Shown: positions 1 to 28,775 of the stretch, one piece after another
How positions within the stretch are numbered: the stretch's first letter is position 1
Layout of the letters: each line of letters opens with the position of its first letter
Position numbers and translations under genes: made by a program
Origin: Minisyncoccota bacterium
GTDB lineage: Bacteria; Patescibacteriota; Minisyncoccia; Phycocordibacterales; GCA-2747955
Reading direction: 5' to 3'
DNA length: 28,775 bases
NCBI GenBank assembly: GCA_938010795.1
Contig: CALLVB010000079.1
Coordinates: 1-28,775 of the forward strand
The notes under the pieces: generated by a model
The model's database searches: none
Told to the model about the DNA's origin: nothing
Seen by the model: only the letters and a program-made list of their open reading frames with translations

Positions 1-84
1 TATTAAGCACTCGATATTATACATGAATCTCCTCATTATATAAAAATTTCACTCCGTATTAATTTTGTGTATAATATCGGACAT

Positions 85-157
85 CCTCTTGTAGCTCAGA
101 TGGTAGAGCAGCAGCCTCTTAAGCTGACGGTCCCAGGTTCGATCCCTGGCGGGAGGA
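85..157 (+). tRNA. tRNA-Lys (anticodon CTT); CCA end not encoded
   Basis: Cloverleaf: acceptor CCTCTTG (85-91)/CGGGAGG (150-156), D arm GCTC..GAGC, anticodon loop CT-CTT-AA (116-122), T arm CCAGG-TTCGATC-CCTGG, discriminator A157 followed by CAA. TATAAT at 70-75 upstream. Confidence 0.95.
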
Positions 158-167
158 CAAGACAAAG

Positions 168-189
168 AAAAACCGCTCACGCGGTTTTT
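168..189. terminator. Bidirectional intrinsic terminator between the tRNA and the convergent exonuclease gene
   Basis: AAAAACCGC-TCAC-GCGGTTTTT perfect inverted repeat with A/T tails on both sides. Confidence 0.8.
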
Positions 190-205
190 CTTTGTGTAAT
201 ATTAT

Positions 206-784
206 TTAGAATAATCCTCCTTGGGCCGGTGGGGTATCGAGTGTTTCCCAATCTGACGTATCTAGTTTCACAACAACTTCTTTTTTAGTATTCCTGTCTT
301 CATATTTCAACTCTCCATTTCGTAGAGCGTGATTATATACCGCTTCAGTGACTTTTACGTCTTGTATACAGTAATCAATAATTTTTTGAATCTCACCAGA
401 GTTCCACCAAGCAATAGCATCAAGACCATGACCTGATTTAGCAATTCCTAGTGTTGACTGAGCAATACCGTTGAGCGGTAACTTCTTTCCAGTCACCTGG
501 TTCATCTTTTCAAAAAGATCAACGTGTTTGATAGCAGAAAGGTCCAGGGGAGCGTGAGGTTGCAAGCACGGGAGGTCAAAGTGCTTCCCGTTATAGGTAA
601 CGATAAGATCTGCATTCTCAAAGTACGGCCACATGTCATTAAATTGATCCTCCAAAAATGATAAATACTGGTCTGACTCTGAGTCCCATAAACAAACCAC
701 AGACACATCTAGATCTGCCGGATTATTTGATTGCGCGTCTTCAAAGGTATTTTTTGTTTCAATATCAAAAATTACTTTTTTCAT
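206..784 (-). CDS. RNase H-like (DEDDy) 3'-5' exonuclease, YprB/RNase_H_2-like
   Basis: ExoI FDIET, ExoII YNGKHFD, ExoIII YCIQDV; 192 aa; C-terminus QGGLF. Confidence 0.8.
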   Translation of the reverse strand: MKKVIFDIETKNTFEDAQSNNPADLDVSVVCLWDSESDQYLSFLEDQFNDMWPYFENADLIVTYNGKHFDLPCLQPHAPLDLSAIKHVDLFEKMNQVTGKKLPLNGIAQSTLGIAKSGHGLDAIAWWNSGEIQKIIDYCIQDVKVTEAVYNHALRNGELKYEDRNTKKEVVVKLDTSDWETLDTPPAQGGLF

Positions 785-812
785 AGTAACGAGGATTATA
801 TCAAGGAAATAA

Positions 813-2099
813 TTAGTTCGAAACTAGAGAAATAATATCTTCAATAGATAGTGAATTTTTTTGTTCACCAGTAATCGTATTTTTAATAGAGTACGTATTC
901 GACGCAACCTCATCTTCACCTACAGCAATAAACCAAGGCACCATTTTTTTATCAGCTGATTGAATCAACTTGTCATATTTTCTACATGAGAAATCAAGCT
1001 CTGTATTGATCGACTCCTCTCGCAAGTTGTTTGCAAGTGTCTCGGCAGCAGCAAGTGATGATGTATCTAATGCGCCTATATATACTTTGGTGTGTGAAGT
1101 TAACTGAGGCATCAAACCATGTGTCTCTAAAAAGTCCTTGGCAGTCACATCTCCCATACCAAATCCAACCGCAGGAATTTTTTCCATATCAAAGATATCT
1201 AATAGATCATTATATCTACCACCACCAAAGAGTGATCGGTTATTGTCAGGGTGCGTATCAAAAAATTCGAATACGATGTCTGTGTAGTAATCAAACCCAC
1301 GCATCAGAGTTAGATCAAATCGAACATTAGTGTGACCAAGGGCTGACAGTTTAGTGATAATACTGAGAGTGTTATCTATGTCTTCTTTGTCTGCAAATTC
1401 CTGTGCGTTTTCCAAGTTTGTAGTCTCTAGTGTATTTATAAATTCTTCTGATCTTTCTGAAAGGATCTCAGAAATAGATGAATTGAACTCTTCTGTTGTG
1501 AGCTTTTTTTTCTTGTCAATTAACTTTGAGATTTTGTACAGATCCTCAGTACTATCGGTATATTGTTGGATTAAGGTAGTAATGATTTTTCTATTATTTA
1601 CAAGAATTTCAAAATCTTTTTCTTGTGCACCAAGAGATTTCATTAACTCAGCACCGATTTGAATAACTTCAATATCAGCTTGAATTGAATCTGACCCAAA
1701 GATGTCAACGTTGAGTTGATAATGTTCACGCAGTCTTCCTTTTTGTGGGCGTTCGTATCTAAATAAATTAGGGATAGAATACCACCGGATAGGTTTAGGT
1801 AATTCACGTGCTCGATTTGCAACCATACGTGCAACAGTAGGTGTCATCTCGGGACGCACAGTTACCCGTCGGTCTCCACGATCAATCAGATTGTATGTTT
1901 CATTATTAATCATTTCTGATCCAGATTTTGCTTCATAAAGCTCTGATGGTTCTAGGGGAGACGCGTTATAGTTTTGATACCCAAAACGTTCACACACTTC
2001 TGACATTTTCCAGAACATCCACTTTTGAAACATCCAGTCTTCTGGATAAAAGTCACGTACACCTTTGTAAGGTTTTGTTGATAGTTTTTTGTTACTCAT
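813..2099 (-). CDS. hisS: Histidine--tRNA ligase
   Basis: KGVRDFYP, VRPEMTPTVAR, FRYERPQKGRLREHYQ, RGFDYYT, GGGRY, AVGFGMG motifs; C-terminal anticodon-binding domain. Confidence 0.97.
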   Translation of the reverse strand: MSNKKLSTKPYKGVRDFYPEDWMFQKWMFWKMSEVCERFGYQNYNASPLEPSELYEAKSGSEMINNETYNLIDRGDRRVTVRPEMTPTVARMVANRARELPKPIRWYSIPNLFRYERPQKGRLREHYQLNVDIFGSDSIQADIEVIQIGAELMKSLGAQEKDFEILVNNRKIITTLIQQYTDSTEDLYKISKLIDKKKKLTTEEFNSSISEILSERSEEFINTLETTNLENAQEFADKEDIDNTLSIITKLSALGHTNVRFDLTLMRGFDYYTDIVFEFFDTHPDNNRSLFGGGRYNDLLDIFDMEKIPAVGFGMGDVTAKDFLETHGLMPQLTSHTKVYIGALDTSSLAAAETLANNLREESINTELDFSCRKYDKLIQSADKKMVPWFIAVGEDEVASNTYSIKNTITGEQKNSLSIEDIISLVSN

Positions 2100-2144
2100 G
2101 ATTTTGGAATTATATCACGCACGAACGAGTGGTATAATCTAGAT

Positions 2145-2501
2145 ATGAATCAAGAGACACACAACAAAGAATTTGAGGAAGCTGAAATAATCAAGAACAA
2201 AAAAAGTAAGAGACGAAAAGCGTTCGATTTTGCGCAAGGTTTTGCGGTAGATCAGGCATTTGAACGAGTAGATGGAGTGAGAAAACAATTTTTACTAGTA
2301 ATTATCATTTGGACAGTAGGAATTACACTCGGAGTGGTTGCACTTGTGTCACTTATTGGATGGGCTCTCATCACGTTATTACCAGGTTGGCTCGCAGGAC
2401 TTATTATTGGTATTTTGATAGCGCCAGTTTTGTGGGCACTTTACTTTGTATCAACTTCTATTAGTGCTATCTCAAAAAAAACAACTATTAAGCGAAAATA
2501 A
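2145..2501 (+). CDS. Hypothetical membrane protein (2 predicted TM helices)
   Basis: 118 aa ORF with charged N-terminus and two long hydrophobic stretches; TGGTATAAT 6 nt upstream of ATG; stop overlaps the next start. Confidence 0.7.
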   Translation: MNQETHNKEFEEAEIIKNKKSKRRKAFDFAQGFAVDQAFERVDGVRKQFLLVIIIWTVGITLGVVALVSLIGWALITLLPGWLAGLIIGILIAPVLWALYFVSTSISAISKKTTIKRK

Positions 2502-2809
2502 TGGCAACAGTTTTACAACAGCAGGTATGGGACAAGCTCAAAGAGATTCCACAAGGGAGAGTAACAACGTATGCCTTACTTGCAGAGGCAGTTGATAAAC
2601 CAAAGGCGGTACGGGCTGTAGCATCAGCAGTAGGAAAGAATCCAGATCTCATAGTGGTACCATGCCATCGAGTAGTGAGATCGGATGGATTGGTGGGGGA
2701 GTATGCAGGTGGACAGAAAAAAAAGATACAACTCTTAACTCAAGAAGGGGTCAATATCAAGAACAAAAAGATCCCAACAGTAGATTTTTATATATTTGAC
2801 AGTAATTAG
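2501..2809 (+). CDS. ogt: Methylated-DNA--protein-cysteine methyltransferase (MGMT family, C-terminal domain only)
   Basis: IPQGRVTTY, RAVASA (Arg finger), active-site PCHRV with Cys retained, GEYAGG, K..LLTQEG; 102 aa. Confidence 0.9.
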   Translation: MATVLQQQVWDKLKEIPQGRVTTYALLAEAVDKPKAVRAVASAVGKNPDLIVVPCHRVVRSDGLVGEYAGGQKKKIQLLTQEGVNIKNKKIPTVDFYIFDSN

Positions 2810-2824
2810 TTTTATCAGTAGAAT
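2796..2824 (+). promoter_or_regulatory. Sigma70-type promoter of the 2862 orphan gene
   Basis: TTGACA (2796-2801), 17 nt, TAGAAT (2819-2824); SD GAGGAG at 2849-2854. Confidence 0.7.
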
Positions 2825-2861
2825 ACATTTTAAAGTACGTAAATCAGAGAGGAGCTGACAT

Positions 2862-3458
2862 ATGATTACACTACTTAAAATATTACTGTTCTTTATAGGG
2901 AGTTTCACGATGTTTGGTCTTTTTGTTGATCTCGACATTGGAGCAATCTGGTTTGAAATCGACGTATTTGTTGTTGACGGGTTTATCCTGGTGATGGCAC
3001 ACGTGTCTAATTTTCTCGATGTATATGCACAAGATCTTACAACCATTTTTGTATTGGCAAGTGGGTATCTTTCTTTATTTTTCTTAACACATGTCTTGAT
3101 TGGTCTACCAATGTATGAGCGTAGGGCTCAAGAGAGAGATAGACAGGAAAAAAAAGCACGCAAGGTCGCCATGATCGTGGAGGACCTGGGCAAAAAAAGA
3201 ACAACATTAGAAGCTCTGTCTGTGAGATTCGATACTCAATTGCTGGTTTTAAGGAGGAGAGAAGCTGACGAAGAACATCTTCGTAACGCAAGTGAGGTCT
3301 TGAAATCTTTTGACCAGCTCTATTCGCACGATCCTCTTGAACAAAAAGCATTTGAACTCGGTTTGTCTTCATCAGACGATCTGAGCGATCTTCAGATCGA
3401 AGACATCTTTGCTCAAGAGATGCAAAAAACAACTCCTTGTCTAGAAGCAACGGGTTAA
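2862..3458 (+). CDS. Hypothetical protein, N-terminal membrane segments plus charged coiled-coil C-terminus
   Basis: 198 aa ORF with its own promoter and SD; hydrophobic residues ~1-82, then E/R/K-rich helix. Confidence 0.7.
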   Translation: MITLLKILLFFIGSFTMFGLFVDLDIGAIWFEIDVFVVDGFILVMAHVSNFLDVYAQDLTTIFVLASGYLSLFFLTHVLIGLPMYERRAQERDRQEKKARKVAMIVEDLGKKRTTLEALSVRFDTQLLVLRRREADEEHLRNASEVLKSFDQLYSHDPLEQKAFELGLSSSDDLSDLQIEDIFAQEMQKTTPCLEATG

Positions 3459-3515
3459 CCACTATTCGCTTTTGGCGAACAGGCAAAAAGAGGCGTTCCT
3501 TTGGGAGGGCCTTTT

Positions 3516-4142
3516 TTATTCAATAAACTTCTTGATCTTTGGAGCGATCCGATCAGCTATCTTGCTATAACCAATATCGTTTGGGTGAATAGCATCTGAC
3601 ATATATGCATCACGACCAATCAAGCCCTTTAAAATATTTGAGACATATGTTGCGTTATGAGTTGTTGCAAGCTCTTTGTATAGATCGCCATATCCAGGAG
3701 TTCCAAGAATCATTACCATCGCACCATCGTTTTGAATTTTTGAAATGATTTTATCCATATTCCTTCGCACATCTTCTTTTGGTACTCGCTGTATAAAGTC
3801 ATTCCCACCTAACACAATGAGCACTATTTGAGCCTCGCGTTCTAAGACTTCATCGATACGTGCCAAGCCTGCCCTTGTGGTATTTCCTGAAACACCAAGT
3901 GTGGTGATATTTCGATTAAGTATGAATTCTAGATTATCAACAAACCCTTCACCGTCTGTGCTACCAACTCCGGCAGCAAGACTATCACCGAAGACAATAA
4001 TCTCAGTTCGGTCATTAGGATAATTAAGAATATGAGGAGTTCTATTTTGTATGTAATACACTAAAAAGAGAAATCCTAAGACAATGAGGGTAAATACAAT
4101 CATCACTAGGTCTTTCTGGTTCATCTTAGTGTTTATATTCAT
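3516..4142 (-). CDS. SGNH/GDSL hydrolase (TesA/arylesterase-like) with N-terminal membrane anchor
   Basis: Block I FGDSL, block II GVSGNTT, block III LGGND, block V DAIHPN; hydrophobic residues ~13-31. Confidence 0.9.
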   Translation of the reverse strand: MNINTKMNQKDLVMIVFTLIVLGFLFLVYYIQNRTPHILNYPNDRTEIIVFGDSLAAGVGSTDGEGFVDNLEFILNRNITTLGVSGNTTRAGLARIDEVLEREAQIVLIVLGGNDFIQRVPKEDVRRNMDKIISKIQNDGAMVMILGTPGYGDLYKELATTHNATYVSNILKGLIGRDAYMSDAIHPNDIGYSKIADRIAPKIKKFIE

Positions 4143-4179
4143 GAAATCGATTGTAACATTTTAGGTTATAATACGAATC

Positions 4180-5427
4180 ATGTTGAATATGTTTACAAAA
4201 AAGAAACCTAACAGTGGAACAACTGTTATTACAGAACCTGAGAAGATCCAAAATTTTATGAATCGTGGTATTGAGAAAATTTACCCGAATGATGAATTTT
4301 TAGAAAAGAGACTTGCCTCAGGAGAAAAACTTTCGATGTATCTAGGGATTGATCCTACCGGACCAACACTTCACTTAGGTCATTCGATTGCTCTGAAAAA
4401 GATGGCAGAATTTCAAAAACTTGGACATAAAGCTATTTTATTAATTGGTGACTTTACTGCACAAATTGGTGATCCAGATAAGACTAGTGTTCGTAAACAA
4501 CTCACACATGCTGAGGTTCTTGAAAATGCAAAGCTGTATAAAGAACAAGCATCGCTATTTTTAGATTTCGGAGGGTCTAACCCAGCAGAACTTCGATACA
4601 ACTCTGAGTGGAGTAATCCTATGAAATTTGCAGACGTACTGAATCTTGCGTCAAAGATGACAGTGCAACAAATGCTGGAGAGAGATATGTTTAGAAAGCG
4701 GCTATCTGAGAACAAACCTATTTACTTACATGAATTCATGTATCCACTCATGCAAGGGTATGATGCGGTAGCTATGGATGTGGATGGGGAGATTGGAGGA
4801 AATGATCAAACATTTAACATGCTTGTGGGTCGGACACTCATGAAGGATATGTCAAATAAAGAGAAATTCGTCTTGCCAGTAAAGCTACTCACAGATACTT
4901 CTGGAGCAAAAATGGGGAAGACTACTAATAATATGTTGTCATTTCTTGATTCAGCACAAGATAAGTTTGGGAAAATTATGTCATGGCCAGACGGCATGAT
5001 TATGTCAGGGTTTGAACTGCTCACAGACGTGAACTTGAGAGATGTTGAGCAGAGGCTCGCATCAGGAGAGAATCCACGTGATATCAAGATGGATCTTGCA
5101 ATGAATGTAACAGAGTTCTACCACAGTAAAGATGAAGCAGACAAAGCTAAACAGGCATTTATTACACAGTTCTCTAAACAAGAGATTCCAGAAGACATAC
5201 CAGAGGTGGTAATTAACGAAGAGCTCGGGATTATTGAGGTGCTTAAACAAACAGGTCTTGCAAAATCAAACAACGAAGCAAAACGAAAGATTCAAGAGGG
5301 AGCAGTAGTGCTTGACGGGAACAAGATCAAAAGTATTACGTTCAAAATGTCTGGGGGTAAGCCACAAAAAGGAGATACGGTAATTCTTAAACTAGGTCGC
5401 AAGATCATTAAACTTAAGTTTAAATAA
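4180..5427 (+). CDS. tyrS: Tyrosine--tRNA ligase
   Basis: YLGIDPTGPTLHLGH (HIGH), YPLMQGYD, GGNDQTFN, KMGKT (KMSKS), C-terminal S4-like domain. Confidence 0.97.
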   Translation: MLNMFTKKKPNSGTTVITEPEKIQNFMNRGIEKIYPNDEFLEKRLASGEKLSMYLGIDPTGPTLHLGHSIALKKMAEFQKLGHKAILLIGDFTAQIGDPDKTSVRKQLTHAEVLENAKLYKEQASLFLDFGGSNPAELRYNSEWSNPMKFADVLNLASKMTVQQMLERDMFRKRLSENKPIYLHEFMYPLMQGYDAVAMDVDGEIGGNDQTFNMLVGRTLMKDMSNKEKFVLPVKLLTDTSGAKMGKTTNNMLSFLDSAQDKFGKIMSWPDGMIMSGFELLTDVNLRDVEQRLASGENPRDIKMDLAMNVTEFYHSKDEADKAKQAFITQFSKQEIPEDIPEVVINEELGIIEVLKQTGLAKSNNEAKRKIQEGAVVLDGNKIKSITFKMSGGKPQKGDTVILKLGRKIIKLKFK

Positions 5428-5429
5428 GT

Positions 5430-6242
5430 ATGAAGTACCTGTTGTTACCCATTATATTTTTATTTTCAGCTAGTTTTGCAGCAGCGTGTTCGTTTACCCC
5501 AGATGCAGATAGAATGCAATCAGCAGAAGATAACGTCTCAAAATACCAGTATGTATTTGTAGGGAAGGTGCTTGAAAAAAGAGAACTAGAAGATTTTTCT
5601 GGCACAGAATATATTTTTGAAGTAGATAATTTTCATAAAGGTACTATTTACGAGTTTATCGATAGGTTTGACCATCGTCGACATACAGTCACTTCTCCTG
5701 GTCACTCATGTGGGTCATTTTTTGAGGTAGGGACAGTGGGTGTGTTTTTTACAAATGATCCATTTATGATTGATGAATCAAACCCGCAATACTTTTTTAA
5801 TTCAGTTGAAGAAGCAAAGGAGAAAGCCGATTCTCTTTTTAGTACCACTGTTGAACCAGTTGTAAAACCGGTAGGATGCACCAAAGAATATAAACCTGTT
5901 TGTGGAGAGATTGAAGTACAATGCGTCCAAGCTCCGTGCCCACCAATTCGGCAGACCTACTCAAATACTTGTGTTATGGATGCTGACGGTGCAACACTAG
6001 TACATCTAGGAGGGTGTGAAGTAGAGCCTAAACCTACCATTAAAGAGCAGGTAGAAGAGATTCAAGAGACAACCAATTCATTTACGAGTCCAACCGAAGG
6101 ACCACTTGTTGGTTTTGTGGAACCAACAAGTCCGCCACCAACCAAAGAGGAGCCATCAAAGGCAGAAAATCGTTCAAAAATCCTTAGTTTTTTCGACTGG
6201 TGGACTGCACAAGTACGTGGATTATTCTCTTGGCTTTTTTAA
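5430..6242 (+). CDS. Secreted protein with TIMP/NTR-like N-terminal domain and Kazal-type protease inhibitor domain
   Basis: Signal peptide ending AAA then Cys20; VFVGKV, F.V..F.KG, SCG..F..G; Kazal CTKEYKPVCG...TYSNTC...GGC at 5877-6017; P/T/E-rich tail. Confidence 0.75.
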   Translation: MKYLLLPIIFLFSASFAAACSFTPDADRMQSAEDNVSKYQYVFVGKVLEKRELEDFSGTEYIFEVDNFHKGTIYEFIDRFDHRRHTVTSPGHSCGSFFEVGTVGVFFTNDPFMIDESNPQYFFNSVEEAKEKADSLFSTTVEPVVKPVGCTKEYKPVCGEIEVQCVQAPCPPIRQTYSNTCVMDADGATLVHLGGCEVEPKPTIKEQVEEIQETTNSFTSPTEGPLVGFVEPTSPPPTKEEPSKAENRSKILSFFDWWTAQVRGLFSWLF

Positions 6243-6265
6243 AAAAGACTATATAATTACGACAT

Positions 6266-6601
6266 ATGAAAAAAGTAATTTTCCTATCACTATTTTTTAT
6301 TGCTACACCAGTCTTTGGGCAGGTTATTTCACTAGATGAAAATCTGGTAAATAAAGAACCAACAGTTAAGGTTGAGGCGGCTCCAGTTGCAACAACTACC
6401 CTGACAGATCCGGTATCAACTACTACAGAGATTACCGAGACTATTGAAATTGTTCCAGGAGGGCTTAGCCTTAAACTTTCAACAACAGTTCCAGTAAATG
6501 CACATCCAGCAACGACTACTCAAGAATTAGTTGACGACGGTCTATTCGATCTTATCTACACAGGATTCGAAGAATTTGTATTTAAAGTATTTGGTATCTA
6601 G
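6266..6601 (+). CDS. Hypothetical exported Thr/Val-rich protein
   Basis: MKK-type signal peptide, Thr-rich low-complexity core, TATAAT 8 nt upstream, terminator downstream. Confidence 0.7.
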   Translation: MKKVIFLSLFFIATPVFGQVISLDENLVNKEPTVKVEAAPVATTTLTDPVSTTTEITETIEIVPGGLSLKLSTTVPVNAHPATTTQELVDDGLFDLIYTGFEEFVFKVFGI

Positions 6602-6623
6602 TTAATGTATATAAACAAAAGTT

Positions 6624-6645
6624 ACGACCAGAAGGTCGTTTTTTT
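6624..6645 (+). terminator. Intrinsic terminator
   Basis: ACGACC-AGAA-GGTCGT followed by T6. Confidence 0.7.
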
Positions 6646-6659
6646 GTTATACTTTTTTT

Positions 6660-7337
6660 ATGAGAATATACCCATCTGTTTTAGAGCAAACGCGTACTGC
6701 CATTGAAGACAAGATTTCCAGAGTACCTACGCAAATTAAAGAAGTGCAGATAGACATTTGTGATGGAGTGTTTGTTCCATCAAAAACGTACGGTTCATCT
6801 GGTACATTACGCTCACTTAAGTCTATAAATAGAATGACCAAAGGTAGAGAGCTGGAGTTAGACCTTATGGTGGATCTACAGAAAGCTGGGCGACGAAAAC
6901 GATTTCTCTCACACATCAAAGCCATTCATCCAGAGAGAATTATTATTCACTTTGGAACAACTGATAATTGGGGGTCTGTATTCACCCGGCTTACTCGCAG
7001 AGGGAAGATTGAGATGGAGGTAGGTCTGGGAATTCACCTATCACATACAAATCAAGATCTGTATGATTTGTTAGATAACTATCCATTTTCATTCATTCAA
7101 ATAATGGGGATCGAAAACGTTGGGTACTCAGGACAGGAATTTTCAAAAAAGACATACACCAAGATAAAAACATTTAGAAAACGATATCCAAACATACCAA
7201 TCTCTATTGACGGAGGAGTTAAAGTTGCAAATGCCGAAAAACTTAAGAACGCAGGCGCTACTAGAATCTGTCCTAATTCTGGTTTATTTAAGACTGTAGA
7301 TATTAAAAAAACCTACAAAGAATTTACAGAAATTTAA
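6660..7337 (+). CDS. rpe: Ribulose-phosphate 3-epimerase family protein (divergent metal ligands)
   Basis: QIDICDGVFVP, LDLMV, GYSGQEF, ISIDGGV; 225 aa; transketolase genes nearby. Confidence 0.85.
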   Translation: MRIYPSVLEQTRTAIEDKISRVPTQIKEVQIDICDGVFVPSKTYGSSGTLRSLKSINRMTKGRELELDLMVDLQKAGRRKRFLSHIKAIHPERIIIHFGTTDNWGSVFTRLTRRGKIEMEVGLGIHLSHTNQDLYDLLDNYPFSFIQIMGIENVGYSGQEFSKKTYTKIKTFRKRYPNIPISIDGGVKVANAEKLKNAGATRICPNSGLFKTVDIKKTYKEFTEI

Positions 7338-7395
7338 TATACAAATTTATAGACATACTCGTAGGAACGTCATGACACATAAGTCAGGTCTTGGT

Positions 7396-7429
7396 AATAA
7401 AAAACTGGCACATTCGAGATGCGCCAGTT
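7396..7429 (-). terminator. Intrinsic terminator of the 7449-7601 small ORF
   Basis: AACTGGC-A-CAT-tcgag-ATG-C-GCCAGTT hairpin; T-run follows on the minus strand. Confidence 0.65.
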
Positions 7430-7448
7430 GGTTGAGAACTATATGAGA

Positions 7449-7601
7449 CTATTCCTCATCTTTTTTTGTTGGGATTACTGGTGCTCGTTTTGCTCTTTGT
7501 ATTTCAGGTTGAATTTTAATCCATTCATGTATCAGGTGATGAATACCACTCAATACAATCAAACCTCCAATTACACAGATTATTATAGTGCCTTGTTCCA
7601 C
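7449..7601 (-). CDS. Unannotated 50-aa single-pass membrane microprotein
   Basis: SD AAGGAGG (7611-7617), 9 nt, GTG; MEQGTIIICVIGGLIVLSGIHHLIHEWIKIQPEIQRAKRAPVIPTKKDEE; own terminator; not in the ORF track. Confidence 0.7.
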   Translation of the reverse strand: MEQGTIIICVIGGLIVLSGIHHLIHEWIKIQPEIQRAKRAPVIPTKKDEE

Positions 7602-7686
7602 GATTAGCTTCCTCCTTAGTGATTGTAATCAGAGATAACTATCGCACACATATATAACTTTGACAAGCAATCTATTAAAAAAACGA

Positions 7687-7715
7687 TTGACAATTACTCT
7701 CATAGAATGTATTGT
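7687..7715 (+). promoter_or_regulatory. Sigma70-type promoter of the parB-like/ctrA-like operon
   Basis: TTGACA (7687-7692), 17 nt, TATTGT (7710-7715); SD AAGGAG at 7752-7757. Confidence 0.55.
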
Positions 7716-7765
7716 TATCTTTGCTGTACATTAACAAATCAAATTTTAAACAAGGAGTGAATATC

Positions 7766-8692
7766 ATGCCCAGCAACGCAACAGGGACACCGCTCCCCAT
7801 TAAATTGTCTAACTTACGTAAGTTTGAAGGACAACCTCGTCGACACTTTAGCGCGACAAGCATTGCTTCTCTCGCTGCATCAATTAAAGAAGAAGGACAA
7901 GAGACACCAGTGAGTGTTGTTATGTCTAAAACAGAACCGGGCACTTTTGTGCTCATTGATGGTGAAAGACGGATGAGGGCTTTTCAGCTCATTGCTGAAG
8001 ATACAAATACAGATCCAATAATATTGGCATTTGTTGACGTCGTCAAGGATCTTGAAGACCACTTCAGGAAATCAACGATTGCAAATTTGCACAGAGAAGA
8101 TATGCCTCCTCTTGATACTGGTGCCGCTTTGGCCCGTCTCAAGAAGACTAAGACTCTCGAGCAACTTGCCGACATGACAGGTAAATCTGTAACCTACGTT
8201 AAGAACTACATCTCTCTTGAAGCCCTCCCTGAGGAAGTTAAAGATATGATGAGCCCTGACCGTTCAAAAGAAAATCGTTTAAATGTTTCTCAGGCTATTG
8301 AAATCGCGCGCGTGCCCAATAAGGTATTGCAGATAGATTTAGCAAAAGAGTCTCTCGAAAGAGGGCTTGGTATGATGGAAACACGTAATCTTGCCGTCTT
8401 CAAATCGAGCAGTCGTGGCTATGTCCTTAAGGGGATTAAGCAACGGAATACTCGTGATGATTATCGTGTGATTGCTGGTTTGCCAGGACGCATTGAAAAA
8501 ACGCTGAGACGCGTTGATGAGATGTATATCGATGATATTTTCTTTGATCGAGATGATGAAGTGGGTGATCGAGCCAAAATGGCAAAACGTTATGGCTCAA
8601 TGATTGAACACCTTCAAAAAATCAAAGATAAAATCGAGACTCCTCGAGAGACTGCCGGAGACAGACCGAATCTGTCGATTGTATCTAATTAG
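7766..8692 (+). CDS. ParB/RepB/Spo0J family protein (orphan, no parA in the window)
   Basis: GQPRRHF, SIKEEGQETPV, IDGERRMRA (GxxRxxA), ANLHREDMPPLD, HTH TLEQLADMTGKSVTYV; start moved to ATG 7766 behind SD AAGGAG. Confidence 0.9.
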   Translation: MPSNATGTPLPIKLSNLRKFEGQPRRHFSATSIASLAASIKEEGQETPVSVVMSKTEPGTFVLIDGERRMRAFQLIAEDTNTDPIILAFVDVVKDLEDHFRKSTIANLHREDMPPLDTGAALARLKKTKTLEQLADMTGKSVTYVKNYISLEALPEEVKDMMSPDRSKENRLNVSQAIEIARVPNKVLQIDLAKESLERGLGMMETRNLAVFKSSSRGYVLKGIKQRNTRDDYRVIAGLPGRIEKTLRRVDEMYIDDIFFDRDDEVGDRAKMAKRYGSMIEHLQKIKDKIETPRETAGDRPNLSIVSN

Positions 8693-8704
8693 ATTGGAGG
8701 ACGT

Positions 8705-9427
8705 ATGCTCGTCTTACACCACGGTCTGGATAAGACCACCAAAGCATTTCTTGAATCTTTTGGAATGCAATTAATGCTCATCGAAGAAATTGAATCACTT
8801 GATGATGTTTCCGAATGGGTTAAGGCAACAACAGGTCCCGATGTGGTTCTGTTGGATATTGATGATCAACGTATAGGTATCTATGCACCGAGATTCCTTC
8901 GTTCTGAAGGGGTTAGTGTAAAAGTTGTTGGTTATACCAAGAACCCGGATTACCTCTCTGCATGGTCAGAAAGTCGCGCTCTATTTCTTGAGAACGGGGG
9001 AGACGATTTTCTTCGTGCCCCCTTAAATCCTCGTGAATTATCAGCAACAATTTCTGCTGTTTCTCGGCGTTCAACCGGACGTATGCTTGACGTGTTAAAA
9101 CACGTGGTGCATACAAATGGTCAAGATTCTATTCTCAAGATTCATCTTGGGATTAATCGCGTCACGGTCAATGATGCGCCAGTCGCTATGACAAACAAAG
9201 AGTTTGCCATGCTGCGCATGCTTGCTGAGCGTTCAGGAACTGTTGTTACTAAAGAACAGTTTCTCAACGGCATGTATGATGCTTTGGATGAAGAACCAGA
9301 GATTAAGATCCTAGATGTTTTCGTGTGTAAACTGAGAAAGAAACTCGGTCCAGCAGGTGCAGCTATAGAGACTGTATGGGGTAGAGGATATATGCTCACT
9401 AGTAAGAGCATTAAGTCTGCTGCATAA
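8705..9427 (+). CDS. ctrA: CtrA-like OmpR-family response regulator with degenerate receiver domain
   Basis: C-terminal [42 protein letters not shown] matches recalled alphaproteobacterial CtrA ([41 protein letters not shown]); VSRRSTG linker; ends in AA; SD GGAGG 8696-8700. Confidence 0.85.
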   Translation: [240 protein letters not shown]

Positions 9428-9449
9428 AAGATTAAAATTGATTTGTAGG

Positions 9450-9471
9450 AGCCCCTTTTGTAGGGGCTTTT
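9450..9471 (+). terminator. Intrinsic terminator after the ctrA-like gene
   Basis: AGCCCCT-TTTGT-AGGGGCT followed by TTT. Confidence 0.75.
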
Positions 9472-9497
9472 ACTTATCTATATAATTATTGTATAGT
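9469..9497 (+). promoter_or_regulatory. Sigma70-type promoter of the sciP-like gene
   Basis: TTTACT (9469-9474), 17 nt, TATAGT (9492-9497); SD GGAG at 9513-9516. Confidence 0.55.
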
Positions 9498-9524
9498 ATA
9501 AACAGTACATTTGGAGATTTTATT

Positions 9525-9779
9525 ATGGAACGTGCATTTTTTTATGACCTGCATGGTAATGTCATCGTGTCTGAGAATGATCTGCCTGCTGTTGATTGTC
9601 GTTGGACAGAGAACCGTAAGTTCATAGTCATTAAGGGAGTCGCTATAGGTATCTTTTCTCGTGAGTTGGTGCTTGAGCGTTATGGTATGACTGAGACCGA
9701 ATTAGATTCATGGACAGACAGGATGGACCGCCTTGGTCAAGATGGTTTAAAAACTACTCGAATTCGATCAATAAGATGA
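9525..9779 (+). CDS. sciP: SciP-like (DUF1153) small CtrA-inhibitory protein homolog, 84 aa
   Basis: DLPAVDCRWTENRK..VI..V..GI.S.E....RYGMTETELDSW.....RLGQDGLKTTRI follows the recalled DUF1153/SciP pattern DLPP..T.RW...RKA.VV..V.GGLLS..EA..RY.L..EE...W......G..GLR.TRI; start moved to ATG 9525. Confidence 0.85.
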   Translation: MERAFFYDLHGNVIVSENDLPAVDCRWTENRKFIVIKGVAIGIFSRELVLERYGMTETELDSWTDRMDRLGQDGLKTTRIRSIR

Positions 9780-9808
9780 AAGATTCGCCATAACTGGCGG
9801 ATCTTTTT
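9780..9808 (+). terminator. Intrinsic terminator after the sciP-like gene
   Basis: AAGATTCGCCA-TAAC-TGGCGGATCTT followed by TTT. Confidence 0.8.
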
Positions 9809-9918
9809 AGTTATGTGGCTCAGTATTTATTTTTTAAATTTTAAGCGTGTCTATGTGAACATAGATATATACAAAACAACTTTAATCTACGTCGTCCATG
9901 CTTTATACTACGTAGTAT

Positions 9919-10755
9919 ATGAGTATTACCCCAGAACAAGTTACAGAACTCGAGAAGAAAGCTAATGATATTAGGATTGATATTGTAAAGTCTCTTGCTA
10001 AGGCAGGAACAGGGCATACAGCAGGACCCCTAGATATGGCTGACGTATTCACTACACTCTACTTTTATTCTATGCGACATAATCCCAAGAAACCAGATTG
10101 GGAGGGAAGAGACCGTCTCGTGCTTTCTAATGGACACATTTGTCCAGTACTGTATGTCACAATGGCGCACGCAGGATACTTTGCTGCGTCACAACTAGAC
10201 ACCCTTAGGGTATTTGGATCGTCACTTCAGGGTCATCCACATAGGGAGTATCTTCCAGGAATTGAGACATCATCAGGACCGCTGGGATCAGGACTTTCAC
10301 AGGCTGTCGGAATGGCACTGGCAGACAGGATCGATAATGGTAAGACATCTGGAAAGTTTTTTTACTGTCTCATGGGAGATGGAGAGACTAATGAAGGACA
10401 AATTTGGGAAGCTGCAATGATGGCGGGTAAAGAACAACTCGGAAATCTTATTTGTGTAGTAGACAGAAACAACATTCAAATTGATGGATTTACAGAAGAC
10501 ATTATGCCACTAGAGCCATACGCGGATAAATGGGAGGCTTTTGGATTTCACGTAATCTCAATTGATGGACATAATATCGAAGAGATCGCAGATGCTATCG
10601 ATCAAGGTAAGGCAGTGTTTGAAAAACCAACGATGATTATCGCTAGAACCATTTCATCAAAAGGAGTACCAGCATGGGAACGAGATTTCCACTGGCACGG
10701 AAAACCACCCAAGGATGACGAACTACAAGTCGCACTTGATGCACTTAAAAAATAA
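9919..10755 (+). CDS. tkt: Transketolase, N-terminal (TPP-binding) subunit
   Basis: GTGHTAG, RDRLVLSNGH, LQGHP, SSGPLGSGLS, GDGETNEG..WEA...NN TPP motif, HWHG. Confidence 0.95.
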   Translation: MSITPEQVTELEKKANDIRIDIVKSLAKAGTGHTAGPLDMADVFTTLYFYSMRHNPKKPDWEGRDRLVLSNGHICPVLYVTMAHAGYFAASQLDTLRVFGSSLQGHPHREYLPGIETSSGPLGSGLSQAVGMALADRIDNGKTSGKFFYCLMGDGETNEGQIWEAAMMAGKEQLGNLICVVDRNNIQIDGFTEDIMPLEPYADKWEAFGFHVISIDGHNIEEIADAIDQGKAVFEKPTMIIARTISSKGVPAWERDFHWHGKPPKDDELQVALDALKK

Positions 10756-10759
10756 GCAT

Positions 10760-10788
10760 AAAAAAGACGGACCTCAATCGGTCCATCT
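10760..10788 (-). terminator. Intrinsic terminator of the 10815-10970 small ORF
   Basis: Minus strand AGATGGACC-gattga-GGTCCGTCT followed by a T-run. Confidence 0.65.
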
Positions 10789-10814
10789 GTAAGGAATAGA
10801 ATATCTATTCCTAG

Positions 10815-10970
10815 TTATTGCTGTAATTCATTGCACGGTCCAAGGATCGTATCTTCAGGTTCAGGTATTTTCACTCCTTCCATCGATACTCCTGAGGGCG
10901 CATGCAGAGCAGGTTTATCACCCGTTAATTCTTTATTTGTAGCAGGGCTAACATCTTTTGCTTTTCCCAT
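10815..10970 (-). CDS. Unannotated 51-aa hydrophilic microprotein
   Basis: MGKAKDVSPATNKELTGDKPALHAPSGVSMEGVKIPEPEDTILGPCNELQQ; SD GGAG (10977-10980); promoter and terminator flank it; not in the ORF track. Confidence 0.65.
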   Translation of the reverse strand: MGKAKDVSPATNKELTGDKPALHAPSGVSMEGVKIPEPEDTILGPCNELQQ

Positions 10971-10999
10971 AAGGCACTCCATTGGTTGATTGGGCTTTT

Positions 11000-11028
11000 A
11001 TAATACCGATATACAGTTTATCAGTCAA
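11000..11028 (-). promoter_or_regulatory. Sigma70-type promoter of the 10815-10970 ORF
   Basis: Minus strand TTGACT (11028-11023), 17 nt, TATTAT (11005-11000). Confidence 0.65.
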
Positions 11029-11029
11029 G

Positions 11030-11614
11030 TTATTTTCTTAGAATCCCAGCTGAGAGTACAAAAAGAGGAATAGATTCAGTGTCTTCTTTTTTTAATTTCT
11101 TAATTTTTCTCATTTCCACAAGCACTAACTCACCACTAAAGTTAATGGGATAGGGTGCATACACCCAAATAGATCCCTCAATAGGGCTCGCCTCAGTCTC
11201 ATGATGACCAGGGTCTTCTTCTCCGTTCAAGATCTCGGTTCCTTCATCTGTAATAAAGCCAAGTTTATAAATTCCATCATCAACCTTATATAAAACAGGA
11301 TTATGGAACGCTTTGTGTACCTGGTCAGAGAGCACATCAAAACTTGTGATGAGTTTTGCTATATACCCAAGGAATGTCTTCTTTTCAGCATATGTGTGGA
11401 GGCGTTTTTTGAGTCGTTTACGTAAGAATTTTCGTACTCCATATCCAAGAATAAAGATAAGTACGCAGGCAATAGGAAACGCTATAAGTAAGGGGAGTTC
11501 AATAAAGTTTGTTACAAACCATGAGATACCTTTGATTAACTGGATAACAATAAAAACAGGAATCAAGAAAAGTAATCCACTGACAAAGTAACTGATAATT
11601 TTTTTTGTATTCAT
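11030..11614 (-). CDS. DUF502-family membrane protein
   Basis: YFVSGLLFLIP, ILG, Y..GFIT, VYAPYPINFSG...V, SAG; real start is ATG at 11614 (TGGTATACT 6 nt upstream). The track's upstream extension overlaps tkt antisense. Confidence 0.8.
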   Translation of the reverse strand: MNTKKIISYFVSGLLFLIPVFIVIQLIKGISWFVTNFIELPLLIAFPIACVLIFILGYGVRKFLRKRLKKRLHTYAEKKTFLGYIAKLITSFDVLSDQVHKAFHNPVLYKVDDGIYKLGFITDEGTEILNGEEDPGHHETEASPIEGSIWVYAPYPINFSGELVLVEMRKIKKLKKEDTESIPLFVLSAGILRK

Positions 11615-11675
11615 GTGTATAGTATACCAATTCAGGATCCGGCTCTGTGATAAAATTGATAAGAATAAATTACAT

Positions 11676-12665
11676 ATGTTAAATCCAAAACTAAAACTAA
11701 ATGAAAAGCTATTTTCAGAAGATTGTGAAAAAAAACCAACACGAAATGGATTCGGAGAAGGTTTGGTCAAAGCAGGAAAAAAAAATAAACAAATCGTTGC
11801 CCTGTGTTGCGACTTAACAGAATCAGTGAGGATGCACTTTTTCAAAGAGGCGTACCCAGAAAGATTTATTGAAGTTGGTGTAGCAGAACAAAACTTAGCA
11901 TCAGTTGCCTCTGGAATGGCAGCAATGGGTAAGATACCTTTCGCAGCTTCATACGCGATGTTTAATCCAGGAAGAAATTGGGAGCAAATTAGAACAACTG
12001 TTGCGTACAACAACGTACCAGTAAAGATAGTCGGAGGACATGCAGGTGTTTCGGTTGCGCAAGATGGAGGTACTCACCAAGCAATTGAGGACATAGCTAT
12101 TACACGTGTTATTCCACGCATGGAGGTGATTGTGCCAGTTGATGCACATCAAGCTGACCTGGCTACTCAGGCAATTGCTCAAACAGACGCACCAACATAT
12201 ATCCGCTTAGAAAAACAAAAAACACGAGTAATTACTACACCAAAAACTCCATTTGAAATTGGTAGAGCACAAGTTTTGTGGGAACCAGAAACCATGTCTG
12301 CACGTGTAGGAATTATTTCTTGTGGATCTGTGACCGCAACAGTACTTGATGTAGCTCACTATTTTGAAGAAAAGGGAATTGGAGTAAAAGTTTTGAATAT
12401 GCACACTATTAAGCCAATGGATAAGGAGGCGGTGATTGCACTTGCAAAAGAGACGGAACGTATTGTGACAGTTGAAGAACACCAGAGAGCAGGAGGTCTG
12501 GGATCTGCCGTGGCTGAAGTGCTTGTTGAAAATCACCCAGTGCCAATGCGAATGTGTGGAGTAGACGATGTATTTGGAGAGTCAGGAACAGCAGATGAAC
12601 TACTTGCTAAACACGGACTAGATTTTAATGGAATCAAAGAGGTGGTTGAAGATATAATGAGATAG
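11676..12665 (+). CDS. tkt: Transketolase, C-terminal (pyrimidine-binding) subunit
   Basis: TRNGFGEGL, CDLTES, ERFIEVGVAEQN, DGGTHQAIED, YIRL, TIKP.D, TVEEH..AGGLGSAVAE; likely start MLNPKL at 11676. Confidence 0.95.
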   Translation: MLNPKLKLNEKLFSEDCEKKPTRNGFGEGLVKAGKKNKQIVALCCDLTESVRMHFFKEAYPERFIEVGVAEQNLASVASGMAAMGKIPFAASYAMFNPGRNWEQIRTTVAYNNVPVKIVGGHAGVSVAQDGGTHQAIEDIAITRVIPRMEVIVPVDAHQADLATQAIAQTDAPTYIRLEKQKTRVITTPKTPFEIGRAQVLWEPETMSARVGIISCGSVTATVLDVAHYFEEKGIGVKVLNMHTIKPMDKEAVIALAKETERIVTVEEHQRAGGLGSAVAEVLVENHPVPMRMCGVDDVFGESGTADELLAKHGLDFNGIKEVVEDIMR

Positions 12666-12667
12666 TT

Positions 12668-12937
12668 ATGGACGGGCAGAAAGCAGAAAAACGTTATTGG
12701 TTTGTAAATAAAAAAGTTGGCATAGGGTGGGTACCCGCAACATGGGAAGGTTGGCTGGTAACGGCACTGTACGTACTAGGTGTTTTTACGTGGTCGCTTT
12801 CTGTACTGACAGAAGAAGAGAGTCTCCAGGAGGTAACCATATTTTTTATCGGATTATTTGCATTTACGTTTTTGCTGTTTGGAATAATTGTACGATTTGG
12901 TGAGCCACTTACTTGGAAATTCTGGAAAAAGAAATAA
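12668..12937 (+). CDS. Small 2-TM membrane protein with WF..K..G.GW.P.TWEGW motif
   Basis: 89 aa, 2 nt after the tkt stop; Trp/Gly-rich N-terminal motif and two hydrophobic helices. Confidence 0.75.
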   Translation: MDGQKAEKRYWFVNKKVGIGWVPATWEGWLVTALYVLGVFTWSLSVLTEEESLQEVTIFFIGLFAFTFLLFGIIVRFGEPLTWKFWKKK

Positions 12938-13018
12938 TTTTCCACATCAATTATATAGAGTAGAGAGGAGAGTTATGTATAATGCTCTGACTAATGTAGT
13001 AGTAACAATAGTAGTAAT

Positions 13019-14113
13019 ATGACAGAATTATTAGCACATAAACTAGAGGTATTTAAAACACAAACAGGAATTAAAGGAACCATCTTTGTATCGTTGGTTG
13101 CACTTTTCTTGATCTCTTTATTGTCAGACCTCATATATGGTTCGGTTACTACAGCAAGCTCTCTTGTAAAATTCTTCTTACTTGTGGGGTTAGGGGTTTC
13201 TTTTACTACACTGTTTAATTATCGTTCTTATAAAAAGACTCCAAAACGGTCTTTTACTACACAGAGAATTACTCCAACAAGTACATCTTTTCAAGAAGAG
13301 ACATCAAAGCCTGTATTTGTCACAACAGAAGATGTAGAGCTCCAAGAAGAAGTAAGCCCAGTCCTAGAAAACACAGCAGGAGTTTTATTCAAGATCCGAG
13401 ATGAACTACAAGCACATCAAGATCAGACACGAGCAGTTAAGCAGCGAGAATTCTTTGCAGCGAAAGAGGAAGGTGCACATAGCAGAAAGGGGAGGACATA
13501 TCTCGGTGTTAACATTGTAGATATTGTTCAAATTTCAGAAAAATATGCAGAAACAGTAACGCTTGGTGATATTGAAAAGTTGGTAACATCGAATGTGCAC
13601 GATGAGAGAATCGTTTCTATTTGGCTCTTAATTAATTCATATAAACAATCAACCCAAGAAGGAAAGCAAGAAATTTATGATTTTTATCTCGAAAATAGAA
13701 CTCTAGTTGATAATTGGGATATGGTTGACCTAGCAGCCAGAAATATTATTGGCACACACGTAGCTAATAACGCCTCATGTAAGTCTGTATCAGACGAACT
13801 CATATCTTCTTCGTCTTTATGGGATAAGAGAACAGCTGTAATGTCTGCTCACCCATTGGTACTTGCAGGAGACTTAGGGTATGCATTTTCTGTTGCTGAG
13901 AGATTAATCGATTGTCCAGAAGAGCTTGTGCAAAGTTCACTCGGCTGGGTACTTAAAGAGGCATACAAACAAGATGCTGACGTAACAGAAGGATTTATCA
14001 GATCTCATTTCCACTCACTATCAAAACAGGCAATCAGGATTGGTACAGAGCGTATGGAAAAAAATTACCGAAAAACATTCCTGCGCGGAGAGTTCGAAGC
14101 CGTGGTTGTGTAA
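13019..14113 (+). CDS. alkD: DNA alkylation repair protein (AlkD-like HEAT-repeat glycosylase family) with N-terminal transmembrane extension
   Basis: YLGVNI, HDER, VDNWDMVD, LWDKR, LGWVLKE motifs; residues ~20-68 form two hydrophobic helices. Confidence 0.8.
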   Translation: MTELLAHKLEVFKTQTGIKGTIFVSLVALFLISLLSDLIYGSVTTASSLVKFFLLVGLGVSFTTLFNYRSYKKTPKRSFTTQRITPTSTSFQEETSKPVFVTTEDVELQEEVSPVLENTAGVLFKIRDELQAHQDQTRAVKQREFFAAKEEGAHSRKGRTYLGVNIVDIVQISEKYAETVTLGDIEKLVTSNVHDERIVSIWLLINSYKQSTQEGKQEIYDFYLENRTLVDNWDMVDLAARNIIGTHVANNASCKSVSDELISSSSLWDKRTAVMSAHPLVLAGDLGYAFSVAERLIDCPEELVQSSLGWVLKEAYKQDADVTEGFIRSHFHSLSKQAIRIGTERMEKNYRKTFLRGEFEAVVV

Positions 14114-14119
14114 AACCAG

Positions 14120-14147
14120 TTGATGCAAGAAATACAAATGGTACTAT
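14120..14147 (+). promoter_or_regulatory. Promoter of the 14182-14313 small ORF
   Basis: TTGATG, 16 nt, TACTAT with extended TG; SD GGAG before the GTG. Confidence 0.5.
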
Positions 14148-14181
14148 CTTGTTTGGTAACACGGAGAACAGGGAGAATGTC

Positions 14182-14313
14182 GTGGAAGTTATACAAGATC
14201 TTTGTCTAAGATATTGGTGGGTATCATTAATTGTAATCGCAGGATTAATTACATTTTTTGACTTTTTTTATTTTAATAAAGATCACCAAGTAACAAAAGA
14301 AACACCCGAATAG
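14182..14313 (+). CDS. Unannotated 43-aa single-pass membrane microprotein
   Basis: GTG start; MEVIQDLCLRYWWVSLIVIAGLITFFDFFYFNKDHQVTKETPE; stop lies within the terminator hairpin; not in the ORF track. Confidence 0.6.
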   Translation: MEVIQDLCLRYWWVSLIVIAGLITFFDFFYFNKDHQVTKETPE

Positions 14314-14322
14314 GGTGTTTTC
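14299..14322 (+). terminator. Intrinsic terminator
   Basis: GAAACACCC-GAATA-GGGTGTTTT. Confidence 0.7.
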
Positions 14323-14431
14323 TGTTATTTTATAAAGATTGACATATATTAATAATTACGTATTATTAGAGTTAGGACTGGAATCCTTCCAGTTTGGCTG
14401 TAAGCCTTTATAGAGAAGAGGATGTGCAGAT

Positions 14432-14677
14432 ATGAGTGTCACATTAGTAAGAATAATATGGGGCATAACAGTCTCAGCAATTGGTTTTCTGATTTGGTTA
14501 GGTCTCAGTCAGATTTTTCCAAGCATTATTGCAATAAGTGTCACCGCCCCATTAGTAGGGGTGTACGGAATGGTTCTTGCTATGTGCTTAGGATCACTTG
14601 TTTCAGATAGAAAAAAAATAAAGAAACAAGAACAAGCAAAGCAACATCGAATCGCCTTGGTTACACAACAATCATAG
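14432..14677 (+). CDS. Hypothetical 2-TM membrane protein, 81 aa
   Basis: TTGACA (14339-14344), 16 nt, TATTAT; SD GAGGA 14418-14422; two hydrophobic helices and a basic tail; own terminator. Confidence 0.7.
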   Translation: MSVTLVRIIWGITVSAIGFLIWLGLSQIFPSIIAISVTAPLVGVYGMVLAMCLGSLVSDRKKIKKQEQAKQHRIALVTQQS

Positions 14678-14685
14678 TGATATGT

Positions 14686-14719
14686 ATCGCTAAGAGAATC
14701 GTCTCTTGGCGATTTTTTT
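14686..14719 (+). terminator. Intrinsic terminator
   Basis: ATCGCTAAGAGA-ATCG-TCTCTTGGCGAT followed by a T-run. Confidence 0.8.
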
Positions 14720-14770
14720 ATGCAAAAAATATTGTGATAGAATTTATGCATTAACGAATAACTAATTTTT

Positions 14771-15379
14771 ATGACATTTACATTACCGGAACTATCATTT
14801 GCGACAGATGCACTTGAACCATTTATGGATAAAGAGACAGTTGAGATCCATCACGGCAAACACCATGCGGGATACACAACAAAACTTAACGCTGCGCTGG
14901 AAGCAGAAGGATTATCAGAAGTAAACTTGGAGCAAGAAGTGTTTCCTCAAATTTCTAATATGCCACGAGCAATTCAGACAAACGCTGGTCAATTTTGGAA
15001 TCACTCATTTTTCTGGGAGTCACTTGCTCCTATAGGACAAGAGCCATCAGAGATGGTTATGAATGCGCTCACAGCATCGTTTGGAGGATATGATGAATTT
15101 GTAGCAGAATTTACTAAACATGCTTCAACAGTATTTGGATCAGGATGGGCATGGTTATGTAAGAAACAAGACGGATCACTTATGGTAATGAGCACACTGA
15201 ATCACGAGAACCCTCTTATGGAAAACGAAGTCATTGAATATGGGAACCTGACACCACTTTTAGTAATTGATGTATGGGAACATGCGTACTATCTTAAGTA
15301 TCAAAACCGACGTCCTGAATTTATCGCAGCATTCTTGCAGATTGTAAACTGGGAGAAAGTAGCAGAACGAATGGCATAA
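14771..15379 (+). CDS. sodB: Fe/Mn superoxide dismutase
   Basis: HHGKHHAGY, GQFWNHSFFW, FGSGWAWL, DVWEHAYY; the Gln in GQFWNH points to Fe-type, but the metal is uncertain. Confidence 0.9.
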   Translation: MTFTLPELSFATDALEPFMDKETVEIHHGKHHAGYTTKLNAALEAEGLSEVNLEQEVFPQISNMPRAIQTNAGQFWNHSFFWESLAPIGQEPSEMVMNALTASFGGYDEFVAEFTKHASTVFGSGWAWLCKKQDGSLMVMSTLNHENPLMENEVIEYGNLTPLLVIDVWEHAYYLKYQNRRPEFIAAFLQIVNWEKVAERMA

Positions 15380-15382
15380 CAG

Positions 15383-15414
15383 AAAAAGAGCGACTCTCAT
15401 AGAATCGCTCTTTT
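15383..15414. terminator. Intrinsic terminator after sod
   Basis: AAAAGAGCGA...TCGCTCTTTT inverted repeat. Confidence 0.7.
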
Positions 15415-15428
15415 GTTATAATCACCTT

Positions 15429-16442
15429 ATGAAACTTCACATGCTTTGGGCAGTTCTATTTATATTAGTGTTAGGAGCACTTGGTGGTGGTTATTACCTA
15501 TATGCACAAGAGACTAGAGCACTACAAAAGCTCGTTGATGCACAGAATCAAGAATTAGAGGAGGTCAAAGAATCATACGTACAAGAATTACAAAATATAC
15601 AAATAGCACTTACACAGTATCAATTAGGTGCTGAAAATGAAGCTAAAGAGCTAGAGCAGCTTGTCACAAGACAAGAGAATCAGTTTCAATCACAACTGCA
15701 GGATATTGAGAGGAAAAAGGAAATTTCAGAACAGATTCTTACAAGTACCAATAAAGATTTAGCACAAAACATAGAAGAGCTCACAGATAAATTATTTACA
15801 CTTGAAACAAATTCAAAGACTGATATTGTCCAAAAGTGGGATGATATTGCAGTAAGATTGGAATGTAATTATGCAAGTGGTGAGAGGTCATTCGGCTCAG
15901 GAATGTATTTAGGGCCCCAGTCGTCGGTTAATTTAGGTGCAGGAAATGAACACGCAATTTTGACAAATTCTCATGTGCTTGAAGAGAACGATGCGGTACC
16001 GACTTCATGTGTACTTACGTGGAACTCAGGTGAGGAGGTTACTATTAACTTTGATGATGAGGGAGAGATTAGTAGGGCATCATTTTTTGAAGGGTTCGAT
16101 GCGGCATTTATTACACTTGCGAGTAGTGATGTTCCACTACAGACACAAGGAAGCTCTGGTCTCTATGAAACATGTGAAATCTCACCCCAAGTAGGTGATG
16201 AGGTGATTGTTCTTGGGTATCCAAAAATTGGATCAACAAATAGTATTACCGGAACTGAAGGGATTATTTCTGGTTACGATGGAAACTTTTTCATTACCTC
16301 TGCGAAGATTAGTAAAGGTAGCTCAGGTGGAGCCGCAATTTCAATTAAAGGCGATTGTTATTTTGGAATTCCTACTCTTGTAAAGGCAGATGAGGTAGAA
16401 TCATTGGGAAGAATTTTAGACATCACTAATATATTTGAATAA
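15429..16442 (+). CDS. Membrane-anchored trypsin-like serine protease with coiled-coil stalk
   Basis: N-terminal TM helix, Q/E/L-rich coiled coil, catalytic triad LTNSHV / FDAAF / GSSGG, VLGYP. Confidence 0.85.
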   Translation: MKLHMLWAVLFILVLGALGGGYYLYAQETRALQKLVDAQNQELEEVKESYVQELQNIQIALTQYQLGAENEAKELEQLVTRQENQFQSQLQDIERKKEISEQILTSTNKDLAQNIEELTDKLFTLETNSKTDIVQKWDDIAVRLECNYASGERSFGSGMYLGPQSSVNLGAGNEHAILTNSHVLEENDAVPTSCVLTWNSGEEVTINFDDEGEISRASFFEGFDAAFITLASSDVPLQTQGSSGLYETCEISPQVGDEVIVLGYPKIGSTNSITGTEGIISGYDGNFFITSAKISKGSSGGAAISIKGDCYFGIPTLVKADEVESLGRILDITNIFE

Positions 16443-16444
16443 TT

Positions 16445-19306
16445 ATGGAGACCAAAAAAACGTATCATGGATTTAAACTCTTAAAAAAGGAGAAAGTCTT
16501 ATCTATAGGATCCGAAGTATTTCTCTTTCGACACAATAAGACGGGGGCAGAATTATTATATGTAAAAAACAAAGACCCTGAACGGTTGTATGTTGCTGGG
16601 TTCCGAACGCCAGCTGATGATGATACGGGGAAAAGTCATATTTTTGAACACGCAACTATGATGAGTTCAGAAAAGTATCCAGTTCGAGATGCATTTATCG
16701 GTATGTACCGAGGTGCCCATACCTCATTTCTTAATGCAATGACATTTCCAGACAAGACAGTATATCCAGTAGGGAGTACCAATAAGCAGGAATTTAGAAA
16801 GCTGGTTGATGTTTATACAGATCTTGCATTTAGACCACAAATCCACAACAACAAAAATATCTTTTTACAAGAAGGTGTGCGATTTGAGTTAGATGAGAAA
16901 GACACATTATCACTCAATGGTGTAGTTTTTAATGAAATGAAAGGAGCCTTATCGTCTCCAGATCGTCAGCTCGAGGAGCAAGCCATGAATGTTCTATTTC
17001 CAGATAATACATACCAGTATTGTTCAGGTGGACTACCAGAAAAGATTCCAACCCTTACATATAAAAAGTTAGTTGCATATCATAAAAAATGTTACCACCC
17101 ATCAAACGCACACTTCTTTTTCTATGGAGATATCACTATTTCCACATACCTACGATATCTTGATGATGAGTATCTCTCACAATACACTAAGCAACCAAAG
17201 CTAGTAATTAAAAAACAACGTACACGTAGGTTACAAGACGTGACTGATAAGTACACATCTGCCTCAGAACATGAACAATATAGTTTTGGGTTTAAGCTCG
17301 ATAGTAATACAAGTGAGTTGAATAGACTGGCAACGGAGATTTTATTTGAACTACTTATGGGAGACACACATGCTCCGCTTAAAAAGGTTTTGATTGATTC
17401 TGGAATAGCACAGGATTATGACCATTTATACGAAGATGAGATACAAGACTTATTTGCTATGGTTTTTGCAAAGAACGCAAAAAAGGGGAGTGGTAAAAAA
17501 TTTAAAAAGATTATTATTGATGAATTAACTAGGTTAGTCACAGAAGGTATTCCAGAAGAACTAGTATCAAAGACACTTACTAAGTACGAGCTTCTATTGA
17601 AATCAATAGAGGATAGTACTGGTAAGGGGTTGCATATGTATCGTGCTGCTGAAACGGCATGGTTGTATGGAGGTGATCCTATCAAGCGCCTACAAGAAAC
17701 AGAATTATTTTATAACAAGAAATCTTCATTTACACCAAAGTTCCTTGAAAAGTTAATCAATAGATTGCTGCTTAACAATCAACATTCTTGTTTGTATACA
17801 CTAACTCCCACAAAGAAAGATTTACAAAAAGACGCGCTGGATACATTGTTAGCGGAAGAAACTAAGAAGCTTACACCTGCAAAGAAAAAAGCCCTAAGAA
17901 AAGAATCTCAAGAATTCAAAGCATGGCAGAATGACAAAACGCTTCCTGAGTTTAATGAGTTCTTTCCTACACTTCCTCTCAAACAAATTGAAGATGAGGA
18001 TGTATACGCAATGGAGCCAGAAATTCAACGGTCTGTTGGTGTTACGTACTTATGGAATAAAGCACCAAAGCAAGCACTTGAGTACATAAGTATCCGTTTT
18101 GATATTTCACATATCTCATACAAAGATATGCCGTATGTTGAGTTGGTGGTGAGGACACTTAAAGAATCTGCGACTAAAGAATTTAGTGCAGTAGATGTTG
18201 TCTCTACATTAACTAGTGACACATTAGGATTTGGATTTTCGATTGATGGATTTGATACCAAAAAATCTGAACCAAGAGTTCATCTACAAATGAGTTATAA
18301 ATCTCTTCCGCACAAAAGGGAACATGTACTACGATTAATAAGATCTATGCTTCAAGAATCTATACTGGATAGAGATAAAGTCACAGAGCTGTTTACAAGA
18401 GAGATTGCACGTATGGAGAGTGCAATGGTGGATATTGAGGCTCGAACCGTTCTTCAGATGCATACATTTGCTAAATTGTATGCACATGGAACATATGAAG
18501 AATATGCAGGAGGTATTTCATATTTAGAGTCACTCAGAGCCATGTATGTGCTATTTAAAAAGAACCCTGAAAAAGAATTGAAGAAGATGAATAAAATTTA
18601 TAATCAATTATTTGTTACCAAAGGTGCGTACGTAGCAGGGCTTACTCATAAAAATGACTTAGTCCACATGATGCAAGAGTTACAGATTAGTAAGAAAACA
18701 TACCCAGCAAAGAAGGTGAGAGCACTTTCTAAAAAAGACGAGTTGTTTCTGTCTGAATCAATGAGTAATTACAATTCACTGGGTATACAGACTAAGAATC
18801 AATCACCAAAAGAGAAAGCCGCACGATCATTATTAGGAGCTGTGTTAAATCCTAACTATTTATGGAAACAGTTGCGTGATAAGGGAGGAGCATACGGAGG
18901 GGCGCTAATGCCATCTTCATATGACGATCTAATCCTGCTCTCTTGGAGAGATCCACGGATTGCTGGAACGTACGATGATTACCATTCAGTACTAGAATAT
19001 ATTTCAGACACTGAAATCTCCAACAAAGATGTACATCAAGCAAAGATATCTCTCTTCTCTAAATTAGATGCACCACTGACAAAACAACAGCAATTAGAGC
19101 GGGCAGTCTCAAGAGTAATTACTGGTAGAACAAATAAGTCTGCTCAAAATAAGCGGAGGTATATTAAAACAATGAGTACCCAAGTATTTAAGAGGTCAGC
19201 CCAAAAATTAGTAACTAATATTGAAAGAGGGGTAAAGACTACCATCGGAAGAAAAGATACTAGTGTAAAGATAAGAAAAGGGTTTGATGAGGTAAAAAAG
19301 ATATAA
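16445..19306 (+). CDS. M16C insulinase-family metallopeptidase (presequence protease-like)
   Basis: Inverted Zn motif HIFEH, FLNAMTFPDKTVYP, GVVFNEMKG, SGGLP..IP.L, YHPSNA, LRDKGGAYGG; 953 aa. Confidence 0.92.
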   Translation: METKKTYHGFKLLKKEKVLSIGSEVFLFRHNKTGAELLYVKNKDPERLYVAGFRTPADDDTGKSHIFEHATMMSSEKYPVRDAFIGMYRGAHTSFLNAMTFPDKTVYPVGSTNKQEFRKLVDVYTDLAFRPQIHNNKNIFLQEGVRFELDEKDTLSLNGVVFNEMKGALSSPDRQLEEQAMNVLFPDNTYQYCSGGLPEKIPTLTYKKLVAYHKKCYHPSNAHFFFYGDITISTYLRYLDDEYLSQYTKQPKLVIKKQRTRRLQDVTDKYTSASEHEQYSFGFKLDSNTSELNRLATEILFELLMGDTHAPLKKVLIDSGIAQDYDHLYEDEIQDLFAMVFAKNAKKGSGKKFKKIIIDELTRLVTEGIPEELVSKTLTKYELLLKSIEDSTGKGLHMYRAAETAWLYGGDPIKRLQETELFYNKKSSFTPKFLEKLINRLLLNNQHSCLYTLTPTKKDLQKDALDTLLAEETKKLTPAKKKALRKESQEFKAWQNDKTLPEFNEFFPTLPLKQIEDEDVYAMEPEIQRSVGVTYLWNKAPKQALEYISIRFDISHISYKDMPYVELVVRTLKESATKEFSAVDVVSTLTSDTLGFGFSIDGFDTKKSEPRVHLQMSYKSLPHKREHVLRLIRSMLQESILDRDKVTELFTREIARMESAMVDIEARTVLQMHTFAKLYAHGTYEEYAGGISYLESLRAMYVLFKKNPEKELKKMNKIYNQLFVTKGAYVAGLTHKNDLVHMMQELQISKKTYPAKKVRALSKKDELFLSESMSNYNSLGIQTKNQSPKEKAARSLLGAVLNPNYLWKQLRDKGGAYGGALMPSSYDDLILLSWRDPRIAGTYDDYHSVLEYISDTEISNKDVHQAKISLFSKLDAPLTKQQQLERAVSRVITGRTNKSAQNKRRYIKTMSTQVFKRSAQKLVTNIERGVKTTIGRKDTSVKIRKGFDEVKKI

Positions 19307-19311
19307 TGAAT

Positions 19312-19331
19312 AAAGCGGCCGAAGGGCCGCT
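19312..19331. terminator. Terminator hairpin between convergent genes
   Basis: AAGCGGCC-GAAG-GGCCGCTT. Confidence 0.7.
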
Positions 19332-19335
19332 TGTT

Positions 19336-19521
19336 CTATTCACAATCACCACAAACGAGATCTACCTCACTATAATTTTTATTTATGAGTGCATCTTCTG
19401 GTCCGGTGGCTATCCACGGCTTTTTTGCTTCAGATGTAAGTTTGTTACATTTGGAACAAGAATTGTCTTTGTAGATTTTTTGAAATGTTTTTAGGGATTC
19501 TTCGGGAGTAGGTGCTGTCAT
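19336..19521 (-). CDS. 61-aa putative zinc-binding protein (CxxC...CxxC)
   Basis: CSKC and CGDC; SD AAAGGA 7 nt upstream; TTTACA-16-TATTAT promoter; hairpin downstream. Confidence 0.65.
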   Translation of the reverse strand: MTAPTPEESLKTFQKIYKDNSCSKCNKLTSEAKKPWIATGPEDALINKNYSEVDLVCGDCE

Positions 19522-19635
19522 CAGATAATCCTTTGTTTGTATATTGAGATGGGGAAGCGAGGTGCTCTAAGTATTAATAATACAACTTTAAATCTTTTTG
19601 TAAATTAACATGAAGAAGATAATCAGTAATAAATA

Positions 19636-19660
19636 AAGACACCACTCATCAAGTGGTGTC
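19636..19660 (-). terminator. Intrinsic terminator containing the stop codon of the upstream small ORF
   Basis: AGACACCACT-5 nt-AGTGGTGTCT; T-rich tail on the minus strand. Confidence 0.7.
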
Positions 19661-19852
19661 TGGTTCTGCTTTGCGTTCCTCTTGCAGACATAGTCTGCAT
19701 TTTCTACGCCTATCGATCGGCTCTTCTTCATGTCCGGATTTTGTACATTTGGGTACATGACTGAAATGGTGAGGGATGCCTGTGAGAGATGTCTTTGTGA
19801 TTGGTTTTGTGTTCACTGCTCGTGTAGGTATGGTTCCTCTGACTCTTATCAT
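19649..19852 (-). CDS. 67-aa basic protein with putative C-x4-H...CxxC zinc site
   Basis: Start moved to ATG 19852 behind SD AAGGA; CTKSGH..RRRKCRLC; stop inside the terminator loop. Confidence 0.55.
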   Translation of the reverse strand: MIRVRGTIPTRAVNTKPITKTSLTGIPHHFSHVPKCTKSGHEEEPIDRRRKCRLCLQEERKAEPDTT

Positions 19853-19964
19853 GTTTAGATTCCTTGTGTTGCCTGATGTTACTGTACCACGGGTTCTTTG
19901 TGGGGAAAAGAAGGCGTCAATAATCATGATTCAGAAAAAGGTTGCGTGATATAATGTCCGGACT

Positions 19965-22682
19965 ATGTCAAAGACGAGCAAAAAAGACGAACCATTTGTT
20001 GCACCAGACGAAATTATCGTTAAAGGGGCTAGGACTCACAATCTAAAAAACATCACAGTATCAATGCCACGAAATAAGATGGTTGTTATCACAGGGCTTT
20101 CTGGGTCAGGGAAGTCGTCTCTGGCTTTTGATACTATCTTTGCTGAGGGGCAACGACGGTATGTAGAATCACTCTCAGCGTATGCTCGTCAATTTTTAAA
20201 CCAAATGCAAAAACCAGATGTTGATGAAATTATTGGTCTTTCACCAGCTATTTCAATTGATCAAAAATCTAGATCAAATAATCCACGTTCAACAGTGGCA
20301 ACCATTACTGAAATTTATGATTACCTGCGTGTATTGTTTGCCAGAATTGGTAAGCCTCATTGTCTAGAGTGTGGGCGTGAAATTTCAAAATTATCTACTG
20401 ATGAGATTTTTGCTTTCATTGTGAAGAAAGTAAAAGCTGCAAAAAAAGAACTTGAAAAAGCTGGAACAGGCAAGAAGGTGATGGGTATTGATATTGAGAA
20501 TTCACGAGTTCAATTATTTGCTCCAGTGGTCCGAGAAAGAAAGGGAGAATATTATCAATTACTCTATGATCTACTTGGTAAGGGATACGCACACGTTCGA
20601 GTCGACGGGACAGTACATTCTCTGCGAGATAAGATTTCACTTGCTAAGACAAAAAAACACACTATTGAGGTATTAGTAGATGAAATTTACTTCTCAGAGG
20701 TCTTGGCTGGAGGAGCGGATTTTAAAATGCGTCTTTCTGAGGCAATTGAAAAAACACTTGATGAATCAGAGGGTTTGATTCAGGGAGTATTTGCTTTTGA
20801 TGATGAAAAAGGAATTCCTGAAGATTTTGATAGAGAGTTTCTGCTTTCTTCAAAGTTTGCGTGTCCCTTTGATGGTTTCTCGTTTCCAGAATTGGAGCCG
20901 AGATTATTCTCGTTCAACTCTCCTGCGGGAGCTTGTCCTACCTGTAATGGTCTAGGGTCACGATTCTTTTACGGTAAAGAACCTTGTTTAACTTGTAATG
21001 GTGCACGTCTTGCACCAGAAGGATTATCAGTTTTTGTGGGAACGGGCGAATCAGAATCAAGTCCTATTAAAGACCTGAAGCACTATAAGCCAGCGGGAGT
21101 GAATATTGTTGATATCACAGCAATGTCTATTAAGGACGCAGAAGTATTTTTTGAAAACCTTACACTTTCAAAAAAAGAACAAGAGATCTCTGGGGTGGTC
21201 TTGCGAGAAATTACTGAGAGAATTAAGTTTATGAATAACGTAGGTATCGAGTACTTAACACTCAATAGGCGTGCTAATACATTATCAGGAGGGGAGGCAC
21301 AGCGAATCCGGTTAGCTTCTCAGCTAGGGTCAGGGCTTGTGGGTGCGCTATATGTTCTAGATGAACCTACTATTGGACTTCATCAGCGTGATAATGATAG
21401 GCTCATTGAAACACTTATTAAATTGCGAGATGGAGGAAACACCGTAGTAGTTGTGGAACATGATGAAGATGTGATTTATGCTGCTGATTATTTAGTTGAT
21501 ATTGGACCAGGAGCTGGAGTGCATGGAGGAGAGGTGATTGTCGCAGATGATCTTGAGAAATTACTCTCAGCACCTAAAAATGATTCTGGTTCCAGAACTC
21601 TTGGGTATTTGCGGGAAGAGCTTAGAATTCCCGTACCAGAAACGAGACGAAATCGTGATAAGGGTTGGATCAAGATTAGGGGTGCGACAGTAAACAACCT
21701 TGTTAATCTAAATGCTGATATTCCGTTAGGGAAATTAGTATGTATTACAGGAGTCTCAGGTTCTGGTAAGTCATCATTTATGCATGAGGTTTTATATACG
21801 AACTTACAGGCTCGGTTTGACAGGAAGCATAGATCAGGAGAAGTTAAAAATGCTGCGAAAGTAATGGGGCTAGAATATTTAGATAGGGCAATTCTTATTG
21901 ATCAATCACCTATTGGGAGAACACCTCGTTCAAACCCGGCTACTTATACCGGTGCATTTACGCATATTCGAGATATGTTCGCTGAGACCACAGAAGCGAA
22001 AGTACGAGGATACAAACCAGGACGATTTTCATTTAACGTCAAAGGTGGTCGATGTGAAGCATGCCAAGGTAAGGGGCAAGTTGCTGTTGAAATGCATTTC
22101 TTACCAACAGTATATGTTGGGTGTGATGTATGTTTTGGAAAACGGTTTAATAAAGAAACTCTACAAGTTACGTTTAAGGGTAAAAATATCAACGAAGTAC
22201 TTGAAATGGATATCGAGAGCGCTACAACATTCTTTGCTGATATTCCAGCTATTTATGACAGGCTCAAGTCTTTGGAAGATGTAGGCCTTGGATATTTAAA
22301 ATTAGGACAGCCAGCAAACACGTTGTCTGGAGGAGAGTCTCAGAGAGTAAAAATTGCTTCAGAGTTATACAGGCCATTTACACACAAATCTATTTACCTG
22401 CTCGATGAACCAACAGTAGGACTACATTACGACGATGTTAAAAAACTCAACCAGATTCTTTTACATTTAGTTGAGCGAGGGAATACCGTGGTTGTAATTG
22501 AGCACAATCTTGATCTCATTAAGATTGCTGACTACCTATTAGATTTTGGACCAACAGGAGGAATTGAAGGAGGGAAGATTATGTCAAAAGGAACACCAGA
22601 AGAAGTAGCCGTAGACGACAAGTCGATCACTGGTTCATATTTAGCTCCCTATCTGAAAAAGAAGAAAGGTAGAAAAAAATAA
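19965..22682 (+). CDS. uvrA: Excinuclease ABC subunit A (lacking the insertion domain)
   Basis: Two ABC modules ([21 protein letters not shown]; [21 protein letters not shown]), zinc modules, [12 protein letters not shown]. Confidence 0.98.
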
Positions 22683-22689
22683 GATAATA

Positions 22690-22717
22690 AAAACGGCGCC
22701 GAGAAGGGCGCCGTTTT
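22690..22717. terminator. Bidirectional intrinsic terminator
   Basis: AAAACGGCGCC-GAGAAG-GGCGCCGTTTT. Confidence 0.85.
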
Positions 22718-22735
22718 AGAGAGTAACACGTTATC

Positions 22736-23680
22736 TTAAGCTGTCTTACTTGTCTCACCAAACGAATTAGTACGAGGAACAATAGAGAGAGCAACTCGAG
22801 GTTTCTCTGTCTGTTGGTCATCGTTTGTGAGGTTAAGAAGAGGTTTTGATTTACTGACTTTAACCGTTACCTGTTCAGTATTGTTTTGCTCGAGGCGGTT
22901 TTGTTCATGATATGCCTCGATCTTTGCACCACTTTTCTTGAGCATGACGTGCCGATCAGCTTTTCTAAGCGTACGCTTACAAGCAATTGAATCTGCAAAC
23001 CCGAATGAGCCAAGGACACGCTGTCTTTGAGGGTTAGATAATTCACCAGAACGTAAGAGTTTTGCTCCCACATATGTTTTGATATCACCAAACCCGGCAG
23101 CATGTGCCACATCAAGAACCCAGAAACATTCATCTAGAGATGCATGTTTCGCTATTTGAGCCAAAGCAGCGCGTTGCTGCAATCTACAATCAGTCGACAT
23201 AAAGATAGTCCGACGATCATTTTGGGTTTTTACACCCATCAGTGCAGTCTTTGGAACTGCAGAGCCACCTAAGGAAGTAATGAAATCTTCATATGTGACA
23301 AATCGACTCGTATTAGGACCCATCGACAAGTTGTGCATAAGAACCGATTCTTCAGGTATATCTTTTGAGCTAAGCTTAAAGGTTTTTTCAGATTCTTCAA
23401 GAAAAGAGGGGACACCTGTTGATGGTTGACGTTTTGAGACGCCATGTAGCCATTCTTTCGCATCATCCTCATCAGCTTTTTTTTGTGCTGTGCGCACTTT
23501 GAGATGCTCGGAAATACGAGCACGTGTCCGCAGAACTTTTATGTACTCCAAAGGAGCACTAAAGAACGAAGGAAGTGGATGTTCACGATCTGCAAGTTTA
23601 GCAAACGCTTGTTGTGTATAGTAGCCCTTTGCTGCGTATTCGTGATTAATTCCAGTAATAGTAAGCATGAAATAAGCCAT
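22736..23680 (-). CDS. Hypothetical orphan protein, 314 aa
   Basis: Long ORF with own promoter (TTGACG-16-TAAAAT), SD GGAG and terminator; no recognisable family motif. Confidence 0.75.
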   Translation of the reverse strand: MAYFMLTITGINHEYAAKGYYTQQAFAKLADREHPLPSFFSAPLEYIKVLRTRARISEHLKVRTAQKKADEDDAKEWLHGVSKRQPSTGVPSFLEESEKTFKLSSKDIPEESVLMHNLSMGPNTSRFVTYEDFITSLGGSAVPKTALMGVKTQNDRRTIFMSTDCRLQQRAALAQIAKHASLDECFWVLDVAHAAGFGDIKTYVGAKLLRSGELSNPQRQRVLGSFGFADSIACKRTLRKADRHVMLKKSGAKIEAYHEQNRLEQNNTEQVTVKVSKSKPLLNLTNDDQQTEKPRVALSIVPRTNSFGETSKTA

Positions 23681-23725
23681 ACTCTCTCTCCATAGTTGTT
23701 AAATGAGCAGTTGTTGCTAGCCGGA

Positions 23726-23753
23726 ATTTTAACATTTTATTTTATAACGTCAA
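23726..23753 (-). promoter_or_regulatory. Sigma70-type promoter of the 314-aa orphan
   Basis: Minus strand TTGACG (23753-23748), 16 nt, TAAAAT (23731-23726) with extended TG. Confidence 0.65.
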
Positions 23754-23775
23754 GATTTTTTATGATGTATTAATT

Positions 23776-23803
23776 AAAACAAAAGGCGTACGCCTTTTGT
23801 TTT
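23776..23803. repeat. Perfect 28-bp palindrome, probably acting as terminator of the 23828-24493 gene
   Basis: AAAACAAAAGGCGTACGCCTTTTGTTTT is its own reverse complement. Confidence 0.75.
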
Positions 23804-23827
23804 TAATTATTCATTAATAAATAATGA

Positions 23828-24493
23828 TTAGAATTCTCCTTCAAAGATATGAGTTTCTGGTTTGTTATCTAGTCCATCAGCTGATGTTTCTTCAGTAATA
23901 ACAACTCGGTTGTACATTAATTTATCATCATTAGATGTGTACGTAAGTCGCCACATTCCCGCATCGTCCTTTTCCATTTTTCCTGTTGAAATGAACGCAG
24001 AGTTGGTAGTAATCCATCCTTCGAAGAATTTTCCTTCTGCTGGATCAATGTTATTTACTGTTACATAGTGTGTGAATACACCGTCTTTATAAATTCGTGC
24101 CGCTTGAGCATCACCTCCTCGAGGATCAACAGATGCAAGAGAGATCTCTTCAGAAACGTTTTTCACCATTACATCTCCGTCTTCTTTTTTCATCATCACT
24201 TCATCGTCATGCTTCTCCATAGCGTCTTCTGTTTTCTCCATTACGTCTTCAACACTTTCTTCAGTCTTTTCCATTACGTCCTCAACCTTCTCCATAGCGT
24301 CATCCACTTTTTCCATTACTCCTTCCGCTTCCTTTTTCATCATTGCGGCGTCCTCAACTTTGTTCATGACATCAGTCACTGTTGATTCAAGTACTACTGG
24401 TGCAGTTTTTACATCTTTGATTCCATCAAAAATAAAATACGCTCCACCAATAAGAATGATTCCCGCTACAATTAGTCCAATAATTTTTTGCAT
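23828..24493 (-). CDS. Membrane-anchored protein with Met/Glu/Lys heptad repeats and an RskA-C (anti-sigma-K)-like C-terminal domain
   Basis: N-terminal TM; repeats EKVDDAM/EKVEDVM/EKTEESV/EKTEDAM; FEGWI..ISTGK..VVITEE..KP..HIFEG resembles the RskA C-terminal pattern. Confidence 0.7.
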   Translation of the reverse strand: MQKIIGLIVAGIILIGGAYFIFDGIKDVKTAPVVLESTVTDVMNKVEDAAMMKKEAEGVMEKVDDAMEKVEDVMEKTEESVEDVMEKTEDAMEKHDDEVMMKKEDGDVMVKNVSEEISLASVDPRGGDAQAARIYKDGVFTHYVTVNNIDPAEGKFFEGWITTNSAFISTGKMEKDDAGMWRLTYTSNDDKLMYNRVVITEETSADGLDNKPETHIFEGEF

Positions 24494-24564
24494 CTTACAA
24501 TATACGTTAATTTGTTAATACTAAAATAGTAGCATAGGGAACGAATTTGATACAATACAAAACA

Positions 24565-25407
24565 ATGATAAAAAACCACGTATCTTTCCAAGGAATAGCA
24601 GGGGCACATTCAGAAGAGGCTCTCTTGTTATATGCAGCTAAACATAGGATTCCAGTGGTCCCAGAAGCACAAGAGGGATACTTTAGAGAATTATTTGCAG
24701 GTATTAAAAAGAATAAATTGGGGTGGGTTCCGATTGAAAACTCGTATCACGGAACAGTAGTTGAGTCAGTTGATCTCATGAGAGAGTATGAGTTTGAAAT
24801 CTTGGATTCGTATACACATGTAATCAATCACTGTCTTGCAGTAAATCCAGGTGTCAAAAAGTCAGATATAACAAAAGCATACTCACACCCACAAGCATTG
24901 GGTCAATGTGCTAAATATCTGGAACAGAGCGGTATAACCGCACTTCCATATGTTGACACTGCAGCAGCAGCCAGGTATGTACAAGACAAAAAGATGAAAC
25001 ATTCAGCTGCTATTTGTTCTAAGCGTGCTGCAGAACTCTACGGGCTCGATGTACTCGAGGAGTGGATTCAAGACTCAGGAGAAAACGAAACAACATTCTT
25101 GTTGGTAAAGGATCGTGAACACGAGATTGATTTTATGGGTGAGATAGAACGAGGAAGAAGAGATGTCACTACAACAGTAGTTTTTGAAACAAAAGATTTA
25201 CCAGCGGCGTTATACAAGTGCCTCGGAGGATTCGCAACCAACGCAATTAACCTTAAGAAAATTGAATCTCGACCGGCAAGGAATGATGATTCAGACTGGT
25301 TTTTCTATCTTGATTTTGAAGGGCATCCAGATGATCCTTTGGTGAGGAATGCACTCGACGAACTTGAGAGTTTTTCAAAAAAGGTATTAGTACTTGGTTC
25401 ATATTAA
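24565..25407 (+). CDS. pheA: Prephenate dehydratase (PDT + ACT domain)
   Basis: SFQG..GAHSE, PIENS, SHPQALGQC, TAAAA, ACT domain LYKCL..FA...INL.KIESRP; start moved to ATG 24565. Confidence 0.92.
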   Translation: MIKNHVSFQGIAGAHSEEALLLYAAKHRIPVVPEAQEGYFRELFAGIKKNKLGWVPIENSYHGTVVESVDLMREYEFEILDSYTHVINHCLAVNPGVKKSDITKAYSHPQALGQCAKYLEQSGITALPYVDTAAAARYVQDKKMKHSAAICSKRAAELYGLDVLEEWIQDSGENETTFLLVKDREHEIDFMGEIERGRRDVTTTVVFETKDLPAALYKCLGGFATNAINLKKIESRPARNDDSDWFFYLDFEGHPDDPLVRNALDELESFSKKVLVLGSY

Positions 25408-25411
25408 GCAC

Positions 25412-25439
25412 AAATCCCAGAGGTAACCCTCTGGGATTT
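25412..25439. terminator. Terminator-like hairpin after pheA
   Basis: AAATCCCAGAGG-TAAC-CCTCTGGGATTT perfect 12-bp stem. Confidence 0.75.
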
Positions 25440-25474
25440 GATATAATGGAAGGATTATAATAACGGAAGTAACT

Positions 25475-26530
25475 ATGGCAACAAAAGTAGCAATTAATGG
25501 GTTCGGGAGAATTGGACGATTATTCTTTAAATTAGCTCTTAAGAATGAGAACCTGGATATCGTAGCAATCAACGATTTAGGAGATTTAGATAATATGGCA
25601 TATCTATTGAGGTATGATTCAGCTCAAAAGGAGCTTAACCTAGAGGTTTCAACACAGAGAGTTTCAGATACAGAACAATATTTGGTCGTGGGAGATAAAA
25701 AAATTCCATTCTATTCAATTAGAAACCCAGAAGAATTGCCATGGGGAGAATTGGATGTGGACGTGGTAGCTGAGTGTACTGGTATTTTCACTAGTTACGA
25801 GAAATCAAACATGCACCTTACTGCTGGTGCAAAACGAGTCGTTATTTCAGGACCAACTAAAGATGACCAAAATACAGAATTTGGTGATGGAAAGATTGGT
25901 AACACAGTACTTATGGGTGTAAACGATGACGTGATTCCAACATGTGCTATTACTTCAAACGCATCTTGTACAACAAATGCTTCAGGCTCACCATTGCAGG
26001 TAATGATGGACTCAATTGGTGTTGAATCTGCAATCTTGAATACTATTCACGGATATACAGCGACACAAGCAATTGTTGATACTCCAGTAAAACCAGGAAA
26101 GACTGATTACCGGCGGGGTCGAGCAGCGGCGATCAACATCATTCCTACTTCAACAGGAGCAGCAGTTGCAACAGCTAAGGCAATCCCAGCATTAGAAGGT
26201 AAATTTGATGGAATAAGTATCCGAGTACCAGTAGTTACTGGAGCGCTGGTTGACATTACATTCATTGCAAGCAGGGAGACTTCGGTCGAAGAGGTTAATA
26301 AATTCTTCAAGATGGCTGCTGAATCTGATCAATATAAAGGATTATTGCGAGTTGAAAGTGATCAAGTAGTTTCTGGGGATATTGTGGGAGATACACATGT
26401 TTCAATTGTTGACCTAAACTTTACTCGAGTAGTAGGGAAGTTGGTGAAGATTTTGGCTTGGTATGATAATGAGGCTGGATTTAGCTATGCCCTTACCAAA
26501 CAAGTTGAAGCAATGGGTCAGAGTATCTAA
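25475..26530 (+). CDS. gap: Type I glyceraldehyde-3-phosphate dehydrogenase
   Basis: INGFGRIGR, catalytic NASCTTN, IIPTSTGAA, RVPV, WYDNE. Confidence 0.97.
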   Translation: MATKVAINGFGRIGRLFFKLALKNENLDIVAINDLGDLDNMAYLLRYDSAQKELNLEVSTQRVSDTEQYLVVGDKKIPFYSIRNPEELPWGELDVDVVAECTGIFTSYEKSNMHLTAGAKRVVISGPTKDDQNTEFGDGKIGNTVLMGVNDDVIPTCAITSNASCTTNASGSPLQVMMDSIGVESAILNTIHGYTATQAIVDTPVKPGKTDYRRGRAAAINIIPTSTGAAVATAKAIPALEGKFDGISIRVPVVTGALVDITFIASRETSVEEVNKFFKMAAESDQYKGLLRVESDQVVSGDIVGDTHVSIVDLNFTRVVGKLVKILAWYDNEAGFSYALTKQVEAMGQSI

Positions 26531-26643
26531 GAATAGGCGAATTACTGCGTCAGCTACAAAACTCATCGAACTCACCGTATAGAACATACGTTATCGTCGA
26601 TGAGTTTTTTGCTTCCCTGTACTCCACTCTATTTTTTGATACT
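26522..26643. mobile_element. Putative ~122-bp MITE-like palindromic element (ERIC/Correia-like architecture)
   Basis: Imperfect terminal IRs AGTATC-n4-AATAG / CTATT-n4-GATACT; internal 12-bp stem AAAACTCATCGA/TCGATGAGTTTT; central CGTAT/ATACG. Confidence 0.45.
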
Positions 26644-26766
26644 GAGACAGCTCAACTCATTCAAATTTATAAACTACTTCTATCTAATTTAAGATAGATT
26701 CCTGTTTTGGCGCATTTCTTGTGTTATTATTTACCCAGAGCATAAGAGCTCGGAAAGGAAACTCAT

Positions 26767-26949
26767 ATGAGTAGTCGAAGAAACCCAACTGGGGGATCAA
26801 TTGTCCTTAGCGGCGTCAATGGAGGAATATCTCCAGGTCAGCAAGCAGGTATATCGTCCGGACTGGAACTTATCACTGGTGCGCATATAGGTCTCAAGAC
26901 CTGGATAGGTGGCGGCGATGGATGCATTGATCCAATTAAGGATGATTAA
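26767..26949 (+). CDS. 60-aa Gly/Ile/Ser-rich microprotein
   Basis: SD AAAGGA 7 nt upstream; terminator downstream; about one quarter Gly. Confidence 0.55.
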   Translation: MSSRRNPTGGSIVLSGVNGGISPGQQAGISSGLELITGAHIGLKTWIGGGDGCIDPIKDD

Positions 26950-26968
26950 TTTCATTTATATATAATCT

Positions 26969-26993
26969 GAAAGCCCGATTTTTCGGGCTTTTT
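26969..26993. terminator. Intrinsic terminator
   Basis: AAAGCCCGA-TTTT-TCGGGCTTT followed by TT. Confidence 0.75.
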
Positions 26994-27022
26994 ATGTAGA
27001 AAAAATTCTAGCGGAGTATTAT

Positions 27023-27673
27023 TTAGTGAGCAATTACAACAGTTTTTATTTGAGAGGCTTCTGCTTTGCGTAGGAGTTTTTTAATTTCTTTTGTAGTGGC
27101 GCCGGTGGTGAGGATGTCGTCGAAGAGAATGATGTTGCGACCTCTGATAAGAGAGAGGTGGGCGTTTGTGACAGCAAACGCTCCTTTCGGGTTTTTGAGG
27201 CGTTCTTGCTTCGACTTGGTGCGAGATTGTTTAGGAATGTGTTTAATCTTTTTGAGAACACGTGGTTGATAGGTGATGAACTTGTTACCGCCATATTTGA
27301 GGAATGATTTGATAATTAGTTCGTTTTGGTCGTATCCACGCCTGTAGACAGTTTGTTTTGATGATGGGACCGTAATGAGTAGTGGATCAGAAAAATTTTC
27401 AAACTGTTCCCACAAGATGAGTTCTTCTGGAAATGTTTCATAAAGTAATAAGCCGAGTATATGTGCTACATGTTTGTTATTTCTAAATTTAAGAGACCAC
27501 ATAACTTCACGAATATATGTATTGTAAGGGAGTATATACAAGAAATTATTTGCACGTACTGATCTACCAGATATCTTCGTTTTCTCTTGTATATGGAAAG
27601 AAAGGATTTTTTTATACGAAAAATCCTTTCTTGTGAATATAAAAGACAATAAAATACTTAGTAAGTTCTTCAT
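27023..27673 (-). CDS. comF: ComF-family phosphoribosyltransferase-like competence protein
   Basis: LKFRNN, ITVP, RRGYDQ, QS, R..N.KGAF, PRPP loop ILFDDILTTGAT; start uncertain (27673 preferred over 27712/27757). Confidence 0.85.
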   Translation of the reverse strand: MKNLLSILLSFIFTRKDFSYKKILSFHIQEKTKISGRSVRANNFLYILPYNTYIREVMWSLKFRNNKHVAHILGLLLYETFPEELILWEQFENFSDPLLITVPSSKQTVYRRGYDQNELIIKSFLKYGGNKFITYQPRVLKKIKHIPKQSRTKSKQERLKNPKGAFAVTNAHLSLIRGRNIILFDDILTTGATTKEIKKLLRKAEASQIKTVVIAH

Positions 27674-27750
27674 GTTTCCCAAATTTATACGTATCAACAG
27701 CACGGTTGACATGTTATACTTCCCGTATATAACGTTATTATACACGAGCC

Positions 27751-28775
27751 ATGGCATCCCTTTTTCAAAATGTATTTAAAAAGAAAAACGACACTTTTTT
27801 AGGAGTAGATATTGGATCTTCGTCTATTAAAGTTGTACAACTTTCTATGCAGAAAGGTGTCGTTACACTCGACACGTTTGGAGAAATTGCCCTCGGACCG
27901 TACGGCGGTAAAGAAATTGGTCATGCAGTAAAACTAGAGCCTCCTAAGCTCACAGAAGCGCTACAAGATTTATTAAAAGAGGCGCAGGCTGAGGCACGAA
28001 CAGGAGGTCTTTCAATACCACTTAAATCATCATTGGTATTTAATATGAAAATGCCAGAAGTAGATCAGAAGCAATTAGACGACATGGTGAGATTAGAGGC
28101 GCGTCGATATATTCCAGTACCTATTTCAGAGGTGTCTCTTGACTGGTCGGTAATCCCAGATAACCACGAAGATGAAGAAGAAGATGAAGAAGGACGAAAA
28201 TTTTTGAATATCTTAGTTGTTGCAATTCATAAAGATACACTTCAAAAATATAAAGAAGTTGCAGATATGTCAGGAGTTGACCTGCAATTTCTTGAGATTG
28301 AAACATTCTCAACTATTCGTTCAACCGTTGATCATGATAAAGAGGCAGTAATCATTTTAGATATTGGTGCGTCAGTCACTAAACTATATATTGTTGAATA
28401 TGGAGTGATCCAGAAATCACACATTATCGGTGTTGGTTCTCAGAATATGATTAAGGCCCTGGAGACACGAAGACGTCTCGCAAATGTTAGACAAGACCTG
28501 AACGCAGGTCATGGAACAGCACTTTCTGACGCAATGCAGAACTCTCAAACAACGCCAGTTGATCTGGATCGTATTTTGCAAGAAACAAAGAAGGTAGTTC
28601 TTGAGTATCAAAAAGAGCATAGAAAAAACATCGAATTAGCTATTCTGACAGGAGGAGGGTCTGTATTAGCAGGGATTTTGCCATACGTTGAGAAATCTCT
28701 TGAAACTGAGATTGAATTGGCACATCCGTTCGAAAAGACCAAAACTCCTGCCTTCTTAGATAATACGTTGCGTGA
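27751..28775 (+). CDS. pilM: Type IV pilus assembly protein PilM (3'-truncated by the window edge)
   Basis: I translated this frame by hand and it is open from ATG 27751 to the end: FLGVDIGSSSIKVV, EARRYIPVP, ILDIGAS.T, ILTGGGS.L.G (actin-like PilM); absent from the ORF track. Confidence 0.93.
   Translation, partial: MASLFQNVFKKKNDTFLGVDIGSSSIKVVQLSMQKGVVTLDTFGEIALGPYGGKEIGHAVKLEPPKLTEALQDLLKEAQAEARTGGLSIPLKSSLVFNMKMPEVDQKQLDDMVRLEARRYIPVPISEVSLDWSVIPDNHEDEEEDEEGRKFLNILVVAIHKDTLQKYKEVADMSGVDLQFLEIETFSTIRSTVDHDKEAVIILDIGASVTKLYIVEYGVIQKSHIIGVGSQNMIKALETRRRLANVRQDLNAGHGTALSDAMQNSQTTPVDLDRILQETKKVVLEYQKEHRKNIELAILTGGGSVLAGILPYVEKSLETEIELAHPFEKTKTPAFLDNTLR

Follow-up and report, generated by a model that had tools for sequence, protein, structure and literature searches.

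The stretch of DNA analysed here, referred to as the window, is a contig of 28,775 nucleotides from a Patescibacteria-type genome of small size (867 kb, 38% GC, 89% complete), which was assembled from a marine metagenome into 110 contigs at a coverage of approximately 6-8x. Between rpe and the transketolase gene, the window carries three open reading frames resembling parB, ctrA and sciP, an assignment made in the first-pass annotation and confirmed by profile searches. CtrA and SciP count as textbook markers of the Alphaproteobacteria. In literature searches on CtrA in Patescibacteria or CPR, and on DUF1153 in connection with phages, no paper describing such a module was found, in line with the earlier view that it is unreported. 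The three genes are hereafter termed the cassette and its regulator CtrAψ; the features of the locus are as follows.

6660-7337: rpe, upstream flank of the cassette
7338..9898: accessory segment between rpe and transketolase, delimited by blastn against a same-genus genome (G414)
7449..7601, minus strand: hydrophobic ORF of 50 aa from the ORF list, divergent from parB, predicted only
7687..7715, plus strand: promoter-like TTGACA-17-TATTGT upstream of parB (consensus scan, 10/12 matches)
7766..8692, plus strand: orphan ParB-family gene, 308 aa (Pfam and NCBIfam profiles, alignment A4, AF2, Foldseek)
8705..9427, plus strand: CtrAψ, 240 aa, a CtrA-type winged helix behind a degenerate receiver, C-terminus -SAA
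9445..9473, plus strand: intrinsic-terminator-like hairpin after ctrAψ (12-pair stem with 6 G-C pairs, T-rich tail)
9469..9497, plus strand: promoter-like TTTACT-17-TATAGT for sciP (consensus scan, 9/12), overlapping the terminator tail
9525..9779, plus strand: SciP-like gene, DUF1153, 84 aa (Pfam DUF1153, NCBIfam SciP, alignment A3)
9786..9799, plus strand: short G+C hairpin followed by a T run, 3' of sciP, with the sequence CGCCATAACTGGCG GATCTTTTT
9919-10755: N-terminal half of a split transketolase gene, downstream flank

The spacing between parB and ctrAψ is 12 nt and includes GGAGG, and GGAG precedes the ATG of sciP at 9525. Terminator-like sites are enriched in the cassette stretch (7 observed against 1.5 expected); the hairpin at 9786-9799 was also picked up by the terminator scan on the minus strand, and a further terminator-like hairpin at 7429-7403 goes with the divergent 50-aa frame. 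The predicted product of that frame shares 63% identity over 24 aa with a 49-aa ORF that occupies the corresponding place 5' of parB in L006, the most closely related cassette. The short gap, Shine-Dalgarno sequences and terminators proposed earlier were thus all seen, whereas the promoter-like sites, although present, do not exceed chance (8 against a shuffled expectation of 7.2), and for this reason the site at 7687-7715 is weak when taken alone.

The ParB-family protein consists of a ParB N-domain with the motif GERRMRA, a helix-turn-helix and a distinct three-helix C-terminal region. It scores above the cut-offs of both Pfam families (ParB_N, 37.6 bits; HTH_ParB, 36.6 bits) and of TIGR00180 (87.2 bits against 58.45), and QPR and the CTP-binding motif GERRxRA are invariant across the 17 cassette ParBs of alignment A4. 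The glutamate of box III (ENLQRE) is required for CTP hydrolysis in ParB; box III of the window protein reads ANLHRE instead, and cassette ParBs in general show A, D or H at this position. The AF2 model (pLDDT 83.5) retrieved ParB, Noc and KorB as top Foldseek matches over approximately 205-240 residues, including CTP-bound forms. The canonical ParB of the genome is a separate gene on contig C38 (107 bits, box III ENLQRE), and no ParA-type family appears in the Pfam annotations of called genes around six cassette loci. The closest known parallels are KorB-KorA of plasmid RK2, Noc and VirB, in which a ParB-family protein combining a CTP-binding N-domain with a helix-turn-helix likewise lacks a ParA partner and is encoded next to small regulators that bind DNA; the KorB structures 8qa8 and 8qa9 are among the Foldseek matches. 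The likeness is, however, at the family level (approximately 25% identity), the C-terminal region differs, and alanine replaces the box III glutamate in the window protein.

In CtrAψ, the DNA-binding domain is well preserved and the receiver is not. Pfam assigns 64.7 bits to Trans_reg_C, whereas Response_reg reaches 18.8 bits, below its cut-off of 30.2. The best NCBIfam family is CtrA itself (NF045991, 127.4 bits), ahead of RpaB (72 bits) by 55 bits, although the match covers residues 95-232 only and lies below the equivalog cut-off of 350 bits, which the true CtrAs P0041 and P0256 exceed with 415 and 402 bits. The recognition helix, starting with KI(I/L), and the wing IETVWGRGY agree with CtrA. 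In the receiver, the acid pocket reads G-L-D where the canonical form has E-D-D, and the lysine of the canonical ...TKPF is replaced by arginine (...LRAP...); the phosphoacceptor column holds D in the window protein and D, N or H over the pseudo-receiver family, which keeps a receiver motif of its own ending in ..P.NPREL. The AF2 model (pLDDT 89) nevertheless retains the full (βα)5 fold together with the winged helix, and Foldseek retrieved full-length OmpR/PhoB regulators, atypical ones included. Judged from its sequence, CtrAψ is a paralog with a degenerate receiver and probably operates independently of phosphorylation. Comparable regulators are Helicobacter HP1043/HsrA, Campylobacter CosR, actinobacterial GlnR and Streptococcus RitR, which are kinase-less orphans combining a receiver fold that lacks the phosphorylation pocket with a winged-helix output, and the atypical structures 2hqr, 8uvx, 8hih and 5u8m are among the Foldseek matches to the CtrAψ model. 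These proteins show no specific sequence kinship to CtrAψ, which differs in its CtrA-type domain and its residence in a mobile three-gene cassette.

In the IQ-TREE phylogeny, all CtrA-like proteins are split from the OmpR-type regulators of Staphylococcus, Listeria and E. coli with an SH-aLRT of 100, which, together with the profile scores, bears out the earlier assignment of the regulator to CtrA rather than to generic OmpR proteins. Within this group, the pseudo-receiver proteins form a 37-row clade with 99% support, to which approximately 60 of the 150 best representative clusters belong; 29 representatives of the CtrAψ family were found at E<=1e-30. Alanine stands at the C-terminus of 41 of 64 clade members, against an alanine frequency of 7.4%. 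The pseudo-receiver profile built from alignment A2 scores the receiver of a canonical CtrA encoded on contig C68 of the same genome no higher than generic receivers, and without such a preference the pseudo-receiver is too diverged to be traced to CtrA's own receiver. An AU test did not reject a single Patescibacteria clade containing both CtrA paralogs (p 0.58), so that duplication and separate acquisition of the two paralogs are not distinguishable. The second OmpR-type gene of the genome had been considered as a generic outgroup and was rejected, since it is this canonical CtrA.

The third protein of the cassette matches Pfam PF06627 (DUF1153) with 65.1 bits against a gathering score of 23.5, as the first-pass annotation had anticipated, and NCBIfam NF051866 (SciP) with 66.7 bits, which is below the equivalog cut-off of 100; NF051866 is the sole family matched, over nearly the whole length of the protein, and the gene is the only DUF1153 gene of the host genome. 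All 12 cassette SciP-like proteins examined match NF051866 and no other family, with a best E-value of 4e-28. In alignment A3, R26, W27, E59 and W63 are invariant and K32 is nearly so, and a motif R-W-x-x-x-R/K-K is conserved, which includes the invariant R26 and accepts R or K at position 31. The same five-residue spacing separates R35 and R40 of Caulobacter SciP, the arginine residues that bind CtrA. Word-based homolog searches with the SciP-like protein returned few Patescibacteria proteins and no alphaproteobacterial ones.

The pair invites comparison with the CtrA-SciP system of the Alphaproteobacteria as known from Caulobacter crescentus, with which it shares the recognition helix and wing, CtrA as the best-scoring family, a small partner matching the SciP model alone, and an Ala-Ala C-terminus resembling the Caulobacter CtrA tail; ctrA and sciP are also adjacent in Rhodobacterales, as they are in the cassette. 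The differences are equally apparent, as the cassette lies outside the Alphaproteobacteria, is accessory and mobile rather than core, includes an obligatory ParB-family partner gene, and encodes a regulator that has lost the acid pocket and lysine of its receiver. Moreover, the scores remain below the equivalog cut-offs (127 and 310 against 350 for the two CtrA paralogs; 66.7 against 100 for SciP), TTAA-N7-TTAA shows no detectable enrichment, and neither CckA, ChpT, any other histidine kinase nor ClpX was detected in the host genome.

Since the genome is a 110-contig metagenome assembly of approximately 6-8x coverage, an artefact has to be considered in which DNA of alphaproteobacterial origin was fused with a Patescibacteria genome or placed in its bin. 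The intervals 6868-8200 and 8202-10221 are spanned by independent Logan contigs from a marine metagenome run, with an even depth of 6-7x; both junctions are crossed, and there is no sign of chimerism. GC content is even along the whole window, the flanks share 91-93% protein identity with congeners, and the same cassette occurs in 13 independently assembled Patescibacteria genomes. In addition, the proteins are merely 36-56% identical to true CtrA, against a mean mutual identity of 74% among alphaproteobacterial CtrAs (PMC9437464). The chance of an artefact is accordingly negligible.

The cassette is an accessory, recently gained insert in the host lineage, not an old one. By blastn against G414, window positions 6531-7337 correspond to 6265-5462 of L096 and positions 9899-10754 to 5432-4578, and in this same-genus genome the distance from the rpe stop to the tkt ATG is approximately 50 nt, i.e. 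an empty site, with 91% amino acid identity in the N-terminal transketolase half; a second congener (G415, 93%) carries a different gene of 319 aa at the same spot. The insertion at 7338..9898 is marked by neither an integrase nor a repeat, and the remaining genes of the window are all housekeeping genes, among which no integrase, transposase, phage gene or kinase was found, as had been reported. The cassette is absent from both same-genus and nine same-family genomes, one of them a complete single-contig genome, and CtrAψ was found in 0 of 30 close relatives of G000 and in 0 of 40 relatives of G410.

These observations bear on the proposal that the genes form an ancient, vertically inherited master switch by which the symbiont governs its own cell cycle, or its alternation between free and attached life, with ParB providing the coupling to the state of the chromosome. 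The intact reading frames with their predicted expression signals, the diversity of the family inside Patescibacteria, the motifs kept in proteins only approximately 40% identical, which indicate purifying selection, and a perfect TTAA-N7-TTAA site 5' of a pilin-like gene are all compatible with it. However, the empty site in a congener largely refutes it for the host lineage, the chromosome's canonical ParB is encoded elsewhere, and carriers number only about 14 among 185,579 species genomes and 0 among 400 sampled genomes of the phylum. The earlier inference of an old, selected acquisition is thus not sustained, and the proposal as a whole is improbable; use of the switch by the symbiont itself could still be accommodated, but congeners could not do without the genes if these encoded an essential cell-cycle regulator.

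The distribution beyond the host lineage is patchy, and every named genome with the cassette belongs to one phylum. A scan with the pattern FLENGGDD identified CtrAψ in 13 other species genomes, all labelled Patescibacteria (Paceibacterota, Kaiserbacteria, Parcubacteria, Minisyncoccia and 'Saccharibacteria'), in keeping with the original attribution of the genome to this group. Among the 400 other genomes of the phylum, no canonical CtrA was found and no DUF1153 match reached the cut-off, with one sub-threshold match at 18.9 bits. Outside the window, a ParB gene lies directly 5' of CtrAψ in 17 of 18 distinct cassette loci, the exception being L028, and SciP adjoins in 11 of the 18, while the chromosomal surroundings vary between loci (ribosomal proteins, uvrC-ddl, ftsZ, ribonucleotide reductase). 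Taken together, it is likely that the trio represents a recurrent, horizontally mobile cassette derived from the alphaproteobacterial CtrA-SciP switch and now resident in Patescibacteria and in phages.

The canonical CtrA paralog of the host genome (C68:7464-8153) scores 310.6 bits on NF045991 over its full length, below the cut-off of 350, is 56% identical to true CtrA, shows all four receiver residue features and ends in -LAA. A canonical CtrA accompanies the cassette in 3 of the 14 cassette-bearing species genomes, and in L022 and L027 canonical ctrA and sciP stand beside parB-ctrAψ to form a four-gene cluster. The search for pathway partners suggested earlier returned neither a histidine kinase nor CckA-ChpT in the 89%-complete genome, the sole HATPase_c match being GyrB; tblastn with a histidine kinase of a related Patescibacteria contig gave no match in the host genome either. 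ClpX was found neither in the host genome nor in five other cassette-bearing genomes, so that the Caulobacter degradation route is inapplicable, and the idea of a ClpXP degron at the C-terminus was dropped.

The canonical paralog also weighs against the suggestion that the cassette proteins are secreted or injected effectors or mimics acting on the CtrA regulon of an alphaproteobacterial host. Patescibacteria are frequently episymbionts, Alphaproteobacteria are abundant in the sea from which the sample came, and the CtrA recognition helix is retained unchanged, which would suit such a role; this conservation is, however, explicable without a canonical CtrA-box signature. Inspection of the translations revealed no signal peptide or hydrophobic N-terminus in any of the three proteins, their architecture is that of ordinary cytoplasmic regulators, the cassette has no linked genes for secretion or injection, and a canonical CtrA with a phosphorylatable receiver is sensible only for intracellular use. 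With carriage by phages in addition, this suggestion is very improbable.

Two phage contigs carry CtrAψ together with SciP. One of them, of 108 kb (L014/L107; portal 415 bits, head protease 226 bits), holds the whole ParB-CtrAψ-SciP trio in the gene order of the window, and the other (L038; portal 481 bits, terminase) holds DUF1153 and CtrAψ. The L014 protein sits within the chromosomal Patescibacteria clade, and the L038 phage group branches as the sister lineage of that pseudo-receiver clade, with a support of 85. Cultured Rhodobacterales phages also carry genes for short CtrA-like proteins: gp37 ('ctrA') of Roseobacter phage RDJL Phi 1 and gp58 of Rhodobacter phage RcSalem share the CtrA-type DNA-binding domain (KIIDVFVCK.R.KL, ETVWG.GY) and, like phage CtrAψ, are phage-borne without a functional receiver. 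They differ in being short (151 and 201 aa) and devoid of a receiver-fold domain, whereas CtrAψ keeps the full fold with motifs of its own, and in that their records annotate no SciP or ParB neighbours, to both of which CtrAψ is linked.

Such carriage raises the possibility, which we regard as a minority one, that the cassette is phage cargo in which CtrA and SciP mimics time phage genes or control the host regulon, with the chromosomal copies captured or left behind and perhaps acting in superinfection immunity or phage-host conflict rather than in cell physiology. The phage contigs, the position of the L038 group, the CtrA-like proteins of cultured phages and the published exploitation of CtrA boxes by phages (PMC9437464) are in its favour, as is the patchy spread among single species, with an insertion point that is variable and is occupied in one congener by another gene of unknown kind, a pattern typical of accessory or conflict genes. 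Nevertheless, the chromosomal copies have no genes for phage structure, integrase or lysis in their vicinity, the pseudo-receiver patterns had no match in IMG/VR, and PADLOC defence models gave nothing meaningful, only 14-19-bit matches of PD-Lambda-5 to the ParB N-domain. The nesting of the L014 protein in the chromosomal clade fits capture from a host equally well, and the canonical CtrA accompanying the cassette in some carriers sits poorly with pure cargo. The canonical ctrA on another contig, the degenerate receiver and the accessory, phage-linked state are additions to what had been noted before.

For the preferred reading of a mobile cassette derived from the CtrA-SciP switch, a working mechanism can be outlined. 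CtrAψ would bind CtrA-box-like DNA as a constitutive, phosphorylation-independent dimer and, at a few promoters, would activate, repress or compete with canonical CtrA. The SciP-like protein may bind CtrAψ, CtrA or both and prevent activation, in the manner of Caulobacter SciP. The ParB-like protein may load on DNA as a clamp and co-regulate as KorB does with KorA, a functional link to CtrAψ that we infer from gene linkage and this analogy. The conserved C-terminal -(A/V)A tail might target the regulators to a degrading protease distinct from ClpXP. Among possible regulated genes, those for type IV pili or competence would be the likeliest candidates, together with promoters, of phage or host, that are involved in infection timing. 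A more far-reaching version, in which a self-contained, phosphorylation-independent switch spreads horizontally through Patescibacteria and their phages together with a ParB CTP clamp as co-regulator, and phage and host copies compete at the same CtrA-type operators to decide infection timing or immunity, is speculative and unlikely to be right in full.

To our knowledge, regulation in Patescibacteria is almost unexplored, and the cassette offers a tractable entry to it, with just three small proteins and a DNA motif that can be predicted. The occurrence of CtrA and SciP in this phylum suggests that the circuit is not bound to one class and is transferable as a module; here it comprises a canonical copy, a predicted kinase-independent paralog and a dedicated ParB partner, and it is also borne by phages. 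The phage biology of Patescibacteria gains a testable set of regulators, and the system may represent a natural experiment in which a phosphorelay-dependent master regulator was rewired after losing its kinase, phosphotransferase and ClpXP protease.

The DNA motif itself was searched in the host genome, where enrichment in promoters had been proposed as a check. Across the genome there are 26 TTAA-N7-TTAA sites, where other spacings give 12-57; in intergenic regions the corresponding figures are 15 and 4-17. Both counts are of low power at 38% GC, and neither indicates enrichment. Neither parB nor ctrAψ is preceded by such a site in the window or in 17 related loci. Five CtrA-box-like sites considered as operators were rejected, since they belong to 40-bp inverted repeats (C48 and related copies). 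One perfect TTAA-N7-TTAA site lies approximately 100 nt upstream of the pilin-like gene, at C31:6022.

The three genes that the first-pass annotation had described, coding for ParB-, CtrA- and SciP-like proteins, were confirmed by reading frames, Pfam and NCBIfam scores and expression signals, and form a cassette between rpe and a split transketolase (tkt):

7766-8692, plus strand: ParB-family protein gene, 308 aa (reading-frame list and family searches)
8705-9427, plus strand: OmpR-type regulator gene, 240 aa, referred to as CtrAψ, starting 12 nt 3' of the ParB-like gene
9445-9473: strong terminator hairpin 3' of the CtrAψ gene (sequence scan)
9525-9779, plus strand: SciP-like gene, 84 aa (reading-frame list and family searches)

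The ParB-like protein matches ParB_N and HTH_ParB and scores 87 bits against TIGR00180 (cut-off 58), while the 84-aa protein scores 65 bits against DUF1153 (gathering score 23.5), with SciP as its sole NCBIfam match. Ribosome-binding sites are present for the cassette genes, and sciP is preceded by a promoter-like site and followed by a hairpin. The remaining genes are of the housekeeping type (HisRS, TyrRS, MGMT, SOD, UvrA, GAPDH, PilM), and family searches found no mobile-element genes in the window, as had been stated at first reading. At 5430-6242 the window encodes a 270-aa protein that looks secreted and has a weak Kazal-type match (21 bits). GC content is uniform along the window, the genome (G000; 867 kb in 110 contigs) is 89% complete with 0.8% contamination, and independent contigs assembled from a marine metagenome run span both cassette junctions at a depth of 6-7x; contamination and chimerism are therefore excluded, which settles the earlier concern over junction continuity.

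The assignment of the regulator to CtrA rather than to generic OmpR proteins also held, with NCBIfam CtrA as its top family (127 bits vs 72 for the runner-up) and with the CtrA recognition helix, beginning KI(I/L), and the wing IETVWGRGY retained in the CtrAψ alignment. The DNA-binding domain matches Trans_reg_C at 64.7 bits, and the receiver match, at 18.8 bits, lies under its cut-off. About 40 full-length homologs exist, one of them named Candidatus Paceibacterota, in which Pfam recognises solely the C-terminal domain; the next best matches are rickettsial CtrAs, with 52% identity across the DNA-binding domain. In the alignment, the acid pocket reads G-(L/V)-D in place of E-D-D, the conserved receiver Lys is replaced by Arg, the phospho-acceptor column contains D, N or H (D in the window protein), and a novel conserved motif ends in.P.NPREL. 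The AlphaFold model (pLDDT 89) has a complete (βα)5 receiver fold and a winged helix, and Foldseek matches it to full-length OmpR/PhoB regulators, including the kinase-independent HP1043, CosR, GlnR and RitR. Judged from these features, the window regulator is a CtrA paralog whose receiver is degenerate. An exhaustive profile search returned 29 cluster representatives at E<=1e-30, and the pseudo-receiver clade of the tree takes in about 60 among the best 150 representatives; the C-terminal tail of the clade is conserved, with a final Ala in 41 of 64 members, as AA in 18 and VA in 11. Four metagenomic proteins of this clade (P0136, P0145, P0155 and P0167) carry a PhoB/OmpR-like recognition helix, RTIDSHIKRLRKK, not of the CtrA type, and PhoB is the top NCBIfam match of P0136. 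The clade has therefore also given rise to regulators of other DNA specificity, or has exchanged output domains.

The ParB partners in the cassettes form a separate subfamily in the alignment, and since QPR and GERRxRA are invariant among them, they probably still bind CTP. Hydrolysis by ParB requires the Glu of ENLQRE; in cassette ParBs this residue is replaced by A, D or H, box III of the window protein reading ANLHRE. For the model of the ParB-like protein (pLDDT 83.5), the structural matches across the first 205-240 residues are CTP-bound ParB, Noc and KorB, and the C-terminal part of the cassette ParBs is a three-helix segment, conserved on its own and unalignable to canonical ParB. A canonical ParB gene is encoded separately in the genome, and no ParA-type family is found among the Pfam families of called genes around six cassette loci.

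The distribution of the cassette is recurrent yet sporadic, and its character is accessory. Across 18 distinct cassette loci other than the window, a ParB gene lies immediately 5' of CtrAψ in 17 and a SciP-like gene adjoins in 11, and the 12 SciP-like proteins, the window's included, match only the SciP model; the chromosomal surroundings change between loci. A scan of 185,579 species genomes for the pattern FLENGGDD gave 13 carriers, every one labelled Patescibacteria. A sample of 400 genomes from the phylum yielded neither DUF1153 at its cut-off (a single weak match, 18.9 bits) nor canonical CtrA, and CtrAψ was found neither in the 30 closest relatives of G000, among them two congeners and a complete single-contig genome from the family, nor in 40 relatives of a Kaiserbacteria-labelled carrier. 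Since only about 50 nt separate the rpe stop from the tkt start in the congener G414 (transketolase 91% identical), the window segment 7338-9898 is an insertion, or else was lost exactly in G414. The intergenic spot varies inside the genus, being empty in G414 and occupied in the congener G415 (93% identical) by a different gene, identified by congener comparison, which has neither a PADLOC nor a PHROG match:

L097:1833-2792 (G415 locus): gene at the rpe/tkt spot, 319 aa

The tktN-tktC spacer at 10756-11612, which contains a minus-strand reading frame, is a further variable spot, because it measures about 860 nt here vs about 350 nt in G414. A gene for a reverse transcriptase (RVT_1) is located 1.2 kb 3' of the cassette in a genome labelled Minisyncoccia (L015/L021:7953-8954).

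Metagenomic contigs demonstrate that phages carry the cassette. The most divergent full-length CtrAψ homolog is encoded on a 108-kb contig on which ParB, CtrAψ and SciP are ordered and oriented as they are in the window; further genes of this contig code for portal protein (415 bits), head maturation protease (226 bits), NAD-dependent DNA ligase, HNH endonucleases and MazG-like pyrophosphatase, and dozens of small genes share one strand. A second phage contig encodes terminase, portal protein (481 bits) and D5 primase, together with a DUF1153 protein and a CtrA-like protein whose receiver is degenerate; in the tree, the clade of this CtrA-like protein is the sister group of the pseudo-receiver clade. 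The two phage contigs are MUNK22 scaffold_10 and Ga0376666_0000531. Short CtrA-like proteins are also encoded by cultured Rhodobacterales phages, such as gp37 of Roseobacter phage RDJL Phi 1, annotated ctrA.

G000 additionally encodes a canonical CtrA outside the window:

C68:7464-8153 (locus L079): canonical CtrA gene, 229 aa, NCBIfam CtrA 310.6 bits over its full length (151 bits for the runner-up family)

The protein is 56% identical to one passing the CtrA cut-off, has all four receiver residues and ends in -LAA. In the tree, this OmpR-type gene is placed among true CtrAs. It follows secA, obg, uvrC and ddl on the contig; directly after ddl, synteny with the congeners breaks off, and no OmpR-type regulators are found in either congener. 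Canonical ctrA is likewise accessory. It directly adjoins the cassette in two further genomes, with sciP, ctrA, parB and ctrAψ on a single strand at L022 and with parB and ctrAψ followed by a ctrA-sciP pair in convergent orientation at L027. Because the AU test did not reject one Patescibacteria clade with both paralogs (p 0.58), a single acquisition followed by duplication would explain the paralogs as well as two acquisitions do.

The search for a kinase phosphorelay, clpX and TTAA-N7-TTAA enrichment, proposed in the first-pass annotation, came back empty. In the 89% complete genome, no histidine kinase was found (GyrB is the sole HATPase_c match, and a related kinase used as tblastn query gave no match), and the only two receiver-domain proteins are both of the CtrA family. 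G000 has ClpP, but ClpX was not found in it or in five other cassette carriers. TTAA-N7-TTAA is not enriched in G000, nor does it occur upstream of the cassette genes. Given the missing ClpX, kinase and boxes, a simple carry-over of the Caulobacter model is disfavoured. SciP is known to inhibit promoters activated by CtrA (PMC6847485). The cassette would work like this CtrA-SciP switch, from which it is derived. We infer that CtrAψ may bind constitutively to CtrA-box-like DNA, that the SciP-like protein would bind directly to, and restrain, both CtrAψ and canonical CtrA, that the ParB-like protein could serve as a co-regulator loaded on DNA, and that the C-terminal tail might steer proteolysis. 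The cassette falls outside the CtrA-SciP equivalogs in score cut-offs, phosphorylation pocket, phosphorelay and taxon, shares features with atypical orphan regulators and phage-borne CtrA-like proteins, and recalls KorB-KorA in its ParB-family partner. No literature on CtrA or SciP in Patescibacteria was found, in line with the first reading, which knew of no description of the module in this group. That reading's finding is real, but its interest lies less in the preferred reasons (an old, selected acquisition; host effectors or a life-cycle switch) than in a mobile, accessory, phage-linked form of an already known regulatory module, present in a phylum where it was not expected.

Individual perfect intergenic TTAA-N7-TTAA sites occur elsewhere. 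One at C31:6022 (L075) lies about 100 nt 5' of a gene for a pilin-like protein of 134 aa that bears a type IV pilin N-methylation motif, and is a lead, short of evidence. Another, at 23803-23817 in the window, lies 123 nt 5' of an unannotated 314-aa gene (22736-23680, minus strand). TTAA-N7-TTAA is also contained in inverted repeats, about 40 bp long and made up of TTCCATTAATTACAATTTAAGCTTGTTAAGATAACCTT and the complementary sequence, at C48:290-345, 520-580 and 1905-1960, with similar sites at C100:8008 and C107:20044; these have the look of a small repeat element rather than of regulator sites.

Follow-up and report, generated by a model that had tools for sequence, protein, structure and literature searches.

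The ctrA-like gene and its neighbors

The open reading frame at positions 8705-9427 (forward strand) of the window, by which we mean the whole 28,775-nucleotide stretch of DNA that was analyzed, is a real gene that, on translation and alignment, encodes a 240-amino acid DNA-binding regulator derived from CtrA. A GGAGG sequence lies a few nucleotides 5' of its ATG, and the stop codon of the preceding parB-like gene is found 12 nt upstream. The protein consists of a pseudo-receiver domain (residues 1-124; positions 8705-9076, forward strand), as delimited by an AF2 model, Foldseek and residue profiles, a linker followed by an OmpR-type winged helix (residues 125-232; positions 9077-9400, forward strand), as delimited by Trans_reg_C and the CtrA NCBIfam model, and a C-terminal tail that reads TSKSIKSAA before the stop codon (positions 9401-9427, forward strand). 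Pfam Trans_reg_C matches the protein with 64.7 bits (E-value 8e-18), and Pfam Response_reg gives 18.8 bits, below its cut-off of 30.2. The top NCBIfam model is CtrA (NF045991), with 127.4 bits over residues 95-232 only; this equivalog model has a curated cut-off of 350 bits and demands a full-length match, and the protein stays below it on both counts. Judged from the sequence, the match to CtrA is one of homology rather than chance. In an alignment with canonical CtrAs, the 14-residue recognition helix (K201-L214; positions 9305-9346, forward strand) and the wing IETVWGRGY that comes next were nearly identical to those of CtrA, as the initial annotation had described; identity over helix plus wing is 68% to canonical CtrAs and 72% among the members of the subfamily defined below.

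The first gene of the operon (positions 7766-8692, forward strand) encodes a 308-amino acid ParB/Noc/KorB-like protein, which scores above the cut-offs of ParB_N (37.4 bits), HTH_ParB (36.5 bits) and TIGR00180 (87 bits). It has a ParB_N domain with GERRMRA, an intact GxxRxxA motif, and a ParB HTH, and its sequence relatives in the PDB are Spo0J, ParB, Noc and KorB. A second ParB in the genome, on contig C38, scores better than the one described here. A parB-like homologue was detected immediately 5' of the ctrA-like gene at nine of nine loci by homology (E 1e-45 to 1e-132), and two further loci have an upstream parB-like gene by Pfam assignment of their called genes. A promoter-like site for the parB-like/ctrA-like operon, TTGACA-17-TATTGT, lies at positions 7687-7715 (forward strand) as a consensus match only (10 of 12), and both of its hexamers are kept in the contig of the nearest relative (L099). 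Downstream of the ctrA-like gene, at positions 9445-9473 (forward strand), is an intrinsic terminator-like hairpin of 12 pairs (six G-C) followed by a T-run, and L099 has a hairpin at the equivalent place. A 50-amino acid open reading frame with a hydrophobic N-terminus (positions 7449-7601, reverse strand), taken from the open reading frame list, is divergent from the operon and has a 49-amino acid counterpart in the same relative place in L099, with 63% identity over 24 amino acids. We also considered a 13-nt inverted repeat around the operon (positions 7734-7746 and 9434-9446), which by our estimate is within chance and is only partly similar in L099.

The third gene (positions 9525-9779, forward strand), with a promoter-like site of its own at positions 9469-9497, encodes an 84-amino acid SciP/DUF1153-like protein. 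This protein scores 65.1 bits against Pfam DUF1153 (PF06627; cut-off 23.5) and 66.1 bits against the NCBIfam model "CtrA inhibitor SciP" (NF051866), the latter below the cut-off of 100, and its gene is present in a single copy in the genome. The initial annotation had proposed control of the regulator by SciP, and a SciP-like gene indeed adjoins the ctrA-like gene in the window and at six other loci (7 of 11 distinct loci). Further, when 1.8 billion representatives were searched exhaustively and regardless of genomic context, the two closest SciP-like relatives proved to adjoin genes for ParB-like and Trans_reg_C-only proteins; a word-indexed search with the SciP-like protein returned the query itself only. 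Prediction of a complex between the CtrA-like and SciP-like proteins gave a score of 0.00, which is uninformative either way.

The whole cassette spans 2,581 bp (positions 7338-9918), between rpe (positions 6660-7337) and tktN (positions 9919-10755). The gap between rpe and tktN is ~50 bp in one genome of the same genus (G001) and ~95 bp in one of the same family (G006). In genome G002, it contains a different, 319-amino acid open reading frame. The genes flanking the cassette are 59-93% identical to the congeners' copies, and both junctions are spanned by independent Logan contigs (positions 6868-8200 and 8202-10221). We conclude that rpe and tktN have been separated by insertion of the 2.6-kb cassette and that it is unlikely that the contig of the window (C79) is chimeric. 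The cassette is found at different chromosomal sites in different genomes, and one copy lies on a phage-like scaffold of 108 kb (L117). PADLOC gave no defense-system match of note, and a search for RNA-seq runs containing the locus found none. A single study supplied the two marine metagenome runs in which the DNA of the locus occurs.

A receiver domain that has lost its acidic pair and lysine

An alignment with canonical CtrAs bore out most of what the initial annotation had said about the receiver domain: an Asp is present at the acceptor position (VVLLD51; codon at 8855-8857, forward strand), the loop that follows it reads IDDQR rather than L-x-L-P-D, and the invariant Lys is replaced by Ala-105 (DDFLRA105P; codon at 9017-9019). 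The acidic pocket is lost as well, as had been claimed, but its position had been misplaced at "HHG," since Glu-7, Asp-8 and Asp-9 of canonical CtrA align with Gly-7, Leu-8 and Asp-9 and not with His-5, His-6 and Gly-7. In this ungapped alignment, the acidic pair is thus replaced by Gly-Leu (codons at 8723-8728), and Asp-9, at a non-catalytic position, is retained. The conserved Ser/Thr is still there as Thr-78 (codon at 8936-8938), and the switch aromatic Tyr-102 is Phe in the CtrA-like protein and Leu in 37 of 39 relatives. The N-terminal domain is modeled as a (βα)5 receiver, β1-α1 through β5-α5, with an AF2 pLDDT of 89.5 (mostly 86-98), and Foldseek matched the protein best to full-length regulators of the OmpR/PhoB type, among them the atypical HP1043, RitR and GlnR. 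A pseudo-receiver has been defined as a receiver lacking any one of the DD, D, T or K residues (PMC12632262), and the CtrA-like protein falls under this definition, with its fold kept and DD and K gone. Many pseudo-receivers work as unphosphorylated dimers that form through the α4-β5-α5 face (PMC12632262). In the CtrA-like protein, this face (residues 87-124) is the best-conserved part of the N-terminal domain, with 69% identity within the subfamily.

Within the CtrA clade, ~40 metagenomic clusters that are 35-71% identical group together as a single clade, and we computed a residue profile over 39 aligned members of this subfamily. The canonical Glu-7 position is Gly in 35 of the 39, the canonical Asp-8 position is Leu, Val or Ile in 38, and Lys is found at the Lys position in none. 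The acceptor position is occupied by Asp in 21 members, Asn in 13, His in 4 and Glu in 1, and the 18 members with Asn, His or Glu there retain all other motifs of the subfamily. New near-invariant features are Trp-87, Asn-97 and a motif of 11 residues.

In phylogenetic trees, the CtrA clade was split from the other CPR OmpR-type regulators at 100% SH-aLRT. On full-length sequences, the subfamily and a long-branch CPR cousin (L106) grouped together within the CtrA clade with 100% support; on the DNA-binding domain only, with L106 excluded, the subfamily was a single clade at 99%. Its nearest sisters in the full-length tree were two viral proteins (L121 and L134; 95% SH-aLRT). In the tree of the DNA-binding domain only, this sister relation was gone, so it may be a long-branch artifact, and the nearest proteins were Rickettsiales-type CtrAs. 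As to the donor lineage, the full-length tree points to viral CtrAs with degenerate receivers and the DNA-binding domain tree to Rickettsiales-type CtrAs.

The known carriers so far are tiny-genome Patescibacteria (CPR, Paceibacteria-type), metagenomic contigs and one phage-like scaffold only. A GenBank collection of phages contained generic response regulators and CtrA-type DNA-binding domains but no member of the subfamily, and a feature search of the ESM Atlas returned generic Trans_reg_C clusters only. A search of genome contigs with the subfamily alignment was dominated by canonical alphaproteobacterial CtrAs, drawn in by the shared wing motif, and returned no subfamily locus. A full-text literature search found no paper connecting CtrA with Patescibacteria or CPR. 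Overall, as far as residue profiles and trees can tell, the CtrA-like protein is an atypical, pseudo-receiver response regulator that stems from CtrA and belongs to a separate, monophyletic subfamily.

Kinases, proteases and candidate DNA sites in the host

An alphaproteobacterial CtrA circuit is not expected in Patescibacteria (CPR). The host genome is CPR-type, 867 kb in size and 89% complete; sizes of 0.5-1.1 Mb are listed for every one of ~800 genomes sampled from the same order and phylum, and ribosomal protein L30 was not found. Searches of the 89%-complete genome for HisKA and HATPase domains detected no histidine kinase, GyrB being the sole HATPase_c match, and CckA/ChpT, DivK and GcrA were not found there either. 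Because 11% of the genome is missing, a kinase could sit in that part. The sole true receiver domain in the genome is that of a canonical CtrA on contig C68, which matches NF045991 over its full length with 310 bits. The initial annotation had put forward a phosphorylation-independent CtrA, and this claim gains from the loss of DD and Lys throughout the subfamily, the poor conservation of the acceptor Asp and the failure to detect a histidine kinase in the genome. On the sequence, phosphorylation-independent action is well supported as the best reading.

The C-terminus proposed as a degron does read KSAA-stop on translation. Residues 238-240 have a pLDDT below 50, and the tail is thus predicted to be disordered. 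A terminal Ala-Ala is enriched among the homologues: 19 of the 39 members end in AA, 26 in [AV]A and 31 in A. Control by ClpXP is not supported, as ClpX was not found in the host genome, in 11 other genomes of the family (one of them closed and 100% complete) or in two other carriers of the cassette (G240 and G195). ClpP is present in the host genome, and ClpB is its only class-I Clp ATPase.

Searches for the binding site of CtrA, TTAA-N7-TTAA, gave one box in the window against 1.41 expected, which is at chance level, and none upstream of the cassette genes at 10 parB-like and 7 sciP-like loci. Genome-wide, there was no excess at the N7 spacing: intergenic sites numbered 15 with N7 and 12-19 with spacers of N3-N6. 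We noted three such sites on contig C48 and rejected them as a signal of a regulon, as they belong to a repeated element of ~36 bp. Comparison of the loci revealed no common gapped dyad that exceeded shuffled sequences and no parS-like or operator repeat conserved across them.

Proposed mode of action, alternatives and implications

The reading that we favor, to which we assign a probability of about 0.65, is that a subfamily of pseudo-receiver CtrAs, residing in a cassette with ParB-like and SciP-like proteins, acts independently of phosphate and is set by abundance and by partners. The CtrA-like protein would make no use of Asp phosphorylation, and its receiver fold and conserved α4-β5-α5 face would probably mediate either constitutive dimerization or the binding of a partner, for which HP1043, ChxR and GlnR are precedents. 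With a nearly unchanged recognition helix and wing, it would be directed to CtrA-type, TTAA-containing DNA sites. Its activity would be set by its abundance and by protein partners, the leading candidate being the SciP-like protein, followed by the co-transcribed ParB-like protein, and the conserved non-polar C-terminus may confer turnover through a protease other than ClpXP. We infer the dimerization, DNA specificity, SciP/ParB partnership and proteolysis of the CtrA-like protein from the features described above.

CtrA is the master regulator of the cell cycle, motility and gene transfer agents in Alphaproteobacteria. The CtrA-like protein shares with it the OmpR-type winged helix, a near-identical helix and wing, the same length, the Ala-Ala end and a SciP-like neighbor. 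It differs from CtrA in that neither the acidic pair nor the Lys is left in its receiver, that only its C-terminal half matches the CtrA model, that its host is a CPR bacterium in which CckA/ChpT, DivK, GcrA and ClpX were not found, and that a parB-like gene always precedes it. The pairing with a DUF1153 gene resembles the SciP-CtrA pair of Caulobacter, and the RW...W signature is kept; in contrast to that pair, the SciP-like score is under the equivalog cut-off and no CtrA box lies upstream of the SciP-like gene. Many CtrA-type proteins are also encoded on viral contigs (IMG/VR), some with degenerate receivers (L121, L122 and L134) and some reduced to the DNA-binding domain (L131), but these lack the motifs of the subfamily as well as ParB-like and SciP-like neighbors. 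With HP1043/HsrA of Helicobacter pylori, ChxR of Chlamydia, GlnR of actinomycetes and RitR of Streptococcus pneumoniae, the CtrA-like protein has in common its two domains, a kept fold, lost catalytic residues and the lack of a cognate kinase. The mechanism by which regulators of this type dimerize without phosphate has been reviewed (PMC12632262). Those regulators are resident chromosomal genes, unlike the mobile three-gene cassette with its ParB-like and SciP-like members, and, since the CtrA-like protein derives from CtrA, it has no specific sequence kinship to them.

In plasmid RK2, the DNA-sliding clamp KorB is kept at operators by the site-specific repressor KorA. By analogy, the pseudo-receiver could chiefly be a dock for a ParB-like CTPase clamp, so that the pair controls the cassette or a mobile element and not a CtrA-type regulon. 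In favor of this reading, every locus examined keeps the two genes linked in an operon, with a strongly co-conserved ParB-like protein that has an intact GxxRxxA motif and resembles ParB, Noc and KorB, and the variable chromosomal sites and the copy on a phage-like scaffold are in line with a mobile element. We nevertheless hold this to be doubtful, given that the loci share no parS-like or operator repeat and that the 13-nt inverted repeat is within chance.

It is similarly improbable that the CtrA-like protein is a decoy, or dominant-negative form, of the resident CtrA (C68) that competes for its boxes or forms mixed dimers with it, as the initial annotation had offered as a second option. 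Both proteins are present in the host genome, their recognition helices are near-identical, and the charged α4-β5-α5 residues Asp-100, Asp-101, Glu-111, Arg-121 and Arg-122 are shared with canonical CtrAs. Against this, the subfamily-specific residues of the same face, Trp-87, Asn-97 and Leu-102, favor self-pairing over mixed pairing, and genomes of the same genus have neither the ctrA-like gene of the cassette nor a canonical ctrA. Further, we searched the carrier genomes G240 (99% complete) and G195 (98%) for a second CtrA at E ≤ 1e-30, a limit within which the canonical CtrA of our host falls (1.7e-39), and found the subfamily gene only and no second match. This implies that the subfamily functions alone in these carriers and thus that, even though the host does have a canonical CtrA, action as a decoy cannot be its general role.

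We regard it as very unlikely that the receiver is still phosphorylated, with Asp-51/Thr-78 accepting phosphate inefficiently, the donor being acetyl phosphate, a kinase encoded in the 11% of the genome that was not assembled, or one supplied by a host cell of the bacterium. Asp-51 and Thr-78 are retained, the genome is 89% complete, and substitutions of DD, T or K do not always fully abolish phosphorylation (PMC12632262) and need not end the chemistry, so that small donors might phosphorylate the protein weakly. However, the two acidic residues that bind Mg are missing, as is the Lys, the acceptor is Asn, His or Glu in the 18 of 39 relatives with otherwise complete motifs, and neither a HisKA/HATPase kinase nor a further receiver beside that of the canonical CtrA was found in the genome. 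Finally, that the gene is a decaying, functionless relic of a horizontally acquired ctrA, as its recent insertion, absence from congeners and degenerate receiver could suggest, is scarcely credible, since the open reading frame is intact, with an SD sequence and a terminator, and ~40 diverged clusters (35-71% identity) share the new motifs, length, partners and C-terminus, which argues for purifying selection and not decay.

Beyond the phosphate-independent regulator that we favor, we tentatively entertain a broader and rather unlikely conjecture, namely that the trio is a self-contained, kinase-free cassette that arose from the CtrA circuit of Alphaproteobacteria or of their phages, moves among CPR genomes, possibly on CPR phages, and joins the CtrA-derived factor to a CTP-dependent ParB-type clamp and a SciP-type anti-activator. 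If this were true, the trio would impose a switch where two-component signaling has been lost, for instance on division, on pili or on whether the cell is attached or free. CtrA and SciP are regarded as hallmarks of alphaproteobacterial cell-cycle control, and CPR bacteria have very few regulators and live as uncultured episymbionts. The subfamily is a natural experiment on how much the DNA-binding half of CtrA may accomplish in the absence of CckA/ChpT and ClpXP. Gene regulation in CPR bacteria offers few tractable points of access, and the cassette is one of them, since all three of its proteins are small and can be produced and assayed in vitro. It also represents a cross-phylum transfer of a master-regulator module in which phages were probably involved.

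Receiver and DNA-binding domains of the CtrA-like protein

The CtrA-like gene (8705-9427, + strand) encodes a 240-amino acid protein with the C-terminus KSAA, and the opposite strand is closed across this ORF. A GGAGG sequence lies 5' of its ATG, the stop codon of the upstream gene is located 12 nt before that ATG, and a strong terminator-like hairpin (9445-9473) is found on the 3' side. In Pfam searches, the protein scored 64.7 bits for Trans_reg_C and 18.8 bits for Response_reg, the latter under the cut-off of 30.2. The best NCBIfam model was CtrA, which matched residues 95-232 only (127 bits versus a cut-off of 350). Alignment to canonical CtrAs bore out further features listed in the initial annotation: D51, the IDDQR loop, the replacement of the Lys by A105, and a recognition helix and wing (IETVWGRGY) near-identical to those of canonical CtrAs. 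The acidic pocket, described there as HHG, is indeed lost, but the residues differ from those named: HHG corresponds to H5-H6-G7, and the gapless alignment pairs E7-D8-D9 with G7-L8-D9, leaving Gly-Leu in place of the acidic pair and D9 unchanged. The conserved Ser/Thr is also retained (T78).

An AlphaFold2 model computed from 39 homologues (mean pLDDT 89.5) predicts a full (βα)5 receiver and, C-terminal to it, a winged helix, with disorder in the last three residues only. The top Foldseek matches in the PDB were all full-length OmpR/PhoB regulators, including the phosphorylation-independent HP1043, RitR, and GlnR. A pseudo-receiver is defined as a receiver fold in which at least one of DD, D, T, or K is missing (PMC12632262); by this definition, the N-terminal domain is a pseudo-receiver and the protein an atypical response regulator.

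A search of 5.8 billion proteins returned ~40 clusters with 35-71% identity over the full length, nearly all with Trans_reg_C as the sole Pfam domain; canonical CtrAs, mostly of the Rickettsiales type, aligned over the C-terminal half only. Across 39 aligned members of this subfamily, the position of canonical E7 is Gly in 35, that of D8 is Leu, Val, or Ile in 38, and Lys is found at position 105 in none. The acceptor D51 is Asp in 21 members, Asn in 13, His in 4, and Glu in 1, and the switch aromatic Y102 is Leu in 37. W87 and N97, together with a further sequence motif, are new near-invariants. Identity to canonical CtrAs increases toward the C-terminus, from 24% over residues 1-86 and 35% over α4-β5-α5 to 68% over the recognition helix and wing. 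Inside the subfamily, α4-β5-α5 is the best kept N-terminal segment (69% identity). The proposed independence from phosphorylation appears well grounded at the sequence level, as DD and Lys are lost and the acceptor Asp is variable across the subfamily. Loss of catalysis together with conservation of a surface and of the DNA-reading head would fit a phosphorylation-independent factor that pairs via α4-β5-α5. The closest known kinds are CtrA by ancestry and the atypical regulators HP1043, ChxR, and GlnR by mode of action.

Ancestry of the subfamily

In a maximum-likelihood tree of 105 full-length proteins, CtrA-type sequences were split from ordinary OmpR-type regulators of the CPR at 100% SH-aLRT. 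Within the CtrA clade, the subfamily and a long-branch CPR cousin (L106) formed a clade at 100% on a long stem, and the nearest sisters were degenerate-receiver CtrAs encoded on IMG/VR viral contigs (95%). When the DNA-binding domain was analyzed alone and L106 was excluded, the subfamily was monophyletic at 99% and Rickettsiales-type CtrAs were nearest; the viral sister relation was absent from this tree. Both trees therefore indicate that the subfamily is CtrA-derived, and they disagree on whether the donor was viral or of the Rickettsiales type.

CtrA-type proteins are encoded on 73 IMG/VR viral contigs (L119-L191). Those of L119, L123, and L124 look canonical, those of L121, L122, and L134 have degenerate receivers (Asn at the acceptor position or loss of the Lys), and that of L131 is a DNA-binding domain only (136 amino acids). 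L106 (genome G254) and L107 (G345), from other CPR genomes of the same order, are OmpR-type proteins with a likewise degenerate receiver and a related FLEQGGD / FLNAGG motif. Their recognition helix is not of the CtrA type, and a distant relationship to the subfamily is possible.

A cassette of ParB-like, CtrA-like, and SciP-like genes at variable positions

The genes flanking the cassette (7338-9918) are colinear with those of two same-genus genomes (TyrRS 82-88% and TktN 91-93% identical). The gap between rpe and tktN is ~50 bp in one of these (G001) and ~95 bp in a genome of the same family (G006), holds an unrelated 319-amino acid ORF in the second congener (G002, L197:1673-2911), and holds the 2,581-bp cassette in the genome studied here (G000). 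The spacer is a variable spot in the genus, with no sign of an integrase, a transposase, or direct repeats at its flanks. A binning error or chimera can be ruled out as the source of the insertion because this contig, the longest of the bin, lies nearest its tetranucleotide centroid and contigs of an independent assembler bridge both cassette junctions.

The product of the ParB/Noc/KorB-like gene (7766-8692) has a ParB_N domain with GERRMRA as its motif and an HTH of the ParB type. At each of nine loci compared by homology, a close homologue of this gene immediately precedes the ctrA-like gene (E 1e-45 to 1e-132), and called-gene Pfam domains revealed the same arrangement in two more, reached independently via the SciP-like protein. 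The suggested link to SciP also appears well grounded from gene content: a DUF1153/SciP-like gene (9525-9779) with its own promoter-like site neighbors the ctrA-like gene here, and such a gene is adjacent at 7 of the 11 distinct loci in all. Neither a ParB-like nor a SciP-like partner occurs at any viral CtrA locus.

The position of the cassette varies among genomes: it follows uvrC-ddl in L101 and uvrC in L116, is next to rpoB in L207, and, in an NCBI assembly contig (L205:4001-6079), separates atpB from atpE within the ATP synthase operon, with the SciP-like gene convergent with the CtrA-like and ParB-like genes. Dozens of small ORFs on the same strand surround the most divergent copy, on a 108-kb metagenomic scaffold (L117, with P0040), along with HNH endonucleases, an NYN domain, and a MazG-like pyrophosphatase (phrog_5658, E 1e-46), a gene context that looks phage-like.

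A 13-nt inverted repeat (ACAAATCAAATTT at 7734-7746 and AAAATTGATTTGT at 9434-9446) lies either side of the parB-like/ctrA-like operon, its upstream arm overlapping a TTAAC. We rejected it as a signal; it is within chance by estimate, and the nearest relative (L099) is similar only partly at both sites.

DNA sites, signaling partners, proteolysis, and distribution

The single TTAA-N7-TTAA in the window is at chance level and far from the cassette, and the motif was present in no promoter region of cassette genes at any locus. These promoters shared no common dyad above shuffles, and N7 spacing was not enriched over N3-N6 spacings genome-wide in G000. Because the CtrA-box searches were negative, the DNA specificity of the protein has to be read from its conserved helix and wing alone. 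Separately, a ~36-bp element with TTAAATTGCA(A/C)TTAA occurs in three copies on a 3-kb contig (C48:300-560 and ~1900-1950, L192), two of them as an inverted repeat ~200 bp apart; its 15-bp TTAA-N7-TTAA core is also found in looser variants on C100 and C107. The element may represent a repeat or a recombination site.

G000 has one canonical CtrA (C68:7464-8153, L001:1501-2190), with EDD, D51, and K105 intact, the C-terminus LAA, and ~60% identity to alphaproteobacterial CtrAs. Its gene follows shortly after uvrC-ddl, the gene order shared with the two congeners stops after ddl, just before this gene, and neither congener has it. As the cassette follows uvrC(-ddl) in L101 and L116, CtrA-type genes may repeatedly land in this region. 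In the 89% complete G000 assembly, we found no histidine kinase (the sole HATPase_c match was GyrB), no receiver domain besides that of canonical CtrA, and no GcrA; no phosphodonor is visible for the canonical CtrA, an orphan response regulator in this genome. An RTX-like Gly/Asp-rich protein with calcium-binding repeats (>424 amino acids; C54:1863-3137, L103) is encoded beside gyrB. The CtrA-like protein had alternatively been proposed to be a decoy of host CtrA. This cannot be its general function because in two other carriers (G240 and G195) nothing matched at the score that a canonical CtrA reaches.

Among the 39 subfamily members, 19 end in AA and 7 in VA, and 31 end in Ala, frequencies far exceeding expectation from Ala frequency; the copy of G240 ends in NAA. 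Control by ClpXP, as initially suggested, is unsupported: ClpP is present in G000, and ClpX was not found in G000, 11 other family genomes (one closed, 100% complete), G240, or G195. The enrichment of terminal Ala also holds in lineages without detected ClpX. In G000 (contigs C60, C92, and C12), ClpA/ClpC were not seen, ClpB is the sole class-I Clp ATPase, and the tmRNA tag is ANAKIKSPYASMVPAFA, ending PAFA, which suggests that non-polar C-termini fall to another protease in this organism. Judged from conservation, the tail is probably functional, though probably not as a ClpXP degron, with FtsH or Lon as candidate proteases.

Of 401 genomes of the order, 3 contained the subfamily (G000, G240, and G195, from three different families), as did none of 400 further genomes sampled across the phylum; it is therefore a rare, patchy accessory. 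All of these ~800 genomes have listed sizes of 0.5-1.1 Mb, a search for ribosomal protein L30 was negative, and NCBI labels the source of one subfamily member Candidatus Paceibacterota. In combination, these observations indicate a host from the CPR/Patescibacteria. Full-text literature searches returned no paper linking CtrA to the CPR. What is new is this subfamily of CtrA-derived pseudo-receiver proteins and its obligate partner, a ParB-like protein, along with the mobility of the cassette and its presence in CPR bacteria.

Follow-up and report, generated by a model that had tools for sequence, protein, structure and literature searches.

A SciP-family gene beside a pseudo-receiver CtrA paralogue and an orphan ParB gene in an accessory cassette of CPR bacteria

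Introduction

CtrA and SciP are regarded as cell-cycle and motility regulators of the Alphaproteobacteria. A full-text literature search for either protein in Patescibacteria or the candidate phyla radiation (CPR) returned no study, and the joint occurrences of CtrA and candidate phyla radiation were passing co-mentions. A SciP-like gene placed next to a CtrA-type gene in a CPR genome raises the questions of what the two genes encode, how the SciP-like gene is transcribed, on which regulator its product could act and whether the locus carries the traces of a feedback circuit that has been lost. In Caulobacter, SciP binds CtrA and blocks the recruitment of RNA polymerase, and sciP is itself activated by CtrA (PMC4083442). 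A preliminary description of the locus had taken the two genes for an activator and its inhibitor, each with its own transcription, and the lack of CtrA boxes for a sign that the feedback of the donor circuit was absent or rewired.

The locus is of interest both for the evolution of CtrA and for CPR biology, as it represents a conserved CPR version of the system, in which the receiver is degenerate, ParB is a fixed partner and canonical CtrA boxes are missing. The re-use of a master-regulator module after horizontal transfer, a possible antagonism between SciP and CtrA without phosphorylation and the role of ParB in the cassette become testable with it.

The locus and its genomic setting

The source genome, G000, belongs to a marine CPR/Patescibacteria bacterium and comprises 867 kb in 110 contigs, with about 38% GC and a completeness of 89%. 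The window, that is, the whole stretch of 28.8 kb that was analysed, is its entire contig C79; the GC content is 38% all along, and among its other genes are rpe and a split transketolase gene (tkt). The stretch occurs, among sequencing runs, in the DNA contigs of one marine metagenome study only. The Rpe and Tkt proteins encoded on either side of the region studied here are 91-93% identical to those of same-genus CPR genomes, which identifies the window as CPR/Patescibacteria DNA and not as mis-binned alphaproteobacterial DNA. Two same-genus genomes, G001 and G002, were used for comparison. In G001, a spacing of about 50 nt separates rpe and tkt, with no cassette between them, and in G002 the same spot is occupied by an unrelated gene of 319 aa. 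Relative to G001, the cassette of G000 is a 2.56-kb insertion (7338-9898) between rpe (6660-7337) and the N-terminal half of the transketolase gene (9919-10755).

The cassette opens with a gene for a predicted small membrane protein of 50 aa (7449-7601, minus strand); its SD is strong, and it has a separate hairpin terminator (−15.7 kcal/mol). No Pfam family matched this protein; the closest cassette, L005, has a counterpart of 49 aa at the equal position and on the same strand. There follows a promoter-like sequence, TTGACA-17-TATTGT (7687-7715, plus strand; 10/12 matches, pattern only), placed 5′ of an orphan ParB-like gene (7766-8692, plus strand), whose product is recognized by ParB_N (37.6 bits), HTH_ParB (36.6 bits) and TIGR00180 (87 bits). 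The gene psiCtrA (8705-9427, plus strand), for a pseudo-receiver paralogue of CtrA, begins 12 nt 3′ of parB, and the sciP-like gene (9525-9779, plus strand) comes next after a gap of 97 nt. The sciP gene is part of an accessory cassette made up of the small membrane protein, the orphan ParB, psiCtrA and SciP.

Identity of the SciP-like protein

The ORF that starts at ATG 9525 and stops at 9779 codes for 84 aa. The assignment to SciP/DUF1153 made in the preliminary description was sound: the DLP, RWTENRK, RY, W and GLKTTRI motifs are all present, they fall on conserved columns in an alignment of 18 relatives, and an HMM search matched Pfam PF06627 (DUF1153) to residues 14-84 with 65.7 bits for a cut-off of 23.5 (64.4 bits in the whole-genome search of G000). 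As general background, Arg residues of the RW...RK motif matter for CtrA binding. The NCBIfam model NF051866, 'CtrA inhibitor SciP', gives 66.7 bits, under its equivalog cut-off of 100, and the alphaproteobacterial-type homologue of locus L014 scores 96.2 bits on the same model. An exhaustive HMMER search collected 433 DUF1153-type relatives (E ≤ 1e-3); a word-based homologue search found nothing beyond the protein itself. A profile built from 18 CPR-type homologues matched the solved DUF1153 structures 2JRT (95.4 bits) and 2OA4 (76.5 bits), alphaproteobacterial proteins to which their depositors assigned no function. The profile aligns with them over 75 residues, so that the same fold is expected for the CPR protein from a comparison made at the sequence level. 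There is also a weak match to HTH_28 (14.2 bits), and the alignment displays no signal peptide-like N-terminus. On these family matches, 9525-9779 encodes a genuine SciP-family (DUF1153) helix-turn-helix protein.

With Caulobacter crescentus SciP the CPR protein shares the Pfam family, the DLP / RW...RK / RY / W / GL.T core, an about equal size and the presence of CtrA-family regulators in the genome, here also in the locus; in one CPR relative the gene is, moreover, coupled translationally to a canonical CtrA-type gene. It differs from it in being found outside the Alphaproteobacteria and under the NCBIfam equivalog cut-off, in having a pseudo-receiver CtrA and ParB as neighbours, in being encoded in a rare, mobile-looking cassette instead of being a core cell-cycle gene, and in a promoter that lacks a CtrA box, whereas the Caulobacter sciP promoter is activated by CtrA (PMC4083442).

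The adjacent CtrA paralogue and the canonical CtrA-type regulator

The gene 5′ of sciP had been read as ctrA. Its product is indeed of the CtrA family, but as a paralogue with a pseudo-receiver; a canonical CtrA-type gene is found elsewhere, on contig C68, so that an activator/inhibitor pair is not established by the neighbourhood. The protein psiCtrA matches Trans_reg_C with 64.7 bits and Response_reg with 18.8 bits, under the cut-off of 30.2. Its best family is the CtrA model (127 bits), which it matches over the DNA-binding domain only, and the other OmpR families score 72 bits or less. Throughout the psiCtrA clade other residues stand in place of the acidic pair of the receiver pocket and of the Lys in the KP motif, while the Asp at the acceptor position is kept; the set of residues typical of a phospho-accepting receiver (acidic pocket, Asp, Thr/Ser and Lys) is incomplete. 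The recognition helix and the wing, on the other hand, are almost identical to those of true CtrA. About 40 relatives were found at 36-73% identity, with a Pfam match to the DNA-binding domain only, one of them labelled Candidatus Paceibacterota. Next come true CtrA proteins, labelled Rickettsiales by NCBI, which are about 52% identical and align over no more than the DNA-binding domain.

In the tree, the psiCtrA clade is monophyletic (100/100), sits on a long stem and falls inside the CtrA group, with 100/100 against generic OmpR regulators. Residue conservation and tree together characterize the adjacent 'CtrA' as a pseudo-receiver paralogue within the CtrA clade. The tree gives no branching order among psiCtrA, three full-length CtrA-type proteins of CPR bacteria and the remaining CtrA proteins, and therefore no donor can be named; a single alphaproteobacterial donor is not shown by it, since the order of the CPR and the other CtrA branches is unsettled.

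The C68 gene codes for a regulator of 229 aa, which the CtrA model covers over the full length with 310.6 bits, the next family reaching 151 bits. Contig C68 is syntenic with the same-genus genomes as far as the ddl gene and divergent beyond it, and in the two same-genus genomes neither the C68 ctrA-type gene nor the cassette was found. Full-length CtrA-type genes accompany the cassette in two other loci. In L026, sciP and a gene of this kind (290.8 bits) overlap by 4 nt (ATGA) at the sciP start, and in L022 the order is sciP, the canonical-type ctrA2 (237.9 bits), parB and psiCtrA. A close ctrA2 was present in none of the five other cassette genomes checked. No kinase genes lie beside ctrA2 in L022 and L026, and no HisKA-type kinase was found in the 89%-complete G000, which does have ClpP.

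Compared with CtrA, the OmpR-family cell-cycle regulator of the Alphaproteobacteria, psiCtrA has a nearly identical DNA-binding domain and a C-terminal ending of the Ala-Ala type, and its C68 paralogue matches the CtrA model over the full length; unlike CtrA, psiCtrA has neither the acidic pocket nor the conserved receiver Lys, and the genome is without a detected HisKA-type kinase and without enrichment of canonical CtrA boxes. The conservation of the receiver fold position, the loss of the residues for the phospho-chemistry and the intact DNA-binding domain resemble those of the atypical, phosphorylation-independent regulators of the OmpR family, from which psiCtrA is set apart by its specific placement in the CtrA clade (100/100) and its fixed position beside a ParB gene. 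SciP and CtrA-family regulators thus co-occur in G000, one regulator adjacent and the other on C68, and SciP may pair with psiCtrA, with the C68 CtrA-type regulator or with both. Co-folding of psiCtrA (alignment A1) with SciP (alignment A3), run without controls, returned a score of 0.00, which weighs neither for nor against binding.

Distribution and mobility of the cassette

Inspection of gene contexts, together with a scan that took one genome per species, yielded 19 distinct loci, the window included, labelled Paceibacterota, Kaiserbacteria, Minisyncoccia, Parcubacteria and, for some, 'Saccharibacteria'. The parB gene is directly 5′ of psiCtrA in 18 of the 19, and sciP adjoins them in 13. 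Three cassette genomes (G210, G211 and G212) carry parB-psiCtrA and have no detectable sciP anywhere, which indicates that parB-ctrA is the core of the cassette and SciP a dispensable, although frequent, accessory. Where sciP adjoins, it is convergent with ctrA in 11 of 13 loci and co-directional in the window and L022 only. A terminator closes parB in the majority of loci, where ctrA is preceded by a conserved promoter of its own, TTGACA-17-TTTACT; in the window, L005, L012 and L022 the two genes form one operon, with a gap of 9-18 nt. An analysis of k-mer enrichment upstream of ctrA, parB and sciP recovered just SDs, terminator stems and TTTACT, and no common operator.

The cassette is rare. 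DUF1153 exceeded its cut-off in none of 40 relatives, and in samples of other genomes psiCtrA turned up in one of 200 from the order and SciP in none of 400 from the phylum. The genomic contexts differ widely among loci; in L012, for example, the cassette sits between the genes for ATP synthase subunits a and c. In L018 and L024 the cassette has direct repeats of 15-21 nt on its flanks and borders on tRNA genes; such repeats also occur around the cassette of L012, and tRNA genes next to that of L007. No integrase or recombinase gene was found near the cassette, and a phage collection gave no match to SciP and only generic OmpR-type matches to psiCtrA. Altogether, the cassette is patchy among Paceibacteria-type CPR and looks mobile.

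Transcription signals of sciP

Between psiCtrA and sciP there is a hairpin resembling an intrinsic terminator (9445-9473, plus strand; −23 kcal/mol, z −6.2), and its tail is overlapped by the promoter-like sequence TTTACT-17-TATAGT (9469-9497, plus strand; 9/12 matches, pattern only), just as had been described. The SD of sciP, GGAG (9513-9516), is 8 nt from the ATG, and a second hairpin with an A-tract and a U-tract follows the gene (9778-9807, plus strand; −17.4 kcal/mol, z −6.7) and could terminate transcription in both directions. The earlier view of sciP as an independent transcription unit is thus borne out as regards its own hairpin, promoter-like and SD signals, but the promoter is a pattern match at shuffle density: the AT-rich stretch contains 8 promoter-like hits and its shuffled versions 6.6 ± 2.5, which makes the promoter plausible only, as a consensus match. 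The U-tract of the psiCtrA hairpin is short (UUUUAC), so that read-through into sciP is possible. As sciP is on the opposite strand in 11 of the 13 loci in which it adjoins, separate transcription is the norm of the family and not a quirk of the window.

Canonical CtrA boxes

The sequence TTAA-N7-TTAA is a conserved and functional CtrA site across the Alphaproteobacteria (PMC9437464). The statement that it is missing upstream of parB-ctrA and of sciP is correct, since a scan of 7620-7765 and 9428-9524 found none. In the whole window there is one such box, at 23803, for a chance expectation of 1.4; located between a stop codon and a terminator, it is probably there by chance. Within the 19 loci, one box lies upstream of a cassette gene, at the parB SD of L021. 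When mismatches were allowed, full and half sites upstream of ctrA, parB and sciP were as frequent as expected by chance, and none of 11 sciP upstream regions has a site with at most one mismatch (2.3 expected).

The same holds at the genome scale. G000 has 15 intergenic TTAA-N7-TTAA sequences, without any peak of spacing 7 over the other spacings, and three of the 15 belong to a repeat on C48, a suspect contig without bacterial-type ORFs. In 13 cassette-bearing genomes 63 boxes were counted, and 189 occurrences of a reversed control pattern; two of these genomes have no box at all, one of them being of 1.5 Mb and carrying both psiCtrA and SciP. From this scarcity it follows that the family cannot depend on canonical TTAA-N7-TTAA sites, and that their absence at sciP is uninformative about a lost feedback. 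An absent CtrA box at sciP characterizes the family as a whole, and the proposal that donor feedback was removed or rewired at this locus loses its basis with it.

On contig C31, a single TTAA-N7-TTAA is located 87 nt 5′ of a type IV pilin-like gene, a hint only.

The inverted repeat around sciP

The promoter, gene and terminator of sciP are bracketed exactly by an inverted repeat of 19 nt, complementary at 17 of the 19 positions. The left arm is at 9429-9447 (plus strand) and the right arm at 9870-9888 (minus strand), where it covers the −35 region of the tkt promoter. Each arm contains TTAA-N7-TTGT, half a canonical box. In the 867-kb genome, copies of the 18-nt repeat motif with no or one mismatch are found at the two arms only, and among 200 shuffled versions of the cassette, 3 reached a complementarity of 17/19 (about p=0.015). 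A third, related copy with one extra base, TTAAAATTTGATTTGT (7734-7749, minus strand), agrees with the left arm at 12/13 positions and lies in the parB leader, between the parB promoter and SD; its chance occurrence, given the left arm, is estimated at about 0.01. The motif is not conserved in L005, the closest cassette, and a search of the other 18 loci gave no equivalent of the repeat. As to degenerate CtrA sites, whose possible presence had been raised before, the mismatch scan stays at chance level, but inverted repeats with TTAA-N7-TTGT do exist. The repeat may serve as an operator and is the candidate offered by the sequence.

A model for sciP in the cassette and its alternatives

Taking into account that: (i) the cassette is an accessory element; (ii) sciP has separate transcription signals; (iii) CtrA-family regulators are encoded beside it and on C68, and (iv) canonical boxes are lacking, we propose, with a probability of about 0.6 for the whole, that sciP is an accessory-cassette gene with its own transcription and a CtrA-type partner, working without canonical boxes and with the repeats as the best candidate sites. 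In the model, sciP would form a separate transcription unit, which is the case for nearly all copies of the cassette. Its product, by homology and by the linkage to CtrA-family genes in 13 loci, which is indirect support, would act on a CtrA-type DNA-binding domain as its small partner or co-repressor; the domain would be carried by the phosphorylation-independent psiCtrA, by the C68 canonical CtrA-type regulator or by both. The regulation of the cassette family would not go through canonical TTAA-N7-TTAA, and for any CtrA-type feedback on the cassette the best candidates would be the TTAA-N7-TTGT repeats together with the copy in the parB leader. Several observations fit the model less well: the NCBIfam SciP equivalog cut-off is missed (66.7 bits for 100), sciP is lacking in three cassette genomes and a canonical ctrA2 in most of those tested, the promoter is a consensus match with a short U-tract in the preceding hairpin, and the inverted repeat, absent from L005, has a significance of only about p=0.015. 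A wider version, more speculative and in our opinion doubtful, would have a self-contained, kinase-independent cassette (ParB, psiCtrA and SciP, sometimes with canonical CtrA) move horizontally among ultra-small CPR bacteria with a site grammar other than TTAA-N7-TTAA; psiCtrA and SciP would be modulators or decoys for the canonical CtrA-type regulator, and the TTAA-N7-TTGT sequences operators tied to the tkt promoter of the host.

The arrangement could also be explained by import of the CtrA-SciP pair from an alphaproteobacterium, followed by loss or rewiring of the feedback, with both proteins expressed in separate phases or directed to targets in another, host cell. Such an import would account for the separate transcription signals, for the missing boxes 5′ of sciP and parB-ctrA and for the Rickettsiales label of the CtrA proteins that, outside the CPR, are closest to the DNA-binding domain. 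We consider it unlikely, because the lack of boxes is family- and genome-wide, the neighbour is a pseudo-receiver paralogue with the canonical gene elsewhere, the tree fixes no donor and degenerate TTAA-N7-TTGT repeats are present; targets in another cell are unsupported, as nothing suggests secretion or trans-cellular action and SciP has no signal peptide-like N-terminus. Far less credible is that the contig is mis-binned alphaproteobacterial DNA, or that sciP encodes an IS-type HTH protein (transposase OrfA-like) within terminal inverted repeats. The HTH_28 match and the repeats on both sides of sciP would agree with an IS element, but the identity of Rpe and Tkt to same-genus CPR proteins, the uniform GC content, the absence of phage matches and the association of the orthologues with parB-psiCtrA in 13 loci without such repeats speak against it, and both ideas are largely refuted by synteny. 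We give little credit to an expression of sciP mainly by read-through from the parB-psiCtrA operon. The short co-directional gap, the short U-tract and the statistically undistinctive promoter pattern would permit it; against it are the strong hairpin, the availability of a good −10 (TATAGT) and an SD, and the 11 of 13 homologous loci in which sciP, being on the other strand, must have its own promoter.

Two further explanations concern the repeats. Feedback might have been kept through degenerate sites, 9429-9447, 9870-9888 and 7734-7749 being operators for psiCtrA/CtrA2 or, alternatively, a parS-like site for ParB, in which case the expression of parB-ctrA, sciP and even tkt would be coupled. 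The restriction of the 18-nt motif to the two arms, its rarity among shuffles, the coincidence of the arms with the edges of the sciP unit, the third copy between the parB promoter and SD and a psiCtrA recognition helix nearly identical to that of CtrA make this conceivable; with two mismatches as a CtrA box, which is the chance level for such regions, no equivalent in the other 18 loci and no conservation in L005, we hold it to be a possible but rather weak candidate. Or else the repeats are scars or substrates of a DNA rearrangement, by which the sciP unit was inverted or separately inserted. An inversion would explain why sciP is co-directional here and convergent in 11 other loci, the repeats do enclose exactly a promoter, a gene and a terminator, and direct repeats and tRNA genes flank cassettes elsewhere. 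However, no recombinase gene is nearby, contigs of two metagenome runs show the window orientation only (at 3-7x, a depth at which minor variants are missed), and one contig of 2,020 nt spans 8202-10221 in that orientation, which renders a rearrangement improbable. The metagenome contigs of one low-depth run contain one weak, uninterpretable joint, 9888→10123, with a side of 26 nt.

Insertion sites of the cassette

In three loci, L012, L018 and L024, the whole parB-psiCtrA cassette, psiCtrA being the CtrA paralogue with a pseudo-receiver domain, lies between direct repeats of 15-21 nt, located at positions 2027 and 4343 of L012 (as oriented), 1666 and 3878 of L018, and 1835 and 4167 of L024. 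In L012 the cassette separates the ATP synthase a gene from the c gene, and in L007, L018 and L024 it adjoins tRNA genes. The rpe-tkt intergenic site is an insertion hot spot, since in the same-genus genome G002 the same spot (contig C12, L028, 1833-2792) is occupied by an unrelated gene, whose 319-aa product matches no Pfam family.

Expression signals and CtrA-type genes

The parB-ctrA spacers of L007, L009, L013, L015, L016, L019, L020, L025 and L026 carry a conserved terminator followed by the ctrA promoter TTGACA-17-TTTACT, whose −10 element is unusual in having T at position 2; TTTACT is found again ahead of sciP in several loci, and the window has it at 9469-9474. Most psiCtrA proteins, as judged from the window copy (8705-9427) and alignment A1, end in AA, VA or similar residues, resembling the ClpXP degron of CtrA, and the source genome, G000, encodes ClpP (contig C60).

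G000 also encodes a full-length canonical CtrA-type response regulator (C68:7464-8150; L004:1366-2055; NF045991, 310.6 bits) ending in LAA, with ddl upstream of its gene, which was not found in the same-genus genomes. The terminator of this gene is similar to that downstream of psiCtrA. Two cassette loci have such a canonical-type gene, ctrA2, next to sciP: the two overlap by 4 nt (ATGA) in L026 (3800-4845), and the order in L022 (894-3723) is sciP-ctrA2-parB-psiCtrA.

CtrA boxes elsewhere in the genomes

The canonical CtrA box, TTAA-N7-TTAA, occurs 63 times in the 13 cassette-bearing genomes (G210-G222), about a third as often as the reversed control AATT-N7-AATT, which occurs 189 times. In G000 (C31:6022-6528, L039), a type IV pilin-like gene, identified by its N_methyl motif (35.5 bits), has one box 87 nt upstream, an arrangement that is reminiscent of the control of pilA by CtrA but compatible with chance. 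Contig C48 (L038, 3071 nt), with boxes inside its 40-nt inverted and direct repeats, has no long bacterial open reading frames, contains a BED/hAT-like zinc-finger fragment and is probably not part of the G000 genome.

Neighboring genes

Divergent from parB, a gene encoding a small predicted membrane protein (about 50 aa) of no known family is conserved in the two closest cassettes, those of the window (7449-7601, minus strand) and L005 (3766-3915, minus strand). The spacer between the transketolase halves measures about 860 nt in the window (10756-11612), versus about 350 nt in the cassette-free G001, and is overlapped by an open reading frame at 11030-12013 (minus strand).
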